Shown here piece by piece: positions 1-64,000 of a stretch of 64,000 nt of DNA (positions are counted from its first letter, which is position 1; every line of letters begins with the position of its first letter). The translations under genes and the position numbers were made by a program. A model generated the notes under the pieces. That model was not told the origin of the DNA, did not search any database, and saw nothing but the letters and a program-made list of their open reading frames with translations. The stretch is from Candidatus Latescibacterota bacterium (GTDB lineage Bacteria > Latescibacterota > CBDEFO01), in contig OZ252149.1 in the NCBI GenBank assembly GCA_965248755.1, forward strand, positions 2,368,001 to 2,432,000. Direction: 5' to 3'.

Positions 1-262
1 TAGGATCGGTGTAGCCGCACTGGCAATCCTTTAGCTCATTGGCTATGGAGTCGTCATAGTTGCCCCTCAGGACTTTGACGTTGTTATCCTTGAGGATAGG
101 AAAGACCTTATCGGGATTCGGACCGAAAGCGCCAAGATCTCCCAGGCAGAAGACTTCATCCACGCATCTGTTCTTAGCGTCCACAATAGCCGATTCAAGG
201 GCAATATGGTTGTTATAGACTCCACCGAACACGGCTATTTTATTGTAGCCAGAACTAAACAT
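1..262 (-). CDS. Metallophosphoesterase-family protein (calcineurin-like), truncated by the window edge
   Basis: Not in the ORF track. Manual translation from ATG at 262: MFSSGYNKIAVFGGVYNNHIALESAIVDAKNRCVDEVFCLGDLGAFGPNPDKVFPILKDNNVKVLRGNYDDSIANELKDCQCGYTDP. Has GD and GNYD motifs; overlaps the radical SAM stop by 8 bp. Confidence 0.8.
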   Translation of the reverse strand, partial: MFSSGYNKIAVFGGVYNNHIALESAIVDAKNRCVDEVFCLGDLGAFGPNPDKVFPILKDNNVKVLRGNYDDSIANELKDCQCGYTDP

Positions 263-1148
263 TTTCGATGCCCGATGGAAGGTTGGAGCATATAGCTCCG
301 TGCGTATAACAGGTGTAGCAGGCTTTGTGCCGCAGCCCAAAGCTCTGGAAGGATTCTTTCAGATTATCTCCTAACTTGGCGTCGGGGAAATCTATGAGAA
401 TGGGGCATACATAGACACCTTTATCCGTGACCATACGGCTCTTTGAACATATAAGCTGCCCGGCGTCATATCCATCCATCATGTCCTCTGTGACCACCTC
501 CCAGTCTTCGTAGTCGCCGATCCTCAAAAGTTCTCTACCTATCTTCAACGAGGGAAGGATCTTGAGTCTGGGCCTTTGGTAGCCTATTGCCTTTAAGGCT
601 TTGATAAAGCCCTTTTGCACCCTCTCATCTTCGGCTTGAGCCCAGACCCTTGTGGCGGTTATTATGGGCAAAAAACCGTAATTGACCAGTAACTTGACGC
701 CTTCCATAGCCCTGTTAAACGTCCCTTCTCCTCTTATAGGATCGTTCTCCTCCGGCCTGAAGCCGTCTAAGCTGACTCTGAACTCCAAAGAATAGATGGA
801 ATTTGCCTCGATCTGAGATAATGCCTTTATAACCTTATCTTTAAGAATTGTCGCGTTCGTAAGGACAGTGGCAGGACCAATTTTTAATGTCTCCTCTAAT
901 ATCTCCACAATTTCTCTATTCATAAATGGCTCGCCGCCTGTGAAATAGTACTCCTTGACGCCCAATTTCTCGGACTCCAGGAGGTATTTCTTTACCTCCC
1001 CAACGGGCATAAAGCCAAACGAATGGTTCTTCGGGCCACAGCTTATAAAGCAGTGGACGCACTCCAAATTGCAGATCGTCCCACCAATCTGAAACCACAG
1101 GTTGTCAAGGGATTCAAGGGATATGTAAGGATAGTTCATCTTTCCCAA
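255..1148 (-). CDS. Radical SAM protein
   Basis: CNLECVHC (CxxxCxxC), FTGGEP, VLTNAT, RVSLDG motifs; Cys-rich C-terminus (ICSKSRM, VCPIL, CYTC). Confidence 0.9.
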   Translation of the reverse strand: MGKMNYPYISLESLDNLWFQIGGTICNLECVHCFISCGPKNHSFGFMPVGEVKKYLLESEKLGVKEYYFTGGEPFMNREIVEILEETLKIGPATVLTNATILKDKVIKALSQIEANSIYSLEFRVSLDGFRPEENDPIRGEGTFNRAMEGVKLLVNYGFLPIITATRVWAQAEDERVQKGFIKALKAIGYQRPRLKILPSLKIGRELLRIGDYEDWEVVTEDMMDGYDAGQLICSKSRMVTDKGVYVCPILIDFPDAKLGDNLKESFQSFGLRHKACYTCYTHGAICSNLPSGIENV

Positions 1149-1196
1149 TGTTAATAGCTCCTCATTAAGAAGATCTTTCCCTTAGGGCAGCGTTGT

Positions 1197-1910
1197 TCAC
1201 CTGACACATTCGTAATGCTTCACCAATTTCTCAGGCGGAACTTCCAGAGAATACAGGAGCTTGAGCAACCACATCTTAAGGACAGTCTTCCAGACTCCGT
1301 TCTTTTCCCATCTGCGGGCAGATGCCGTTACCTGTTCGTCCAGCATCTGGAAATTACCCGTTCTGGAGAGCTTTTTGCAGAACTCAGAGTCCTCAAATAT
1401 CGGTATCTCCGGAAAGCCACCGACTCTCTGAAAGACATCTTTGCGAACGTATATTGCCTGATCCCCGTAAGTGATACCCAAATATTTTGACCTCAGCGTA
1501 CTCATCACACCTATTAGGCGATAAGACATTCCACCTTCTGAGAGCCTAAGTCTAAATCTACCTCCCACTGTTCCGTCGCCGTTTATAGAGTCTATGATCT
1601 CATCGAAGGCGTTCTGTGGGAGATAGGTGTCGGTGTGGAGGAAAAGCAGAATGTCTCCACTAGCTCTCTCAGCCCCTGCGTTCATCTGCGCAGCTCTTCC
1701 CGGGATCTTGCTTAACAGCACCTTAGCTTGAGAGAATTCAGATGCTATATCCCAAGTTCTATCCGAACTGCCGCCATCTACCACGATTATCTCACAATAG
1801 CTAGCGCAGCTTCCACCCCGGTCTAACCTCTCAAACTGCCTCAGACACTCCGATACTGACACCTGTTCGTTTAAAACCGGAATTATAACCGTGATCTTCG
1901 GTCCGCACAT
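1197..1910 (-). CDS. GT2 glycosyltransferase, TIGR04283-like (rSAM/selenodomain- or arsenosugar-associated type)
   Basis: VIIPVLNE, VVDGGSSDRT, GRAAQMNAGA, LLFLHTD, YGDQAIYV, FED and SARRW motifs. Confidence 0.85.
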   Translation of the reverse strand: MCGPKITVIIPVLNEQVSVSECLRQFERLDRGGSCASYCEIIVVDGGSSDRTWDIASEFSQAKVLLSKIPGRAAQMNAGAERASGDILLFLHTDTYLPQNAFDEIIDSINGDGTVGGRFRLRLSEGGMSYRLIGVMSTLRSKYLGITYGDQAIYVRKDVFQRVGGFPEIPIFEDSEFCKKLSRTGNFQMLDEQVTASARRWEKNGVWKTVLKMWLLKLLYSLEVPPEKLVKHYECVR

Positions 1911-1916
1911 AATACC

Positions 1917-3200
1917 TTAATCCATGTGTAACGCTGAATCCGCGTAGAGGTCTAACTTTGAATCGTTCTGCAAATATGAAAAGACGTCTTTTATCTGCAA
2001 GAGTCCAACCTTGATCAGAAATGTGGAGTTAAGTCCGTAACTTTTGCTGCCCAATATGAAGAAGCCCGGCTCAGGATTGATCAGGGATTCCACGCCGTGG
2101 CTTGCTTGCTCCAGGCAGTCTTCTGATTCTATACCCAAAAGTTCTGTGGCCAGTTTGATAGGTCCCTTAGTAGCCCAGCACTCGTGGACTTGCAGTTCGC
2201 TGTATATACTATTATCGGGGCTATAGCCCACGTTGGCCAAGACGCGGTCGAACTCTTCTTCGAAGGTCTCATCCTCCTTCCTCATCGTCACCGTTACGCT
2301 CCCATTCTCTGAGCATCTGTGAATCTCTTCCACGACTATGCCTCGCAGATGCTGAATATGAGGGGAGGCTCCATCGGCAATTGCGTTGGCTCTTTTAATC
2401 AGATCATCTCTTTCGATTAACTCGTCTCCGGGTATAGATTTATAAGGGATCTTCTTATCTCCTTTTGCGATCGTTATCCAAAGGACGGATGTGCCTTCAA
2501 CTTCGGATGCCAACTTATCTAGATCACATGCACTTGTCGCTGCTGAATAGCCACTTCCTATGACGAGTGTCCGTTTCCCTGCGTATCTATTTCGATCTTT
2601 CCCCAGGACATCATCTAACAGATACGAGATGCTTGAGACATTGGCTCTTTCACCCAGAGCCGGAATGCCCCCGTCGCCCACATAGTTATGATTTCCGTAG
2701 ACGCCCGATGCATCTATCAGGAAATCAGAATAGAATACCCTCTCCTGACCATCTCTTCCTTGTGTTAGGATGCGAAATCTTTTTTCACCTCTTTTCACAT
2801 CGCCGATGAGATCATGTTTTAGAAGGTTCTGCCGGCTTATTGCGACTATCTTTGTCCCCTGGAATATCCTCCCCCTCAGGATGGAGAGTCGGCTGAGACG
2901 AATAAGATATGCTTCGACATATTCTCTACCCGTGGGACATTCATCTGCTGCGGGACAGAAATTCTCTCCATCCTGGGCAAGCAGCATTGCCCCCAACCGC
3001 GAATAGTTGAATCTCCACGGAGAGAACATCTTAACATGTCCCCAGCACAAGATATTTTCTCCGACACAGCCCCTTTCAAAGACCTTCACATCGTACCCTA
3101 AATTGAGAGCATAGATCCCGGCTTCCAGACCGATCGGACCAGCTCCGATTATCGCCAAGCTGCGGGGATCTTCGATCGAAGTCATTACCACTCCTGACAC
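1917..3200 (-). CDS. FAD/NAD(P)-dependent oxidoreductase (flavin monooxygenase-like)
   Basis: IIGAGPIG (FAD), WGHVKMFSPW, IDASG, VIGSGYSA (NAD(P)), LGSKSYG motifs. Confidence 0.85.
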   Translation of the reverse strand: MSGVVMTSIEDPRSLAIIGAGPIGLEAGIYALNLGYDVKVFERGCVGENILCWGHVKMFSPWRFNYSRLGAMLLAQDGENFCPAADECPTGREYVEAYLIRLSRLSILRGRIFQGTKIVAISRQNLLKHDLIGDVKRGEKRFRILTQGRDGQERVFYSDFLIDASGVYGNHNYVGDGGIPALGERANVSSISYLLDDVLGKDRNRYAGKRTLVIGSGYSAATSACDLDKLASEVEGTSVLWITIAKGDKKIPYKSIPGDELIERDDLIKRANAIADGASPHIQHLRGIVVEEIHRCSENGSVTVTMRKEDETFEEEFDRVLANVGYSPDNSIYSELQVHECWATKGPIKLATELLGIESEDCLEQASHGVESLINPEPGFFILGSKSYGLNSTFLIKVGLLQIKDVFSYLQNDSKLDLYADSALHMD

Positions 3201-3499
3201 CGTAACTCAACCTTGGCAGCTTGCAGGCTATGCAAATAAGAAGCCTAAACTCTCGTTTAGTTGCATCTCCCAAAAACTTACTCTTATCTCAGTTCCCCGG
3301 ATTATCCTAGTAGGAGACTTCAAGGAGGATTCTACCTGTCTGTAAAGTGGTCTATCAGGTAGTGAGCGAAAGCGTAAAGTATTAACAATAGAAACCATCT
3401 TATCTTTCCTAATGTCTTGTCTATCTTGTCTTCTGATACTGTGTCATGAATAGTCTCAACGTTGTGGTTCTTCAGATCTCCTACGAAATTTGATCCGTG

Positions 3500-5075
<1,576 letters not shown>

Positions 5076-5085
5076 TTATACTTAA

Positions 5086-5425
5086 TCACCGTTGGTGCCG
5101 GTGAACCTCTCCAGGGATGCTCATAGCAAGGTGTATGTATGGATCGGCGGATCGGCGCCCTTGGGATGAATCTGATGGAAATGATTCTTCGGCAGCAAGA
5201 TGAAATCTGCAGAGAGCGCATGGATCGGCTCAGAACGGCCTTCGATCCCCCAGTCTATTTCACCCTCCAGTAATGGCCCACCATTCGTGGTAGATATAAT
5301 AATGCCTATCGTTGCTCTGCCCAGGGAGGATCACCGTTCTTATTCTTCAGTTCGTCCAGTCTGGCGTGAAAGATCCCATCTTGAAGAACAGGTTTCACAT
5401 CAGCCATTAGCATCTCGTTCTCCAT
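5086..5425 (-). pseudogene. Cupin-domain protein remnant (frameshifted)
   Basis: Fragments in shifting frames: ARLDELKNKNGDPPWAE / NDRHYYIYHEWWAI / LLEGEIDWGIEGRSEPIHALSADFILLPKNHFHQIHPKG / SIPGEVHRHQR*; resemble the two cupin motifs. Confidence 0.55.
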
Positions 5426-5617
5426 AGTGCGTGAGCATCTTATCCAAACTCCAAGATAACCTCTTTCCAATCTGAAGTCAACAATAATTGCTATGTAAGG
5501 AATATATTGTATCTGCTGAAAGGACTTGCCCTTGGATACAATCATCCATATATTATACTTACGCTATTCTATACTCATCTACGAACCGAGGCTCTCTCCT
5601 CACCTCTCAATTCTGAC

Positions 5618-6613
5618 ATGTTAAGACAGAAGATATTCGAAGGAAGTTACTACGACATAGGTCTGCAAAGGGCCAAAGACCTCACTACGCTGCCTATCCC
5701 TCTGCCTTCGCGTAAAGACGTAAACTTTGCAAACGAGTGCAGAAGCATAGTTCAAGCGATATATCCCCCTATGATAGATGAGTTTGAGGGCATTTTGGAA
5801 GCTGGAAGATTCCAAAGCGAAGCCTTTACTGCCTATTTCTTCGCCCGCACGGAGGGGATACTAAGAGGATGCACAAGCTTTGCCGCCCTCCCACCGATCA
5901 CTGCGGACAAAACCGTGATTGTTGGCAGGAACTACGATTGGATATACTCAGATCTTAAATGGTGCGAGCTGAGATACATAATACCTGACGGGGCTAATCG
6001 GACTCTATCTTACACACATCATTAGGCGGGCAGTCCTGACGTTCTCAATGAAAAAGGACTCTGTCTTACGATGGCGTCTCTTCCAACAAGAGACCCTCAA
6101 CAGCCAGGACTCCAGTGGATCATCGTGGTAGAAATTGTAATGGATACTCTCGGAAACGTCAGAGACGCTATAGACTTTATGCAAGCAGTACCTCATCTGA
6201 GGACAATGAGTTATCTTCTAGCTGATAGCAACGGTGACGCTGCGGTTGTGGAGGCTATGCCAGGCTGTGTACATGTCAGAGAACCGACGAACGGTTACGT
6301 AATAGCAACCAATCACCGCACAGGAGAAGACAACAAGGGAGGGCATACGTCGAGGCTCCGTTATGGCAGAGTAGATCAGATGCTGCGCAGACTACGGGGC
6401 ACTCTAGATGTCCACTCAGTCAAGGAAATACTCAGAGATCATACATCCTATATATGTTCCGGCACTCACGGAGATGTGGTAGATGTATCCCACAAAACGG
6501 GCCACGGATGGGGCACAATATGGTCTTTAATATGCAAGCCCCAAAGCAGGCAACTCTGGATAGCCCCAGGACATCCCTGTGAGGCAGAATATCAAGAAGT
6601 ACAGGGCTTATAG
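5618..6613 (+). pseudogene. C45 family peptidase / Ntn acyltransferase split by an in-frame TAG
   Basis: G-CTSFA autoproteolysis site, GRNYDW, LNEKGL, YLLAD, IATNH motifs; ORFs 5507..6025 and 6071..6613 share one frame, separated by TAG at 6023-6025. Confidence 0.8.
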
Positions 6614-6679
6614 TTTTTGTAAACTCCTTATTAAGCAAGAAATATCAAACGTTCCATATATTCTAACGTTAGGGATAAA

Positions 6680-8209
6680 TTGATGTTTAAAAAGGTTTTG
6701 ATCGCAAATAGAGGTGAGATAGCCGTCCGGGTTATAAGAGCGCTCAGAGAGATGGGCATAGCCTCTGTGGCTGTATTTTCCGAGCCAGATAGAAAGGCGC
6801 TTCACGTTCTCTTGGCCGACGAGGCCGTCTGTGTAGGCCCCGCTGAGTCTATAAATAGCTATCTCAACATTGAAGCTATACTTGAAGCGGCTCAGAGAAC
6901 AAAAGCTGAGGCGATTCATCCCGGATACGGTTTTTTGGCGGAGAATCCCCTCTTTGCAGAAGCGTGCAGCCACAGCAGCATCTGCTTCATCGGCCCCTCA
7001 CCTGAAGCCATCGAGGCTATGGGAGATAAATTAAGGTCCAAAAAGCTGATGCAAAGCGCAGGGATTCCGGTAATTCCCGGATCACAGGAGGCAGTAGCTG
7101 ATGTGGATAGCATGATGGAGCTCGCGACCGATATTGGGTTCCCTGTACTCATCAAAGCTGCTGCAGGCGGAGGCGGAAAGGGTATGAGGATAGCAAGTAC
7201 CAAAAGCGAACTAACAAGTGCGGTCCGGCAAGCTCAATCTGAGTCGCTTTCGGCCTTCGGAGACGACAGACTCCTTCTTGAAAAGTTCATCCAAGACCCC
7301 AGACACATTGAAATACAAGTTCTGGGAGATTCTTTCGGGAATATAGTACACCTGGGTGAAAGAGAGTGCTCCATCCAGAGGCGATATCAGAAGATAGTCG
7401 AGGAATGCCCGTCCACCTTTGTCAACAAGCAGATGAGAAATGAGCTCGGGAAAGCCGCCGTTGCCGCCGCCACACTTGTAGACTACGTGAACGCTGGAAC
7501 TGTAGAGTTCCTCGTGGATCAAGATAGAAACTTCTACTTTCTGGAGATGAACACAAGGCTTCAAGTAGAGCATCCCATAACCGAGATGACAACCGGCATA
7601 GATCTTGTTAAGGAACAGATCCAAATAGCAACGGGCGCCAAACTAAGTTTTGGGCAGAAGGACATAAACATAAACGGTTCCGCAATCGAATGTCGAATCT
7701 ACGCTGAGGATTTCCTTAACAACTTCTCCCCCTCTGTCGGCGTCATTCAAAGGCTGCGGTTACCTGAAGGCCCCTGGATCAGAAATGACTGTGGAGTCTA
7801 TGAGGGCTACTACGTCCCTATTCATTATGATCCCTTGATAGCGAAGCTTTCGACATGGGGTCGCAACCGCACTGAGGCCATCCACCGCATGAGAAGTGCT
7901 CTTTCAGAGTACGCGGCAGATGGTATAACCACAACACTTGATTTTCACAGACTTCTCTTACATAATAAGTTCTTCCTGAAGGGCAATATAACTACACATT
8001 TTCTTGATAAGCATTTTACTATACAGAGAGATAGAGATCAACCTGATACCGACGCCGAACTTGCAGCAATCCTATCTGTCGCTGTAATGGAATCTAAGAA
8101 ATCTCAACTTACCTCACCTACAACAGATACTTACCCGTCTGTCTCAAATTCCTGGAAGCTCTCAGGTAGAAGGAGAGCTTTAAGTGGCAGGATGCCAAAT
8201 ACAAGCTGA
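6680..8209 (+). CDS. accC: Biotin carboxylase subunit of an acyl-CoA carboxylase (AccC/PccA-like)
   Basis: KVLIANRGEIA, IHPGYGFLAEN, GGGGKGMR, ERECSIQRR, EMNTRLQVEHP. Confidence 0.93.
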   Translation: MMFKKVLIANRGEIAVRVIRALREMGIASVAVFSEPDRKALHVLLADEAVCVGPAESINSYLNIEAILEAAQRTKAEAIHPGYGFLAENPLFAEACSHSSICFIGPSPEAIEAMGDKLRSKKLMQSAGIPVIPGSQEAVADVDSMMELATDIGFPVLIKAAAGGGGKGMRIASTKSELTSAVRQAQSESLSAFGDDRLLLEKFIQDPRHIEIQVLGDSFGNIVHLGERECSIQRRYQKIVEECPSTFVNKQMRNELGKAAVAAATLVDYVNAGTVEFLVDQDRNFYFLEMNTRLQVEHPITEMTTGIDLVKEQIQIATGAKLSFGQKDININGSAIECRIYAEDFLNNFSPSVGVIQRLRLPEGPWIRNDCGVYEGYYVPIHYDPLIAKLSTWGRNRTEAIHRMRSALSEYAADGITTTLDFHRLLLHNKFFLKGNITTHFLDKHFTIQRDRDQPDTDAELAAILSVAVMESKKSQLTSPTTDTYPSVSNSWKLSGRRRALSGRMPNTS

Positions 8210-8210
8210 T

Positions 8211-8732
8211 ATGCAAGATAGATTCTACATCCTAACGCGAGAAGGCAAAACACACTCCGTCCAAGTAAAAAGACAAGACAATGCTTATATCATCACAGTG
8301 GACGATGTACAGTACACAATTGACGCAGTTGATATCATAGCACAAAGTCTTATCTCGCTCCTAATAGGCGATAGATCAATTGAAGTTGGTACTTCCGTAC
8401 AAGGCGACCAGTACACTCTATCTATAGGAGGATATCAATTCACGTTACAAGTAAAAGATGAGCTCTCCTTAGGAGCCTTTGAGAAATCCAAAGGTACAAC
8501 CCATGCCATAAAGCAAGAGATCTTGTCTCCCATCCCCGGTGTGGTCGCTTCTATTCAGAAATCCCTCGGAGACCATGTCAAGGATGGTGATACCCTAATT
8601 GTCCTTGAGGCTATGAAGATGTTTAATGAAATCACATCCCATCAAAACGGCATTCTAGAATACATAGCGGTAAAAAAAGGCGATGTCGTAGAATCTCATC
8701 AGTTGTTAGTCGTTATAGCACCAGGAAAATAA
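8211..8732 (+). CDS. Biotin carboxyl carrier protein (biotinyl domain with N-terminal BT-like region)
   Basis: EAMKM biotinylation motif; ATG at 8211 immediately follows the accC stop. Confidence 0.88.
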   Translation: MQDRFYILTREGKTHSVQVKRQDNAYIITVDDVQYTIDAVDIIAQSLISLLIGDRSIEVGTSVQGDQYTLSIGGYQFTLQVKDELSLGAFEKSKGTTHAIKQEILSPIPGVVASIQKSLGDHVKDGDTLIVLEAMKMFNEITSHQNGILEYIAVKKGDVVESHQLLVVIAPGK

Positions 8733-8795
8733 TTGCAAACCTGATAAGAGAGCAACATAAACTTCAATTACTTTGCCTAAGTATCCGCTTCTTCA

Positions 8796-9135
8796 TTTTC
8801 CACAAGTAATTTACTCTTATTATAAATAATATAGTTATAACAACACTAATTATAATACTATGTTTATATGTTAATAACATGCCTAAAGAAGAGGAGAAGA
8901 ACAACACAATGCCATACGGAACCTAAAACCTTAAGATACTTGAATAGATAGGCAAATCGTGTGCATAGAAATCTGGAAAAGTCTAAGTTCTTCACTTCCG
9001 TCCCTTTACCTTGTGCGTAATTCCAATGAAGAGGTAGTGTTGTTAACATAGTTATCAACTTCTTTTGTGGATAACTATTACTGACTATACCAACCCTAAA
9101 CGGGCCGCGAAACGTGCTACGTTGCCAGTGGACAA
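8796..9135. promoter_or_regulatory. Candidate oriC element 1: DnaA boxes plus AT-rich stretch downstream of dnaA
   Basis: TTTTCCACA 8796-8804; very AT-rich 8811-8880; perfect TGTGGATAA 9066-9074; several weaker boxes. Confidence 0.65.
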
Positions 9136-9168
9136 TATCTTTACTACATTTCCTGCATATGCTAAGGA

Positions 9169-10566
9169 CTAATGGGAATAGGGCGGGATCTTTCGTGGGG
9201 TAGCCTCTACTACAATAGAATCTGATAGCGACTTTATCTCTTCACCGAATTTCTGATCGGCCTCAATCCTACTTCTTATTCTTTGACATGCATGCAAGAC
9301 AGTCGTATGATCTCTACCTCCGAAGTGCAGCCCTATATTCTTGAGTGTCACTTTTGTAAGGCTCTTTGAAAGATGCATAGCTATTTGGCGAGCTGCTGCT
9401 ATATCCTGCTTGCGACTCTTGCCTATCAGAACGTCCTGTGGGATCTGATAATATTCACAAGTCTTACGTTGTATCACCTCTACAGTTACTATAAGACCTG
9501 ATGTTTGAAGGGAAGGTTCTACAATCCTCTTTACCATCTCTAACGATATACTTCGATTATTAAGCGAAGTATAAGCAAGAATCTTCAGAAGACAGCCCTC
9601 AAGCTCCCGGATGTTAGAACTCACGTTCTTTGCGATAAAGGAGGCTATCTCGTCAGATATAGCGATAGACTGATCCTCAGCCTTTTTTTTCAGGATAGCT
9701 ATTCTCGTCTCCAGGTCGGGAGGTTCTATACTTGTCACGAGCCCCCACTGGAATCGGGAAATAAGACGTTCTTCCATGCTCTTGAGTCTATTGGGCGGAC
9801 AGTCAGACGTTAGCACTATCTGCTTGCCGTTCTGATGTAGTGCGTTGAACGTGTGGAACAGTTCCCGTTGAATACTCTCAGTCATAAGGAAAAACTGCAC
9901 ATCATCTACCAGCAGGATATCAGCAGTACGGTACCTTTTCGCAAAATCCGCAGTTTTTCTCTCTTTCATTGAGTTTATAAACTCAGTGAAGAACTGCTCA
10001 GACGACACACATATTATGTTTTGTACAGTAGACTCCGAAACGCAGAAGTCCGCAATAGCCTGAAGGATGTGAGTCTTACCCAGTCCCACTCCTCCATAGA
10101 TTACCAGAGGATTAAAAGGATTATCCCCAGGTGCTTCAGCTACAGCCATCGAAGCAGCATGGGCAAACTCGTTTCCTGTTCCAACCACAAATTTGTCAAA
10201 CGTATATTTCGAATTAAGTGTTCCCATTAAGATGGGCGAGGTCTCACTACCTTCTGGCACCGAACAACGAGCACGCGAAAACGGCGGCGGCCCACGCATG
10301 TCGTTCTCGACTATAGAGAACGTAATTTCTGGAGAAACCGAGCTCTCCTCCCGGATAGTACTTGATATTATATCAAAGTAGTTCTCCTCCAAAAAATCTC
10401 GAAAGAATGCACTGGGCACCTCGATTTCCACTACCTCTTCGTCGAATCGGCAACAGTTAGTCGTACGAAACCATGTCTCAAAGCTTTGGTGCTTAATTTT
10501 TTTCTCTATGGCACTCAGGCATTTTCGCCATGTTTCGTGAGGGTCGCTATACATCTTCTCTTCCAT
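9169..10566 (-). CDS. dnaA: Chromosomal replication initiator DnaA
   Basis: YTFDKFVVG, YGGVGLGKTH, LLVDDVQF, RELEG, GGRDHTTVLHA; start likely 10566 or 10554. Confidence 0.98.
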   Translation of the reverse strand: MEEKMYSDPHETWRKCLSAIEKKIKHQSFETWFRTTNCCRFDEEVVEIEVPSAFFRDFLEENYFDIISSTIREESSVSPEITFSIVENDMRGPPPFSRARCSVPEGSETSPILMGTLNSKYTFDKFVVGTGNEFAHAASMAVAEAPGDNPFNPLVIYGGVGLGKTHILQAIADFCVSESTVQNIICVSSEQFFTEFINSMKERKTADFAKRYRTADILLVDDVQFFLMTESIQRELFHTFNALHQNGKQIVLTSDCPPNRLKSMEERLISRFQWGLVTSIEPPDLETRIAILKKKAEDQSIAISDEIASFIAKNVSSNIRELEGCLLKILAYTSLNNRSISLEMVKRIVEPSLQTSGLIVTVEVIQRKTCEYYQIPQDVLIGKSRKQDIAAARQIAMHLSKSLTKVTLKNIGLHFGGRDHTTVLHACQRIRSRIEADQKFGEEIKSLSDSIVVEATPRKIPPYSH

Positions 10567-10852
10567 CTTTGGTGGTTTTTCCATATTTTTAGGCAAAGGT
10601 AAAAACAACAACGATTCACCCTAGCAAGGGTACAACACGATAAAAGCCCTTCCGAACAAAACCAATCCGCTGTTCATGCATACCGGTAAAATAGCAACGA
10701 TACATCTGCTAAATACAGAGATCTATTGAGACACTATCGGAGATTCTTTCGGCTGGTAATCTTAATGTTTACGCGAATGAACGGGCGAAAAGCAGACTTT
10801 CAGGTGTAGCGTTAGGAGTGCAGCGATTACAGAGCCATCTGAAGAGCTACAT

Positions 10853-10906
10853 TTGTCCACACGCTGCATACCTCTAAAAACTACAAATTCACATAGGGAA
10901 AGTCAA
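10853..10906 (-). promoter_or_regulatory. Putative sigma70 promoter of dnaA with DnaA-box-like sites
   Basis: TTGACT(10906-10901)-17 nt-TAGTTT(10883-10878); TGTGAATTT in the spacer and TGTGGACAA at 10861-10853. Confidence 0.5.
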
Positions 10907-11199
10907 GAGATTTTCGACAGAAAAAACGGGTTACTCCACTCCTAAAAAACCAACGAAACCTTTACTATAACATACTCATAATGCTTAACATATATAGACA
11001 CTCATGTAAAACACATGGTATATGAAAACGAGTCCTTACTAGGTTGTAAGACAATGCAATATTTTAGATCAACTATACTTCTGAATACCTAACGATTTCC
11101 CAAGAAAAGAGTTAACTTGGCCCAACACCATAACTTCTCGATCTTATCAGTACTTTAAACTAGCACCCTTTTCAGGCTGGGAATAATCAGGGAAAGAGC

Positions 11200-11228
11200 T
11201 TGACAGAAAAAAAATTTACGTTTATATT
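11200..11228 (+). promoter_or_regulatory. Sigma70 promoter of the rpmH operon
   Basis: TTGACA-17 nt-TATATT. Confidence 0.75.
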
Positions 11229-11290
11229 TAATCATTCACCACCCAAAAAACAAAAAGACTTCGGTGCATAGCTACAGTGGAGGATTTAAA

Positions 11291-11425
11291 TTGAAGAGGA
11301 CATTCCAGCCCAGCAACAGAAAACGCAAAAATAAACATGGATTCAGAAGGAGAATGAAAACACCAGCGGGGCGCCAAGTGATCAAACGGCGCAGACAGAG
11401 AGGAAGAAAGCGTTTAGCCGTTTAA
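11291..11425 (+). CDS. rpmH: 50S ribosomal protein L34
   Basis: Below ORF-track cutoff; TTG start after [50 protein letters not shown]. Confidence 0.97.
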
Positions 11426-11429
11426 TTTA

Positions 11430-11765
11430 ATGCTAATGGGGAACGCACGCAACAAAGACACCGTTGTTAAACACCTTTTACAACACGGCGAGTGGTTGGA
11501 AGGGTCCTTGGGGAGACTCTGCTTCATCAGGGGGGAAGGGAGACTGAAAATTCATGTGCTTTTGCCGAAAGGAATCCAGACTGCGGTAACGAGGAATCAG
11601 CTAAAGCGGCAACTAAAAGATGCTTGCCGGAATAGACTAAAGAAGATGGGACACAAAAATACAAAGCTCGCAATAGTTCCAGACAAGCGGGCATACGGAC
11701 TGGATTATGTGGCACTAGAAGATGGTATAATTGAGTTACTTGACAAAGCTGGACTATGCGGATAA
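11430..11765 (+). CDS. rnpA: Ribonuclease P protein component (divergent)
   Basis: Position between rpmH and yid[14 protein letters not shown] resembles the AVxRNRxKR motif. Confidence 0.75.
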
Positions 11766-11974
11766 TATCTAAAACCTTAATATCTTTAATTGAAGCGTAC
11801 AGGATCTCTATTAGGCCATTCTTGCTAGGGGCCTGTCGTTTTACTCCGTCGTGCTCATCATACGCCATAGAAGCCATTGAGAAGAATGGCCCTACAAGGG
11901 GAATATTGCTAACTGTAAAACGATTGCTGAAATGCCATCCTTGGGGGGGCTGGGGATACGACCCGGTGGAATAG
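11756..11974 (+). CDS. yidD: Membrane protein insertion efficiency factor YidD
   Basis: [27 protein letters not shown]. Confidence 0.95.
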
Positions 11975-11982
11975 AGAGAATC

Positions 11983-13743
11983 ATGGACAAGAACACAGTA
12001 ATAGCATTTATCTTGATAGGATTAGTGATAATTTTAACTTCTACTCCGCTTTATCAGAAGTTGATCGGCGGCGACCCGAATCAGGATAAAGACGACAGAC
12101 AGACGACTGGCGAAGATCGACCCACAGAAGTTGTACAAAAGGAAGCCGCAAGAAACTTTCACTCTCCGGACCCATACAAGGAAATAAGTACCAGGGATAT
12201 CCAAGAAGCTGAAGAACATGAATGGAGCGAAGACGGCACACAAGCTGAACTATATGATCCTCAAGAGGTTTTTGAAGCCACCGACATAACGGTTGAGAAC
12301 GAAGTCTTCATGGGGACGATAAGCACGAAAGGAGGAGGGTTCACGAGTCTGAAGCTCAAAAAGTTTGAAGGACAAGATGGAGGCTGGGTTGAGCTAATAG
12401 AGGATGGAGGTGGGGGACCTACTCTCTTGCTTGAGGTAGATGGGAATGTGCATGATTTAAGTGACGTCGAGTTCATCATCACCGACAGAGACCACATATT
12501 TGTAGAGAAAGGCCAGGAGCGAGAAATAACCTTCACTGCGGACCTGAGAGACGGTAGGAAAATAGAAAGACGGTTAACTATAAAGGGGGATAGATACGAC
12601 ATAGGCCTGAAAGTGAACGTCGTAGGCTTCGGTGAGGACGTTAAGTGCGCTTTGAATTGGGCAGGTGGAATTGCGATCACAGAGGCTGACACAGCTCAGG
12701 ATTTGACCTCTATGAAGGCCTATACGTTTATGGGAGGAGAGGTAGAGCAATTTGAGATTGAGAATAAAGAAGAAGGTAAACATGGACGATTAGACTGGAT
12801 AGGCGTAAGGAATAGATATTTCTTTATCTGTCTTGCACCGCTTGACGGGCGAGAGTCGGAAGCTCGTGTGTCGGGATACGTGAGAGAACACGTAAGCGGG
12901 TACAGCATCCCTATCTACAATTTCACTATTGCGAGCGATATGGGAGAGGATGGACAAATAGATAGTTTTATCTATATGGGTCCGATATCGTATCCCATAC
13001 TGAGGGACGTGGGCCCTTACGGTCTGGACGGTGTAATAGACTGGGGATGGCCCTTCCTCCAGCCGATTTTAAAGCCAATATCATCCAAGGTGCTCATTCC
13101 CATATTAATTGGACTATATGATTGGATACCCAACTATGGAGTTGTCATAATTATCTTTTCAATTCTGGTTAAGATCGCCGTCTATCCGCTCACTGCTAAG
13201 AGCTATCAGTCGATGTCCAAGATGCAATCACTTCAGCCGAAGATGGCAGAGTTAAAAGAAAAATACAAAGATGACAAGCAGCGGCAGAGCCAGGAAATGA
13301 TGAAGCTTTACAAAGAACAGGGGGTAAATCCTATGGGGGGCTGTTGGCCGATGCTCCTTCAGATGCCGATATTTATAGCTCTTTACACCGTATTTAGTAG
13401 CACGATAGAGTTGAGAAAAGCCGAATTCGCGCTGTGGCTACAGGACCTTTCCGCTCCGGACCCCTATTATGTTCTTCCGGTTCTGATGGGTATCACTATG
13501 TTCATCCAGCAGAAGATGACTATGAAGGACCCCAAGCAGGCAGCTATGGTATATATTATGCCCGTGGTCATGGTATTCATCTTTAAGAGCTTCTCGGCAG
13601 GTCTGGTGCTCTACTGGACAATGTTTAACATTTTTAGCGGGATTCAGCAACTAGTGATCCAACCGAAGCTATCGAAAGTCAATAAAGAGGAACCAGTCAC
13701 GGTCGTAAAGCAGAAAAGGAGAGGAAAGTCAAAGGAGATTTAG
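11983..13743 (+). CDS. yidC: Membrane protein insertase YidC
   Basis: N-terminal TM from MDKN (11983), periplasmic domain, GVNPMGGCWPMLLQMPIF, GLVLYW. Confidence 0.95.
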   Translation: MDKNTVIAFILIGLVIILTSTPLYQKLIGGDPNQDKDDRQTTGEDRPTEVVQKEAARNFHSPDPYKEISTRDIQEAEEHEWSEDGTQAELYDPQEVFEATDITVENEVFMGTISTKGGGFTSLKLKKFEGQDGGWVELIEDGGGGPTLLLEVDGNVHDLSDVEFIITDRDHIFVEKGQEREITFTADLRDGRKIERRLTIKGDRYDIGLKVNVVGFGEDVKCALNWAGGIAITEADTAQDLTSMKAYTFMGGEVEQFEIENKEEGKHGRLDWIGVRNRYFFICLAPLDGRESEARVSGYVREHVSGYSIPIYNFTIASDMGEDGQIDSFIYMGPISYPILRDVGPYGLDGVIDWGWPFLQPILKPISSKVLIPILIGLYDWIPNYGVVIIIFSILVKIAVYPLTAKSYQSMSKMQSLQPKMAELKEKYKDDKQRQSQEMMKLYKEQGVNPMGGCWPMLLQMPIFIALYTVFSSTIELRKAEFALWLQDLSAPDPYYVLPVLMGITMFIQQKMTMKDPKQAAMVYIMPVVMVFIFKSFSAGLVLYWTMFNIFSGIQQLVIQPKLSKVNKEEPVTVVKQKRRGKSKEI

Positions 13744-13770
13744 GAGGTGGGACTAGACAGAAGGACAAGA

Positions 13771-13786
13771 TGTTTCAGGTGAAACA
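13771..13786. promoter_or_regulatory. parS site (1 mismatch)
   Basis: TGTTTCAGGTGAAACA versus consensus TGTTTCACGTGAAACA. Confidence 0.75.
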
Positions 13787-13910
13787 TTTACCTGTCTTAC
13801 ACTACCGAATACGGTCTTTAAGAAGATGAAAGATGAGTTGTGCTTTACTCTGATACTCAGACGGGCAGATGAAAGGATAGAATGGGGCCATATGTGCCCC
13901 TATTTTGCTT

Positions 13911-15296
13911 GTGAATAAAGTCTTGATAGATGATACGATAGCAGCGATAGCTACAGCGTTGGGCGAAGGTGGAGTGGGGATAATTCGCCTAAGTGGGAGC
14001 CGGGCTGTAGAGATTGCAGATAGTATATTTGACGGGAGCGGCAAAAAGCGGTTGCAGGACGCAAAGAGCCATACCATACTTCATGGGCTGATAGTCTATA
14101 GGGGAGAAGAGATAGATGAGGTATTGGTGAGTGTCATGAGGTGCCCCAGGTCCTACACCGGGGAGGATGTAGTAGAGGTCCACTGCCACGGGGGAGTCCT
14201 GGTTCAAAGGAGGATTCTGGAGGTTCTGCTTGCATCGGGCGCCAGACTTGCCCAAAGAGGGGAGTTTACCAAGCGAGCGTTTTTAAACGGGAAGATGGAT
14301 CTATCTCAGGCTGAAGCTGTAGCTGATCTGGTGAAGGCAAAGGGCAAAGAGGGACTCAAGTCGGCTTATTTTCAGTTGAGGGGTGCACTATCCAGGCGGC
14401 TTGAGAAACTTAAGGCCAGTCTTACTGAATGTATGGCGCTTTTAGAGGTATCCCTGGATTTTGCAGAGGAGGATATAGAGTTCGTGGACAATTCTGAGGT
14501 GATGAAGATGTTGGAGGAGGCTATAGGAGAGATAGATCGTCTTGAAGGTTCGTTTCGATTTGGAAAAGTGATTAAGGAGGGCGCGAAAGTCGCTTTAGTG
14601 GGAAAGCCGAATGTAGGTAAGTCGAGCCTGTTGAACGCCCTTCTGGACGAGGATCGCGCAATTGTGACGCCTCTTCCGGGGACTACTAGGGATTCCATTG
14701 AGGGATGGATAAACATTGAGGGAATCCCTTGCGTAGTGGTGGATACTGCCGGTATCAGAGACACAGATGATCCTGTTGAAAGGGAGGGGCGTAAACGCAC
14801 GCTTTATAGTGTCGATGAATCAGAGATAGCTGTCGTGGTTTTGGACGGGTCACAGCCGTTAGATGAGAAGGATAGAGCCCTGGCAAGTATTGTGGGAAGT
14901 AAGGAAAAAATACTGGCGCTAAATAAGCTAGATCTGGGAGTTTCCGTCAGGGAAGATGACTTGAAGATATTTGGAAACGGTTCATCCGTGAATATCTCAG
15001 CGACAGAGAGATTAGGACTGGATGATCTGAAAGCCGCGATGTCAGCCCCTCTCTTGAACGGACTGGAAAATAGGGAGGACGGAGAGGTGATAACAAAAGA
15101 AAGACACGCTGACTGTCTCAGGAGGGCGTCTCTGTCGTTGAGATCGGCTATGGATGCAGTTCGAGGCGGAATGTCGCCCGAGTACGTTTCGTTTGACATC
15201 AGGGAGGGCCTGGATGCTCTGGGAGAGATCGTCGGAGAGACGACATCAGAGGACGTTCTAAATAAGATCTTTGAGGAGTTCTGTATCGGGAAATAA
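13911..15296 (+). CDS. mnmE: tRNA modification GTPase MnmE
   Basis: DTIAAIAT, SYTGED, GKPNVGKSS, GTTRD, DTAGIR, FCIGK. Confidence 0.97.
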   Translation: MNKVLIDDTIAAIATALGEGGVGIIRLSGSRAVEIADSIFDGSGKKRLQDAKSHTILHGLIVYRGEEIDEVLVSVMRCPRSYTGEDVVEVHCHGGVLVQRRILEVLLASGARLAQRGEFTKRAFLNGKMDLSQAEAVADLVKAKGKEGLKSAYFQLRGALSRRLEKLKASLTECMALLEVSLDFAEEDIEFVDNSEVMKMLEEAIGEIDRLEGSFRFGKVIKEGAKVALVGKPNVGKSSLLNALLDEDRAIVTPLPGTTRDSIEGWINIEGIPCVVVDTAGIRDTDDPVEREGRKRTLYSVDESEIAVVVLDGSQPLDEKDRALASIVGSKEKILALNKLDLGVSVREDDLKIFGNGSSVNISATERLGLDDLKAAMSAPLLNGLENREDGEVITKERHADCLRRASLSLRSAMDAVRGGMSPEYVSFDIREGLDALGEIVGETTSEDVLNKIFEEFCIGK

Positions 15297-15300
15297 TGAA

Positions 15301-15316
15301 TGTTCCACGTGAAACA
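15301..15316. promoter_or_regulatory. parS site
   Basis: TGTTCCACGTGAAACA. Confidence 0.9.
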
Positions 15317-15345
15317 ATTCAGCTTGAAAGCGCAAGGCAAGAGGA

Positions 15346-15361
15346 TGTTTCACGTGAAACA
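15346..15361. promoter_or_regulatory. parS site (perfect palindrome)
   Basis: TGTTTCACGTGAAACA. Confidence 0.92.
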
Positions 15362-15402
15362 ACTTTAGGAAGTGTGAAACGTCCGTAAATAGAGAAGTAT
15401 AT

Positions 15403-17271
15403 ATGTTAAATTCTAATAGATATGATGTTATAGTGGTCGGCGGGGGCCACGCCGGCTGTGAAGCCGCTCTTGCCACCGCCAGAATGGGGTGCTCTACAGT
15501 GCTTGTGACCATGAACCCTGATAACATAGCCCATATGCCCTGTAATCCCGCTATCGGCGGTCTGGGCAAAGGTCATCTGGTCAGGGAGATAGATGCACTG
15601 GGAGGCGAGATGGCAAAGGCGATAGACCGAACAGGCATACAGTTCAAGATGCTAAACAGGTCCAAAGGACCCGCTGTATGGTCCCCGCGTGCTCAGGCGG
15701 ACAGGGCTGCGTATAAGGCCGAGATGAGGCGAACAGTGGAAAGTCAGCCGAATCTCCTTATAAAGAAGACTCAAGTTGCATCTATACTCACTGATGGGCT
15801 GAAGACTGTAGGAATATCAACTTCGTCGAAAGATGAGATACTTGCGTCTGCCGTAATCGTGACGACCGGGACCTTCCTCAAAGGGCTTATCCACGTGGGC
15901 CTCGAAAACACACCCTCCGGTCGTGTAGGAGAAGATCCTGCATCGTCCCTCTCCGACTCTCTTAGGGAACTTGGCTTAGCGTTGGGGAGGCTAAAAACCG
16001 GCACGTCGCCGCGAGTTGAGGGCAGGAGTCTGAACTACGATGTGATGGATGAACAGGCGGGGGACGAACCCCCCGAGCCGTTCTCATTTGATACATACAA
16101 ATTGGATGTCAATCAGGTTATGTGCCACCTTACCCGCACTAACTCTGCTACTCATAAGGCAATCACATCGTCCTTAGATCAGTCTCCTCTCTACTCAGGC
16201 AGGATAGTCGGCATCGGTCCCAGGTACTGCCCCTCAATCGAAGATAAGGTCGTTCGCTTCAGCGACAGACCGTCGCATCAGATATTCATCGAGCCAGAGG
16301 GCAGGGGCACGACGGAGGTTTACATCAACGGATTTTCCACAAGTCTGCCTGAGGGCGTCCAGTTGAAGGCTTTAAGGACGATTGTGGGCATGGAGGAGGC
16401 CGGGATTACGAAGCCCGGCTACGCTGTGGAATACGACTTTGTCTTCCCCTCGCAGCTTTACCCCACGTTGGAGACCAAGATCGTCTCCGGTCTCTTCCTT
16501 GCAGGTCAGCTCAACGGCACGTCCGGCTACGAAGAAGCCGCTGCCCAGGGGCTGATCGCGGGCATAAATGCGGCTCTGAAGATCAGAGGGGAGAAGTCCC
16601 TGATACTTGACAGATCGGAGGCCTATATTGGTGTTTTGGTTGACGATCTGGTGACAAAGGAGATCAGGGAACCCTACCGCATGTTCACATCCAGGGCGGA
16701 GTACCGCCTCTTACTGCGTCAGGACAACGCCGACATCAGACTCTTGGATCACGCTGATAGGATAGGCCTTGTCCCGAAGGATGTCATTAAGGAAAGGTCG
16801 AAAAAAAGGAAACGTATCCGGGATGGAGTTTCGATGCTTAAGTCCACCAAGGTGCGTCCATCCCAAGCCAATCCGATTCTAAATCGCGCTGGCTCCGCCG
16901 AGATATCAGAGTCCTGTTCGCTCGACCAGCTCCTCAAACGCCCGGAACTGCGATACGAACACTTGATACCTCTGATGGACGGCGCGGCGACTCTTCCCGC
17001 TGATGTCGCCAGAGAGACCCAAATCGAAGTGAAGTACAAAGGCTATATCAGCAGGCAGATGAAGCACGTCCAAAAATTCCGAAACATGGAAGGCCGAATC
17101 ATACCGGACGACTTCGATTACCTGTCCATATCCGCTCTATCGGCAGAAGCTCGGCAGAAGTTGACGGAGATCATGCCTCGTTCGGTGGGACAGGCTTCCA
17201 GGATAGCCGGTGTAAGATTCTCCGACATCTCTGTTCTTCTCGTCCACATAGAAAGATATCGGCGCAGTTGA
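15403..17271 (+). CDS. mnmG: tRNA uridine 5-carboxymethylaminomethyl modification enzyme MnmG (GidA)
   Basis: [42 protein letters not shown]. Confidence 0.97.
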
Positions 17272-17278
17272 CCGCGTT

Positions 17279-17950
17279 ATGTCTACACCCTCCCTTGCAG
17301 ATATCCATCATCTGTCCACCGGCTGCTCCCAACTCGACATTTCTCTTGAGGACCGGCAGATACGGGCGTTCATGGCCTATCGGGATCTCCTGCTAAAATG
17401 GGCGCTCAAAGTCAATCTTATATCCACAAGCGATCGCGACAGGATCGTTACTCATCATTTCTTGGATTCCCTGACCGCCCTCCCCTTTCTTCGCGACTTG
17501 TGCGATCTTAGGATTCTCGACATCGGTTCCGGGGCTGGATTCCCCGGCGTACCGCTGAAGATCGTCCGCCCCGCCCTCAGATTAACCCTTGTGGAATCCA
17601 GGCGAAAAGCTGCTTCCTTTCTCAGAACCCTTGTGCGGACCCTTGACCTTACCGATGTAAATGTCCTATGCAGCAGAGCGGAAGATCTATCTTCCGATCC
17701 CCAATACAGATTCGGTTTCGACGGTGTAACCGCACGAGGAGTGGCACAACTCCCTGTTCTTTTCACTCTCTGTGAACCTCTTCTGAAGCCCTCCGGATTT
17801 CTCATGTGCTACAGGGGCCCCCATCCTTCAAATGAGATAGAGGCCCTCTGTGCCCGCTTTCCTGATCTTCGCTTCAACATACAAATCCAGCGGATCCAGG
17901 TGCCCATAATAGAGCGGAAGGGATCTCTGGTATTTATTAAGAAAATATGA
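17279..17950 (+). CDS. rsmG: 16S rRNA m7G527 methyltransferase RsmG (GidB)
   Basis: HFLDSL, LDIGSGAGFPGVPL, SRAE; follows mnmG. Confidence 0.95.
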   Translation: MSTPSLADIHHLSTGCSQLDISLEDRQIRAFMAYRDLLLKWALKVNLISTSDRDRIVTHHFLDSLTALPFLRDLCDLRILDIGSGAGFPGVPLKIVRPALRLTLVESRRKAASFLRTLVRTLDLTDVNVLCSRAEDLSSDPQYRFGFDGVTARGVAQLPVLFTLCEPLLKPSGFLMCYRGPHPSNEIEALCARFPDLRFNIQIQRIQVPIIERKGSLVFIKKI

Positions 17951-17960
17951 TCGTCCGACA

Positions 17961-18182
17961 TTATTCACAAGATATCAACATCCTTGGATATTAGATAAGA
18001 TACAGATAAACAGTATGTTAAGAATATTGTGATAAGGTTATCCACATTATTCAACGAATACGGAGCAACTTGTGTTAAGATTTATCGTTCAGCCTAACAT
18101 TTTGTATATTTAATGATATAGTTAAGAGTAAATTCATCTAATCCACATTGAATGGATAACATGTGGACAACAATGTGGACAA
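17961..18182. promoter_or_regulatory. Candidate oriC element 2: dense DnaA-box cluster downstream of rsmG
   Basis: TTATTCACA 17961-17969, TTATCCACA 18038-18046, TAATCCACA 18139-18147, AATGGATAA 18151-18159, TGTGGACAA 18162-18170 and 18174-18182; AT-rich context. Confidence 0.75.
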
Positions 18183-18222
18183 CACGTACACATTGTAAAC
18201 TAGGACGGACACAAAATTTCAC

Positions 18223-18251
18223 TTGCAACCCATTAAGAATTATGATATATT
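18223..18251 (+). promoter_or_regulatory. Putative sigma70 promoter for rsmI
   Basis: TTGCAA-17 nt-TATATT. Confidence 0.5.
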
Positions 18252-18417
18252 TAGTTCGAAGGTGAGCAGACCTTCAGTTTTCTTCACTCCCATATTCCAC
18301 TGCAAATTGGAAGAATCTTGTGGGAACCTTTTTAAGCGCTATGCCTCGGTCCAACACAAAAGCGGTGATGAGAAAGGAGTCCCCGGAACTATCCATATCT
18401 GTGTGGACAACCTTTCC

Positions 18418-19134
18418 GTGAAAAGTGGAGCATCCATCCGTAAGAATCAAACGGGTACAGGGACTCTCTTTATCGTCAGCACTCCTATAGGCAATCTTGA
18501 GGACGTCACATTTCGCGCCAAGAGGATCCTCGAAGAGGTGAGCTTTATTGCGGCTGAGGATACGCGCAGAACACGCAAGCTCCTTTCGCATTTCGGGATC
18601 GATACTTCCCTTACCAGCTTTCACGACTTTAATAAGGAGGAAAAGGGACCGGCTATCGTCCAATCCCTGAGCGAAGGTCTGGATGTCGCCTTAGTATCTG
18701 ACTCGGGGACCCCTGGTATTTCCGATCCGGCGTACAGACTGGTTAGACTTGCCGTTTCTCAAAGGGTTGAGGTTGTGCCGATCCCTGGGCCCTGCGCTGC
18801 TCTTGCGGCGCTTGTGGTCTCAGGATTGCCTACTGACAGATTCGTCTTTGAGGGGTTTCTGCCTCGGAAAGCTGCAAAAAGGAAGCAGCGTCTTAAAGAG
18901 CTTAAGTGCGAAAAGCGCACCATGATCTTTTATGAGAGTCCGCACAGGCTCCAGGTGATGCTTCAAGACGCTTATGAGATATTTGGCGGCAGAGAGGTCT
19001 CCATCTCGAGAGAATTGACCAAAAGATTTGAAGAGACTTTAAGGAGCCAGTTAGGTCAATTTGTAGAGATGTTTGAAGAGAGGGTCCCCAAGGGGGAGTT
19101 TGTTGTTGTAGTAAAGGGAGGCGAAAAAGAATAG
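18418..19134 (+). CDS. rsmI: 16S rRNA C1402 2'-O-methyltransferase RsmI
   Basis: GTLFIVSTPIGNLED, AAEDTR, VSDSGTPGISDP, FYESPHR, RELTK; start uncertain (GTG 18418). Confidence 0.93.
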   Translation: MKSGASIRKNQTGTGTLFIVSTPIGNLEDVTFRAKRILEEVSFIAAEDTRRTRKLLSHFGIDTSLTSFHDFNKEEKGPAIVQSLSEGLDVALVSDSGTPGISDPAYRLVRLAVSQRVEVVPIPGPCAALAALVVSGLPTDRFVFEGFLPRKAAKRKQRLKELKCEKRTMIFYESPHRLQVMLQDAYEIFGGREVSISRELTKRFEETLRSQLGQFVEMFEERVPKGEFVVVVKGGEKE

Positions 19135-19170
19135 ACTCTTTTTTTGGGAAGTCAAAGACGGAGATGTAAG

Positions 19171-19770
19171 GTGATCAGAGAAAGGCTAAAAGAGGAATTT
19201 TCAGTCTTCTTACAGCCATCGGTTAGGCTGTTGGTTAAGCTGAACATCCATCCGGATGTCATTACTCTGTTGGGGTTTATTCTGAACCTCTATGCAGCAT
19301 ATCTCTTTAAAGAAGAGGGATTTCTTCTTGCCGGGATTACAGTCCTTCTGGCCGGGCTCTGCGACGCCTTGGATGGACAGGTGGCAAAGGTGTCCGGCTG
19401 CACGACGAAGTTCGGAGCGCTGTTGGATTCTACCGTTGATCGCTACTCGGAGACCATCGTCTGGTTTGGAATAGGTTATTATTCGATCCTGGCTCATTGG
19501 TGGATCACAAGCATTGCCATATTTTTCGCGCTGGTCGGCTCGCTTATGGTCAGCTACGTGCGCGCCAGAGCGGAAGGCTTAGGGGAGGAGTGTAAAGTCG
19601 GCTTTATGCAGAGACCAGAGCGCGTCATCTTGATCGGACTCGGCGCTATCATAGGGAAGAACGGGCTTATGGTGGCTATATGGGTTATCGCTCTTCTGGC
19701 CAACTACACTGTGGGAGAAAGGTTGTGGTACATCTGGAAAAAGTCGAAAAAGGAGATCGCTTCGACTTAA
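19171..19770 (+). CDS. CDP-alcohol phosphatidyltransferase, phosphatidylinositol-phosphate synthase-like
   Basis: DALDGQVAK...[26 protein letters not shown]; adjacent to ino1. Confidence 0.85.
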
Positions 19771-19870
19771 AAAAGTAGCGTTCCCCAGTGGCATCCATCA
19801 ATTGCTTCTATTAATGGACCATTTAATATCTTTAAATCTGGCATCTATTTGTAACATAAGGAGTTACTCT

Positions 19871-20992
19871 ATGAGCAAAGTGAGGGTTGGGATTATAGGT
19901 GCAGGGAACTGTGCATCTGCCTTTATTCAGGGACTACATTTTTATAAAGACGCTGATGAGAATGAGTTCGTCCCGGGGCTTATGTATGTGAATTTAGGAG
20001 GCTATCATATCCGTGACATCGAAATATCAGCCGCGTTCGACATTGACGAGAACAAAGTCGGCAAGGACGTAGCAGACGTAATATTCGTTAAGCCTAACAA
20101 CACTATAAAGTTCGCCGATGTACCTCATCTGGGTGTTCCTGTGGGGCGCGGGATGACGCACGATGGCATCGGTCATTATCTGTCACAGGTTATAGAGAAG
20201 GCTCCGGGGGCGACTTCTGACATCGTTGGGATATTGAAGGATACAGGCACAGATGTGGTTTTAAATTTTCTTCCTGTCGGGAGTGAAGAGGCCACCAGGT
20301 GGTACGTGGAACAGGTTCTGGATGCAGGATGTGGATTTGTAAACTGCGTACCTGTATTCATAGCCAGCGCGGAGGATAAGTACTGGCAAAGGAGATTCGA
20401 AGAGCGGGGACTACCCATCATAGGCGACGACATCAAATCTCAGGTCGGGGCTACCATCGTTCACCGTGTATTGACGAGGCTCTTCAGAGAAAGAGGCGTC
20501 AAGTTGGAGCGGACGAGTCAATTGAATGTGGGAGGCAATACGGATTTTCTGAACATGCTCGAACGCTCGCGACTGGAATCCAAAAAGATAAGTAAGACGA
20601 ATGCCGTAACGTCTCAGTTGGATTACGATATAGGCGAGGAGAATGTCTACATAGGACCCAGCGATTATGTGCCCTGGCTCGGTGACCGGAAATGGTGCTA
20701 CCTAAAGATGGAGGGCACATCGTTCGGAAATGTGCCGCTTGAACTGGAGCTCAAATTAGAGGTGTGGGACTCACCCAATTCTGCGGGGGTCGTAATCGAC
20801 GCTGTAAGGTGCTGCAAGTTAGGTTTAGATCACGGCTTGAAGGGAGCTCTTAATGCCCCTTCGTCATATTTTATGAAATCCCCTCCCGAGCAGTTGCGAG
20901 ATGATGAGGCAAGGGACAGACTCGCGGAATTCATAGCCAAGTACGGTAAGTGCTCCCAAAAGGAGAAAGCTGATCAAAAGAAGGGCGAATAA
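19871..20992 (+). CDS. ino1: myo-inositol-1(3)-phosphate synthase
   Basis: [49 protein letters not shown] before ATG 19871. Confidence 0.95.
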
Positions 20993-21179
20993 TCTATTGA
21001 TCACACCTTGATCCGAACTCGTTCTTCCGAGTAATAGATTAGGACCTGCAACCGCTGTCCCCGGCGACAACGATGGATAAGGCCACGGTCAGTGCTGTAA
21101 GTGTGTATTTAAAATAGATGTAGGCTTGCTGTTCTGTTCAGAATAATTCTGTTGTCCTGTCGATCATATAGTTTTCCCT

Positions 21180-21260
21180 AAAAAAAGTGCCCTTCCCCAA
21201 ATTTCGGTCGCTGTGAACGCTTTTTCTCAAGCTAAAGCTCCTACTCGGGGAAGGGCACTT
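21180..21260 (-). other. 14-bp perfect inverted repeat enclosing about 48 nt, followed by a U-tract on the minus strand (terminator, attenuator or small RNA candidate)
   Basis: AAGTGCCCTTCCCC 21185-21198 and GGGGAAGGGCACTT 21247-21260; A-run 21180-21186. Confidence 0.5.
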
Positions 21261-21402
21261 GGCGTGTGGTTCGGTTCTAATTCTTAAGACGCCTTAAATT
21301 GCTCTGCGTTCCAAAATAGTAGTGGTAGACCGAAGTAGGTGTTGAATAACGAGTTATAGGCATCAGAAACTTTCCAAGTCTCCCTGATAGGAGAGCGCTA
21401 TT

Positions 21403-22461
21403 ATGCTTGAAAGAGACGCTTTGTTAATCGGCGTGTCGGGAGAAATGCAGGGGAAGGAGATTTCTTTATCCCGCTTTCCTTTCAAAGTAGGCAGGGACGT
21501 GACGAAGGACAAAAGGCCGAGATATAAGGAGAATACGCCCGGCAACTACCTCTATCTGGTAGATGCGGACGACCGGCTTAATGTCTCAAAGGAACATTTT
21601 CAGATCGATTTTAGAGACGGTATGTTCTATATATCTGACCTGGGGAGCGTCTGCGGCACGATAGTCAACGGGATACGTATCGGCGGCGACAGGAAGAGCG
21701 GCCAGGTGCTCCTGGACAGAGAGTTCAACGATATTGTTGTTGGAAGGACCGATTCCCCTTTCCGATTTAAGCTGATCCTACGAAAGTCTGTGAATGTATA
21801 CTCAGGGGGGAGACTCATATTGACGGCTGCAGGGCAGACGACGCCCACCACAGAACATCCACCGCAGTACAGATTGAACAAGGTCAGGTGCCTGATCGGG
21901 AGATCTGAAGACAGCGATCTGAAGCTCCCGTTCAAAGGAGTGTCCGAAAGACATGCTCAGATATTCAGGTCGGGAATATACACCCTGGTGGATGTCGGGA
22001 GCGCTGACGGGGGGGTCGCGAATGAGTTAAGGGGATCGGGGTATCCCTTGGACGATGGACAGAGGATCAAGTTCGATGATTTCGAGTTTGAGTTAGTGAC
22101 ACGGCAAGGCCAAGACAAGCTAGTGGGGAAAGATAAGCCTGCAGCGGGTAAAGAGTTTACTCTAGATAAGGATATCATAACGGTGGGCAGAGACCGGTCC
22201 TGTGACATTGTGATTCCAGATGATACAGGATCGGGCTTGAGAATTGTAGTTGCAGGAAGGTTGCAGAAAGGGTATTGGAGCTTTACGCTGGGAAATCAAG
22301 TCCAATTAACCAGAGAAGGATATAAATATACTCTTTACGATTTACACAGCTCCAGCGGGACTTTTGTAAACGGCAGGAGGTTGATGGAGAAGATTCTAAA
22401 AAGCGATGATCTCATCAAGATGGATCAGATTGTGCTTGAGTTCAAAGGAGACGATTTATAA
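21403..22461 (+). CDS. Protein with three tandem FHA domains
   Basis: VGR..VSKEH..DLGSVCGTIVNG; IGR..VSERHA..DVGSADG; VGR..DLHSSSGTFVNG. Confidence 0.85.
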   Translation: MLERDALLIGVSGEMQGKEISLSRFPFKVGRDVTKDKRPRYKENTPGNYLYLVDADDRLNVSKEHFQIDFRDGMFYISDLGSVCGTIVNGIRIGGDRKSGQVLLDREFNDIVVGRTDSPFRFKLILRKSVNVYSGGRLILTAAGQTTPTTEHPPQYRLNKVRCLIGRSEDSDLKLPFKGVSERHAQIFRSGIYTLVDVGSADGGVANELRGSGYPLDDGQRIKFDDFEFELVTRQGQDKLVGKDKPAAGKEFTLDKDIITVGRDRSCDIVIPDDTGSGLRIVVAGRLQKGYWSFTLGNQVQLTREGYKYTLYDLHSSSGTFVNGRRLMEKILKSDDLIKMDQIVLEFKGDDL

Positions 22462-22717
22462 ATTCAGCGTCAGCAGAAAGAGCCCTATAAGGGCTTTTGG
22501 ATGCAAGGTTCAGAGCTGGGATATTCAGGGAATAAGCGCGCTAATTGCGAGTGAGCCCCCTAATTGCTGGGGTTGCATATCCGAGCAAATTGGGATGAAG
22601 GATATACATCTTTGAGGGGGTCTGGAATGTTTTCTTTAGAACTGAAAATACTTGGCAGCTATTTGGGCGTTGGTGAAGTCCTACATTATAGGGATTATGG
22701 ACAGTTTGGGGGTTGTT

Positions 22718-23356
22718 GTGAAGGGATACTTTATAACTTTTGAGGGCATAGATGGTTGCGGGAAGTCCACCCAGGTACGGCGGCTGGGGGAGAGACTGCA
22801 GGGCAAAGGGATAGATGTAGTAATTACCAGAGAGCCCGGGGGAACAGAGATTTCGGAGTGGATTTCAAAGCTTGTAAAGGATAAGAGGAATGCAAGGATA
22901 GGAGGGCTCACGGAGCTTTTTCTCTATATGGCAAGCAGATCTCAGCACGTTGAGGAAGTAATCGGACCTTCGGTTAAAGAGGGAAAGATTTTGGTATCCG
23001 AGCGTTTCTCAGATTCTACCTTAGCATATCAGGGCTACGGAAGACAGTTGGATATGAAGGTTATCTCCTCTTTGAACAGCATAGCTACGAAGGGGATAGC
23101 GCCGGACCTTACAATATTGATAGATTTACCTGTTGATGTGGCGCAGGGCAGGATAGAGCAAAGAGGAACCCCGCCTGACCGGCTGGAAAGCGAGGACAGG
23201 GAGTTTCACTGCAGAGTCAAAAAAGGGTATCTGGAGATAGCCAGGATAGAGCCACAGCGGGTCATTATAATAGATGGAAGTAGGGGCGTAGAAAGTGTTT
23301 GGGGGGAGGTAAAGAAGGTGATCTGGGAGAGACTGCACTCGCTTTTGGCTCTGTGA
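22718..23356 (+). CDS. tmk: Thymidylate kinase
   Basis: FITFEGIDGCGKST, TREPGGT, ERFSDSTLAYQGYGR. Confidence 0.96.
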   Translation: MKGYFITFEGIDGCGKSTQVRRLGERLQGKGIDVVITREPGGTEISEWISKLVKDKRNARIGGLTELFLYMASRSQHVEEVIGPSVKEGKILVSERFSDSTLAYQGYGRQLDMKVISSLNSIATKGIAPDLTILIDLPVDVAQGRIEQRGTPPDRLESEDREFHCRVKKGYLEIARIEPQRVIIIDGSRGVESVWGEVKKVIWERLHSLLAL

Positions 23357-23442
23357 TGTATGACACAACCCAGAAACACTATATCCTTTGAGTGATATAC
23401 AATAAATACTGAGATTAATGTCTTTTCTCAAGGAGATTAGGT

Positions 23443-25308
23443 ATGAAGCGCAAATGGACCTTAATCGTTTTTCTAATCATCCTGACAGCAGGATGGGGAT
23501 TGTATTCAGACTACGCTACGGGCAAGGATAAATATCAGGATGTGGACGAGGACATGGAGGATATGTGGGATGTGTACAAAAAGATTCTGTACCACTACTA
23601 TAAGGAGCTGGAACCGGACGATGTGCTTGAAACTGGGATAGAGGGGATGTTGAGCGACTTGGATCCCTACAGTCAGTTCCTAAATGAGAGGGCAGCGGAA
23701 CAGTTGAGAATAGATACCAAGGGAGAATTCGGGGGATTAGGGATCAGCATATCCCAAAAGGACCGCTATCCCACTGTCATATGGACACTGGAGGGGACGC
23801 CGGCTGATAAGGTAGGCCTTTTAGCGGGCGATCGAATCGTGAAGATTGAGGGAGAACCTACAAGGGGCGAGAGTCTGGGTAACGTGGTTGCGCTTTTAAG
23901 GGGCGTTCCGGGAACTCAGGTGAACATTACGGTAGAAAGGGAGGGCCTTGACACGCCAATAGAGTTCTCGATTATAAGAGCTGTGATTACTATTAAGAGT
24001 GTGTCGTTTGCGGATGTGATCGAGGACAGCATAGGCTACATACGGATGTTCCAGACGCGGTTTTCAGAAGATACGGAACGGGATATTCAAAAGGCTCTCC
24101 TAAAATTCAAGCAGGAGGGCGCGGTGGGTATTATCCTGGATTTGAGGAACAATCCAGGAGGATTACTGCCGCAGGCAACTGAGGTGGCAGACAAGTTCTT
24201 AAAGAAAGGAGACACAATCCTTTCAACCAGGGGGAGAGGACATGGTCAGGAACGGATTTACAGGGCGGAACAAGACCCCGTAATCGAGGACGTGCCCTTG
24301 ATAGTTCTGGTGAACAGTCAGAGTGCTAGTGCAGCAGAGATCGTAGCTGGGGCTATCCAGGATTCAGACAGGGGGTTAATATTAGGTGCTACAACCTTTG
24401 GGAAGGGGTCTGTGCAGACAGTGATGAGCGTGGGTGATGGGTCTTTGCTTAAGTTGACCACCGCTTTGTATTATACTCCCAGCGGGAGGAGCATTCATAA
24501 GGACCGGAAAGGTCTGGGCGGAATTATCCCTGTAGATGGGAGACTAATAAGCATAGACGCTTTGATCTCAATTATCAAGGACGCAACGGATGAAGATTCG
24601 ATGAAGAGTCTTTTGATGGAAAAGTTAGGCCTTACATACAATCAGGCAGAATTTATTATGAATAAGAATCTGGCCCAGTTGGTGTCTCAGGCTGCACAGG
24701 AGGTCGATAGTGAAAAAGAAAAGAAATTAACGGCGGGAGGGCGAACAGTATACGGAGGAGGGGGCATAGACCCCGATATAGTGGTGGACGATGATATTCC
24801 TCGCTATGCGCTTGAGCTTATGAAGAAGAGGATGTTTTTCTCATTTGCGGTTCACTATGCGGCTTCGCATCCGAATATAGGGAAGAATTTTGAGTTGGAC
24901 GATGACGCGATAGCCCAATTTAGGGAGTTTATAGCGGATACTTCTCAGGGCTTCGATTATGTAGTCGAAGGCGAGATGCAGTTAGAAGACCTTGAGGAAA
25001 TCCTGAACAAAAACGGGTACAGGCAAGAGGCAGAAACGCATCTGCAAATCTTGAAAAAGCAGATAGAGGAACAGGAAGAAAAGGATTTCCAGGAAAGTTT
25101 GGATTATATTAAAGGCTCAATTGCCATGCAGATTGCATCGAGGCTCTGGGGCGAAGAAGCCAGGTACAGAGCGGGGTTTGAAATAGATAAGCAGCTGCGG
25201 GCTGCTATTGACATTCTGAAGGATCCCGAGGTCTATGAAGAGTATTTGAAAGGAACAGAATTAGCACGTGGGAATGATATACCTGGTCAAGGTAAATTAA
25301 GGAAGTAG
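23443..25308 (+). CDS. S41 C-terminal processing protease (CtpA/Prc) with PDZ domain
   Basis: Signal anchor, LDPYS, GLGI (PDZ), LDLRNNPGGLL, SASAAEI, GKGSVQ, GGGGIDPD. Confidence 0.93.
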   Translation: MKRKWTLIVFLIILTAGWGLYSDYATGKDKYQDVDEDMEDMWDVYKKILYHYYKELEPDDVLETGIEGMLSDLDPYSQFLNERAAEQLRIDTKGEFGGLGISISQKDRYPTVIWTLEGTPADKVGLLAGDRIVKIEGEPTRGESLGNVVALLRGVPGTQVNITVEREGLDTPIEFSIIRAVITIKSVSFADVIEDSIGYIRMFQTRFSEDTERDIQKALLKFKQEGAVGIILDLRNNPGGLLPQATEVADKFLKKGDTILSTRGRGHGQERIYRAEQDPVIEDVPLIVLVNSQSASAAEIVAGAIQDSDRGLILGATTFGKGSVQTVMSVGDGSLLKLTTALYYTPSGRSIHKDRKGLGGIIPVDGRLISIDALISIIKDATDEDSMKSLLMEKLGLTYNQAEFIMNKNLAQLVSQAAQEVDSEKEKKLTAGGRTVYGGGGIDPDIVVDDDIPRYALELMKKRMFFSFAVHYAASHPNIGKNFELDDDAIAQFREFIADTSQGFDYVVEGEMQLEDLEEILNKNGYRQEAETHLQILKKQIEEQEEKDFQESLDYIKGSIAMQIASRLWGEEARYRAGFEIDKQLRAAIDILKDPEVYEEYLKGTELARGNDIPGQGKLRK

Positions 25309-25522
25309 TGCTTTTTCGGTAGAGTTTTTACACGTTGGCTATCGTCAGTATCAAGAAAGATATTATGCCAGCAAGATATGGCACCTAATATAGGTTCATT
25401 TAGTTTTCCGTGTTGATGCCAAGGAGGGCTAAAGTCGGCCAGGGATAGATAGCAAACAAGCTATAAGGTAAGCCAAGCCTTGCTAATCTCCAAAAGAAAC
25501 TGCATGGTTCTGGAGTTATGTT

Positions 25523-25538
25523 CGGCACGAACGTTGCA
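25523..25538 (+). promoter_or_regulatory. Possible sigma54 -24/-12 promoter with no evident downstream gene
   Basis: CGGCAC-GAACG-TTGCA. Confidence 0.4.
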
Positions 25539-25622
25539 CGTTTAGCTAAGCTAGTAAGAGGTTGAATTACTTTGTGATTACCAAACCTACAAAAGTGCCT
25601 AATTAGGAGAAACAGTTTACTA

Positions 25623-25892
25623 ATCCGATTAATTCATAAACTTGGTGGAGTCATTTCGAGGAGCAAAGCGGTCCCCGATTGAGTCTATCGGGGAAGCAAT
25701 CTCAAGGTTTTATAGTGGTCTCCTATGAGAGCCGGAGAGTATTACATCCACTACAGCAACCCCCGATTAAATCTATCGGGGGGATTGCTTCGCCTTCGGC
25801 TCGCAATGACACCGAAGGTGGTCAAACGGCATAACTATAATATAATACAATCCCTTAAATAATACACGGCCTTTTTTGTGAATTATTCGGGC
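25623..25892. mobile_element. MITE-like non-autonomous element containing a REP-like palindrome
   Basis: Imperfect terminal IRs (ATCCGATTAATTCATAAA versus reverse complement GCCCGAATAATTCACAAA), each flanked by TA; internal GTCATTTCGAG..AAGCAATC..GATTGCTT..CTCGCAATGAC at 25650-25810. Confidence 0.5.
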
Positions 25893-26240
25893 TAACTCAA
25901 CTCTTTGCCGACGTTCTTCAACAGTGGAATCCATTGAAACAAAATGCTAGGCCCTTGAAAATTGAAGATTTATTCTGCATATGAGGAAAATTCTTCCTGA
26001 CCAGGCCGGGGATTAGTATCCATAATGTTCCTGTACCTAAAGGATACTTTGAACCTCCTCGTGGATCTATTTGCTCAATTAAACATAGTGAGATGATAAG
26101 ATTAGTCAAGCCTCCCCAAACTGCAAAAAAGAATACTTGAGGAATCTCCTTAATGAACCAACGCCTGTGATTTAGAGTATGAAAGTCTTCATATAAGGGT
26201 TTTGCTCTTTTGAGGAGCTACCCTGCCAGGGAGGATAAAG

Positions 26241-27866
26241 CCGACATTCCCCATATCACATTCATGAGGGATTATATTTCGATACATTCTTGTTTCTGAA
26301 TTAATATTACCACTTTTACATTTTTCAACAAGTACTTTTTTCAATTAAAATAGTATTTTCCTCTGAATTATCACTTTCTTTGTGTTTAAATCCTCCAATT
26401 AGAGACACCTCTCCATCGACTCACAAAAAAATGTGGCAGTTTAAACAGAATAACATCGCAATCGTTCAATCCGGGATAATATTTCGGCAAATAACCTCTT
26501 GTCTATCCCAACCTCAGCCATTTGAAACGTAATATATCCGCTGTGTCTGACAATCTTCGCTCCGATTTTGATAAATTTCACGAGGAGGCTGCGTAGTGAC
26601 CAGTGTTTGATTTTCTTCGGAAGAACAAAACGTCGCAGGAAGTTGCCCAAGTTGTAAGCCAGAACAAACAGCCAGAGCCTCACCTGATTGGAGACGAAAC
26701 GCTTGCATGAGAGTCGGGTCCAGTTCAGAGCATACTTGCCCTCCTTAATCCACTGCTCAGCTCTGCCACGGCCATTGTAGAAGTGTACCACGCCTTCTGG
26801 CTTGGCGCTCATGTTGGTCACGATAAATCCCACTCTTGGGAATAACTCCCCTTGGTGCCATTCAACCTTGGCGACCACTCGCCTCGATTGATCCCAACTG
26901 GCCGCTTTATATTGAAATTCATATAACGATACAATCGGTTTCCTCGGCGGTCGTCCAACTGGCCGAGTCAGCAGGTATCGTATCTTTTCATAGAGTATCT
27001 CATTTGCGGGAAGCCGAATGGCATACAAATAGCCGTTTCCCTCCAGATAATCATAAATCTCAGGCTTTGCGAATGCAGCATCGCCTCGAAAGTATTTCCT
27101 ATTCTTCTTGCTCTCGTATCTCTTGACGATCGGTTCCAGAACTTCCTTCCAACGATCAGCACTGTGAACATTACCAGAGCGAAGTAGGACTCCTTCACAA
27201 TCCCCGAACTGATTGAAGCAGAACACTGGATGAAAACAGGTACATCCGAAATGACCGTTGTAAGCTGATCCTTCCTGCTGGCCATGTACCGGACTCTCCG
27301 AACTGTCCATGTCCAGAATGATTCGTTGATGCTGTGTTTTACTCATCGCTTTTTGAACCCACTTGCCATTGATATCTGACAAGTTTCTGAGATTGTCATG
27401 CTGAGTCAGTATATCAGTTTCAAAACGTCCTATCGTGTTGGAGCTGGCAGCTTGCCTGCCTTTGTCCTTCTTTCCGGTAATCGCTCGCATGACGGGATCA
27501 ACGGATAATCGCTCGGCGTCATTTACATCTTCATATCCTGCAAGACGGCTGTATATCGATTGACGCAGGAGAGTAGATATATCATGTTGGATATTACGGC
27601 CTGTGCGTTTATCGGTAAAAACCGCTGATACCGAATCAAATAATCCCAGTGCGTAATCAAGGTCACGATACGCAAGAAGTCCACCGTTTGATGTCACCTT
27701 TGCACCATGAAATTCAAGCTTTATTCCTCCATCAAAACCTACTTTGATTCTTTCACCCTCTGGATGATCAATATTTATCCGCCATTTATGAGTCTTATTT
27801 ATTGTAATATAACATGTTCTGGCGACTTTGACAACCATTTTTCGGGTCTAATATGGCGAATGGGGG
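26241..27866 (-). mobile_element. IS1380-family insertion sequence, 1626 bp
   Basis: IRs CCGACATTCCCCATAT / CCCCCATTCGCCATAT; 5-bp duplication TAAAG at 26236-26240 and 27867-27871. Confidence 0.88.
26441..27838 (-). CDS. IS1380-family DDE transposase
   Basis: AGYEDVNDA, ILDMDSS, HGQQEGSAYNGHF, FRGDAAF, FYNGRGRAEQWIKEGK; true start uncertain. Confidence 0.92.
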   Translation of the reverse strand: MVVKVARTCYITINKTHKWRINIDHPEGERIKVGFDGGIKLEFHGAKVTSNGGLLAYRDLDYALGLFDSVSAVFTDKRTGRNIQHDISTLLRQSIYSRLAGYEDVNDAERLSVDPVMRAITGKKDKGRQAASSNTIGRFETDILTQHDNLRNLSDINGKWVQKAMSKTQHQRIILDMDSSESPVHGQQEGSAYNGHFGCTCFHPVFCFNQFGDCEGVLLRSGNVHSADRWKEVLEPIVKRYESKKNRKYFRGDAAFAKPEIYDYLEGNGYLYAIRLPANEILYEKIRYLLTRPVGRPPRKPIVSLYEFQYKAASWDQSRRVVAKVEWHQGELFPRVGFIVTNMSAKPEGVVHFYNGRGRAEQWIKEGKYALNWTRLSCKRFVSNQVRLWLFVLAYNLGNFLRRFVLPKKIKHWSLRSLLVKFIKIGAKIVRHSGYITFQMAEVGIDKRLFAEILSRIERLRCYSV

Positions 27867-28091
27867 TAAAGATCACATCTTCTATTGTGAGATGACGATT
27901 AGAGACGATCCTTCAATCAGCGCGGTGAGGTACAACTATATAAAGGAGCGAAAATCACGGAAGCAGGTGAGTTACATTTTAGCGAAGGAGGTTTTAGAGA
28001 GATGAGTGGGCGATTTAGCCTTTGTATGTGAGTTTAGAAGATGTGACTATGATATTCTGAACGTTTGATTGGATCGTTTCAGAAAAAAGTC

Positions 28092-28120
28092 TTGACATAT
28101 ACGGAAAACGCTTTTAATTT
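28092..28120 (+). promoter_or_regulatory. Sigma70 promoter of the tRNA pair
   Basis: TTGACA-17 nt-TAATTT about 10 nt upstream of tRNA-Gly. Confidence 0.7.
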
Positions 28121-28130
28121 CATTTCAGAG

Positions 28131-28205
28131 GCGGGAATAGCTCAGTGGTAGAGCCCTACCTTGCCAAGGTAGTTGTCGCGGGTTCGAATCCCGTTTCCCG
28201 CTCCA
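28131..28205 (+). tRNA. tRNA-Gly(GCC)
   Basis: Acceptor GCGGGAA/TTCCCGC, anticodon arm CTACC-TTGCCAA-GGTAG, GGTTCGAATCC, CCA end. Confidence 0.97.
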
Positions 28206-28245
28206 TTTGTTTAGGAATTTACCTGTTGGGACGAGGAGTTCAACA

Positions 28246-28320
28246 GGCGGCATAGCCAAGCGGTAAGGCGAGGGTCTGCAAAACCCTTATTCCCCAGTTC
28301 GAATCTGGGTGCCGCCTCCA
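28246..28320 (+). tRNA. tRNA-Cys(GCA)
   Basis: Acceptor GGCGGCA/TGCCGCC, anticodon arm AGGGT-CTGCAAA-ACCCT, GTTCGAATC, CCA end. Confidence 0.97.
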
Positions 28321-28346
28321 AACACTCAAAAGATTGTCGAGATTCG

Positions 28347-28382
28347 AAGCAGCTGGATGAGCAATTATCCAGCTGCTTTTTT
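28347..28382 (+). terminator. Intrinsic terminator after the tRNAs
   Basis: AAGCAGCTGGAT...ATCCAGCTGCTT followed by a T-run. Confidence 0.85.
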
Positions 28383-28393
28383 ATGAGGTTTTC

Positions 28394-28756
28394 ATGAAAA
28401 TTACATCTTTAGATCTCCATGCTGTTGACATTCCTGACAGGGCGTGGGGTTGGCCGGACGAGGCCTTCGGGATGCCGTTGCATCGAAAAGACCTTATGGC
28501 GTTCATCCTGATCCGGACGGATGAGAGGGTAGATGAAGTCGGGGCGGTAGGACTTTACTGCGGTCCCCCAAAGGGTGAGTCAGAGGTGGATACATGGCCC
28601 GGACGGGATCCCATGAGGGTTAATCTTGCACTCCTGGACACGCCGCCTGCGAACAGGAAAGCCTTCAAGTCCGCAATACTGGACATAAGGGGCAAGGTGT
28701 TGGGGTGTCCGATCTCAGAATGGATGCTATCCAGAAATACGGGGATGAGGGGATAA
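28394..28756 (+). pseudogene. Mandelate racemase/enolase-superfamily N-terminal fragment
   Basis: MKITSLDLHAV start and SAILDIRGKVLGCPI (compare ALWDIKGKALGVPV); no C-terminal barrel follows. Confidence 0.6.
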
Positions 28757-28799
28757 AAGGGCTACAGTGATAGCTGGGAAAGACTCTGCTTAAGTCTGG

Positions 28800-29543
28800 G
28801 AGATACAAGCTATGACCCCTACGAGGACATCGCCGACCGGTATGAACTATTCTACGAAACTGATCCAGAGATAGTTGAGTTTTTGCGAAGACTCTTTTTT
28901 GACAATCATGTTCATAAGGTTCTGGACTGTGCCTGCGGAACGGGACGCAAGCTTCTCTTGTTTCATTCCCTGGGCCGCGATGTCATTGGCTCCGACCTCT
29001 CAGAATCTATGCTCACAGAAGCACAGAGAAACCCAGATAAAGTCGGTATAAGTGTGCCGCTTCACAAAGTGGACTACCGCGAACTGCCACAGCTTTTCAG
29101 TGAGCGATTCGACGCCGTTGTATTCTGGTCTGCCGCGATATTTCACCTACCTAACGATGATGAAAGATCACAGGCCTTTCACAGTATGCGCACTGTATTA
29201 GCTAAAGACGGAATACTGGTCGTGGACCAAGGAATGACGGACAAGCATGGAACGAGAAAAGCAGTTCATTCGTAATAGCATTACTGGGGACGTTTCGCGG
29301 CTCTATGTAATCGACTGCGTCGCCGAAAGATGCTGTCGGTACAACGTTTTGGATATCTTTCATAGCCAGGAGGCCAATGATCTAAAGGTCTGGACTACCG
29401 ACGTCCATATTCTTCTGAGAGATGATCATGAAAAGCTGCCAAAAGCGGTGGGCTTCAGAGCAGTGGACTTTTATGGCACTTACAATTTCGATTCATACAA
29501 TAAAGAGACGAGCCTTAGATTGATAGCTATGGCTCGTAAGTGA
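28800..29543 (+). pseudogene. Class I SAM-dependent methyltransferase, frameshifted
   Basis: YDPYEDIADRYE...VLDCACGTG...FDAV; continues in a different frame (29247..29543); no clear start codon. Confidence 0.7.
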
Positions 29544-29789
29544 CCAGCGCAGCATTGAACGCAAGGATGTCGGCCTCTATGCCCTTCATCGCATGCTACC
29601 CATCATCTGTGAGCCGATGGCTTGCCGCCTCGAATCAGTTCTAACAAACTGGCACGTTCTTCATCTGTTGGTTGGTAAAACTCTAGCTTAATACCTCCCT
29701 AGAATCTCGAATTCCACCTTTTTGTGCATCACAGCTATCCAAAAGTTCAGCAAGCCCTTGATTTTTTTTATGGTCGCTAAAAATTTCTC

Positions 29790-29864
29790 TTGCGTTTGGA
29801 CGTAATTTTCTATATTATAGCGGGTCGGAGTGGGATAAAGTGGGCTGAAAGGGATAATAGAGGG
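29790..29864 (+). promoter_or_regulatory. mraZ/dcw promoter with MraZ-binding repeats
   Basis: TTGCGT-17 nt-TATTAT (29790-29818); GTGGG 29830, GTGGG 29840, AGGG 29850, GAGGG 29860 at 10-bp spacing. Confidence 0.7.
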
Positions 29865-29891
29865 CATTTTGTATAGAGGATAGGGCTTGTA

Positions 29892-30362
29892 ATGCCGCAC
29901 TTCATGGGAGAATATGAAAGGGTCAATGTAGATCCGAAGGGGAGGATCAATATACCCTCGTCTTTTCGCAGAACTCTTTCTCCTGAAGCCAGGGAGACCT
30001 TTGTGGTATCAATGGGCTATGATGGGTGTCTTGCGGTTAGGCCTTTAGACGAGTGGAACAAGTTTACGGATGAAATAAGACGGTTGTCCACAAATGAGAA
30101 GAAGGCGAGGCAGTATATAAGGACTGTGGTTTCTCGTGCGTCTGAGGCCAAGATAGACAGTCACGGGCGGATAACTGTACCAAAGGCGCTTTTAGAGAAG
30201 GTGGGCATTGATGGTAGCGTAACGGTGATTGGGGCTTTAGACTGGATAGAGTTGTGGGACCCCGAGAAATTTGAAGACTACATGAAGGATGCTGACAAGA
30301 CTTTGGAGGAGGTAGCGGAACAGTTAGATTTTAAAAACAAGGGAGGGACTAACTCAGATTAG
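29892..30362 (+). CDS. mraZ: Transcriptional regulator MraZ
   Basis: FMGEY..VDPKGRINIP, DSHGRITVP, IELWD. Confidence 0.95.
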   Translation: MPHFMGEYERVNVDPKGRINIPSSFRRTLSPEARETFVVSMGYDGCLAVRPLDEWNKFTDEIRRLSTNEKKARQYIRTVVSRASEAKIDSHGRITVPKALLEKVGIDGSVTVIGALDWIELWDPEKFEDYMKDADKTLEEVAEQLDFKNKGGTNSD

Positions 30363-30364
30363 TT

Positions 30365-31315
30365 ATGTCCCGGGATTCGGAAGGTTTCCATGTACCTGTG
30401 ATGCCCAGAGAGGTCGTAGAGAGGATAGTAACCGACGCAAATGGAGTGTACGTTGACGCTACGGTCGGAGGAGGAGGGCACGCTGAGTCCATCTTGTCCG
30501 GGTTATCAAGGGGACGTCTAATCGGAATAGATCGGGATCCGGAGGCTATTGCAGCTTCCAGGTTAAAGCTTGACAGGTTTGAAAATAGGGTTGTCCTTTT
30601 CCAGACTGAGTTCTGGAATCTATCTAAAGTTCTCAAGTCAAACAGAATTGATGCGATCGATGGCATTCTGTTCGACTTAGGGGTCTCGTCACATCAGATA
30701 GATACTATGGAAAGGGGATTTAGTTATCGAGGTGACGGTCCCTTGAATATGAGGATGAGCCCTAATATCGGGCTAACGGCTGTAGATGTCTTAAACTCCT
30801 TTCGTTTGGAGGATTTAGTTCGCATATTCAGGGAGTACGGCCAGGAGAGATACGCGCGGAAGATCGCTCAGATAGTGTGTAGAGAAAGGAAGTTGAAGCG
30901 CATAGAAAGTACGCCTGATCTGAGGGAAATTGTAAGATCTGTTTTGCCGACTCAAAGGCATGTTCACAAGACGCTTGCGAGGGTGTTCCAAGCTATAAGG
31001 ATAGAGATTAACCAGGAACTTGTGAATCTGGAGAGTTCTCTGAGAACTGCCATAGATCTGCTTAAGACGAAACGCAGGATAGTCGTGATTTCGTATCACT
31101 CTCTGGAGGATAGAATAGTTAAATCACTGTTCAACGAGTACGTTAAGGGTTGTGTATGTCCGCCGGGTGTTCCGGTTTGCGCCTGCGGCCGAAAGAGCAT
31201 ACTTAATCTTGTTGATCGAAAGGCTATTTTCCCTTCGGCCCTTGAAGTGGAGAAAAATCCGAGAGCAAAAAGCGCAAGGTTAAGAGCAGCTGAGAAATTA
31301 AAGATAGACAGCTAA
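30365..31315 (+). CDS. rsmH: 16S rRNA m4C1402 methyltransferase RsmH
   Basis: HVPVM, VDATVGGGGH, DLGVSSHQ, SYHSLEDR, NPRAKSARLR. Confidence 0.96.
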   Translation: MSRDSEGFHVPVMPREVVERIVTDANGVYVDATVGGGGHAESILSGLSRGRLIGIDRDPEAIAASRLKLDRFENRVVLFQTEFWNLSKVLKSNRIDAIDGILFDLGVSSHQIDTMERGFSYRGDGPLNMRMSPNIGLTAVDVLNSFRLEDLVRIFREYGQERYARKIAQIVCRERKLKRIESTPDLREIVRSVLPTQRHVHKTLARVFQAIRIEINQELVNLESSLRTAIDLLKTKRRIVVISYHSLEDRIVKSLFNEYVKGCVCPPGVPVCACGRKSILNLVDRKAIFPSALEVEKNPRAKSARLRAAEKLKIDS

Positions 31316-31588
31316 ATCTCTATCCTAGTATGTTCAGAAGTAAAGATTAAGCTTGATCTAGTGTCAGTTTGAAGCTAATTCAGTCAAAAGGAGTTGGGTC
31401 GTCATCTCAATACCCATAGTTATCCCAAGGGACTACGAACGTTTTTGCAAATGGTTTCGTGCTTTTTATGTTTTTTAGGGAGCTTTTAAAGATTTGCCGA
31501 ATTAAGTTAACAAGGTTATTGGACTTTACCGAGGCACTTCGGTGAATTATAATCATGAAGTAAGGTCAAGTGTACTGATATTCTACCA

Positions 31589-31909
31589 GTGGCGGAGATA
31601 GGTGGAATGACCCATATAGGAAGAAGACATCGTCGTAGCTTTAGGTACACAAGGAATCTACTCTTCTTGATCGTACTTGTAGGAGGAATGGTAGGTCATA
31701 TTTGGCAGATGTCATCGGTCTCAGAGCTGTCCCAGCAGATTAAGGAGTTGAAGTCGGAAAAGGCGAGAGTAGCGGATAGAAATAGATATCGAAGAGCGGA
31801 ATTTGCAGAGCATACAGACATCAGAAGAATTGTAAAGATAGCCAGAGAAAAACTGGATATGATTTTGCCCCAGGGAACGCCGGTGGAGATCTTTGTGAAG
31901 GATAGATAG
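31589..31909 (+). CDS. ftsL: Cell division protein FtsL
   Basis: Basic N-terminus, single TM, coiled coil, RIVKIAREKLDM; between rsmH and ftsI. Confidence 0.8.
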   Translation: MAEIGGMTHIGRRHRRSFRYTRNLLFLIVLVGGMVGHIWQMSSVSELSQQIKELKSEKARVADRNRYRRAEFAEHTDIRRIVKIAREKLDMILPQGTPVEIFVKDR

Positions 31910-32092
31910 AAGCAAATGTGGCGACTATCCCCAATGAATCGTGGAGTTTCTCAGACAGCGCTCGCCAAAGGGGTGCCATGTTAGGGGCTGAAGGCTGCGC
32001 CCCAACTCGTAGTAGATGGTAGACAGGGCGTACATCCGCCCTGGCCCCGTCCACTTTACGCTGTCTAATGGGAGTCTCCCGCGTTAAATTCT

Positions 32093-33865
32093 ATGAAATA
32101 CAGGGAATACCACGTCAGGCTGAAGCTTATCCTCCTTTTGGGAGGGATTTTCTGGCTGGCGTTGGCCAGCAGACTCTTTTACATACAGGTTTGGAAGAGT
32201 GATTACTATACACAGCGTGCAAGACAACAGCACGAAAGGAGAATTACGATCAATGGTTTGCGAGGTCATATTCTGGACCGAGAGGGCGTCCAGCTTACGG
32301 CAAATCTGAGTTCTTATTCTCTGGCCGCCGATCCGTCAAGGGTTGAAGATAAGGACAAAAGGAAAATAGCTTACAGCATCTGTCGTGTCACAGGGGATGA
32401 ACCGTCGAGTTTTTTGAATCGGCTGTCGACGGAGCAGACTTTCGTTTGGCTGAAGAGAAACATTGACAAGATGTCCACAGATGAGATGGGGTTGGAGAAT
32501 GTTGCTGGTCTATATAAGTTTAAGGAGATGAAGCGGGTCTATCCACGGGGGACTTTAGCAGGACATCTCATAGGACATACTGATATTGATAGTAATGGAA
32601 TAGAGGCCGCAGAGCTAATGTATGAAGATTACCTTGGAGGGACACCGGGATGGATGGCCTTTCAAATAGACGGTCATGGTCAAACGCTACCTTATACGAT
32701 GGAGATTACAGAGCGTCCTCAGAACGGGAAAGATGTAGTGTTGACTATCGATGCAATCTATCAGGCAATAGCAGAGGATGAACTGCAAAGGACCGTGGAG
32801 AAGTACAACGCTAAGAGCGGAACGGTGGTCATTATGGCTCCCAAGACAGGAGAAATCTTAGCTATGGCTAATGTGCCCTTGTACAACCCGAACAGTCCAA
32901 GTTTGGAGTTTGCAAGGAATCGGGCTATTACAGATCTTTATGAACCCGGCTCAACGTTTAAAATAGTCGCCGCCGCGGCGGCTTTGGAAAGAGGAGTAAC
33001 AGGGCCTGAGGAAATGATTTTCTGTGAGAACGGGCAAATGGACATTCCAGGAGGGTTGATGCGCGATTCTCACAAGTATGGGTGGTTAAGCTTCAGGGAG
33101 GTAATAAGCAATTCCAGCAATATAGGGATGATCAAGGTGGCCCAGCAGTTAGGAGACGAATGGCTCTACAAATATGGAGTGATGTTCGGGTTCGGGAATA
33201 GAACAGGGATCGATCTGCCTGGAGAGGCAGGAGGCGTTTTAAGGAGTCCGTCCGAATGGTCTGGAAGGTCGTTGGCGTCTGTGACAATAGGTCAGGAGGT
33301 ATCGGTGACAGTCCTTCAGATGGCTACGGCCTATTCTGCCGTCGCAAACGGGGGATTACTTATGAGGCCATTCGTTCTAAAGTCAGTGGTGGATAGGGAC
33401 AAAAAAGTTATAAAAAAGACTAAGCCTCAAGCTATAAGAAGGATTATGTCCCAAGACAAGGCTCAAACGTTGACAGATCTATTACGAGAATGTGTCTTAA
33501 GAGGAACGGGAATCAAGGCTCAGATTGAAGGAGTAGATATTGCTGGAAAGACCGGGACAGCTCAAAGGCCTTCCGAACACAGACGGGGTTATGCTAAGGA
33601 TGAGTTCATAGCTTCGTTCGTAGGGTTCTTGCCTGCTGATGATCCCGAACTTGTTTGTATCGTGGTAGTTGACAGACCTGAAGGGGCGCACTGGGGTGGA
33701 GAGGTGGGGGCTCCGGCGTTCAAAAGGATTGTGGAACAGATCCTAAATTCGAGTAATCCGCCTGTTGAAATAGTACGGAGGGTGCCTTCCATAAATCCTG
33801 TGGCTGATGGGGAAGTTGAGGAGGATAGTAGACTGTCGGTGTTGACAGTTTACGGCGATAATTAG
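32093..33865 (+). CDS. ftsI: Class B penicillin-binding protein FtsI
   Basis: RGHILDR, EPGSTFK (SxxK), SSN, KTGTAQ. Confidence 0.93.
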   Translation: MKYREYHVRLKLILLLGGIFWLALASRLFYIQVWKSDYYTQRARQQHERRITINGLRGHILDREGVQLTANLSSYSLAADPSRVEDKDKRKIAYSICRVTGDEPSSFLNRLSTEQTFVWLKRNIDKMSTDEMGLENVAGLYKFKEMKRVYPRGTLAGHLIGHTDIDSNGIEAAELMYEDYLGGTPGWMAFQIDGHGQTLPYTMEITERPQNGKDVVLTIDAIYQAIAEDELQRTVEKYNAKSGTVVIMAPKTGEILAMANVPLYNPNSPSLEFARNRAITDLYEPGSTFKIVAAAAALERGVTGPEEMIFCENGQMDIPGGLMRDSHKYGWLSFREVISNSSNIGMIKVAQQLGDEWLYKYGVMFGFGNRTGIDLPGEAGGVLRSPSEWSGRSLASVTIGQEVSVTVLQMATAYSAVANGGLLMRPFVLKSVVDRDKKVIKKTKPQAIRRIMSQDKAQTLTDLLRECVLRGTGIKAQIEGVDIAGKTGTAQRPSEHRRGYAKDEFIASFVGFLPADDPELVCIVVVDRPEGAHWGGEVGAPAFKRIVEQILNSSNPPVEIVRRVPSINPVADGEVEEDSRLSVLTVYGDN

Positions 33866-33870
33866 AGAAG

Positions 33871-35349
33871 ATGAGACTTAAAGATCTCGTTGGACATCTG
33901 CCTCAGGCTCGGATATTGGGCGACGTTGGCCTGGACATATCCGCAATTGAATACGATACGAGGAGAAAGATCTCTCAAGGCACTCTGTTTGTGGCTTTTA
34001 GCGGGGAGAACTTCGACGGTCACGATTTTGTTGAGGATGCGGTAGCGTCCGGGGCTGTGGCTCTAGTGATCCAGAAAGATAGAAAGATCCAAAGGGGCGT
34101 TACGAAAATTGTGGTCGAAGACTCCCGAAGGGCGTTATCTCCTATTTCAAGCAGGTTCTACAACGAACCGTGGAAGAAATTGAGGGTCATAGGCGTCACG
34201 GGCACCAACGGAAAGACCACTGTGTCAATGCTGGTGAAGTCTATAATGGAGGCTGGAGGCTTAAAAACGGGCCTTATAGGGACTGTAAATTACGTCGTTG
34301 GTAATAGGGTAACGGGGGCGTTGACCACCACGCCTGAGTCTTTGGATCTTCAAAGGATGTTGGGACAGATGGTCGAAAGCAGACAGAGGGCTGTTTCGTT
34401 GGAGGTGTCGTCGCACGGGCTGGCTTTAGGCAAAACAGAAGGTGTGGGGTTTGACACAGCGATCTTTACGAATTTCAGCAGGGATCATCTGGATTTTCAC
34501 AAGAGCTTTGAGGACTATTTCGAGGCTAAGGTCTCACTGTTTGAAAGCTTGGGGAGATATAAAGAGGGCAGGGCTGTGATAAATATGGACGATCCGATGG
34601 GAGAAACGATTTTAGATCGTATTGATGTTCCGGCTATTACTTACGGTCTCTCAAAGAAGACACAAGTGTGGGGGCAGAATGTCAGGATGGACTCTCGGGG
34701 CATCGAACTTGGAGTTTGTACTCCTATCGGACCAGTGGATCTCAGGATGAAGTTGAGGAGCAGATTCAACGTGATGAATACGCTTGCGGCTATAGGGGCT
34801 GGAATATCCGAAGAGCTCGATATGGGGCAGATAAAAGCCGGTTTGGAGTCAATAGAGGGTATTCCGGGAAGGTTTGAAGCTGTAGATTGCGGTCAGGATT
34901 TCACGGTCATCGTGGACTATGCACATACGCCTGACGCTCTGGAAAACGTTCTCAAGGCTGCAAGGAAAATCACATCGGGCAGGCTTATATCCCTGTTCGG
35001 GTGTGGGGGAGACAGGGACAAGGGCAAGCGTCCCCAGATGGCTCGTATCTCCACTACGATATGCGACGTGACTTACATTACATCTGACAACCCGAGGACG
35101 GAGGATCCGGAGGTCATAATTGGGGATGTTATTGCGGGGGTGAGGCCGAACGGCGTTTATAAGACCATAACTGATAGGAGAGAAGCCATAGAGGAGATGT
35201 TGAGAAAGGCAGAAAGTGGGGATGTAGTGGTTATCGCGGGGAAAGGGCACGAAAATTATCAGATAATAGGAACAAAAAGGATGCACTTTGACGACAGGAA
35301 GGTTATAAGGGAAATATTGAGTAAGTGGACAGTAGATAGTAGACAATAG
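33871..35349 (+). CDS. murE: UDP-MurNAc-tripeptide synthetase MurE (meso-DAP type)
   Basis: GTNGKTT, DYAHTPD, DNPR, AGKGHE. Confidence 0.96.
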   Translation: MRLKDLVGHLPQARILGDVGLDISAIEYDTRRKISQGTLFVAFSGENFDGHDFVEDAVASGAVALVIQKDRKIQRGVTKIVVEDSRRALSPISSRFYNEPWKKLRVIGVTGTNGKTTVSMLVKSIMEAGGLKTGLIGTVNYVVGNRVTGALTTTPESLDLQRMLGQMVESRQRAVSLEVSSHGLALGKTEGVGFDTAIFTNFSRDHLDFHKSFEDYFEAKVSLFESLGRYKEGRAVINMDDPMGETILDRIDVPAITYGLSKKTQVWGQNVRMDSRGIELGVCTPIGPVDLRMKLRSRFNVMNTLAAIGAGISEELDMGQIKAGLESIEGIPGRFEAVDCGQDFTVIVDYAHTPDALENVLKAARKITSGRLISLFGCGGDRDKGKRPQMARISTTICDVTYITSDNPRTEDPEVIIGDVIAGVRPNGVYKTITDRREAIEEMLRKAESGDVVVIAGKGHENYQIIGTKRMHFDDRKVIREILSKWTVDSRQ

Positions 35350-35358
35350 GCAGTTGAA
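35324..35358 (+). repeat. Degenerate heptamer tandem repeat across the murE stop
   Basis: AGTGGAC AGTAGAT AGTAGAC AATAGGC AGTTGAA; complementary CTATCTACT about 20 nt downstream. Confidence 0.55.
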
Positions 35359-35718
35359 AACATCCCCACGAGCTATCTACTACTTACCATAGATTTAAGG
35401 GCGGTACTGTCCCACCCTTACGAACTCAGGAAACTTGATGGGATTACCAAATCTTGCTGCTTTGAGAGCTAAAGCTTGACCTTGCGCTTGAATGAGTGAA
35501 AAGGGGAGTCCTTGAGGGAGGGATTCTAAGAAAGATGATCAGTCAGTGCCAATGGTGCAATGCAGTAGCAAGAGAGGGCAAATGGGAGTCATATCCCCAT
35601 AAGATTGATCCTGATAATCCCTATTACTAGGGCCATAAGATCGACGCGAAAAGCGTGACTCGGTCAATTTGCGATGTTTGCAAGGACATTATTACCACGT
35701 TTAAGATCAACTCTAGAG

Positions 35719-37113
35719 ATGTTAGAGATAAGCTTAGAGGACATCTGTAAGGAAGTAGATGGCGAAACGGCAGAGGGAGTGGATGTATCTTTTTTAAGAA
35801 AGATACCCAAGGGCGTCTCGATAGATTCCCGGACTTCAAAGGAAGGGGAGGTTTTCTTCGCTATCAAGGGGAATAGGTTCGACGGGCACGACTTTATCGC
35901 TGATGCTTTCAAAAAGGACGCCTGTGGAGTCGTGGCTTCTCGGTCCTGGGTGGACGCTAATCGTTCAAAGATAGGCGATAGGTTCATAATCGGGGTTGCA
36001 GATACAATCTCAGCTTTGGGGTTGTTGGGAAGGAGCTATCGAAAGCGATTTTCGATCCCCACGGTAGCCGTGACGGGGACCGCTGGCAAGACAACCACGA
36101 AGGAAATGACGGCCGATGTCCTATCGTCGAAATACAGGGTTTTAAAAACACAGGGGAATTTGAACACAAAAATCGGTTTGCCTCTTACTATCTTCAATCT
36201 TTTGGATGAGCACGAAGTTGCTATTTTGGAGTTAGGTGCAACTGAGCCCGGCGGGATAACTAATCTCTGCCGAATAGCTGATCCGAACATAGGAATGATA
36301 ACAAACGTAGGGCCAGCTCATCTGGAGTTCTTCGGATCGCTGGAGAATGTCGCAGCCACTAAAGGGGAACTTTTAGAATATCTGGACAAATCGTCAACTA
36401 CTATCTTGAACTTCGATGATGATATTTTGGACAAGGAGAGAGATACGATAAAGGGGAGACTCCTTGGTTTCAGCATCGAAAGGGAAAGCCACTTTCGATG
36501 CAGAGAACTCAGATTTGACCGGAACGGGTGCGCGCAATTTTCACTTCTGGGAACACAGATTCAGTTGGCCCTGCCTGGAAAACACAGTGTCTATAACGCC
36601 CTGGGTGCCGCCGCTGTGGGAGACTATTTCGGGCTCGATATGGGGACTATTAAGATGGCTCTGGAGAATTTTCGCCCTTCACCTATGAGGATGAAACTGA
36701 TACATAAGAAGGGCGTGAAAGTCATTGACGATGCCTACAACTCCAATCCTCTCTCGTGCAAGGCGGCACTGGATACACTCTCCCGGATGGAAGTTGGTGT
36801 GGGAGGGCAAAGGATAGCTGTTTTGGGGGACATGTTGGAGATGGGGGAAAGGGGGCCAGACCTTCACAGGGAAGTGGGCAGGTACGCCGGGCTGTCCAAA
36901 GTAGATCGTCTTTTGGCGTTCGGACCTCTTTCTCTGGAGATCTGCATCGGAACTCTGGGGGAAGGGATGAGCAAGGAGAATGTCCAGCATTTTGAGGTTA
37001 AAGAGGCCTTAAGCTTGTATCTAAAGAACATCCTTAAAAAAGGAGATGTCGTTTTGATAAAGGGATCAAGAGGAATGAAGATGGAAGAGATTGTGAAGGA
37101 ACTGGATCTTTAG
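35719..37113 (+). CDS. murF: UDP-MurNAc-pentapeptide synthetase MurF
   Basis: SIDSR, TGTAGKTTTK, DDAYNSNP, LGDMLEMG, KGSRGM. Confidence 0.95.
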   Translation: MLEISLEDICKEVDGETAEGVDVSFLRKIPKGVSIDSRTSKEGEVFFAIKGNRFDGHDFIADAFKKDACGVVASRSWVDANRSKIGDRFIIGVADTISALGLLGRSYRKRFSIPTVAVTGTAGKTTTKEMTADVLSSKYRVLKTQGNLNTKIGLPLTIFNLLDEHEVAILELGATEPGGITNLCRIADPNIGMITNVGPAHLEFFGSLENVAATKGELLEYLDKSSTTILNFDDDILDKERDTIKGRLLGFSIERESHFRCRELRFDRNGCAQFSLLGTQIQLALPGKHSVYNALGAAAVGDYFGLDMGTIKMALENFRPSPMRMKLIHKKGVKVIDDAYNSNPLSCKAALDTLSRMEVGVGGQRIAVLGDMLEMGERGPDLHREVGRYAGLSKVDRLLAFGPLSLEICIGTLGEGMSKENVQHFEVKEALSLYLKNILKKGDVVLIKGSRGMKMEEIVKELDL

Positions 37114-37131
37114 TTTTTCGAAGGAGGAAGG

Positions 37132-38253
37132 TTGTTCTATCATCTGTTTTATCCCTTAAGAGATACTTTACCGGGATTCGGGATATTTAGGTTTATTAGC
37201 TTCAGGGCGGCCGGAGCGACGATAACTGCTCTTTTGATCAGTCTTGTTGTAGCTCCTTATGTCATAAGAAAGTTAAAGAGCTTTAAAGTGCAGCCGAAAG
37301 TAAGGGAAGATGGTCCTCCCGGGCACCTTGCTAAAGAGGGGACTCCTACGATGGGCGGGATAATTATCCTTTTGGCGATAACTATATCCACGCTCCTTTG
37401 GGCACGTTTGAATAACACCTATATCCTCATAGTTCTTTTCTCTACCCTGTGGCTCGGTGCAATCGGCTTTATTGACGATTATCTGGGGGCGGTAAAGAAG
37501 GTTCCTAAGGGCTTGATCGGAAGATATAAACTGGCAGGTCAGATGATTTTAGGCTTATCGATAGGGGTATTTCTATATGCGGTGTCCCTTTCCCCCGAAG
37601 AAGCAAGACTGGCGACTACAACTGAGCTCCCCTTCTTCAAAAATCATATCATAAACTTCGACTTTGAACTTTTTGGCCTCTCCTTCGGGTGGATATACAT
37701 TTTGTTTGTAGCTTTGGTGATCACAGGGACCTCCAACGCTGTGAATTTGACAGACGGACTGGATGGCCTTGCTGCAGGGCTTGTGGGGATAGCGTTCAGT
37801 GCCTTTGCGGTTATAGGATACATAGCAGGACGCGTTGATTTTACAGGATATTTGAATATATTATACCTTCCGGGCAGCGGAGAGTTGAGCGTATTCTGTC
37901 TGAGCGCAGTGGGAGGAGCCTTGGGTTTTTTGTGGTATAATTCTCCGCCTGCCAAGATCTGGATGGGGGATACGGGGGCTCTATCTTTGGGAGGTTCCTT
38001 GGGGACAGTGGCTATCTTGATAAAAAAGGAGCTCCTTTTACCTGTGATAGGGGGTATTTTTGTGGCGGAGGTGGTGTCAGTCATGCTTCAGGTGATTTCG
38101 TTCAAAAGGCGAGGCAAGCGCGTCTTTCTTATGGCTCCGATACATCATCACTTCGAATTAAAAGGCTGGACTGAGTCTCAGGTCATCGTCAGATTTTGGA
38201 TAATAGGCATCCTTCTTGCGCTGGTGGGTTTGAGCACCTTGAAGATACGATAA
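37132..38253 (+). CDS. mraY: Phospho-MurNAc-pentapeptide transferase MraY
   Basis: GTPTMGG, IDDY, NAVNLTDGLDG, MGDTG, APIHHHFE. Confidence 0.97.
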   Translation: MFYHLFYPLRDTLPGFGIFRFISFRAAGATITALLISLVVAPYVIRKLKSFKVQPKVREDGPPGHLAKEGTPTMGGIIILLAITISTLLWARLNNTYILIVLFSTLWLGAIGFIDDYLGAVKKVPKGLIGRYKLAGQMILGLSIGVFLYAVSLSPEEARLATTTELPFFKNHIINFDFELFGLSFGWIYILFVALVITGTSNAVNLTDGLDGLAAGLVGIAFSAFAVIGYIAGRVDFTGYLNILYLPGSGELSVFCLSAVGGALGFLWYNSPPAKIWMGDTGALSLGGSLGTVAILIKKELLLPVIGGIFVAEVVSVMLQVISFKRRGKRVFLMAPIHHHFELKGWTESQVIVRFWIIGILLALVGLSTLKIR

Positions 38254-38267
38254 GAACAGTAGACAGT

Positions 38268-38328
38268 AACCCCCGATAGATTCAATCGGGGGTCGGGGAT
38301 TGCTTGGGCGTTTCGCCCCTCGGAATGA
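38268..38328. repeat. Palindrome CCCCGAT-AGATTCA-ATCGGGG plus half of a REP-like element
   Basis: Same family as 25673-25693 and 25761-25810; followed by GGATTGCTT..CTCGGAATGA. Confidence 0.7.
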
Positions 38329-38389
38329 ATGAAGGTCGAAGCCGAGTAATGTCAATGGAACAGCACGAAGTAATCTTTCAGTTAGGCGG

Positions 38390-39544
38390 ATGGAAAAGGA
38401 AGACAGGACCGACAAACTTTTGATGTCTCTGACGTTGATTTTGGTGGGATTGGGACAGGTGTTTGTCTATAGTTCGAGCGCGGCTCTGGCAATGGAGAGG
38501 TTTGAAAGCAGCAGCTTTTTTCTGGAAAGGCAGGTAATAAGGACAGTAGTCGGGATAGCTTTTCTGTTGATAGTAAGAAGGATAGATTACAGGTTCTGGC
38601 TGAGGAATTCGAAAGTTGGGCTTTCATTTGGATTATTCGCACTTTTCGCGCTCTGTATCCATAAATTTTTTGTGGGAGGGGAGATAAATGGAGCCAGCCG
38701 GTGGGTAAGGGTGTCTTCGTGGGGCTCTTTTCAGCCTTCAGAGTTTATTAAGATCATACTTGTTATATATACAGCAGATGTTCTAGTCCGACGCCGAAGA
38801 TATATGGGGCACTTTTTCAAGGGACTCTTGCCCTATCTTATAGTTCTGACTTTTGCTTTGGGATTGATTGTAATTCAGCCGAATTTGGGGACGGCTGTGG
38901 CTATTGGTATAGTGGTCTCTATTCTACTGTTCGTAGGAGGCGCAAGGCTTTCACATCTGTTGGGTGTGGGGTTGGTGATCTTACCTGTTCTGTATCTGCT
39001 GATATATCAGGTAGATTACAGGAGAGACAGGATGCAGGCGTTTTTAAACAGTGCTCAAGATACAAAAGGAGTAAGTTATCAGATTGATCAGTCACTTCTG
39101 GGATTGGGAAGTGGTGGGATATTTGGACAGGGGTTCGGAAATAGCAAGCAGAAGTTGTTGTTTCTGCCGGAGCCGCACACTGATTTTGTGTTTTCTGTCG
39201 TGGGCGAGGAGTTAGGGCTTGTGGGGACAATGTTCGTGTTGTGTTTATTCGGAGTTTTTGTTATAAAAGGCATTCGGATCGCTAGAAACGCTCCGGACCT
39301 TGAGGGATTTCTCCTGGCTGTGGGGATGACAGCTGTAGTAGGGGTGTACGCGGCCATCAATATGGGAGTAGTCACAAATCTTCTTCCTACTACGGGACTG
39401 CCTCTGCCATTCGTCAGCTATGGGGGCTCTTCCTTAATCTCGATGATGATAGGCACAGGGATTCTGCTTAATATATACAGACAGAGCCACAGTGTAGAAG
39501 AGATGCGAATGGATCTTCGAAAGTCCGGTCCAAGATGGTGGTGA
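38390..39544 (+). CDS. ftsW: SEDS peptidoglycan polymerase FtsW
   Basis: GASRW, FQPSEF, LPEPHTDFVF, LPFVSYGGSS. Confidence 0.95.
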   Translation: MEKEDRTDKLLMSLTLILVGLGQVFVYSSSAALAMERFESSSFFLERQVIRTVVGIAFLLIVRRIDYRFWLRNSKVGLSFGLFALFALCIHKFFVGGEINGASRWVRVSSWGSFQPSEFIKIILVIYTADVLVRRRRYMGHFFKGLLPYLIVLTFALGLIVIQPNLGTAVAIGIVVSILLFVGGARLSHLLGVGLVILPVLYLLIYQVDYRRDRMQAFLNSAQDTKGVSYQIDQSLLGLGSGGIFGQGFGNSKQKLLFLPEPHTDFVFSVVGEELGLVGTMFVLCLFGVFVIKGIRIARNAPDLEGFLLAVGMTAVVGVYAAINMGVVTNLLPTTGLPLPFVSYGGSSLISMMIGTGILLNIYRQSHSVEEMRMDLRKSGPRWW

Positions 39545-40665
39545 GGGTCGCTATCGCAGGGGGTGGTACAGGTGGACATGTGTTTCCCGCTATAGCTATC
39601 GCTGATGAGATAAAAAGGAGAGAGCCCGAGACCGAAATTCTATTTGTGGGCACAAAAAGGGGTGTGGAGATGGGGACGGTTCCGCTGGCGGGCTATCGGA
39701 TAGTGACTATATCGGCTATGGGCTTCAGAAGACAGGCTTCTCTTGATACAATCAAGTTCCCGTTCGTAGTCTTTACAGGACTTTTGGAGGCCATAGCGAT
39801 CCTGAGGCGATTCAGGCCATCCTTAGCTGTGGGCACAGGAGGATATGTGAGCGGTCCGGTGATCTTGGCGGCTTATCTCTTGAGACTGCCCTGTGTAATT
39901 CACGAGCAGAATATCTATCCTGGCCTCACAACAAGGCTCCTTTCGAGGATAGCGCGGCAAGTGCATCTTTCGTATCTGAAGTCCGCGGAATATTTCAAGA
40001 GAACGGACAACCTGATTCTAAGTGGAAATCCGACACGGCAGGAATTGAACTCGATAGATAAGAAAGAGGCGAGGAGGATTCTGGGTCTGGATGAGGAGAA
40101 GAGGACGGTCATAGTCTTCGGGGGGAGCCAGGGAGCGCACAGCATCAATATGGCTTTGATAGAGGCTCTAGACGGGCTCTCGGAAGTGGAGGACCTCCAG
40201 ATAATATGGCAGACGGGGAAGAAAGACTACAGCCACGTGAAGAAAGAAGTGACTTCAAGAAAAGTGCCCGTAGTGGTTAGGTACTTTATACACAACATGG
40301 TAGAGGCCTTAGGGGCTGCAGATCTTGCAGTGACTCGCGCAGGTGGGATGACCATAGCAGATCTTAATCGGTGTGGACTACCGGCCATACTTATACCTCT
40401 TCCGTCCGCCGCGGCAAATCATCAGCAGAAGAACGCTGAGTCCATGGTCAGGTTCGGTGCGGCGAGCCTTATCCTGGACGAGGATCTTAGCGGAGAGAGG
40501 CTCGAAAAGGAGATTTTGTATCTCTTGAGCGATAGAAGTTCTTTGGAGGGCATGGAAAAAAAAAGCAAGATGTTGGCAGAGCCGGAGGCGGCACGTAAGA
40601 TCGTGGATTCGATATACGAGGCGGGGTTGATAAAGCAACATGATCACATTCAAACGCAGGATTAA
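39535..40665 (+). CDS. murG: MurG glycosyltransferase
   Basis: GGGTGGHVFP, GGYVS, HEQN, GGSQGA, RAGG, HQQKNA. Confidence 0.96.
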   Translation: MVVRVAIAGGGTGGHVFPAIAIADEIKRREPETEILFVGTKRGVEMGTVPLAGYRIVTISAMGFRRQASLDTIKFPFVVFTGLLEAIAILRRFRPSLAVGTGGYVSGPVILAAYLLRLPCVIHEQNIYPGLTTRLLSRIARQVHLSYLKSAEYFKRTDNLILSGNPTRQELNSIDKKEARRILGLDEEKRTVIVFGGSQGAHSINMALIEALDGLSEVEDLQIIWQTGKKDYSHVKKEVTSRKVPVVVRYFIHNMVEALGAADLAVTRAGGMTIADLNRCGLPAILIPLPSAAANHQQKNAESMVRFGAASLILDEDLSGERLEKEILYLLSDRSSLEGMEKKSKMLAEPEAARKIVDSIYEAGLIKQHDHIQTQD

Positions 40666-40697
40666 GATCTTGCATCAAAAGCGGGGCTTGTAGAGCA

Positions 40698-42092
40698 ATG
40701 CTCCGGGCAATTAAGAGCGTCCATTTTGTGGGCATAGGCGGAGCGGGAATGAGTGGGATTGCACAGGTGATCTTGGAGATGGGATGCGCTGTTTCGGGGT
40801 CGGATCTGAAAAGAACAGAAATAACGGATAGGTTGGAATCACAGGGGGCTGCAGTCTTTGAGGGACACAGGGCTTCCAACATAGGAGATGCCGATGTTGT
40901 TGTCTTTTCGTCCGCGGTTCCGCTTTGCAATCCTGAAATAGAGGAGGCGCAAAAAAGGGGAATACCGATCCTGCATAGAGCGGAGATGTTGAATTGGCTG
41001 ATGGAGGGCAAAAAAAGTATAGGGATAGCGGGGACACACGGAAAGACTACTGTGTCGGCCATGATAGCTCTTATACTGTTGGAGGGCGGATTTGATCCGA
41101 CTGTGGTAATTGGAGGACAGATCCAGAATCTCGGAACAAACGCGTGGCTTGGAAGTCGAACACCGAAGCCGTCTGGAGAATGGATGGTGGTCGAGGCAGA
41201 TGAGTTCGACAGATCATTCTTAAAGCTTTATCCGACTTTTTGCGTCTTGACTTCGATAGATTTAGAGCACCTGGACTCTTACCGGGACATAGGCCAGATC
41301 AAATCGGCTTTTTTGGAGTACACCAGTAGGATCTCTAAAGATGGTTGGGTAATCCTTTGCGCAGATGATAAGAATCTATTGGATATTGCATCCCAGATCG
41401 GAAGCAGGATCGTGACGTACGGCATATCAGAAGGTAATGACTTTCGGGCAAAGAATGTCCGAGTGCGTGGATTCGAGGCTGATTTCGGTCTGGAGGTGAG
41501 GGGTGCGGATATGGGAGATATTCATATAGGTCATCCGGGGGTTCACAATGTAAGAAACGCTCTGGGAGCTATAGCTGTAGGTTTTGAGGTGAAGATAGAC
41601 TTCGATACGATAAGAGGATCGCTTGAGGGTTTTCAAGGAGTCAGTCGGCGATTCGAACATAAAGGGCAAATAGCAGGGATAACAGTAGTGGATGACTATG
41701 CTCATCATCCCACAGAGATAAAAGCTGCATTAGGGTGCGCTAAAGACACGGGGGCAGCAAGGGTGGTAGCTGTTTTTCAACCTCACCTCTACAGCAGGAC
41801 TTTGAAGCTGTGCCAGGACTTCGGACCGGCTTTCCAGGATGCCCATATAGCGGTTATAACTGACATATACACGGCAAGAGAGGAGCCGATAGAAGGAGTA
41901 AACGGGGAACTGATAGTTGATTATGCAAGGTCTTCCGGTCATCGTTCGATTATGTACATTGACGATAAGGACGAGATACCATATAGGTTGATGGAGATTG
42001 TAAGGCCGGGGGACCTTGTCATAACCCTGGGTGCAGGAGACATCGGTTCAGTAGCGGAGGGACTGTTGGATTTACTGAGCAATAAGGTATAG
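40698..42092 (+). CDS. murC: UDP-MurNAc--L-alanine ligase MurC
   Basis: GIGGAGMSG, GTHGKTT, EADE, DDYAHHPTE, FQPH. Confidence 0.96.
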   Translation: MLRAIKSVHFVGIGGAGMSGIAQVILEMGCAVSGSDLKRTEITDRLESQGAAVFEGHRASNIGDADVVVFSSAVPLCNPEIEEAQKRGIPILHRAEMLNWLMEGKKSIGIAGTHGKTTVSAMIALILLEGGFDPTVVIGGQIQNLGTNAWLGSRTPKPSGEWMVVEADEFDRSFLKLYPTFCVLTSIDLEHLDSYRDIGQIKSAFLEYTSRISKDGWVILCADDKNLLDIASQIGSRIVTYGISEGNDFRAKNVRVRGFEADFGLEVRGADMGDIHIGHPGVHNVRNALGAIAVGFEVKIDFDTIRGSLEGFQGVSRRFEHKGQIAGITVVDDYAHHPTEIKAALGCAKDTGAARVVAVFQPHLYSRTLKLCQDFGPAFQDAHIAVITDIYTAREEPIEGVNGELIVDYARSSGHRSIMYIDDKDEIPYRLMEIVRPGDLVITLGAGDIGSVAEGLLDLLSNKV

Positions 42093-42115
42093 AAGTCCCG
42101 GAGACTTTTAGGTTT

Positions 42116-42973
42116 ATGAATCTTGGTCAAAGGATATATACAAAGAAACAGACGATGGCGCGTCGGGATAAGAAGGGATACAAGATCCCGAAGCCGGGGA
42201 TAGGCAGGAAGGACTCTGCTATATATAGTGTGCGGCGGCATGCCCGTAGGAAGCTCATTTTGATTCTCTTTGCGGCTTTTATTGGCATAAGCGGGATTTT
42301 GAAGCTGAAATCTTATGTGTTGAAATCGTCCTTTTTCAAGGTGGACACGATCAAAGTCGAGAGAAATCGGCTTTTGACAGATTATGAAGTTATCATGTGT
42401 GCAGGGATAGAGGAGGGGAAAGATATCTTCGATATTGATCTTGAGGAAGCTGCGGCCAAAGTAGAGAGTCATTCGATGGTAAAAAGGGCGGGGGTATCTG
42501 TTAAGCTTCCCAGCACTGTCGTAATATCGTTGGAAGAGCGGGAGACGATAGCGTTTTTGGATTTGGACGGGCTCTATCCGGTGGATGCAGAAGGAGTGCT
42601 ACTTCCAGAGATGGACATTTTAGATCTCCCTGATATCCCAATACTTACAGGGATAAAAGACAAGAACTACATGGTTAGTGAACGGCTTTCCTCTGCAAAG
42701 CTTGTGCAGGGCATAAAGTTTGTTGAGGAGCTCAAAAGGGCAGACCCGCTGATGCTGAGTCAGATTTCAAAGATAAGGGTGGAAAGCCCCCAGAGAGTTG
42801 TGTTTTACCTTGTGGGAGACGAGATTGAGGTGAGGGGAAAATGGGATGATGTGGAAAGTCAAGCGAAGAGTTTAAGGGCTCTGCTTGAATATCTACAGAT
42901 TGACTATTTAGAGAGACCTGTCTATGTAGATTTGACATTTAAAGGACGGATTGTCGCAGGATGGAGATCATAG
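42116..42973 (+). CDS. ftsQ: Cell division protein FtsQ/DivIB
   Basis: Basic N-terminus, TM, POTRA-like region, YVDLTF; precedes ftsA. Confidence 0.85.
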   Translation: MNLGQRIYTKKQTMARRDKKGYKIPKPGIGRKDSAIYSVRRHARRKLILILFAAFIGISGILKLKSYVLKSSFFKVDTIKVERNRLLTDYEVIMCAGIEEGKDIFDIDLEEAAAKVESHSMVKRAGVSVKLPSTVVISLEERETIAFLDLDGLYPVDAEGVLLPEMDILDLPDIPILTGIKDKNYMVSERLSSAKLVQGIKFVEELKRADPLMLSQISKIRVESPQRVVFYLVGDEIEVRGKWDDVESQAKSLRALLEYLQIDYLERPVYVDLTFKGRIVAGWRS

Positions 42974-42997
42974 TTCTAAAGGAGAGGGGGAAGAAGA

Positions 42998-44239
42998 ATG
43001 GCGAAGGGTGAGATGATCGTCGGCCTTGACATAGGCACGACGAAGATATGTGGCATAATAGCCGAGGTGGATCAGGGAGGCGATCTGAAAATAATCGGGG
43101 TGGGGAATAGCTCCTCGGATGGCTTGAGGCGCGGCGTAGTAGTAAACGTGGACAAGACGGTTCATTCGATTGAAAAGGCAGTAAGGGAAGCTGAATTGAT
43201 GGCTGGGGTGAAGGTGTCTTCTGCTTATGTGGGGATAGCGGGAGATCACATTCGCAGTTTTAACAGCAGGGGTGTGGTGGCTGTGACTGGGAACGACAAT
43301 GAGATAACACAGACAGACGTGAACCGGGTGATAGATCATGCCAAGGCTATAGCGATACCGATAGACAGGGAGATCATACACGTTGTTCCTCAGGAGTTCA
43401 TAGTAGATGATCAGTCAGGGGTGAAAGATCCTGTGGGGATATCGGGTATAAGGCTCGAGGCGGAAGTGCACATTGTGACAGGTGCTGTGGCTTCAGCGCA
43501 GAATATCGTTAAGAGCGTAAGGAGGGCGGGGATGGAGGTTATGGACGTGGTATTAGAGCCCTTAGCTTCGAGCTGTGCAGTACTGTCCGAAGATGAGAAA
43601 GAGATCGGCGTTGGGGTTTTGGACGTGGGAGGAGGTACTACGGATATAGCCATATTTTTTGAAGGGGGCATAAGGCATACCAGCGTCATTGGCTTGGGTG
43701 GACAGAACGTTACGAACGACATAGCTATAGGCTTGAGAACCGCCTGGGGCCAGGCAGAGGAGATAAAGCTGGAATATGGATGCGCTTCTTTGGACGAGGT
43801 GGAAAACGGTGAGACTATAAACGTACCTGGCATCGGAGGTCGTCCGCCGCACGAGGTACCCGGGGTGGAATTAGTGTCTATAATTGAACCGAGGATGCAG
43901 GAGATATTCACTCTTGCTCTGGAAGACATAAAGAAGAATTGGAATTACACGAATGTTCTGGCTTCAGGGATCGTGCTTACGGGCGGAGGTTCTATGCTCA
44001 AGGGTTCTTTAGAGCTTGCAAGCAAGGTGTTCGATATGCCGACAAGGCAGGGAGTTCCCCAAAGGATAACCGGGTTGGTGGATGAGGTTAAGAGTCCTAT
44101 GTACTCGACCGGGGTCGGACTTGTGTTGTACGGGTTTGAGAACTTAGGGACAGAGGGAGCAATGGTGGGCGTCAGGGGAGATGGACTATTTGATGCGATA
44201 TTTGTTAGGATGAAAGAATGGTTGAAAGAGTTTTTCTAA
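42998..44239 (+). CDS. ftsA: Cell division protein FtsA
   Basis: GLDIGTTK, DVGGGTTD, VLTGGGS, C-terminal amphipathic helix MKEWLKEFF. Confidence 0.97.
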   Translation: MAKGEMIVGLDIGTTKICGIIAEVDQGGDLKIIGVGNSSSDGLRRGVVVNVDKTVHSIEKAVREAELMAGVKVSSAYVGIAGDHIRSFNSRGVVAVTGNDNEITQTDVNRVIDHAKAIAIPIDREIIHVVPQEFIVDDQSGVKDPVGISGIRLEAEVHIVTGAVASAQNIVKSVRRAGMEVMDVVLEPLASSCAVLSEDEKEIGVGVLDVGGGTTDIAIFFEGGIRHTSVIGLGGQNVTNDIAIGLRTAWGQAEEIKLEYGCASLDEVENGETINVPGIGGRPPHEVPGVELVSIIEPRMQEIFTLALEDIKKNWNYTNVLASGIVLTGGGSMLKGSLELASKVFDMPTRQGVPQRITGLVDEVKSPMYSTGVGLVLYGFENLGTEGAMVGVRGDGLFDAIFVRMKEWLKEFF

Positions 44240-44455
44240 GTTTTCAGTAAGGTTAATAGTCAAGGGGAATCTAACTTCAGAAAGGGGGAAGGCGCATTCC
44301 TCTCCCGCATAAATGAAGTAGATAGCATCTCGCGATTGAACTCCCAACTGAATCTGTTGGGGGTCGGGCGTAGACAGGACACCTCCTCCACTACCTGTGC
44401 TGTCTACTATACACTGTCTACTTATTTAATGTGGGAGTCGCCTGCGCTAAATTCT

Positions 44456-45622
44456 ATGAATTTTGTAATCGCAGATAGCGGCGTGCGGGCTAAGATGAAA
44501 GTGGTGGGGGTGGGGGGAGCGGGCGGAAACGCTGTAAATAGGATGGTAACAGCCGGGCTTAAAGGAGTTGAGTTTATAGCTATCAACACAGATCATCAGG
44601 TCTTGGAGCCGTCCCTGGCAGACAAGAAGGTGCAGATCGGGAACAATGTGACAAGGGGGCTAGGGGTGGGAGCAAAGCCGGACGTGGGGAGACAGGCAAT
44701 AGAGGAAGACAGGGATCAGGTAGCCGATGGGCTTGCCGACGCGGACCTGGTCTTTGTGACAGCTGGGATGGGGGGTGGAACAGGGACAGGGGCGTCTCCT
44801 GTGGTGGCCGAGATAGCCAGGCATTTAGGGGCTTTAACGATTGGGATTGTGACATTGCCGTTTGTGTGCGAGGGAAAGACGAGGATGAAATACGCTCATG
44901 ATGGGATCGCCAATTTAAAGGAAAAGGTGGATACTCTGATAGCTATACCCAATGAGAAGCTCCTGTCTATAACGGCTAAGGATACGCCTCTTCAGGAAGC
45001 CTTCAGGATGGCGGATGACGTGTTGCTTCAGGCTACCAAGGGAATTTCGGATCTAATCGCTTATTCAGGGATCATCAACCTGGATTTTTCGGATGTGAAG
45101 ACGGTTATGTCTGAAGGAGGGGATGCTTTGATGGGGACAGGGTGCGCGGGTGGAGAAACAAGGGCTGAAGAAGCAGCGGAAAGGGCTATAAAGAACCCGC
45201 TTTTGGAAGATGTTTCGATTGAGGGGGCAAAGGCTGTCCTTGTTAATATTTCGGGCAGCAGCAATTTAACTTTGCACGAGACTACCGCCGCTACAATGGT
45301 AATTAACGAGGCTGTCGGGGATGACGCTGAGATCATCCTAGGGGCGGTAATAGATGAGGCCCTTGGGGATGAGGTAAGAGTCACGGTCATCGCCACGGGA
45401 TTCAACAAGACAGAAAACAAGGATAGGTCGGCAGAAGTACAGATAGGTGACCTCCCGCATCAAAGATCTCGTTCTATGGAACTTCCGACTTATATAAGAA
45501 AGAGCCGGCAGGCCTCGGAATTAGAACAGGAAAATGAGAAGGTGGTAGAGGAAGAAGCAGCAAACGACTTGGATTTGGATAAATTAGATTACCCCACATT
45601 TATGAGAAAAAAAATGGTATAG
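44456..45622 (+). CDS. ftsZ: Cell division protein FtsZ
   Basis: [29 protein letters not shown]-terminal LDYPTFMRK; start assigned to ATG 44456. Confidence 0.97.
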
Positions 45623-45673
45623 ACATAAAGTCATATAACAGCAGACATCGGCGGCGGCGCCCTGCCTACTTGT

Positions 45674-47791
45674 CTATAGATCCCTGCTCGTGACTCTTGA
45701 CAGTGCAATTTCCATGACCATAAAGAGCAGGGCGGCGATAAGAAACTCTCTCCAAAGTTCCCTGCCGTATCTAAATTGCACAACAGCGTCCACTATGGAC
45801 TCGTCAGGACGTATGATCCTAAACTGTAGTCCCTCGAAGATACGGTTCAACTTTGCGTCGTCTATCCTTCTGGGGTTCGATTCAGATGCGACGACGTTTA
45901 CAGCAAATCTTTCGAGCTCTTTGCCTTCTGAGCGGATGCGCCATATCCCGGGATATTCCACGTTTCCGACCTTCCACGTACTTCCGAGTCGCTCGCCGAT
46001 TCCGTCTTTTTTTTGAGGCCAAATTATTGATCTTTCACCGACAGGGTTTTCGGCAATGACCTGATCTTTGCTATCTATGTGGGGGATCTCTCTTTTCACA
46101 TCCTCTCCGACCAAATGCTGGCTCTTTTCGGCCGATGGAGCCGAAAGGTACTGGATAATTCTGCTGAACAGAGGGAGGAATATACCTCTCAGGGGCAAGT
46201 CCGCCCACTTTAAGTCCAGCGAACTGGTGTAGAGGATGACTTTGGCTCTTTTATCTCCTATGTCGCAGATAGCCGGAAGGCCGTTTTTGTAGCGGGCGAC
46301 GGTTCGGACTTGGGGAGATGAAAGGGTGCTGTATAGTACATAGAATTTAGGAGAAATAATGGAGTTTTCTTCTGTAATATTTCTAAAGAGCGGGTGATCC
46401 ACGTCTATTTCCCCGAGCGAGTAGTAGGATGCCCCACCTCCGGCGATTCCGATGGGGGATTTGAGTCTTATGTCTGATAAGTTTGTAAGGAGTTTCTCGT
46501 TGTAGAATCTGGGGTTTACCTTGTCACCAAGTGAGATCAAAAGTCCCTTTCCGCTTTTGAGGTGTGAACGCAGAAGGCCAAGTTGATAAGAGGGCAGCTG
46601 AGGGACGTTGGAGAGGACTATTACGTCGCTTTCCTGTATAGTTTTATCGGACAGGCGATCATAAGTGATCTGGGACATTCTTATCGAGCCGTTCTTCTGG
46701 ATGGAAGAGAACGCTTTACCGATAAAATAGGTATCCTGCTGATCTCCTCCTACCAGAAGGACATCTATTTTCTTGGGAACGGCGATAACGAAAAAGCGTC
46801 TGTTGTCGCTGGATAGAGCGTCGTCTCCTATCTGCACGTATCCCTCTATCTGGCCGCCGTTTTGAGGCACAAATCTGAGAAAGACAACCCCCGACTTTCC
46901 ACTCTCAAGGTCTATCAAGGCCTGGTCCCTGCGTTTTCCGTCTATATACAGATGAACCGGAAAAGCAGAGATAGGCTTTTCCCCGTAGTTAGTAATCTGG
47001 GCCTTAATAGTAATCGGTTTTCCGACGGATAGTAGCTCATGCTCCGGTTCAATTCTATCTATACTTACGTTATCGCAGTGCAGATCAGGTGTTGGAACGA
47101 TGTAAAAGGAGATGCCTGCAAAGTCAGTGTGTAAGGACTCTGTTGAAAGTGCCACCGTTCCCGATATTATCTCCGACCATGCGTTTTGTGCCAGATCGGT
47201 GAAGATGTAGACTTCTTTGTTGACATCAGTGGATCGTTTAAGGATCTTTTTGGCTTCCTTCAAAGCAGCAGTTATGTCTGTGGAACGATAAGTTATCTGT
47301 GATTCAGTAAGGGCGTCCTTAAGGGCGGCTATATCTTCCGTAAGGTCCAATTGGTTGGGGCCTATTCGGTCGGAGAACGTCAAAAAGGCGATGCGGCTTT
47401 CTGTATCAAGCATATTCAAAAGTTCGAGGGCTTTCGTCTTTGAAAAATCAAATGCGCTCTCTCCTGCTGTCCTTTTTCCCATACTGTAGGAGTTATCGAG
47501 GAAAATGACAGCAGAGACAGAAGATGCTGAGGTGGGATTTGCCTCTTTGAGCGTGGGACGGGAGAAAGCCAGGACAATCAGCGCTATTATGAGGGTCCGG
47601 AGGATAAGTAGAAGGATGCGTCTTATCTTAAACTTTCGTATCCTGTCCTTTTGTAGTTTCCTCAAGAATTGCACGTTGCTGAATCTGACTGTCTGGGGTC
47701 TTCGGCGGTTGAAAAGGTGAATGAGGATAGGGATCGAAGCGGCAAGAAGACCTGCAAGGAATGTGCTATTGAGAAATGAGATATTAAACAT
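45674..47791 (-). CDS. BatA-type N-terminal TM / vWA / Ig-like membrane protein
   Basis: FLN..PILIHLFNRRR..FSN, LAFSRP, LDNSYSM (MIDAS-like), FTDL, DNRR, C-terminal TM. Confidence 0.8.
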   Translation of the reverse strand: MFNISFLNSTFLAGLLAASIPILIHLFNRRRPQTVRFSNVQFLRKLQKDRIRKFKIRRILLLILRTLIIALIVLAFSRPTLKEANPTSASSVSAVIFLDNSYSMGKRTAGESAFDFSKTKALELLNMLDTESRIAFLTFSDRIGPNQLDLTEDIAALKDALTESQITYRSTDITAALKEAKKILKRSTDVNKEVYIFTDLAQNAWSEIISGTVALSTESLHTDFAGISFYIVPTPDLHCDNVSIDRIEPEHELLSVGKPITIKAQITNYGEKPISAFPVHLYIDGKRRDQALIDLESGKSGVVFLRFVPQNGGQIEGYVQIGDDALSSDNRRFFVIAVPKKIDVLLVGGDQQDTYFIGKAFSSIQKNGSIRMSQITYDRLSDKTIQESDVIVLSNVPQLPSYQLGLLRSHLKSGKGLLISLGDKVNPRFYNEKLLTNLSDIRLKSPIGIAGGGASYYSLGEIDVDHPLFRNITEENSIISPKFYVLYSTLSSPQVRTVARYKNGLPAICDIGDKRAKVILYTSSLDLKWADLPLRGIFLPLFSRIIQYLSAPSAEKSQHLVGEDVKREIPHIDSKDQVIAENPVGERSIIWPQKKDGIGERLGSTWKVGNVEYPGIWRIRSEGKELERFAVNVVASESNPRRIDDAKLNRIFEGLQFRIIRPDESIVDAVVQFRYGRELWREFLIAALLFMVMEIALSRVTSRDL

Positions 47792-47820
47792 ACTAAATTA
47801 CCCTTTGGAAGAACCTGTTG

Positions 47821-48744
47821 CTATGCTGGAATTCTAACTTTAAGCGCTTTAGGGATTATCCTTAAGCTCAGTTCCTCAGGGCCGTCTTGGGGCTCTCCAT
47901 CGATATGGAAGGGCCCCGGCTTTTTGCGTATGATCGTAAGTTTCTCTGATTGGTGCGTATGATAATGGGGCATCTTTTTTATTTCTCCTGAAAAGAGTTT
48001 GTGCCAGTGGAGAAGAGCGGCGGCGGGGCTGATCTTACCGAGGATGCATATATCCAAGAGTCCGTCAAAAGGGGAGGCATCGGGAGCTATTATCGCGCCG
48101 CCGCCATATTGGCAGGTATTGGCTGCGGTCACAATGAGGGGGCTGGTGGACATACTCTTTTTGCCCATCTGCAGCGTTATCTCTTCAGGTTCGAAAGAGA
48201 AGGTATTTTTTACGGTCAGATAGATATAAGGGAGCATGCCGCGCCATTTTTTGAACTCACGATTGTACTCCCAGCTTATAAGGGCGTCGAGTCCGACTCC
48301 GGCTGTGGCAAAGAAATATCTGGACGTTGCACACGGCGTGAACGTTCCACCTTCCACCTGTCCTACGTCTATTTTTTCATCTCGGCCTTCTATAATTGTT
48401 TGACAGGCAATCTTCAGATTTAGAGGAATCTTCATGCTCCGGGCAAAGCCGTTGCCAGAACCCATGGGTATCACACCCAAAGGTATATCGGTATTTACAA
48501 GTGCCGATGCGACTTCGTTGACTGTGCCGTCGCCTCCGACTGCCACGACGACGTCGCTTCCGTCAGATAGAGCCTCGGCGGACAACTGGGTTCCTCCTCC
48601 CTTCGTCTTTATCGTTTTTAAATCGCAGTCGATCCCCGAGTCAGTCTGTGAGGACTTTGAGAGGAATTGTTCTATCGAGGACAGCCCGCGATTGCGCCGT
48701 TTTCGGCTCCCGGCTGTTGGATTTATGATGAATGTGACTTTCAA
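47821..48744 (-). CDS. Diacylglycerol/lipid kinase family protein (YegS/DgkB-like)
   Basis: IINPTAG, GGDGTVNE, PMGSGNGFAR, YGGG, HIDGEP. Confidence 0.92.
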   Translation of the reverse strand: MKVTFIINPTAGSRKRRNRGLSSIEQFLSKSSQTDSGIDCDLKTIKTKGGGTQLSAEALSDGSDVVVAVGGDGTVNEVASALVNTDIPLGVIPMGSGNGFARSMKIPLNLKIACQTIIEGRDEKIDVGQVEGGTFTPCATSRYFFATAGVGLDALISWEYNREFKKWRGMLPYIYLTVKNTFSFEPEEITLQMGKKSMSTSPLIVTAANTCQYGGGAIIAPDASPFDGLLDICILGKISPAAALLHWHKLFSGEIKKMPHYHTHQSEKLTIIRKKPGPFHIDGEPQDGPEELSLRIIPKALKVRIPA

Positions 48745-48773
48745 TCGAGTCTGCTTTCAAAATCCTTTCAAGA
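48664..48773. repeat. 110-bp direct repeat, copy 1
   Basis: Matches 52783-52892 with 12 mismatches by manual alignment. Confidence 0.9.
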
Positions 48774-48798
48774 GATGAAGAGGCATCATCCAGCGGCA

Positions 48799-49446
48799 TC
48801 ATCCTATGTCCAAAATATCCCATACTTTGGCTTCTGCATATCGTCTTAGCCTCTTATCGGGATTTAATGCTACCGGGTGTCCCACCTTTTCCATGGCAAA
48901 TCGGTCGGAGAAGTGATTGGCATAAAAGAATGAATGCTTAAGGTCAAAATTGTGCTTTTTTTGCAATTGGTCAAGAATTGTCACTTTTTGCAGACCATAA
49001 GGATGCAGACCGCTGATGTTCCCGGTGAGTATTCCGCCTTCCACCTTCAGATCAGTTCCCCGGTAATCATCGAATAAGAGTGTCTCTGCAAAAACCTCCA
49101 GAATGCAGGAAAGAGTTCCAGAAAGAAGAATCATCGTAGTATCATTTTGTCGATGAGATGTGATAATATCACGCATGGCTTGTGGTATGAGTATATTTAT
49201 TCTTTGAGAAAAATAGTGTTGGATAATCTTCTTTAGGTGTGCATCGGTTAAACCAGTGAGATAATATTTATTCATATATACCATTTGTTCCCACGAGCCG
49301 ATATGAAATAGAAGAGATCGTAATGCCCTTCCCAAATTGACGAACCCTATCTCTTTCCTTTTAAGAAGATAGCGGAGTAAAAGCCGTTCGGCACTTGTGT
49401 TCGGTATGAGTGTGCCGTCCAGATCAAACAGCGCGGCTGGTATCAT
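48799..49446 (-). CDS. HAD-superfamily IB hydrolase (SerB-like)
   Basis: FDLDGTL, LSG, K, ANHFSD, NPD. Confidence 0.88.
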   Translation of the reverse strand: MIPAALFDLDGTLIPNTSAERLLLRYLLKRKEIGFVNLGRALRSLLFHIGSWEQMVYMNKYYLTGLTDAHLKKIIQHYFSQRINILIPQAMRDIITSHRQNDTTMILLSGTLSCILEVFAETLLFDDYRGTDLKVEGGILTGNISGLHPYGLQKVTILDQLQKKHNFDLKHSFFYANHFSDRFAMEKVGHPVALNPDKRLRRYAEAKVWDILDIG

Positions 49447-49455
49447 CGGTGCCGC

Positions 49456-50106
49456 CTAATCGGTTATATCCTTTGGATACATTTTTGAAAAGAGAATTTC
49501 TTTCCCATCCCATAAAACCGGGAGTCCCCTCAAAATACACATGAGCACAGTCAGGTAGGCGATAATCTGACTTATCAGCCCTAAAATAGTGGTCGTGTTG
49601 TCACTAATCGACCAGCTGTACGTGGATATGGCTTTAGCAAAAAATATCAGAAAACCGAGATAGACAAACAGAACCGCCTTCATTACGCCGTAAAGTCCCC
49701 TGCTGAATCGGGATGCGACAAGAAAACGTGTTATCGATGTTTTCATCATGGTCTTTTCACCAAAGGGTGTTTTGCCCTCTTTGAATGCCGCTGTTCTGAC
49801 GTTGTCGGAGAGCAATCCCCGCGTCACAATAACCATCGGTATCCAAAAGGAGATAAGTCCGATAACTGCAAAGTAGATCCACAGAACCGCTTCAACAATT
49901 CTGTCTCCAACAATATCAAAGAGTGCGCCGCAATCGGACGCTACCTTGAATTTTCGTGCCACGTAGCCATCAAAGGCATCCAGATAGAGGACAAGAACCA
50001 CAAGGATGGTTGATATTGCATTCCCATAAACCCACCCGATTTCAAACAAACCAACTGCTAAGAAAACAAGGCATATCCGGAACAATGTAATAATATTAGC
50101 TTCCAT
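49456..50106 (-). CDS. CDP-alcohol phosphatidyltransferase (PgsA-like)
   Basis: ANIITLFR, LDAFDGYVARK..GALFDIVGDR. Confidence 0.88.
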   Translation of the reverse strand: MEANIITLFRICLVFLAVGLFEIGWVYGNAISTILVVLVLYLDAFDGYVARKFKVASDCGALFDIVGDRIVEAVLWIYFAVIGLISFWIPMVIVTRGLLSDNVRTAAFKEGKTPFGEKTMMKTSITRFLVASRFSRGLYGVMKAVLFVYLGFLIFFAKAISTYSWSISDNTTTILGLISQIIAYLTVLMCILRGLPVLWDGKEILFSKMYPKDITD

Positions 50107-51124
50107 TATGGTATATGGGTAGAGTAATGGTGAATGTCGTCCCCACTCCGACTTGACTTTCCACTTTTATGTCTCCGCCGTGGTTATGGACGATATTGTA
50201 GCTCGTTGACAATCCTAAGCTCATCCCCACCCTGGAGCTCTTCGTAGAGAAGTTGGGATCAAAGATGCTCTCCAACCTTTCAGACGGAATCCCCCTCCCT
50301 GTGTCGGAGATCTTAACGTAGACGTTCGCATCGTCTGATGAAGTCTCTATCTTGATCGTACCTTTGTCTTCTATGGCCTGAGAGGCGTTTATTAACAGAT
50401 TCATAAATACCTGATTCAGCTGGCCGGGATAACAGTAGATCTCAGGAATCTGTCCGCACTCTGTGATCACGGTGACTCTGTCTCTTATTTGGTGATCGAT
50501 CAGTGTAAGCGTACTCTTAAGACCTTCGTGTATGTCGACCTTTTGGAACTCCGCTTCGTCCAAGCGGGAGAAGTTCTTGAGGCTGTTGACGATTTTAACT
50601 ATCCTATCGGTAGCGGTCGCAGCGACCTGGTTATTGTTTTTAAGCGTTTTTATCAACTGGTGAAATTGCTCGTTATTTTTGAGTTCATCCAACGATTCGC
50701 TCTTTTCCACAGCTTCGATTATCCTTTTGATACAGCGGATGGAGACATCGGAGGAACTGTTGGCCGCGCCTACCGGGTTGTTCATCTCGTGTGCAACACC
50801 GGCCGCCAGTTTTCCTAAAGAGGCCATCTTTTCCGCCTGGATCAGTTGCGTTTGCACTGCTCTATACTGCCGCCAGAACTGCTCGGCGAGTGCCATCGTG
50901 AAGCCCACACCAACCAGAACCACCGCTGCGGGAATCAGGTAGGCACGAACCCACGTCTCTTCCCGAAGCAGATAGCTCAGGGACAAGTATACCCCCAGAA
51001 CAGCTGCACCGTAGATCCATGCAATAGCCATTGTCCACTGGAACCGATGCAGGGCCATCCGCGCGCTTAGGTACACGAGGATGATGACAGATAAAAGCTG
51101 GATCAGAAACGGAGGTTTCAGCAC
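50096..51124 (-). CDS. Membrane sensor histidine kinase (orphan, possibly N-terminally truncated)
   Basis: Three TMs, AGVAHEMNNP, NLLINA, DTGRGI, GLSTSY, GVGTTF. Confidence 0.85.
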   Translation of the reverse strand: MLKPPFLIQLLSVIILVYLSARMALHRFQWTMAIAWIYGAAVLGVYLSLSYLLREETWVRAYLIPAAVVLVGVGFTMALAEQFWRQYRAVQTQLIQAEKMASLGKLAAGVAHEMNNPVGAANSSSDVSIRCIKRIIEAVEKSESLDELKNNEQFHQLIKTLKNNNQVAATATDRIVKIVNSLKNFSRLDEAEFQKVDIHEGLKSTLTLIDHQIRDRVTVITECGQIPEIYCYPGQLNQVFMNLLINASQAIEDKGTIKIETSSDDANVYVKISDTGRGIPSERLESIFDPNFSTKSSRVGMSLGLSTSYNIVHNHGGDIKVESQVGVGTTFTITLPIYHNGS

Positions 51125-51297
51125 GATATGCGTCTCATCTGTAGTTTACGTCGGCATCAAAGGAGATCGTCAAAGTCCGAGGTGTTCTGTGTAGAAAAAG
51201 GATCCCATGGGGGAAACGAGCGGAGACGATCCACTCGCACCGATGGATCTAATCGATCTTTCTCCAACCTTCTTCATCAACATCTGTGTGATACGTA

Positions 51298-52197
51298 TTA
51301 CCTATCCCGCGATGACTTGAACGGCGCGTAGTCTATCTTGAACGGCTGCTTGAGCCGTGCTTCCAGTGCCAGCAGATCTGGTCGGTTAGTCGGCACATCC
51401 TTCTCGGTGTGTCCGTCAGGGTAAACCGTCACGATTGTCGTGACCCCCAAGAACATCTTCTTTGCCCTGGCTCGCGTCACCTGCAGCCCGTCCTGGGAGA
51501 TTGCCATCCGGGACTCTACTACACGGCCCTCCCCGATCATCCGAAACAGGAACCCCAGGACACCGGACGTGGGTCTGCCTGTAAGCCCTTTGATGTTATC
51601 GTAGACAACCATATCCCCGAAATCGAGCAGCCGGTAGGTGATCATCCGCTTGTTCGTCACCTTCAGGTGCGGTGTTGACAGCGTGTCTTGATAAGAATAT
51701 TTGGTCGGACCGCCCTTCGTCTTCGGCCACCAGATCATTACGTTCACAGCCTGCTCGGGCCAGGGACCCTTTTTCACCTTCCGGATGACGCGGTCGGCCC
51801 GGTAGTCGATTTCCATTCGCTGCCCGTGCCGATAGGCAAGGAGCACGTATGTAGGTGCTTCTTCAACGGTCAGGCCAGTCACCTTCAGGAAAGCGTGAAA
51901 CCAGTCCTCAGGCTCTACAAACAGGGGAAGGCCTTCCGGATCATGCGCCCTTGCCTGCCGGGCCAGGCTTAACAGAACCTCTGCCTGGAACCGCCCCCCA
52001 TTGGTTGTCGCGGTAGGATCGTAACATTTGTGCTGCCTCATCGCCTCCAGGAGGTCCTGCCGGCTCACCTGCCGATTTTCCCAGGAGGACGACGCTTGTG
52101 CAGTACGGACCTGCACGGACAGGAGACATGCGGCAACAAAACCGCAGGCGATCAGAAAGATCACGTCCCAGTGACCGTGTAGGCTGTGCTTGCACAA
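51298..52197 (-). CDS. Hypothetical exported protein
   Basis: 299-aa ORF with signal peptide (AQA-S); GC-richer than its surroundings by eye. Confidence 0.65.
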   Translation of the reverse strand: MCKHSLHGHWDVIFLIACGFVAACLLSVQVRTAQASSSWENRQVSRQDLLEAMRQHKCYDPTATTNGGRFQAEVLLSLARQARAHDPEGLPLFVEPEDWFHAFLKVTGLTVEEAPTYVLLAYRHGQRMEIDYRADRVIRKVKKGPWPEQAVNVMIWWPKTKGGPTKYSYQDTLSTPHLKVTNKRMITYRLLDFGDMVVYDNIKGLTGRPTSGVLGFLFRMIGEGRVVESRMAISQDGLQVTRARAKKMFLGVTTIVTVYPDGHTEKDVPTNRPDLLALEARLKQPFKIDYAPFKSSRDR

Positions 52198-52782
52198 TCT
52201 GTCCCCCTTCCAGCATGGCGACTCGGATCGTCTTTGGTTGGGCGAAAACAGGTAAACCGGACTCCCGCTATGTCGCGGCTAATTTTACTTTACTCCATCC
52301 CCTCCCACTCATGTGCCAACATAGCCATGAACACGGCCATCAACTCGATCCCATCGACCACGATTGAAGTGAACACCACCGCTACTGCTGTCTTCGCCTT
52401 ATCTAACTTGAATAGCTTAATGGACTTGACATCCTTCCAAGAGATTTTAACCGGCACATAAGGTTTTCCACGGAGCCCTCCTTCACTAGGAAAAAAATGA
52501 GTGTCTGTTCGGTCATACGGCGAATACGTCCTGAGACGGTAGAGCCGTCATGTAGCGTCACTATGACCTGATCTCCGGATTTGGACGTGTTGGGCGAATA
52601 GGCGGGAGAGAAGGACGCGTTGTGGGAATTTTAAGACCAGCAGATCTACAACTATCAGGGGCATGACGACAGGGGCCGACTGCTTCAAATACATCAAGTA
52701 GCGTCACAGTCCTTTCAAGCCACGGTTCCTTGACAACTTACAGGCAACACCCCAAGCCCGAATTTCATACAAGTACAGCGAA

Positions 52783-52892
52783 GAATTGTTTTATTGAGGA
52801 TAGCGCACGCTTGCACCGTTTTCGACTCCCGGCTGTTGGATTTATGATGAAGTTGACTTTCAATTGAGCCTGCTTTCAAAATCCTTTCAAGA
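52783..52892. repeat. 110-bp direct repeat, copy 2 (truncated lipid-kinase 5' end)
   Basis: Minus strand from TTG 52863 reads MKVNFIINPTAGSRKRCKRALSSIKQFFAVLV*. Confidence 0.9.
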
Positions 52893-53610
52893 ATCGAAGC
52901 GGAGACAGTTCCTTGAAGGAATCGAAAACGTAGTCCAAAGATACAATAATGTTTCCATAATTGTCCACGTTGAACGAGTACTGGTAAAGGGCTTTGTCGG
53001 AGTGGTGGAGCGAGTGCAAGAGCGAATATCCGTAATTGGTCTTACGGATGTTAAGTCCTCCCATATCGTATATTTTCCCAAATTCGTATCGAGTCTCAGT
53101 AAACCCTAATCCCAAGGCCGGAATGCTGTAAGTCGTGCTCTTCCCTTTTGTTGAGATTCTGAAAAGTTCCACATCTAAATTTGGCACAAGGAGAGATTCT
53201 TCTCTGCCATCCCCAGAGGTGGAAGATGCAATTCTAAATATCTTGTAATCCTTTGAGGTAGAACTATACTTCTTCGATGTCTCCTTATAGCTTTTGGGGC
53301 TTATAATCAAGCTCTCAGAATGAAGCACATGATTTTCTATAAGGCATAGATAGCAGGTGTTCGGATGAAACCTGATTTCGCTTAATTTGAGCTTTTCTAC
53401 GGACTTATACAGTTGAACGCCTTTCTCCTTATCTGTATCCGCAATAGGCAGATTTAAGCCGACTAGACTATCCGTTTCGACAGTCTTTGGGATTTCTCCT
53501 GGGTCACTGGCTCTCGAAACAGTATTTATACAAGCTGTGAGGAAGAACAGAAGGAGTATCCCAAACGCCCTTGACAAGATCGCTTTTCTCAGGGTAAGCA
53601 CGTCTATCAC
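52876..53610 (-). CDS. Hypothetical lipoprotein
   Basis: Lipobox LTAC; putative promoter TTGATT-17-TATTAT at 53663-53635. Confidence 0.65.
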   Translation of the reverse strand: MIDVLTLRKAILSRAFGILLLFFLTACINTVSRASDPGEIPKTVETDSLVGLNLPIADTDKEKGVQLYKSVEKLKLSEIRFHPNTCYLCLIENHVLHSESLIISPKSYKETSKKYSSTSKDYKIFRIASSTSGDGREESLLVPNLDVELFRISTKGKSTTYSIPALGLGFTETRYEFGKIYDMGGLNIRKTNYGYSLLHSLHHSDKALYQYSFNVDNYGNIIVSLDYVFDSFKELSPLRFLKGF

Positions 53611-53676
53611 CTCTTGGGATCATTTATCTGTCTAATAATAAGTAAATACGAGTCGCAAATCAAGCTGTGTTTTACT

Positions 53677-53712
53677 AAAAATAAAGGGACCTCGAAGATG
53701 CTGCGAGGCCCC
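53677..53712 (-). terminator. Intrinsic terminator after the DUF3179 gene
   Basis: Minus strand GGGGCCTCG...CGAGGTCCC-TTTATTTTT. Confidence 0.65.
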
Positions 53713-53757
53713 CATTAGTTTTTGTTATTGGATTTGTGACTTAAAGCGTGGGCGAGG

Positions 53758-55017
53758 TTAATTCTCCCAGATTTCCGTGTTCTGCCAGAAGGTTATCCAG
53801 GCGAACCACATGGAGTTATAAGCTGGAATCTGTTTGAGTCTTGATCCGGCAAGTTCGCCGTCTATAGCCACGCCTTTTATGTTCCACATAGTTCCGGTCT
53901 CTTGATCTTTCATATTGAAGGGAAGTTTTCCACTGTTACTTTCAAGATCGATCTGGAAAGTCAATGTCCGACCCTCGACGTCCCTTTCGTAGGGGATAGC
54001 TAATCTGGAGTCCTTATCCCACACCACGACGAGATCTTTTCCTTCGGCAGTGTCGTTTATGACGTTCTTATCTCCTAAGCTGGCGAACGGATAAGCTTTA
54101 GGTACACCTCCGTTCCTGATTCCCAGGACTCTTTCCTTGGCAGGGAAGAGATCTCTTAGAGGGTTGCTCCTTAAGCTGGCTGGCTCGAAGAGGAACCACC
54201 CAACCTCTCTATAGGTGCTGTAGGGATACGAGTCGTACCTGCTCGGGTTGTAGACTCTTGTATTGTTCAGGTCCAAGACGGTCGTGGATGGATAGAGCTT
54301 TTTCCACATTCCCCAGGTCGTTTCGACTATGGGCATCAACTCCAGACTCTCTCCGAAGAAGTCTCCGTTTATGCCTGTAAAGATCATCTGGGGATAGAGG
54401 GTTGTATTGTCTCTACGGTCGTACATAATCAGGTTGCTGTTGAACAGGAGGCCAGATACACCGAGTTCGAACTGGCTCCCGTCGTTATCTACTGTTTTAA
54501 AGAGGAGTCCTGTTCCGGTAAGGGGGCAGAGCGTCTGCGATATAGGCACTCCTCCAACTACATCGTTGACAATCTCGTGCCACCAGCCGGCGGCGTGAGG
54601 ATAAGCCTTGGCTTCTCCGTTAATAAAGACGCCGAAGACGAAATCAAAATCCGACATGAAAAACGCGTCGGATGAGGAGACAAAAGGCGGATTGTTCAGC
54701 GCAGGTATTCCGTCTTTGGGGGGACCCCCTGAGAATATCTCCCTTGTCGGGAAGTCCGCTACATCGAGGAAGTCTCCTCCTGTGCTGCCGACGTCCAGGA
54801 AGTCAGAGATGCCAGGAAGGGGACCTAAGTTAGGATCCACACCCAGTACGGGTTCATCGGGGATATCAGGGACATCTCCGCCGCCTGTATCACCAGTCTG
54901 GCCGCTGCCAGGTTGATTGGGACCTCCTGAAAAGGTTGTAGGTGTGTCACTTCCGCCGCACGAGGCTAAAAGAAATGCGACCAGAAGAATCGGAAGAACA
55001 GATTTTACTTTCGTCAT
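53758..55017 (-). CDS. DUF3179-family lipoprotein
   Basis: Lipobox LASC; GGPPKDGIPAL, AKAYP, WHEIVND, CPLTGT, VSGLLFNSNLIMYDR, WFAW. Confidence 0.85.
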   Translation of the reverse strand: MTKVKSVLPILLVAFLLASCGGSDTPTTFSGGPNQPGSGQTGDTGGGDVPDIPDEPVLGVDPNLGPLPGISDFLDVGSTGGDFLDVADFPTREIFSGGPPKDGIPALNNPPFVSSSDAFFMSDFDFVFGVFINGEAKAYPHAAGWWHEIVNDVVGGVPISQTLCPLTGTGLLFKTVDNDGSQFELGVSGLLFNSNLIMYDRRDNTTLYPQMIFTGINGDFFGESLELMPIVETTWGMWKKLYPSTTVLDLNNTRVYNPSRYDSYPYSTYREVGWFLFEPASLRSNPLRDLFPAKERVLGIRNGGVPKAYPFASLGDKNVINDTAEGKDLVVVWDKDSRLAIPYERDVEGRTLTFQIDLESNSGKLPFNMKDQETGTMWNIKGVAIDGELAGSRLKQIPAYNSMWFAWITFWQNTEIWEN

Positions 55018-55073
55018 GGTTGTAACCTCCTAACTTAGATGACAATGAAGTTGGAATTTTGTTTCATCTTTAT

Positions 55074-56027
55074 TTAGAAAAGATCGTACGAATAAGACAA
55101 TCCTGTGACAAACTGCTCCCCTGCAGGGTAGTTTTTGCCTTTTAGACCGAATCGCACTGCACTTTCGAGAGTCACTCCCATAAAGGGTCCAAGTGTGAGA
55201 GTAGGAGACAGATAGGTTATCCGTTTTACATCGCTTTCGACTTCTTGACCGATGATTGTTGCGGGGTCGCCGTGTATGCCTTCTAATTTTGCGCCTACTG
55301 TGACTTTATTAAGACGACTGTAGCCGAATTCTCCTGAAAAGAGGATCTCGTCTCCTGGGTCTCTGTCGGCGCTGGTCGTTCTCCCGCCAAGTATCTCCAC
55401 TTTCTGAGAGTTTTCGAGGCGTAATTTATATCCTATCTCTGCGTTGACGTAGGCTGGAAAGGGCCAGAACGAACTCCCAAAGCTGGCTGTTATGTCAAAA
55501 TCCCACTGTCCCTCTCCCACAGAGGTTATGCCTTCTTTTGTCTGGTCTATCTTGAATTCTGCTGTAGGAGCTTTGATGCCAAACTGCAATGAGGCTACGA
55601 CGGGTTTAGATAGATAGCGATACTTGCCTATAAACCGAAGATCGCTGAAACCCGATTCGGATCTTTCCTCTGCGAAGGCGTCATCTGTAAAACTCTGATC
55701 AAAAAAGGGAATTTGGATTCCCACATCGAACGCGTCTGTGACGCCGTAGAAGACCTCAAAGAAGACAGCTTTAAGTTCGCTTTCTCCATTGAAGGGGAAG
55801 GGAGTTTTATCTCCAGGGGAGAAGTTCACTATTTTGTCGCCTATCGGCAGGGATCTTAATCTGCCCGGGGCTAAAAATTCTTCGTCAGTAGTTTGAATAA
55901 AAGTTGTAGCCTTGCCCCAGAGCTTGCCCTTGGGGAGCGTCCACGCTCCGGCCATAGCTTGCCTGGGTAAGGCAAAAGCGAGTAAAAAGGTTGTCACTAT
56001 CGTTATCTTTAGATATCTTGAAAACAT
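55074..56027 (-). CDS. Putative outer-membrane beta-barrel / transporter-like protein
   Basis: Signal peptide (AMA-G), AWTLPKG start, amphipathic strands, C-terminal YDLF. Confidence 0.6.
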   Translation of the reverse strand: MFSRYLKITIVTTFLLAFALPRQAMAGAWTLPKGKLWGKATTFIQTTDEEFLAPGRLRSLPIGDKIVNFSPGDKTPFPFNGESELKAVFFEVFYGVTDAFDVGIQIPFFDQSFTDDAFAEERSESGFSDLRFIGKYRYLSKPVVASLQFGIKAPTAEFKIDQTKEGITSVGEGQWDFDITASFGSSFWPFPAYVNAEIGYKLRLENSQKVEILGGRTTSADRDPGDEILFSGEFGYSRLNKVTVGAKLEGIHGDPATIIGQEVESDVKRITYLSPTLTLGPFMGVTLESAVRFGLKGKNYPAGEQFVTGLSYSYDLF

Positions 56028-56042
56028 TTTATCTTCGAGGGG

Positions 56043-56435
56043 TCAGTTTGCCTCAGTACCGAGTTTATCCTTATGACAATTGTCGTCTATTTTATCCAAT
56101 ATCTCGACCAGTTCGGGAAGAGAAAAAGGTTTAGTTATATAGTTTAGAACCTTGGTCTTCTGGATGTTGGGTTTCAGGTACTCATCTCCATAAGCTGACA
56201 TTAATATGACAACCGTATTGGGATTCGACCGATTTATCCTGATAGTAAGTTCTATGCCGTCCATCTCCGGCATTCTTATGTCCGTCAAAATGGCGCGATA
56301 TTCATATTCTTTGATCTTGGAAAGAGCCTCCTTAGCGCAGGAGGCTGTGTTCACTTCATAGCCGCGTCTTTTAAGTCCTATAGATAGCGACCTCAGCAAG
56401 CTTTTATCATCATCTACAATCAGCAGTCTTGTCAT
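56043..56435 (-). CDS. Single-domain response regulator
   Basis: LLIVDDD, TDIRMPEMDG, MSAY, KPF; start at MTRLL. Confidence 0.88.
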   Translation of the reverse strand: MTRLLIVDDDKSLLRSLSIGLKRRGYEVNTASCAKEALSKIKEYEYRAILTDIRMPEMDGIELTIRINRSNPNTVVILMSAYGDEYLKPNIQKTKVLNYITKPFSLPELVEILDKIDDNCHKDKLGTEAN

Positions 56436-56528
56436 TTTCTCTCTGGCACTCCCTTCTTGAACAGGCAAGCGGCAGGCCCAAGCCCTTCCCACTTGCCTGT
56501 GAAATAGAGTATTGATCTTCCGTTTGCA

Positions 56529-57014
56529 TCATTCAGTTGCCCCGGCATCCCTGAGTAATTGGGCTACTGCTGTATGGCCTTCATCTGCTGCAATCATCAG
56601 GGCGGTCTCGTCGTCATCATTTTTGTCATTGATGTTTGCGCCGTTTTTTACAAACGATTTTACTGCAAGAATATCCCCATCCTCTACGCTTTCAATGAAG
56701 GGATCGCTGCCATCTGAATATATTGGGTAATATCCGTACCCTGAATAGATCCTGCCGTAGTGGTACGGGTAACCAGAGTGATACCTGTGACCAAAGTGAT
56801 GGCTGTAAACAGAACGATACCCGTAACCAGAACGATACCTGTGACCAGAGTAAGCTTCTGCGTTCAGAGAGGCGCCAATCATAACGAGTCCGACAAACGC
56901 TGCCAGTAAGGCTTTTCCATAGCAGTTGCTCAAAGAAATGCTCTTTGGCTGTATGGTCTGTACATTACTGCTGATCTTCCCAATTAAGTTTCCTCGAGTC
57001 TTCTGCTCAAACAT
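56529..57014 (-). CDS. Exported protein with Tyr/Gly/His/Arg repeats and C-terminal ankyrin repeat(s)
   Basis: Signal-like segment ending AEA; GHRYRSGY/GHRYHSGY; GANINDKNDDDETALMIAADEGHTAVAQLL. Confidence 0.7.
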   Translation of the reverse strand: MFEQKTRGNLIGKISSNVQTIQPKSISLSNCYGKALLAAFVGLVMIGASLNAEAYSGHRYRSGYGYRSVYSHHFGHRYHSGYPYHYGRIYSGYGYYPIYSDGSDPFIESVEDGDILAVKSFVKNGANINDKNDDDETALMIAADEGHTAVAQLLRDAGATE

Positions 57015-57125
57015 TGTCTTTCCTCCTTGGTTTTTCCTGCTTCTTCCTATTATTGTTATTCCGAATTCGGTTTGAAGCTGTCTGTTGCTACAAAGACTTG
57101 AGATACACTCTGTGCTGATATTAAA

Positions 57126-57142
57126 TGCAAATAGGGTGCCAA
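57126..57142 (-). promoter_or_regulatory. Sigma54 (-24/-12) promoter
   Basis: TTGGCAC-CCTAT-TTGCA on the minus strand; AT-rich tract upstream; next to the bEBP gene. Confidence 0.85.
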
Positions 57143-57420
57143 CAACTTTACGATTAAGAAGTAAAGTTGTGTAATTTATAATAAGTGTTTGTAAATAAAT
57201 GAACTTGGGGAGTATTATCTCAGGATATTAAGATAACGTAGAGTATCAATTTTGCGCAGAAGTTATAAAATGGAAATGGTCAGGCGTTTCAGTTTGAAAT
57301 ACGACAGGTACCGGCAAGTTAGATCTTGAAGGATGGGGAGCAAAATCGGCAGTGGGATATTGTGAGCGGTTATCCAGATAAATTCTAAGTCTCTTTTTGG
57401 TTCTGCCGGCGTTGTTCAGG

Positions 57421-58824
57421 TCAGGACTTTTCACCTTCTGTATTGTCGTAAAGATCCTGTGGAGATTCTTTTAGAGAGATATTGTACTCCTTCAGCTTTC
57501 TCCACAGCGTAGTTGTCGAGATGTCGAGTCTTTCAGAGGATTTTTTGCGGTTCCATGAGCACTCCTCCAATGTGTCAAGTATGTGGAGCCTTTCGACATC
57601 GGATAGCGTCTTACCGCTTCTGTGTCTTCTTTTGGACTCCATCTGGACGCCGCCTCCGAGGGTCTGCGGAAGGTCCTCAGGGGTGATAGTCTCGCCCGAC
57701 GCAAGTATTATCGAGCGTTCGATAACGTTTTCTAATTCTCTGACGTTTCCCGGCCAGTCGTAGCTCATAAAGAGACTCAAGGCCCTTTTAGATATAGATT
57801 CAATGTCTATTTTGAGCCGCCCGGTGTGCTTCTTGAAGAAATGTTTGGCCAAAAGAGGGATATCGTCTTTTCTTTCTCTTAAGGGCGGAAGATGTATGGG
57901 TATTACGTTCAGGCGATAGTAGAGGTCCTCGCGGAACTTGTTATTTTCTATGGCCTGTTCCAGGTTTTTGTTAGTCGCGGCAATGAGTCTGACGTCCGTG
58001 TAAGTGGGCTTATTGTCTCCGACTCTCCTTATTTCTCTATCTTGAGAGAATCTCAAAAGCTTTACCTGAACCTGAGAGGTCGCCTCTCCTATTTCATCTA
58101 AAAAGATTGTGCCTCCATCTGCCTCTTCAAGGAGCCCCTTTTTGTCGTACGATGCCCCGGTGAAAGATCCCTTGACGTGACCGAAGAGTTCGCTTTCCTG
58201 AAGGTCATGGGGAAGTGCGCCGCAGTTTATGGGTACAAACGCCTTGTACTTTCGGGGGCTGTTGTTGTGTATTGCTCTTGCTACGAGTTCCTTTCCGGTT
58301 CCGCTTTCGCCGGTTATGAGAACTGTGCTGTCGGTCTTGGAGACCTTGGAGACCATCTTCAAAACCTCTATCATCTGGTTGGTGCTGGAGATTATGTTTT
58401 CGAACTTGTATTTTTCTCTCAATTGGGATTCGAGCAATTTGACCTTATCAGATAGTTCCTTGCGCTCCAAGGCTCTGTTTACTTTTTGGATTATGTCATC
58501 GTTTTGGAAAGGTTTTGTAATATAATCGTAGGCCCCTAACTTCATAGCTTCCACACCGCTTTCGATAGTCCCGTATCCTGTCATGACCATAACTTCTGTG
58601 GCTTGGGAGAGAGCTTTGGATTTTTTGAGGACATCTATACCATCTACAGGTTCCATCTTCAGGTCGGTGATGACCATGTCATAGGTTTCCGCATTGATCT
58701 TTTCTATAGCCTCTTTTCCGTTAGAGACTTCATCTATCCGGTATCCTTCCTTGCCCAAAAGGATAGACAGGCTCTTTCTTATACTGAGTTCATCGTCAAC
58801 TATCAAAATTCGGGGCATGTGCAA
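57421..58824 (-). CDS. Sigma54-dependent response regulator (NtrC/AtoC family)
   Basis: Receiver domain, GESGTGKE, ESELFGHVKGSFTGA, FLDEIGE, WPGNVREL, Fis-type HTH. Confidence 0.95.
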   Translation of the reverse strand: MHMPRILIVDDELSIRKSLSILLGKEGYRIDEVSNGKEAIEKINAETYDMVITDLKMEPVDGIDVLKKSKALSQATEVMVMTGYGTIESGVEAMKLGAYDYITKPFQNDDIIQKVNRALERKELSDKVKLLESQLREKYKFENIISSTNQMIEVLKMVSKVSKTDSTVLITGESGTGKELVARAIHNNSPRKYKAFVPINCGALPHDLQESELFGHVKGSFTGASYDKKGLLEEADGGTIFLDEIGEATSQVQVKLLRFSQDREIRRVGDNKPTYTDVRLIAATNKNLEQAIENNKFREDLYYRLNVIPIHLPPLRERKDDIPLLAKHFFKKHTGRLKIDIESISKRALSLFMSYDWPGNVRELENVIERSIILASGETITPEDLPQTLGGGVQMESKRRHRSGKTLSDVERLHILDTLEECSWNRKKSSERLDISTTTLWRKLKEYNISLKESPQDLYDNTEGEKS

Positions 58825-58829
58825 CCTAC

Positions 58830-60425
58830 CTACGGTATTGGCAGCAAGATTGTAAATTTGCTTCCGACGCCGGGCTTGCTTTCTGCTATTATATCGCCCT
58901 TGTGGTTTTGGATGATTCTGTGGCAGATAGAAAGTCCTAAACCGGTGCCATTTTCTTTGTCGGAGTAGAAGGGCTGGAATATCTTTTCAAGCTTATATTG
59001 TTCTATCCCTTTTCCTGTATCGCTGAAAGATATTGCAGCACACTTTCTCTTGTGTATCTTTTCTTTGATCTCTGACGATATTTCCAATCGCCCACTCCCT
59101 TCCATGCTCTCAAGGGCGTTTAGGACTATGTTTATGAAGACCTGCTTAAGTTGGGATAGATCGGCATCTATAGAGGGCAGGTCTTCGCAGAGTTTCATAC
59201 TAAGCTCCACGCTCTTTTGTATCTTCTCTTTGAGAAGGAGCATGGTCTCCTTGAGAAATTCGTTTACGTCAACTTCCTCGAAGTTGGGCTCTTGAGGCCT
59301 TGCGAACTTGAGAAAGTCTGAAATAACAGAGTTAAGCCTTTCGGATTCCTTGGAGATAATGTCTAGAAGTTCCTTTTCTTCTCCGTCCCAATCGAGGCTG
59401 TCCTTAAGTATGCCGACGGAGGTGCTTATGCCTCCCAGGGGGTTCCTTATCTCGTGAGCGATGGCGGCGGAGAGTTCACCGACTGCGGCGAGCTTATTGG
59501 ATTGAGTCAGCTGTCTTTGCAATTCCTTTCTTTCCGTAACGTCTCTGCAAATCCTCTGGATGACCTTGATGTCTCCATATTCTATGACGGCTGCGCTCAC
59601 ATCTACAAAGACTCTGCTTTTATCCTTCCTTGTGAAGGACATATCGTCGTATACGCCTGAGCCTTGAGAGGAGACAAGTTGGAAGAGCCTTTTGGCGGAT
59701 TCCATCTCCTCCTGCGGGTGTATCTCCCATATCTTTTTCCCCGCAAGTTCGCTGCTTTTGTAGCCTGTAAGTTCCTCTGCCTTCGGGTTGGCTTCTATTA
59801 TCTCTCCGTTGCCGGCATCTATTATAAATATAGCGTCGTTGGCTTTATTTATAAGGGAGCGGTATTTCTCCTCTGACTTTTGAACTTCCTTGAACAGCTG
59901 AGCATTTTGGATAGCCACAGCGATTCTATTGGCTATTTGCTGTAAAGTCTCAAGGTCGCAGTCGGCGTAGTTGCTGGGTTTCCTTCTGCCCAGATTGAAC
60001 ATTCCTATGGATGTCCCTCTGTATATCAGGGGTATGGAGATGTAAGACCTTATTCCCTCTTTCAGAAGGGCTTCATGTATGGAAGTATTCATTTCCAAGC
60101 TGAGGTCCTCGGCAATGTTGGGAACTTTGTGGTCTATAACCTGTTCTACTCCGGTCTCTTTCTTATAAATATAGCCAACACCGAGCTTTGTCTTTTTATC
60201 TGTCACAAGGGCGTAAGTGATGAGCCTCTGGCCCGTTTCGTCCAGAAGGGAGATGCTGGCTCTGTCAAAAGCGACTATCTTTTTCGTCTCCTGGACTGCG
60301 GTTCGGAATATATCGTCGAAGTTAAAAGTGGAGTTGATCAAGTCAGATATTTCATTTATGATCTCAAGTTTTCGTGTCTTGGCCTCAAGATCAGAGATAG
60401 TCTTTATGTATTCATCCTCGCTCAA
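58830..60425 (-). CDS. Cytoplasmic GAF-PAS sensor histidine kinase
   Basis: GAF, PAS, AHEIRNPL, NALE, DTGKGI, GTGLGL; no TM segment. Confidence 0.92.
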   Translation of the reverse strand: MSEDEYIKTISDLEAKTRKLEIINEISDLINSTFNFDDIFRTAVQETKKIVAFDRASISLLDETGQRLITYALVTDKKTKLGVGYIYKKETGVEQVIDHKVPNIAEDLSLEMNTSIHEALLKEGIRSYISIPLIYRGTSIGMFNLGRRKPSNYADCDLETLQQIANRIAVAIQNAQLFKEVQKSEEKYRSLINKANDAIFIIDAGNGEIIEANPKAEELTGYKSSELAGKKIWEIHPQEEMESAKRLFQLVSSQGSGVYDDMSFTRKDKSRVFVDVSAAVIEYGDIKVIQRICRDVTERKELQRQLTQSNKLAAVGELSAAIAHEIRNPLGGISTSVGILKDSLDWDGEEKELLDIISKESERLNSVISDFLKFARPQEPNFEEVDVNEFLKETMLLLKEKIQKSVELSMKLCEDLPSIDADLSQLKQVFINIVLNALESMEGSGRLEISSEIKEKIHKRKCAAISFSDTGKGIEQYKLEKIFQPFYSDKENGTGLGLSICHRIIQNHKGDIIAESKPGVGSKFTILLPIP

Positions 60426-60464
60426 TATAGTTCTCCTGGTCTGTATCAGAGAAGATCAAAGGTC

Positions 60465-60493
60465 TTGACATATTCTATTTTATAGGCTAAAAT
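60465..60493 (+). promoter_or_regulatory. Sigma70 promoter toward rnhC
   Basis: TTGACA-17 nt-TAAAAT. Confidence 0.65.
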
Positions 60494-60565
60494 TATTCTG
60501 GAGTAGTCAGCGACAAACCTAGAGGATAGCAAACTCACGCACTAGTACCTGTATTTTACAACAAA

Positions 60566-60594
60566 AATATAGTATATAGCGCTGATATTGTCAA
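60566..60594 (-). promoter_or_regulatory. Sigma70 promoter toward the kinase/regulator pair
   Basis: TTGACA-17 nt-TATATT on the minus strand. Confidence 0.65.
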
Positions 60595-60620
60595 GGGCGA
60601 TTGAACCTACAGGGGACAAA

Positions 60621-61280
60621 TTGTCACAAACTTGCTCATGGATCGGCACCGATGAATCGGGAAAGGGGGACTATTTCGGGCCTCTGGTCATAGCCGGTGT
60701 CTGTGTGAACGATTCTGTTCTGGAAAAGCTTTTTCAATTGAACGTTAGAGACAGCAAGCGTATTTCCGATAACGTTATAAAAAAATTGGATGAGAGGATA
60801 AAATCTATATGCGTTTGGACGACAGTGGCAATAGGTCCTGAAAGATACAACGAGCTCTACGGTCGGATGCAGAATCTAAACAGAATGTTAGCGTGGGGGC
60901 ATGCAAGGGCTATAGAAAATCTTCTGGAAAAGGAGGACTGCCCAAGGGCTGTAACGGATCAGTTCGGGGATGAAAGGTTCGTGATAAACGCCCTCTTAAA
61001 AAGGGGTAAACAGATAAAGATCCAGCAGAGGCCAAAGGCGGAAGACGACCTTGCGGTAGCTGCGGCATCTGTGATCGCAAGGGCTGAATTTGTAAGCAGA
61101 TTGGAGGGTTTGTCCGACCAGATAGGAGAGGAGCTTTTGAAGGGCGCATCTGGGGCTGTGGAAGAATTAGCACAAGAATTAGTGGAAAGGTACGGCGAGG
61201 GCATATTGAAAAAGGTGGCTAAAGTGCATTTTAAGACGACTCAAAAGGTAATCGGCAAGTCGAAAAGAGGTTCAGGGTAA
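60621..61280 (+). CDS. rnhC: Ribonuclease HIII-like (catalytic domain only)
   Basis: IGTDESGKGDYFGPL, DSK, DQF, VAAASVIAR, AKVHFKT; start TTG 60621 (after AGGGGA) or 60588. Confidence 0.85.
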   Translation: MSQTCSWIGTDESGKGDYFGPLVIAGVCVNDSVLEKLFQLNVRDSKRISDNVIKKLDERIKSICVWTTVAIGPERYNELYGRMQNLNRMLAWGHARAIENLLEKEDCPRAVTDQFGDERFVINALLKRGKQIKIQQRPKAEDDLAVAAASVIARAEFVSRLEGLSDQIGEELLKGASGAVEELAQELVERYGEGILKKVAKVHFKTTQKVIGKSKRGSG

Positions 61281-61318
61281 CTGAAGTGAGAACACATTAT
61301 ATCACCTAAGGAGAACTG

Positions 61319-62474
61319 ATGAGAGTCGTTTTGAATTTTATAGTGTCGGTTGCGCTTATATTGCCTCTTGGGGCTACGCGAAAAGAGAGGACGCCTCCGA
61401 TGTGGTAAGGATCGGGATCGCCAGTCCATTTACGGGCAACGCGGCGGCCTACGGAGAGAGGAACAAAAAGGGTGCCATCCTCAAGATTGACGAGGTGAAC
61501 GCCTCAGGTTGGGTAGACAGAAAGAGGGTAGAAGCTGTCTTCGGAGACGACGCCGGAGATCCTAAGGAGGCATCAAATGTGGCGACCAAGTTTGCCTCCG
61601 ATAAGTCTATTTTGATTGTGATAGGTCACTTCAACAGCTCGTGCTCACTGGCTGGGAAACCGATAGACAAAAGGGGAGGGGTAGTCCAACTTTCTCCGGG
61701 CTCCACCAACGTGAGGGCGTGCGAAGGGAGCCCTTGGACGTTCAGAAATCTGTACCGGGACGATGTTCAGGGACAGTTCCTGGCGAGCTACTGTGCAAGG
61801 AAATGGGGGTTCAAAAGGATCGCTGTCTTCTACGACAACGACCATTACGGGATCGGTTTATAAAGATGCCTTTGTCAAGGAGGCAGAAAAATTGGGGATC
61901 GCAATTGTAGGACGAGAAGCATATACCAGAAGAGTCGATAGATTTCACGCCTCAACTTGCCAAGTTTAAGACCCTAAATCCCGATGCGATCTTCACATCG
62001 GGTCTTTATAACGAGGCGGCGTTGATAGCTTCTCAGGCGAAGAGACAGGGGATCATGACACAGCTTCTGGGTGCGGACGGGGTATTCTCTCCTGAATATA
62101 TCAAGATAGCGGGCGATGCAGCCTAAGGAACGATCCTGACGACGCCCTTTTTGTTCGACGCAGCAGGACCAAAAGCGTTGAAGCTCTTAGAAAGTTTTAA
62201 GAGGAAGTACAAGGACGAACCTGACTGCTGGGCCGCCTTAGCGTACGACGCAGCGGGGATAGCTATTGAGGCTATAAAGGCGGTACGACCCGATAGAAAA
62301 GCTATAAGAGATTATCTTGCTGGAATGACTACTGCAGAAGATAGTTATGCCGGCGTCACGGGGCTGACGTTCTTCGACTAAAACGGCGACTGCCAAAAGC
62401 CAGCTTACGTGAGCATCGTCAAAGACGGTAAGTTAGTCGCCGCCCCTGAACAGATGCTGGACTGGGCAAGTTGA
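61319..62474 (+). pseudogene. Branched-chain amino acid ABC transporter substrate-binding protein (LivJ/K-like), multiply disrupted
   Basis: DDAGDP, VIGHFNS, YDAA, GVTGLTFFD motifs spread over frameshifts and in-frame stops. Confidence 0.85.
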
Positions 62475-62555
62475 GGGTAGACAGGGGCACATCCTCCCAT
62501 CACCCCGTGTTTTCGTAGCTGTCCACTCTTGTTGATTCAATACTTAAATGACTCT

Positions 62556-63400
62556 ATGTTTTCCCAACAGTTGCTAAATGGTCTGACTCTGGGAGGCATA
62601 TAGGCTCTCATCGCCGTGGGCTACCCGATGGTCTATGGGATCATCAAGCTCACCAATGTTGCTCACGGGGAAATATATATGATGGGGGCATTTTTTGCTT
62701 TAACCTTCCTTTCTGCAGGTCATATTCCCTTTTCCGTAGCCTTCCTTCTATCTGTCGCTTGCTCTGGTTTATTAGGGGTCTTAATAGACATGGGGGCGTA
62801 TCGTCCGCTAAGAGGTGCGCCGAGGCTTTCGGCTCAGATCACGGCGATAGGTGTCTCTCTCTTTCTCCAGAATCTGGCAAGAGCGAGATGGGGAGCATGG
62901 ACCAAGCCTTTCCCATCCGGATATGTCCCCGATTTCTTCAAGGGAGCTTCCGCAGTCGGCGGTGTCACTATTACAAATCTGCAAATATTCATATTTGCTA
63001 CAGCTTTCATCTTGAGGCTGGGGCTCCATCTAATAATTAAGAAGACGAAGATAGGGAGGGCCATGAGGGCGTGGGCGCAGGATCAGATAGCAGCTAAGCT
63101 GATGGGAGTCGATGTAAATAGAGTGGTTTCCTTTACCTTTGCTACCGGATCGAGTCTCGCTGGCGTGGCGGGGATATTGGTAGCTATGTACTAAAACTCC
63201 GCTATCCTACTAAGGGCTATCTGGCGGGATTGTCCCCGGCGGCTATGATCGGTGCGATGATCCTGGGCATGGGCGAGATATTCGGAGCGGCTTACATCTC
63301 TTCACAGTATCGAGACGGGATAGCCTACGCCATAATGATACTTTTCATAATCTTCAGGCCGTCGGGAAGTATGGGGGAGGGAGAAGTCGAACGCGTTTGA
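62556..63400 (+). pseudogene. LivH-like permease, disrupted
   Basis: MFSQQLLNGLTLGGI*ALIAVGY (TAG 62601-62603), AHGEIYM, GRAMRA; TAA at 63192-63194 and an apparent internal deletion. Confidence 0.85.
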
Positions 63401-63524
63401 CGTAGGCAGTAAACAGGACGCTTTACTCTTCCCTTGAAGAACGAGGCACTCTAATCCATATTGCTTTGCTATTGCTTGCAATGAAGACATTTGTTTTGAC
63501 CTTTCGTCCCACAGGAAGTACACG

Positions 63525-64000
63525 ATGGAATTATTGAGCTTTCTCAAGGATGTATCAGATCCCATAAAGCGGCGCAAGAAGTTGCTAATAGTGGTCCCTT
63601 TAGCGTTTGCAGTCTTATTCCCTTTTGTGCCGGGATTTGAGGGATACATAACGCACATAGGGGTGCTGGTTTTGCTCAACATACTTCTGGCTTTGGGGTT
63701 GAACGTCGTTCCGGGCTTTACGGGGTTTTTGGATCTCGGATACGTAGGGTTTTACGGGATAGGGGCCTACACTTGTGGGCTGTTGACACTCAACTATGAT
63801 CTGATCTTTTGGGTAGTCCTTCCCATCGCTGCTGCAAACGGAGCACTGTGGGGTGTCTTCAGAGGAGCGCCGACTTTAAGGCTCAGCGGAGACTATTTTG
63901 CGATTGTGACCTTCGGGTTTTCAGAGCTTGTGGTGCTTACTATTATAAATGAGACTTGGCTTACAAGGGGACCTATGGGACTTCCGGGGATAGCTCCCCC
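63525..64000 (+). CDS. LivM-like permease (partial, runs off the window)
   Basis: Manual translation: ALGLNVVPGFTGFLDLGYVGFYGIGAY, LRLSGDYFAIVTFGFSE, TRGPMG; open to the window end. Confidence 0.8.
   Translation, partial: MELLSFLKDVSDPIKRRKKLLIVVPLAFAVLFPFVPGFEGYITHIGVLVLLNILLALGLNVVPGFTGFLDLGYVGFYGIGAYTCGLLTLNYDLIFWVVLPIAAANGALWGVFRGAPTLRLSGDYFAIVTFGFSELVVLTIINETWLTRGPMGLPGIAP

Follow-up and report, generated by a model that had tools for sequence, protein, structure and literature searches.

Probable relics of IS200/IS605 transposon ends on the start codons of ftsI and ftsZ in a Latescibacterota genome: a possible split translation initiation site

Introduction

Two division genes of a Candidatus Latescibacterota bacterium, ftsI and ftsZ, begin with nearly the same sequence and carry their start codon at the same place within it. 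An earlier note on the 64,000-nt stretch of DNA that holds both genes (hereafter the window) proposed either a cis-regulatory RNA or binding site coordinating the two genes, or a mobile leader that supplies the start codon. Here we ask where the shared sequence comes from and how the genes that carry it may be translated.

Transposons of the IS200/IS605 family are not known to generate target-site duplications or to have terminal inverted repeats; self-splicing IStrons are one way for them to sit harmlessly in essential operons. In Geobacillus stearothermophilus, ISGst1-5 and gene-less PATEs have been described with IS608 as the paradigm, and TTCAT is given as a wild-type target motif of a Geobacillus ISGst TnpB (bioRxiv 10.1101/2023.03.14.532601, available part of the text). 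Split initiation regions are known from phage T4 genes 38 and 25, in which an experimentally tested stem shortens the spacing from 22 to 5 nt and from 27 to 11 nt (PMC3014915, accessible portion).

Results

The shared 29-mer occurs three times in the genome, each time on a start codon. In line with the earlier note, the copies at 32069-32097 (ftsI) and 44432-44460 (ftsZ) are identical at 26 of 29 positions and in register with the ATGs at 32093 and 44456, and GGGAG lies 18 nt from the ATG. At E 0.001-0.002 in a blastn search of the 4.54-Mb genome, the similarity exceeds chance. A genome-wide search, as the note had recommended, retrieved a third copy on the ATG of a BNR-repeat gene of the host genome, G000 (G000:C1:3417786-3417814(-)), and no other site with 6 or fewer mismatches in the whole 4.54 Mb. 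Against a profile built from the three copies, each of them reaches 33-34 bits and the next best site 17.8. The ftsZ start itself is consistent with the phylum, the best-SD (Shine-Dalgarno) starts of its kin falling at -21 to +3 nt in 28 of 28 loci.

Elsewhere in the phylum, the ftsZ and ftsI genes of other families lack the motif. The 166 genomes outside the genus contained a single match, a chance one within an opposite-strand reading frame, and a metagenome scan with FtsZ (80 loci) gave no relative above 65% identity. An exact 22-nt pattern matched five sites in genome contigs, three in the sister genome G001 and two devoid of the architecture, and none in viral contigs. The 3'-half pattern, run on 168 genomes, produced six extra matches beyond G000, G001 and G064, in none of which the unit was seen (one case is doubtful), and one in-frame match within a G000 gene; the 5'-half pattern found 12 loci outside the genus, one of them real. 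No second copy was seen in five genomes of family f13, where 30 loci were read of 42 matches. Contigs of four sequencing runs were uninformative, showing no joints and only three loop changes, as in G001.

The features at ftsI are the following.

31589..31909, + strand: ftsL (DivIC family), ending in a TAG stop 5 nt ahead of the 5' arm of the ftsI leader
31906..32094, + strand: ftsI leader, the ends of which form an imperfect inverted repeat; no SD
31916..31984, + strand: 22-codon upstream ORF, 6 nt past the ftsL stop (from alignments)
32019..32067, unstranded: GTAGACAG...CTGTCTA module of a genome-wide intergenic repeat family, within the ftsI leader
32069..32092, - strand: probable left-end terminus of an IS200/IS605 element (24 nt), forming the first part of the 29-mer (end comparison)
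32093..32097, - strand: target motif TTCAT (= ATGAA) at the ftsI start
32093..33865, + strand: ftsI, 590 aa, PBP dimerisation and transpeptidase domains

Those at ftsZ are more complete.

42998..44239, + strand: ftsA, named by sequence and gene order; its homologue adjoins ftsZ in kin
44262..44269, + strand: putative second SD-like stretch, AAGGGGAA
44279..44288, + strand: extended SD AGAAAGGGGG, -15.4 kcal/mol against the 16S tail of the host genome
44291..44308, + strand: 5' arm of the IS-end hairpin (closing stem, pyrimidine loop, CTCCC stem), placed by profile rank; homologous to the tnpB-adjacent end L392
44343..44421, unstranded: palindrome (44343-44361) and GTAGAC/GTCTAC modules (44370-44421), found genome-wide and enlarging the ftsZ hairpin loop
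44432..44455, - strand: probable left-end terminus of an IS200/IS605 element (24 nt), 25/29 to the viral unit L416
44456..44460, - strand: target motif TTCAT (= ATGAA) at the ftsZ start
44456..45622, + strand: ftsZ, 388 aa

Read on the other strand, the 29-mer consists of TTCAT and the 24 terminal nucleotides of a left end. Sequence comparison makes it very probable that it represents, in reverse, the outermost part of a left end of the IS200/IS605 (tnpA/tnpB) kind together with the target motif YCAT. The same unit adjoins an annotated tnpA on a Pseudodesulfovibrio plasmid and annotated tnpB genes on Thermus plasmids, an M. avium plasmid and a viral contig. It also adjoins genes labelled 'transposase' on a Thermus plasmid and in Thermus phage MN1, the N-termini of which match those of the TnpB proteins, as well as TnpB remnants in two genomes (G141 and G146). 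Taken together, homologous ends next to tnpB or tnpA occur on plasmids, in phages and in two other Latescibacterota. A point against is that one transposase-adjacent end (L410) is located under an annotated tnpA. In all eight named or viral transposase-adjacent loci with a profile-detected unit, an ATG follows the stem at 6-10 nt, and on the other strand CAT abuts the left end in 10/10 rows (TCAT in seven, CCAT in three), CAT being the presumed exact point of cleavage. The viral unit L416, which is 24/29 identical to the ftsI 29-mer, resembles the ftsZ unit in unexpanded form and precedes a 291-aa ORF with no linear SD.

A family profile, trained on 13 members of families f13, f7 and f14 only, was ranked over 9,081,350 positions. 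Its 5' half placed the third copy first and ftsZ second, and its 3' half placed the third copy and ftsZ second and eighth, and ftsI 114th. At ftsI, the terminal 24 nt are identical at 15-16 of 24-26 positions to four of the five transposase-adjacent ends tested; the 5' half of the leader is not recognisable as an IS end (rank 33,624 with the family profile; in a comparison with intact ends, 57% of random stretches score as well). A subterminal imperfect hairpin lies near the end, of which ftsI retains a recognisable 3' arm alone, and a purine stretch GGNGA is conserved at the hairpin foot. The SD-like stretch already exists in intact elements, and intact transposon ends carry the same pyrimidine and spacer tracts.

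PF01797 and PF07282 are absent from G000 and G001, and six transposase queries gave no tblastn match at E 0.01 in G000. Since tnpA and tnpB are absent, the G000 copies are relics rather than complete elements. No right end was recognised by eye in the 90 nt beyond the SD of eight copies, and a comparison of filled and empty DegT sites met diverged upstream sequence. A miniature inverted-repeat element (MITE) with terminal inverted repeats and a 2-nt duplication was considered and rejected: it suits ftsI, where the two ends repeat each other imperfectly in inverted orientation and a 2-nt duplication is possible, but neither ftsZ nor the intact ends. Model R1 did not find the long ftsZ and ftsI leaders whole (best 12.6 bits).

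Homologous units are not restricted to division genes, as they precede genes for BNR-repeat, TraR/DksA-like, HpcH aldolase, DegT aminotransferase, SDR, LysE, ECF sigma factor and phosphorylase proteins. The DegT orthologues of genus g25 keep the order SD, stem, spacer and ATG in 15/15 cases, with a variable loop and upstream flank, whereas in sister genera a plain SD precedes the ATG by 8 nt (3/3). An ORF of at least 100 aa follows the ATG in 9/12 orphan ends, compared with 1/8 independent transposase-adjacent ends (Fisher p 0.02), in small, not randomly drawn sets whose orphan members were found with a covariance model that had no ORF rule. The G074 ORF has no Pfam match.

At ftsZ, no SD exists at a normal distance from the ATG (+1.0 kcal/mol), and the strong distal SD lies 167 nt away with no start codon 3-15 nt downstream of it. 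This contrasts with the kin in the phylum, all 28 loci of which have a linear SD of -9.8 kcal/mol or stronger; the TraR-like gene shows the same contrast (-6 or stronger in 24/28 kin). In the 216-nt ftsZ leader, the plus strand of the terminal 24 nt reads as a 3' arm (44433-44448) followed by a 7-nt spacer. The predicted partner of GGGAG is CTCCC at 44302-44306, not the ACTCCC at 44340 suggested previously. With 44279-44455 removed, AAGGGGAA would serve ftsZ at -7.4 kcal/mol and is possibly its displaced original SD. The relic probably provides ftsZ with its present ribosome-binding site, across a long stretch of folded RNA.

The ftsI leader (183 nt) differs, its best SD duplex within 15 nt of the arm reaching -3.1 kcal/mol, which does not qualify as an SD. 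A split site of the T4 type, with a distant SD as the sole one, is therefore not found there. Translation of ftsI probably relies on coupling to the stop of ftsL or proceeds independently of an SD, which is the weakest step of our account. The 22-codon upstream ORF is probably not a functional peptide, since all three changes in G001 are non-synonymous.

Short repeats fill the interior of the leaders. The GTAGACAG...CTGTCTA stem, reported earlier as common to both leaders, is indeed in both. However, GTAGACAG has 677 occurrences in the genome, 482 of them intergenic, and TTGAATCTAT has 247, so that the inner stems are not private to ftsI and ftsZ. All three G001 differences in the ftsZ leader lie within 44343..44421; across the three leaders in G001, changes are confined to the interiors, with none in the SD or the closing-stem arms. 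Derivation of the arms from the GTAGACAGGG repeat was weakly indicated (2/8 5' arms at p ≤0.005) and was abandoned for the IS origin.

In silico, the ftsZ closing stem is marginal. It forms with a probability of 0.93-1.0 in short windows and of 0.00-0.06 once 60 nt of coding sequence is included, because the 3' arm then pairs with the early coding region, and holding the mRNA open to +30 is needed to restore it (0.92-0.99). The ftsI closing stem has a probability of 0.07. When the SD and start region are held open, the closing stem forms in six of eight leaders (0.68-1.0). Across 18 members, 91% of cells are paired and 8/12 pairs show a double change (0-1 of 500 shuffles), in an alignment fitted to the model. 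Within g25 covariation is weak (double change in 1/12 pairs), the stem being mostly invariant, as would equally be expected from plain inheritance. Unbiased genome scans detected no general excess of SD-hairpin-ATG arrangements (44 versus 41 and 38; 9 versus 3 and 6), and a strict rule with 5/5 top matches on starts had been tuned on those same cases. Promoter and terminator scans stayed at chance level (23 versus 18.1; 11 versus 12.6). The idea that the ftsI and ftsZ differences are compensatory was dropped, as the ftsI 5' region pairs at -19.4 with the ftsZ arm compared with -16.7 with its own.

Discussion

We favour, with a probability of about 0.7, the explanation that the leaders are IS200/IS605 relics whose retained ends act as split initiation sites. 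Because YCAT reads ATGR on the opposite strand, some insertions fall directly ahead of a start codon. Independent insertions would have hit ftsI, ftsZ and no fewer than four further genes of the genus (third copy, TraR-like, HpcH and a gene at 2152594), with atpD and two more genes as weaker cases. The transposase genes would later have been lost while the ends remained, and local repeats would subsequently have entered the loop at ftsZ, ftsI and the third copy. Each end would bring an SD 1-4 nt 5' of the hairpin and a spacer of 6-10 nt 3' of it. Folding of the hairpin would then reduce the SD-AUG distance to about 9-11 nt (about 9 nt at ftsZ), allowing the 30S subunit to initiate across looped-out RNA, 158 nt in the case of ftsZ. 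Ends on real starts may have been retained because the split site keeps the displaced gene translated; ftsI would have kept the 3' half only. We judge split-site initiation moderately likely at ftsZ and unlikely at ftsI. The proposal of a mobile leader that supplies the start codon therefore survives in part: the leader is, in all likelihood, an IS200/IS605 end, but the ATG belongs to the host target site, and what the element brings is the SD and hairpin.

The same transposon origin could also have left a relic that is inert in translation, ftsZ and ftsI starting without an SD by means of an A/U-rich spacer, S1 or reinitiation after ftsA and ftsL, and precise loss being rare. By crude gene calls, 655 of 2,494 ATG starts in the host genome lack an SD of -6 kcal/mol, and many kin of ftsI have weak SDs; closing-stem formation is borderline at ftsZ and lacking at ftsI, and the SD-like stretch of intact elements makes selection for the host gene unnecessary. 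We nevertheless consider an inert relic unlikely, given that 15/15 g25 species keep SD, stem and spacer length despite protein drift to 88-95% identity, that the ftsZ kin uniformly have strong SDs, and that the expanded ftsZ insert is still closed by paired arms. If the relic is active, it might have been exapted as a two-state switch, off when the SD pairs with the 5'-arm pyrimidine tract or the U-rich spacer, on when bridged to the AUG, and tuned by temperature, upstream coupling or a protein. Folding predictions for ftsZ, atpD, the TraR-like gene and the third copy include alternatives that hide the SD or AUG, and the g25 consensus has an SD:spacer helix of four pairs. Yet the downstream genes are functionally unrelated, the tracts are present in intact ends, and Rfam matched only two tRNAs in the window and nothing at E 1 in nine loci, making such a switch very unlikely.

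Coordination of ftsI and ftsZ by a division-specific cis-regulatory RNA or protein site, the other suggestion of the earlier note, fares still worse. In its favour, two of the three closest copies lie in the dcw cluster, 12 kb apart, but the third copy and other members precede unrelated genes, the ftsZ and ftsI of other families lack the motif, and the sequence is that of a transposon end; we regard this reading as highly improbable. Even less credible, to the point of being negligible, is a motif that is translated or excised, whether as the N-terminal peptide WESPALNS, through a ribosomal hop or in the manner of an intron. All five substitution sites among the six G000 and G001 copies are synonymous in the ATG frame, and in-frame reading through the ftsA-ftsZ leader meets no stop for 72 codons. 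At ftsI, however, the frame is immediately preceded by a TAA, the third copy is interrupted by a stop in G001 and by a frameshift in G000, and other members do not keep the peptide.

Returning to relic ends as split sites, the wider implication is that a branch of IS200/IS605 may insert on starts of essential genes (ftsZ, ftsI, atpD) without silencing them, through a target complementary to the start codon and an outward extended SD, leaving the host dependent on the relic and ribosomes bridging a domain of about 160 nt that can absorb repeats. We advance this generalisation tentatively, at somewhat less than even odds. At ftsZ, transposon ends would have been domesticated as translation signals; should the split site function, it would be a second way besides IStrons for IS200/IS605 to reside harmlessly in essential operons. 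In the T4 cases that have been tested, the looped-out RNA is much smaller than the domain proposed here. Natural variants for a direct test of the RNA domain size that the 30S subunit tolerates between SD and AUG are available in the g25 series, with 15 filled and 3 empty sites, and in the unexpanded viral unit. More generally, an apparent regulatory motif that is a transposon scar would be misread by motif-based annotation as co-regulation.

As in the T4 genes, at least as the available part of PMC3014915 presents them, the ftsZ SD is too distant in sequence and an intervening stem would restore the spacing; unlike there, the predicted reduction is from 167 to about 9 nt, at a portable, transposon-born site. 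The units share with ISGst elements the subterminal hairpin, a target motif that is conserved directly beside the left end, and homologous ends next to tnpA or tnpB. They differ in that a left end alone, with no right end or transposase detected, sits on essential-gene starts, with an outward SD and a loop swollen by unrelated repeats. The consulted part of bioRxiv 10.1101/2023.03.14.532601 makes no mention of start codons as targets, the term occurring once in a different context; the end alignments in its figures may bear on novelty. In the literature covered, mainly open-access titles and abstracts, nothing was found on IS605 ends docking at start codons or supplying a split SD, and PMC9295790 and PMC13009471, in their accessible parts, have no bearing on the claim. 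GTAG- and CGTC-tagged REPs have been described (PMC3733652, in part). No RAYT (Y1) transposase was found in either genome (0/2, G000 and G001), in contrast to GTAG REPs. Like those, the loop modules are short, palindromic, intergenic and GTAG-tagged, with hundreds of copies, but here they are confined to the loop and distinct from the 29-mer.

Copies of the 29-nt motif

The paired 29-mers that the earlier note reported at ftsI and ftsZ are identical at 26 of 29 positions, and both end on the respective ATG. A third copy, with a 1-nt insertion, coincides with the start codon of a BNR-repeat gene, and homologues of that gene align from their first residue:

32069-32097, 29-mer at the start of ftsI
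44432-44460, 29-mer at the start of ftsZ
G000:C1:3417786-3417814, minus strand, 29-mer at the start of the BNR-repeat gene

No other site with six or fewer mismatches occurs in the 4.54-Mb genome (G000). With a profile built from the three copies, each of them reaches 33-34 bits, against 17.8 for the best remaining genome site. Among 168 genomes searched, the 29-mer was found only in the sister genome G001 (~97% identical), plus one chance match. The inner leader features described for both genes are present, but they are genome-wide repeats (GTAGACAG 677 times, TTGAATCTAT 247 times). Of the three closest copies, two belong to one operon, at a distance of 12 kb. In the frame set by the ATG, all five variable sites are synonymous.

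Across G000, GTAGAC/GTCTAC modules form ~319 intergenic clusters, 266 of them between co-oriented genes; at a guess, IS200/IS605 hairpins may be the source of this palindrome family. Upstream of the third copy, a gene with a methionine-synthase-type look (L162:1617-2777; G000:C1:3418016-3419176, minus strand) is frameshifted close to its 3' end. In G001, only part of the BNR gene aligns.

Organization of the ftsZ leader

The 16S tail of this genome ends CACCUCCUUUCU. Its near-perfect complement in the ftsZ leader (−15.4 kcal/mol) lacks a start codon 3-15 nt downstream, and the leader is ordered as follows:

44279-44288, Shine-Dalgarno (SD) sequence
2-nt gap
158-nt stem-loop, its 3' arm forming the first part of the 29-mer
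7-nt spacer
ATG of ftsZ

At normal distance from this ATG there is no SD (+1.0 kcal/mol); across the phylum, an SD of −9.8 kcal/mol or stronger is present at 28 of 28 ftsZ loci. The third-copy leader has the same layout, and shorter units lie upstream of atpD, genes for a TraR/DksA-like protein, an isochorismatase and an HpcH aldolase, and two genes for large unknown proteins. With the insert removed in silico, the reconstructed ftsZ start has an ordinary SD-like stretch ~10 nt from the ATG. The ftsA gene (from 42998), the 216-nt leader and ftsZ (to 45622) share a single frame, interrupted by the ftsA stop alone, with 72 open codons.

Units outside the genus

A search with the 5'-half pattern recovered a whole unit (SD, hairpin, spacer, ATG) in another family, at one of 12 loci outside the genus, in front of a DegT aminotransferase gene. 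In genus g25, SD, stem, spacer and ATG are kept in all 15 DegT orthologues; in sister genera, an ordinary SD stands 8 nt before the ATG (3/3 orthologues). A covariance model built from the 15 g25 loci alone finds members in this genome (42.8 bits) as well as in families f7, f13 and f14. With profiles trained on 13 members from outside the genus, the third copy comes first and ftsZ second of 9,081,350 positions. Double changes are weak within g25 (1/12 pairs) and strong across 18 members (8/12 pairs, in an alignment fitted to the model).

Relation to IS200/IS605 elements

Searches based on the unit led to mobile DNA. On a Pseudodesulfovibrio plasmid, 5 nt separate the unit from the end of an annotated IS200/IS605 tnpA; on Thermus plasmids, a Mycobacterium plasmid and a viral contig it directly precedes an opposite-strand tnpB start; on another Thermus plasmid and on Thermus phage MN1 it precedes TnpB-like genes annotated 'transposase'; and in two other Latescibacterota, G141 and G146, it stands beside TnpB remnants. 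One match, in Bifidobacterium, did not show the unit. Where the unit was found next to a transposase, the ATG follows the stem by 6-10 nt (8/8). On the tnpB strand this ATG reads CAT in 10 of 10 rows, and TTCAT at ftsI, ftsZ, Thermus and G141. A preprint (bioRxiv 10.1101/2023.03.14.532601) gives TTCAT as a target motif of an ISGst TnpB; insertion and cleavage take place at such motifs, with which a guide in the subterminal end pairs.

By homology, the 29-mer thus consists of a target motif and the terminal 24 nt of an IS200/IS605 left end. This accounts for the conservation of its sequence, unpaired positions included, between unrelated genes, since the copies are siblings of one element. The viral unit (L416) agrees with the 29-mer of ftsZ at 25 of 29 positions and shows the hairpin as it was before repeats enlarged the loop. 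Neither tnpA nor tnpB is left in G000 and G001. The earlier proposal of a mobile leader supplying the start codon is upheld as to mobile origin, but the ATG is the host's; co-regulation of the two division genes, also proposed, is not supported.

In Thermus phage MN1 (LC754405.1), an unannotated hydrophobic ORF of 71 aa begins at the ATG behind the IS end and may be a real gene.

Young and orphan ends

Intact ends often carry an outward SD-like stretch (−13.5 kcal/mol or stronger in 6/8). Young ends lie on an ATG opening at least 100 aa at one of eight independent sites, versus nine of 12 orphan ends, found without an ORF rule, on real starts (P = 0.02). The orphan set comprised matches with E of 0.1 or less, minus training rows, sister-genome duplicates and two tnpB-adjacent matches; a transposase in the vicinity was looked for at 11 of the 12. 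This contrast is compatible with a model in which an IS end would insert at any YCAT and then be retained where it serves as a gene's ribosome-binding site.

Two congeners carry near-identical left ends, in G146 (L394) at the start codon of a glucan phosphorylase gene, next to a truncated tnpB, and in G141 (L391) on an ATG opening 18 codons beside a longer tnpB. They form a natural pair for a retention test.

Proposed split-site initiation

In the proposed mechanism, the 30S subunit would bind across the folded hairpin, joining the distal SD and the ATG. For initiation across a folded hairpin, T4 genes 38 and 25 provide a tested precedent (PMC3014915), with inserts far smaller than those of the split sites predicted here. 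With SD and start held open, the closing stem is predicted to form in six of eight leaders. The ftsZ stem is in competition with pairing to the coding region, and prevails only in short windows or when the mRNA is kept open as far as +30; the ftsI stem is not favoured. Unbiased scans revealed no genome-wide excess of SD-hairpin-ATG sites, which argues for a handful of genes rather than a general initiation mode. In a multicopy element (at least 15 copies, e.g. G000:C1 1283106, 2599595 and 2915027), a perfect extended SD lies 5 nt upstream of a GTG that begins an open frame of 104 codons.

Taken singly, IS200/IS605 ends, PATEs and split initiation sites are known; no published work joining them was found in a literature search lacking most subscription journals. 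The present case adds ftsZ and ftsI as hosts of such ends, a loop enlarged to 158 nt, a series of 15 species with filled sites and sister genera with empty ones, and the young-versus-relic contrast.

The ftsI leader and the dcw cluster

The ftsI leader holds the 3' half of the unit only; it lacks the SD, and its 5' half is unlike the family. In silico removal of the insert reconstructs a junction at which the ftsL stop and the ftsI start overlap by 4 nt, the most frequent type in this genome (94 cases). The two genes (region 30365-33865) are in the same frame, and the leader holds two further stops. FtsI (32093-33865) is 590 aa long and contains only the PBP dimer and transpeptidase domains. 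In kin with complete matches the open frames span 659-891 codons, so a C-terminal part may have been lost here.

The cluster continues (33871-40665) in the order murE, murF, mraY, ftsW, murG. Between mraY and ftsW there is no murD-sized ORF, but instead a repeat-filled 137-nt gap. In the 324-nt murE-murF gap (35350-35673), GGGAGTC stands ~75 nt upstream of the murF ATG, and the murF start lacks a clear SD; this is possibly another decayed end. Upstream of mraZ, positions 29870-29891 read GAGTGGGATAAAGTGGG, which resembles the direct repeats bound by MraZ.
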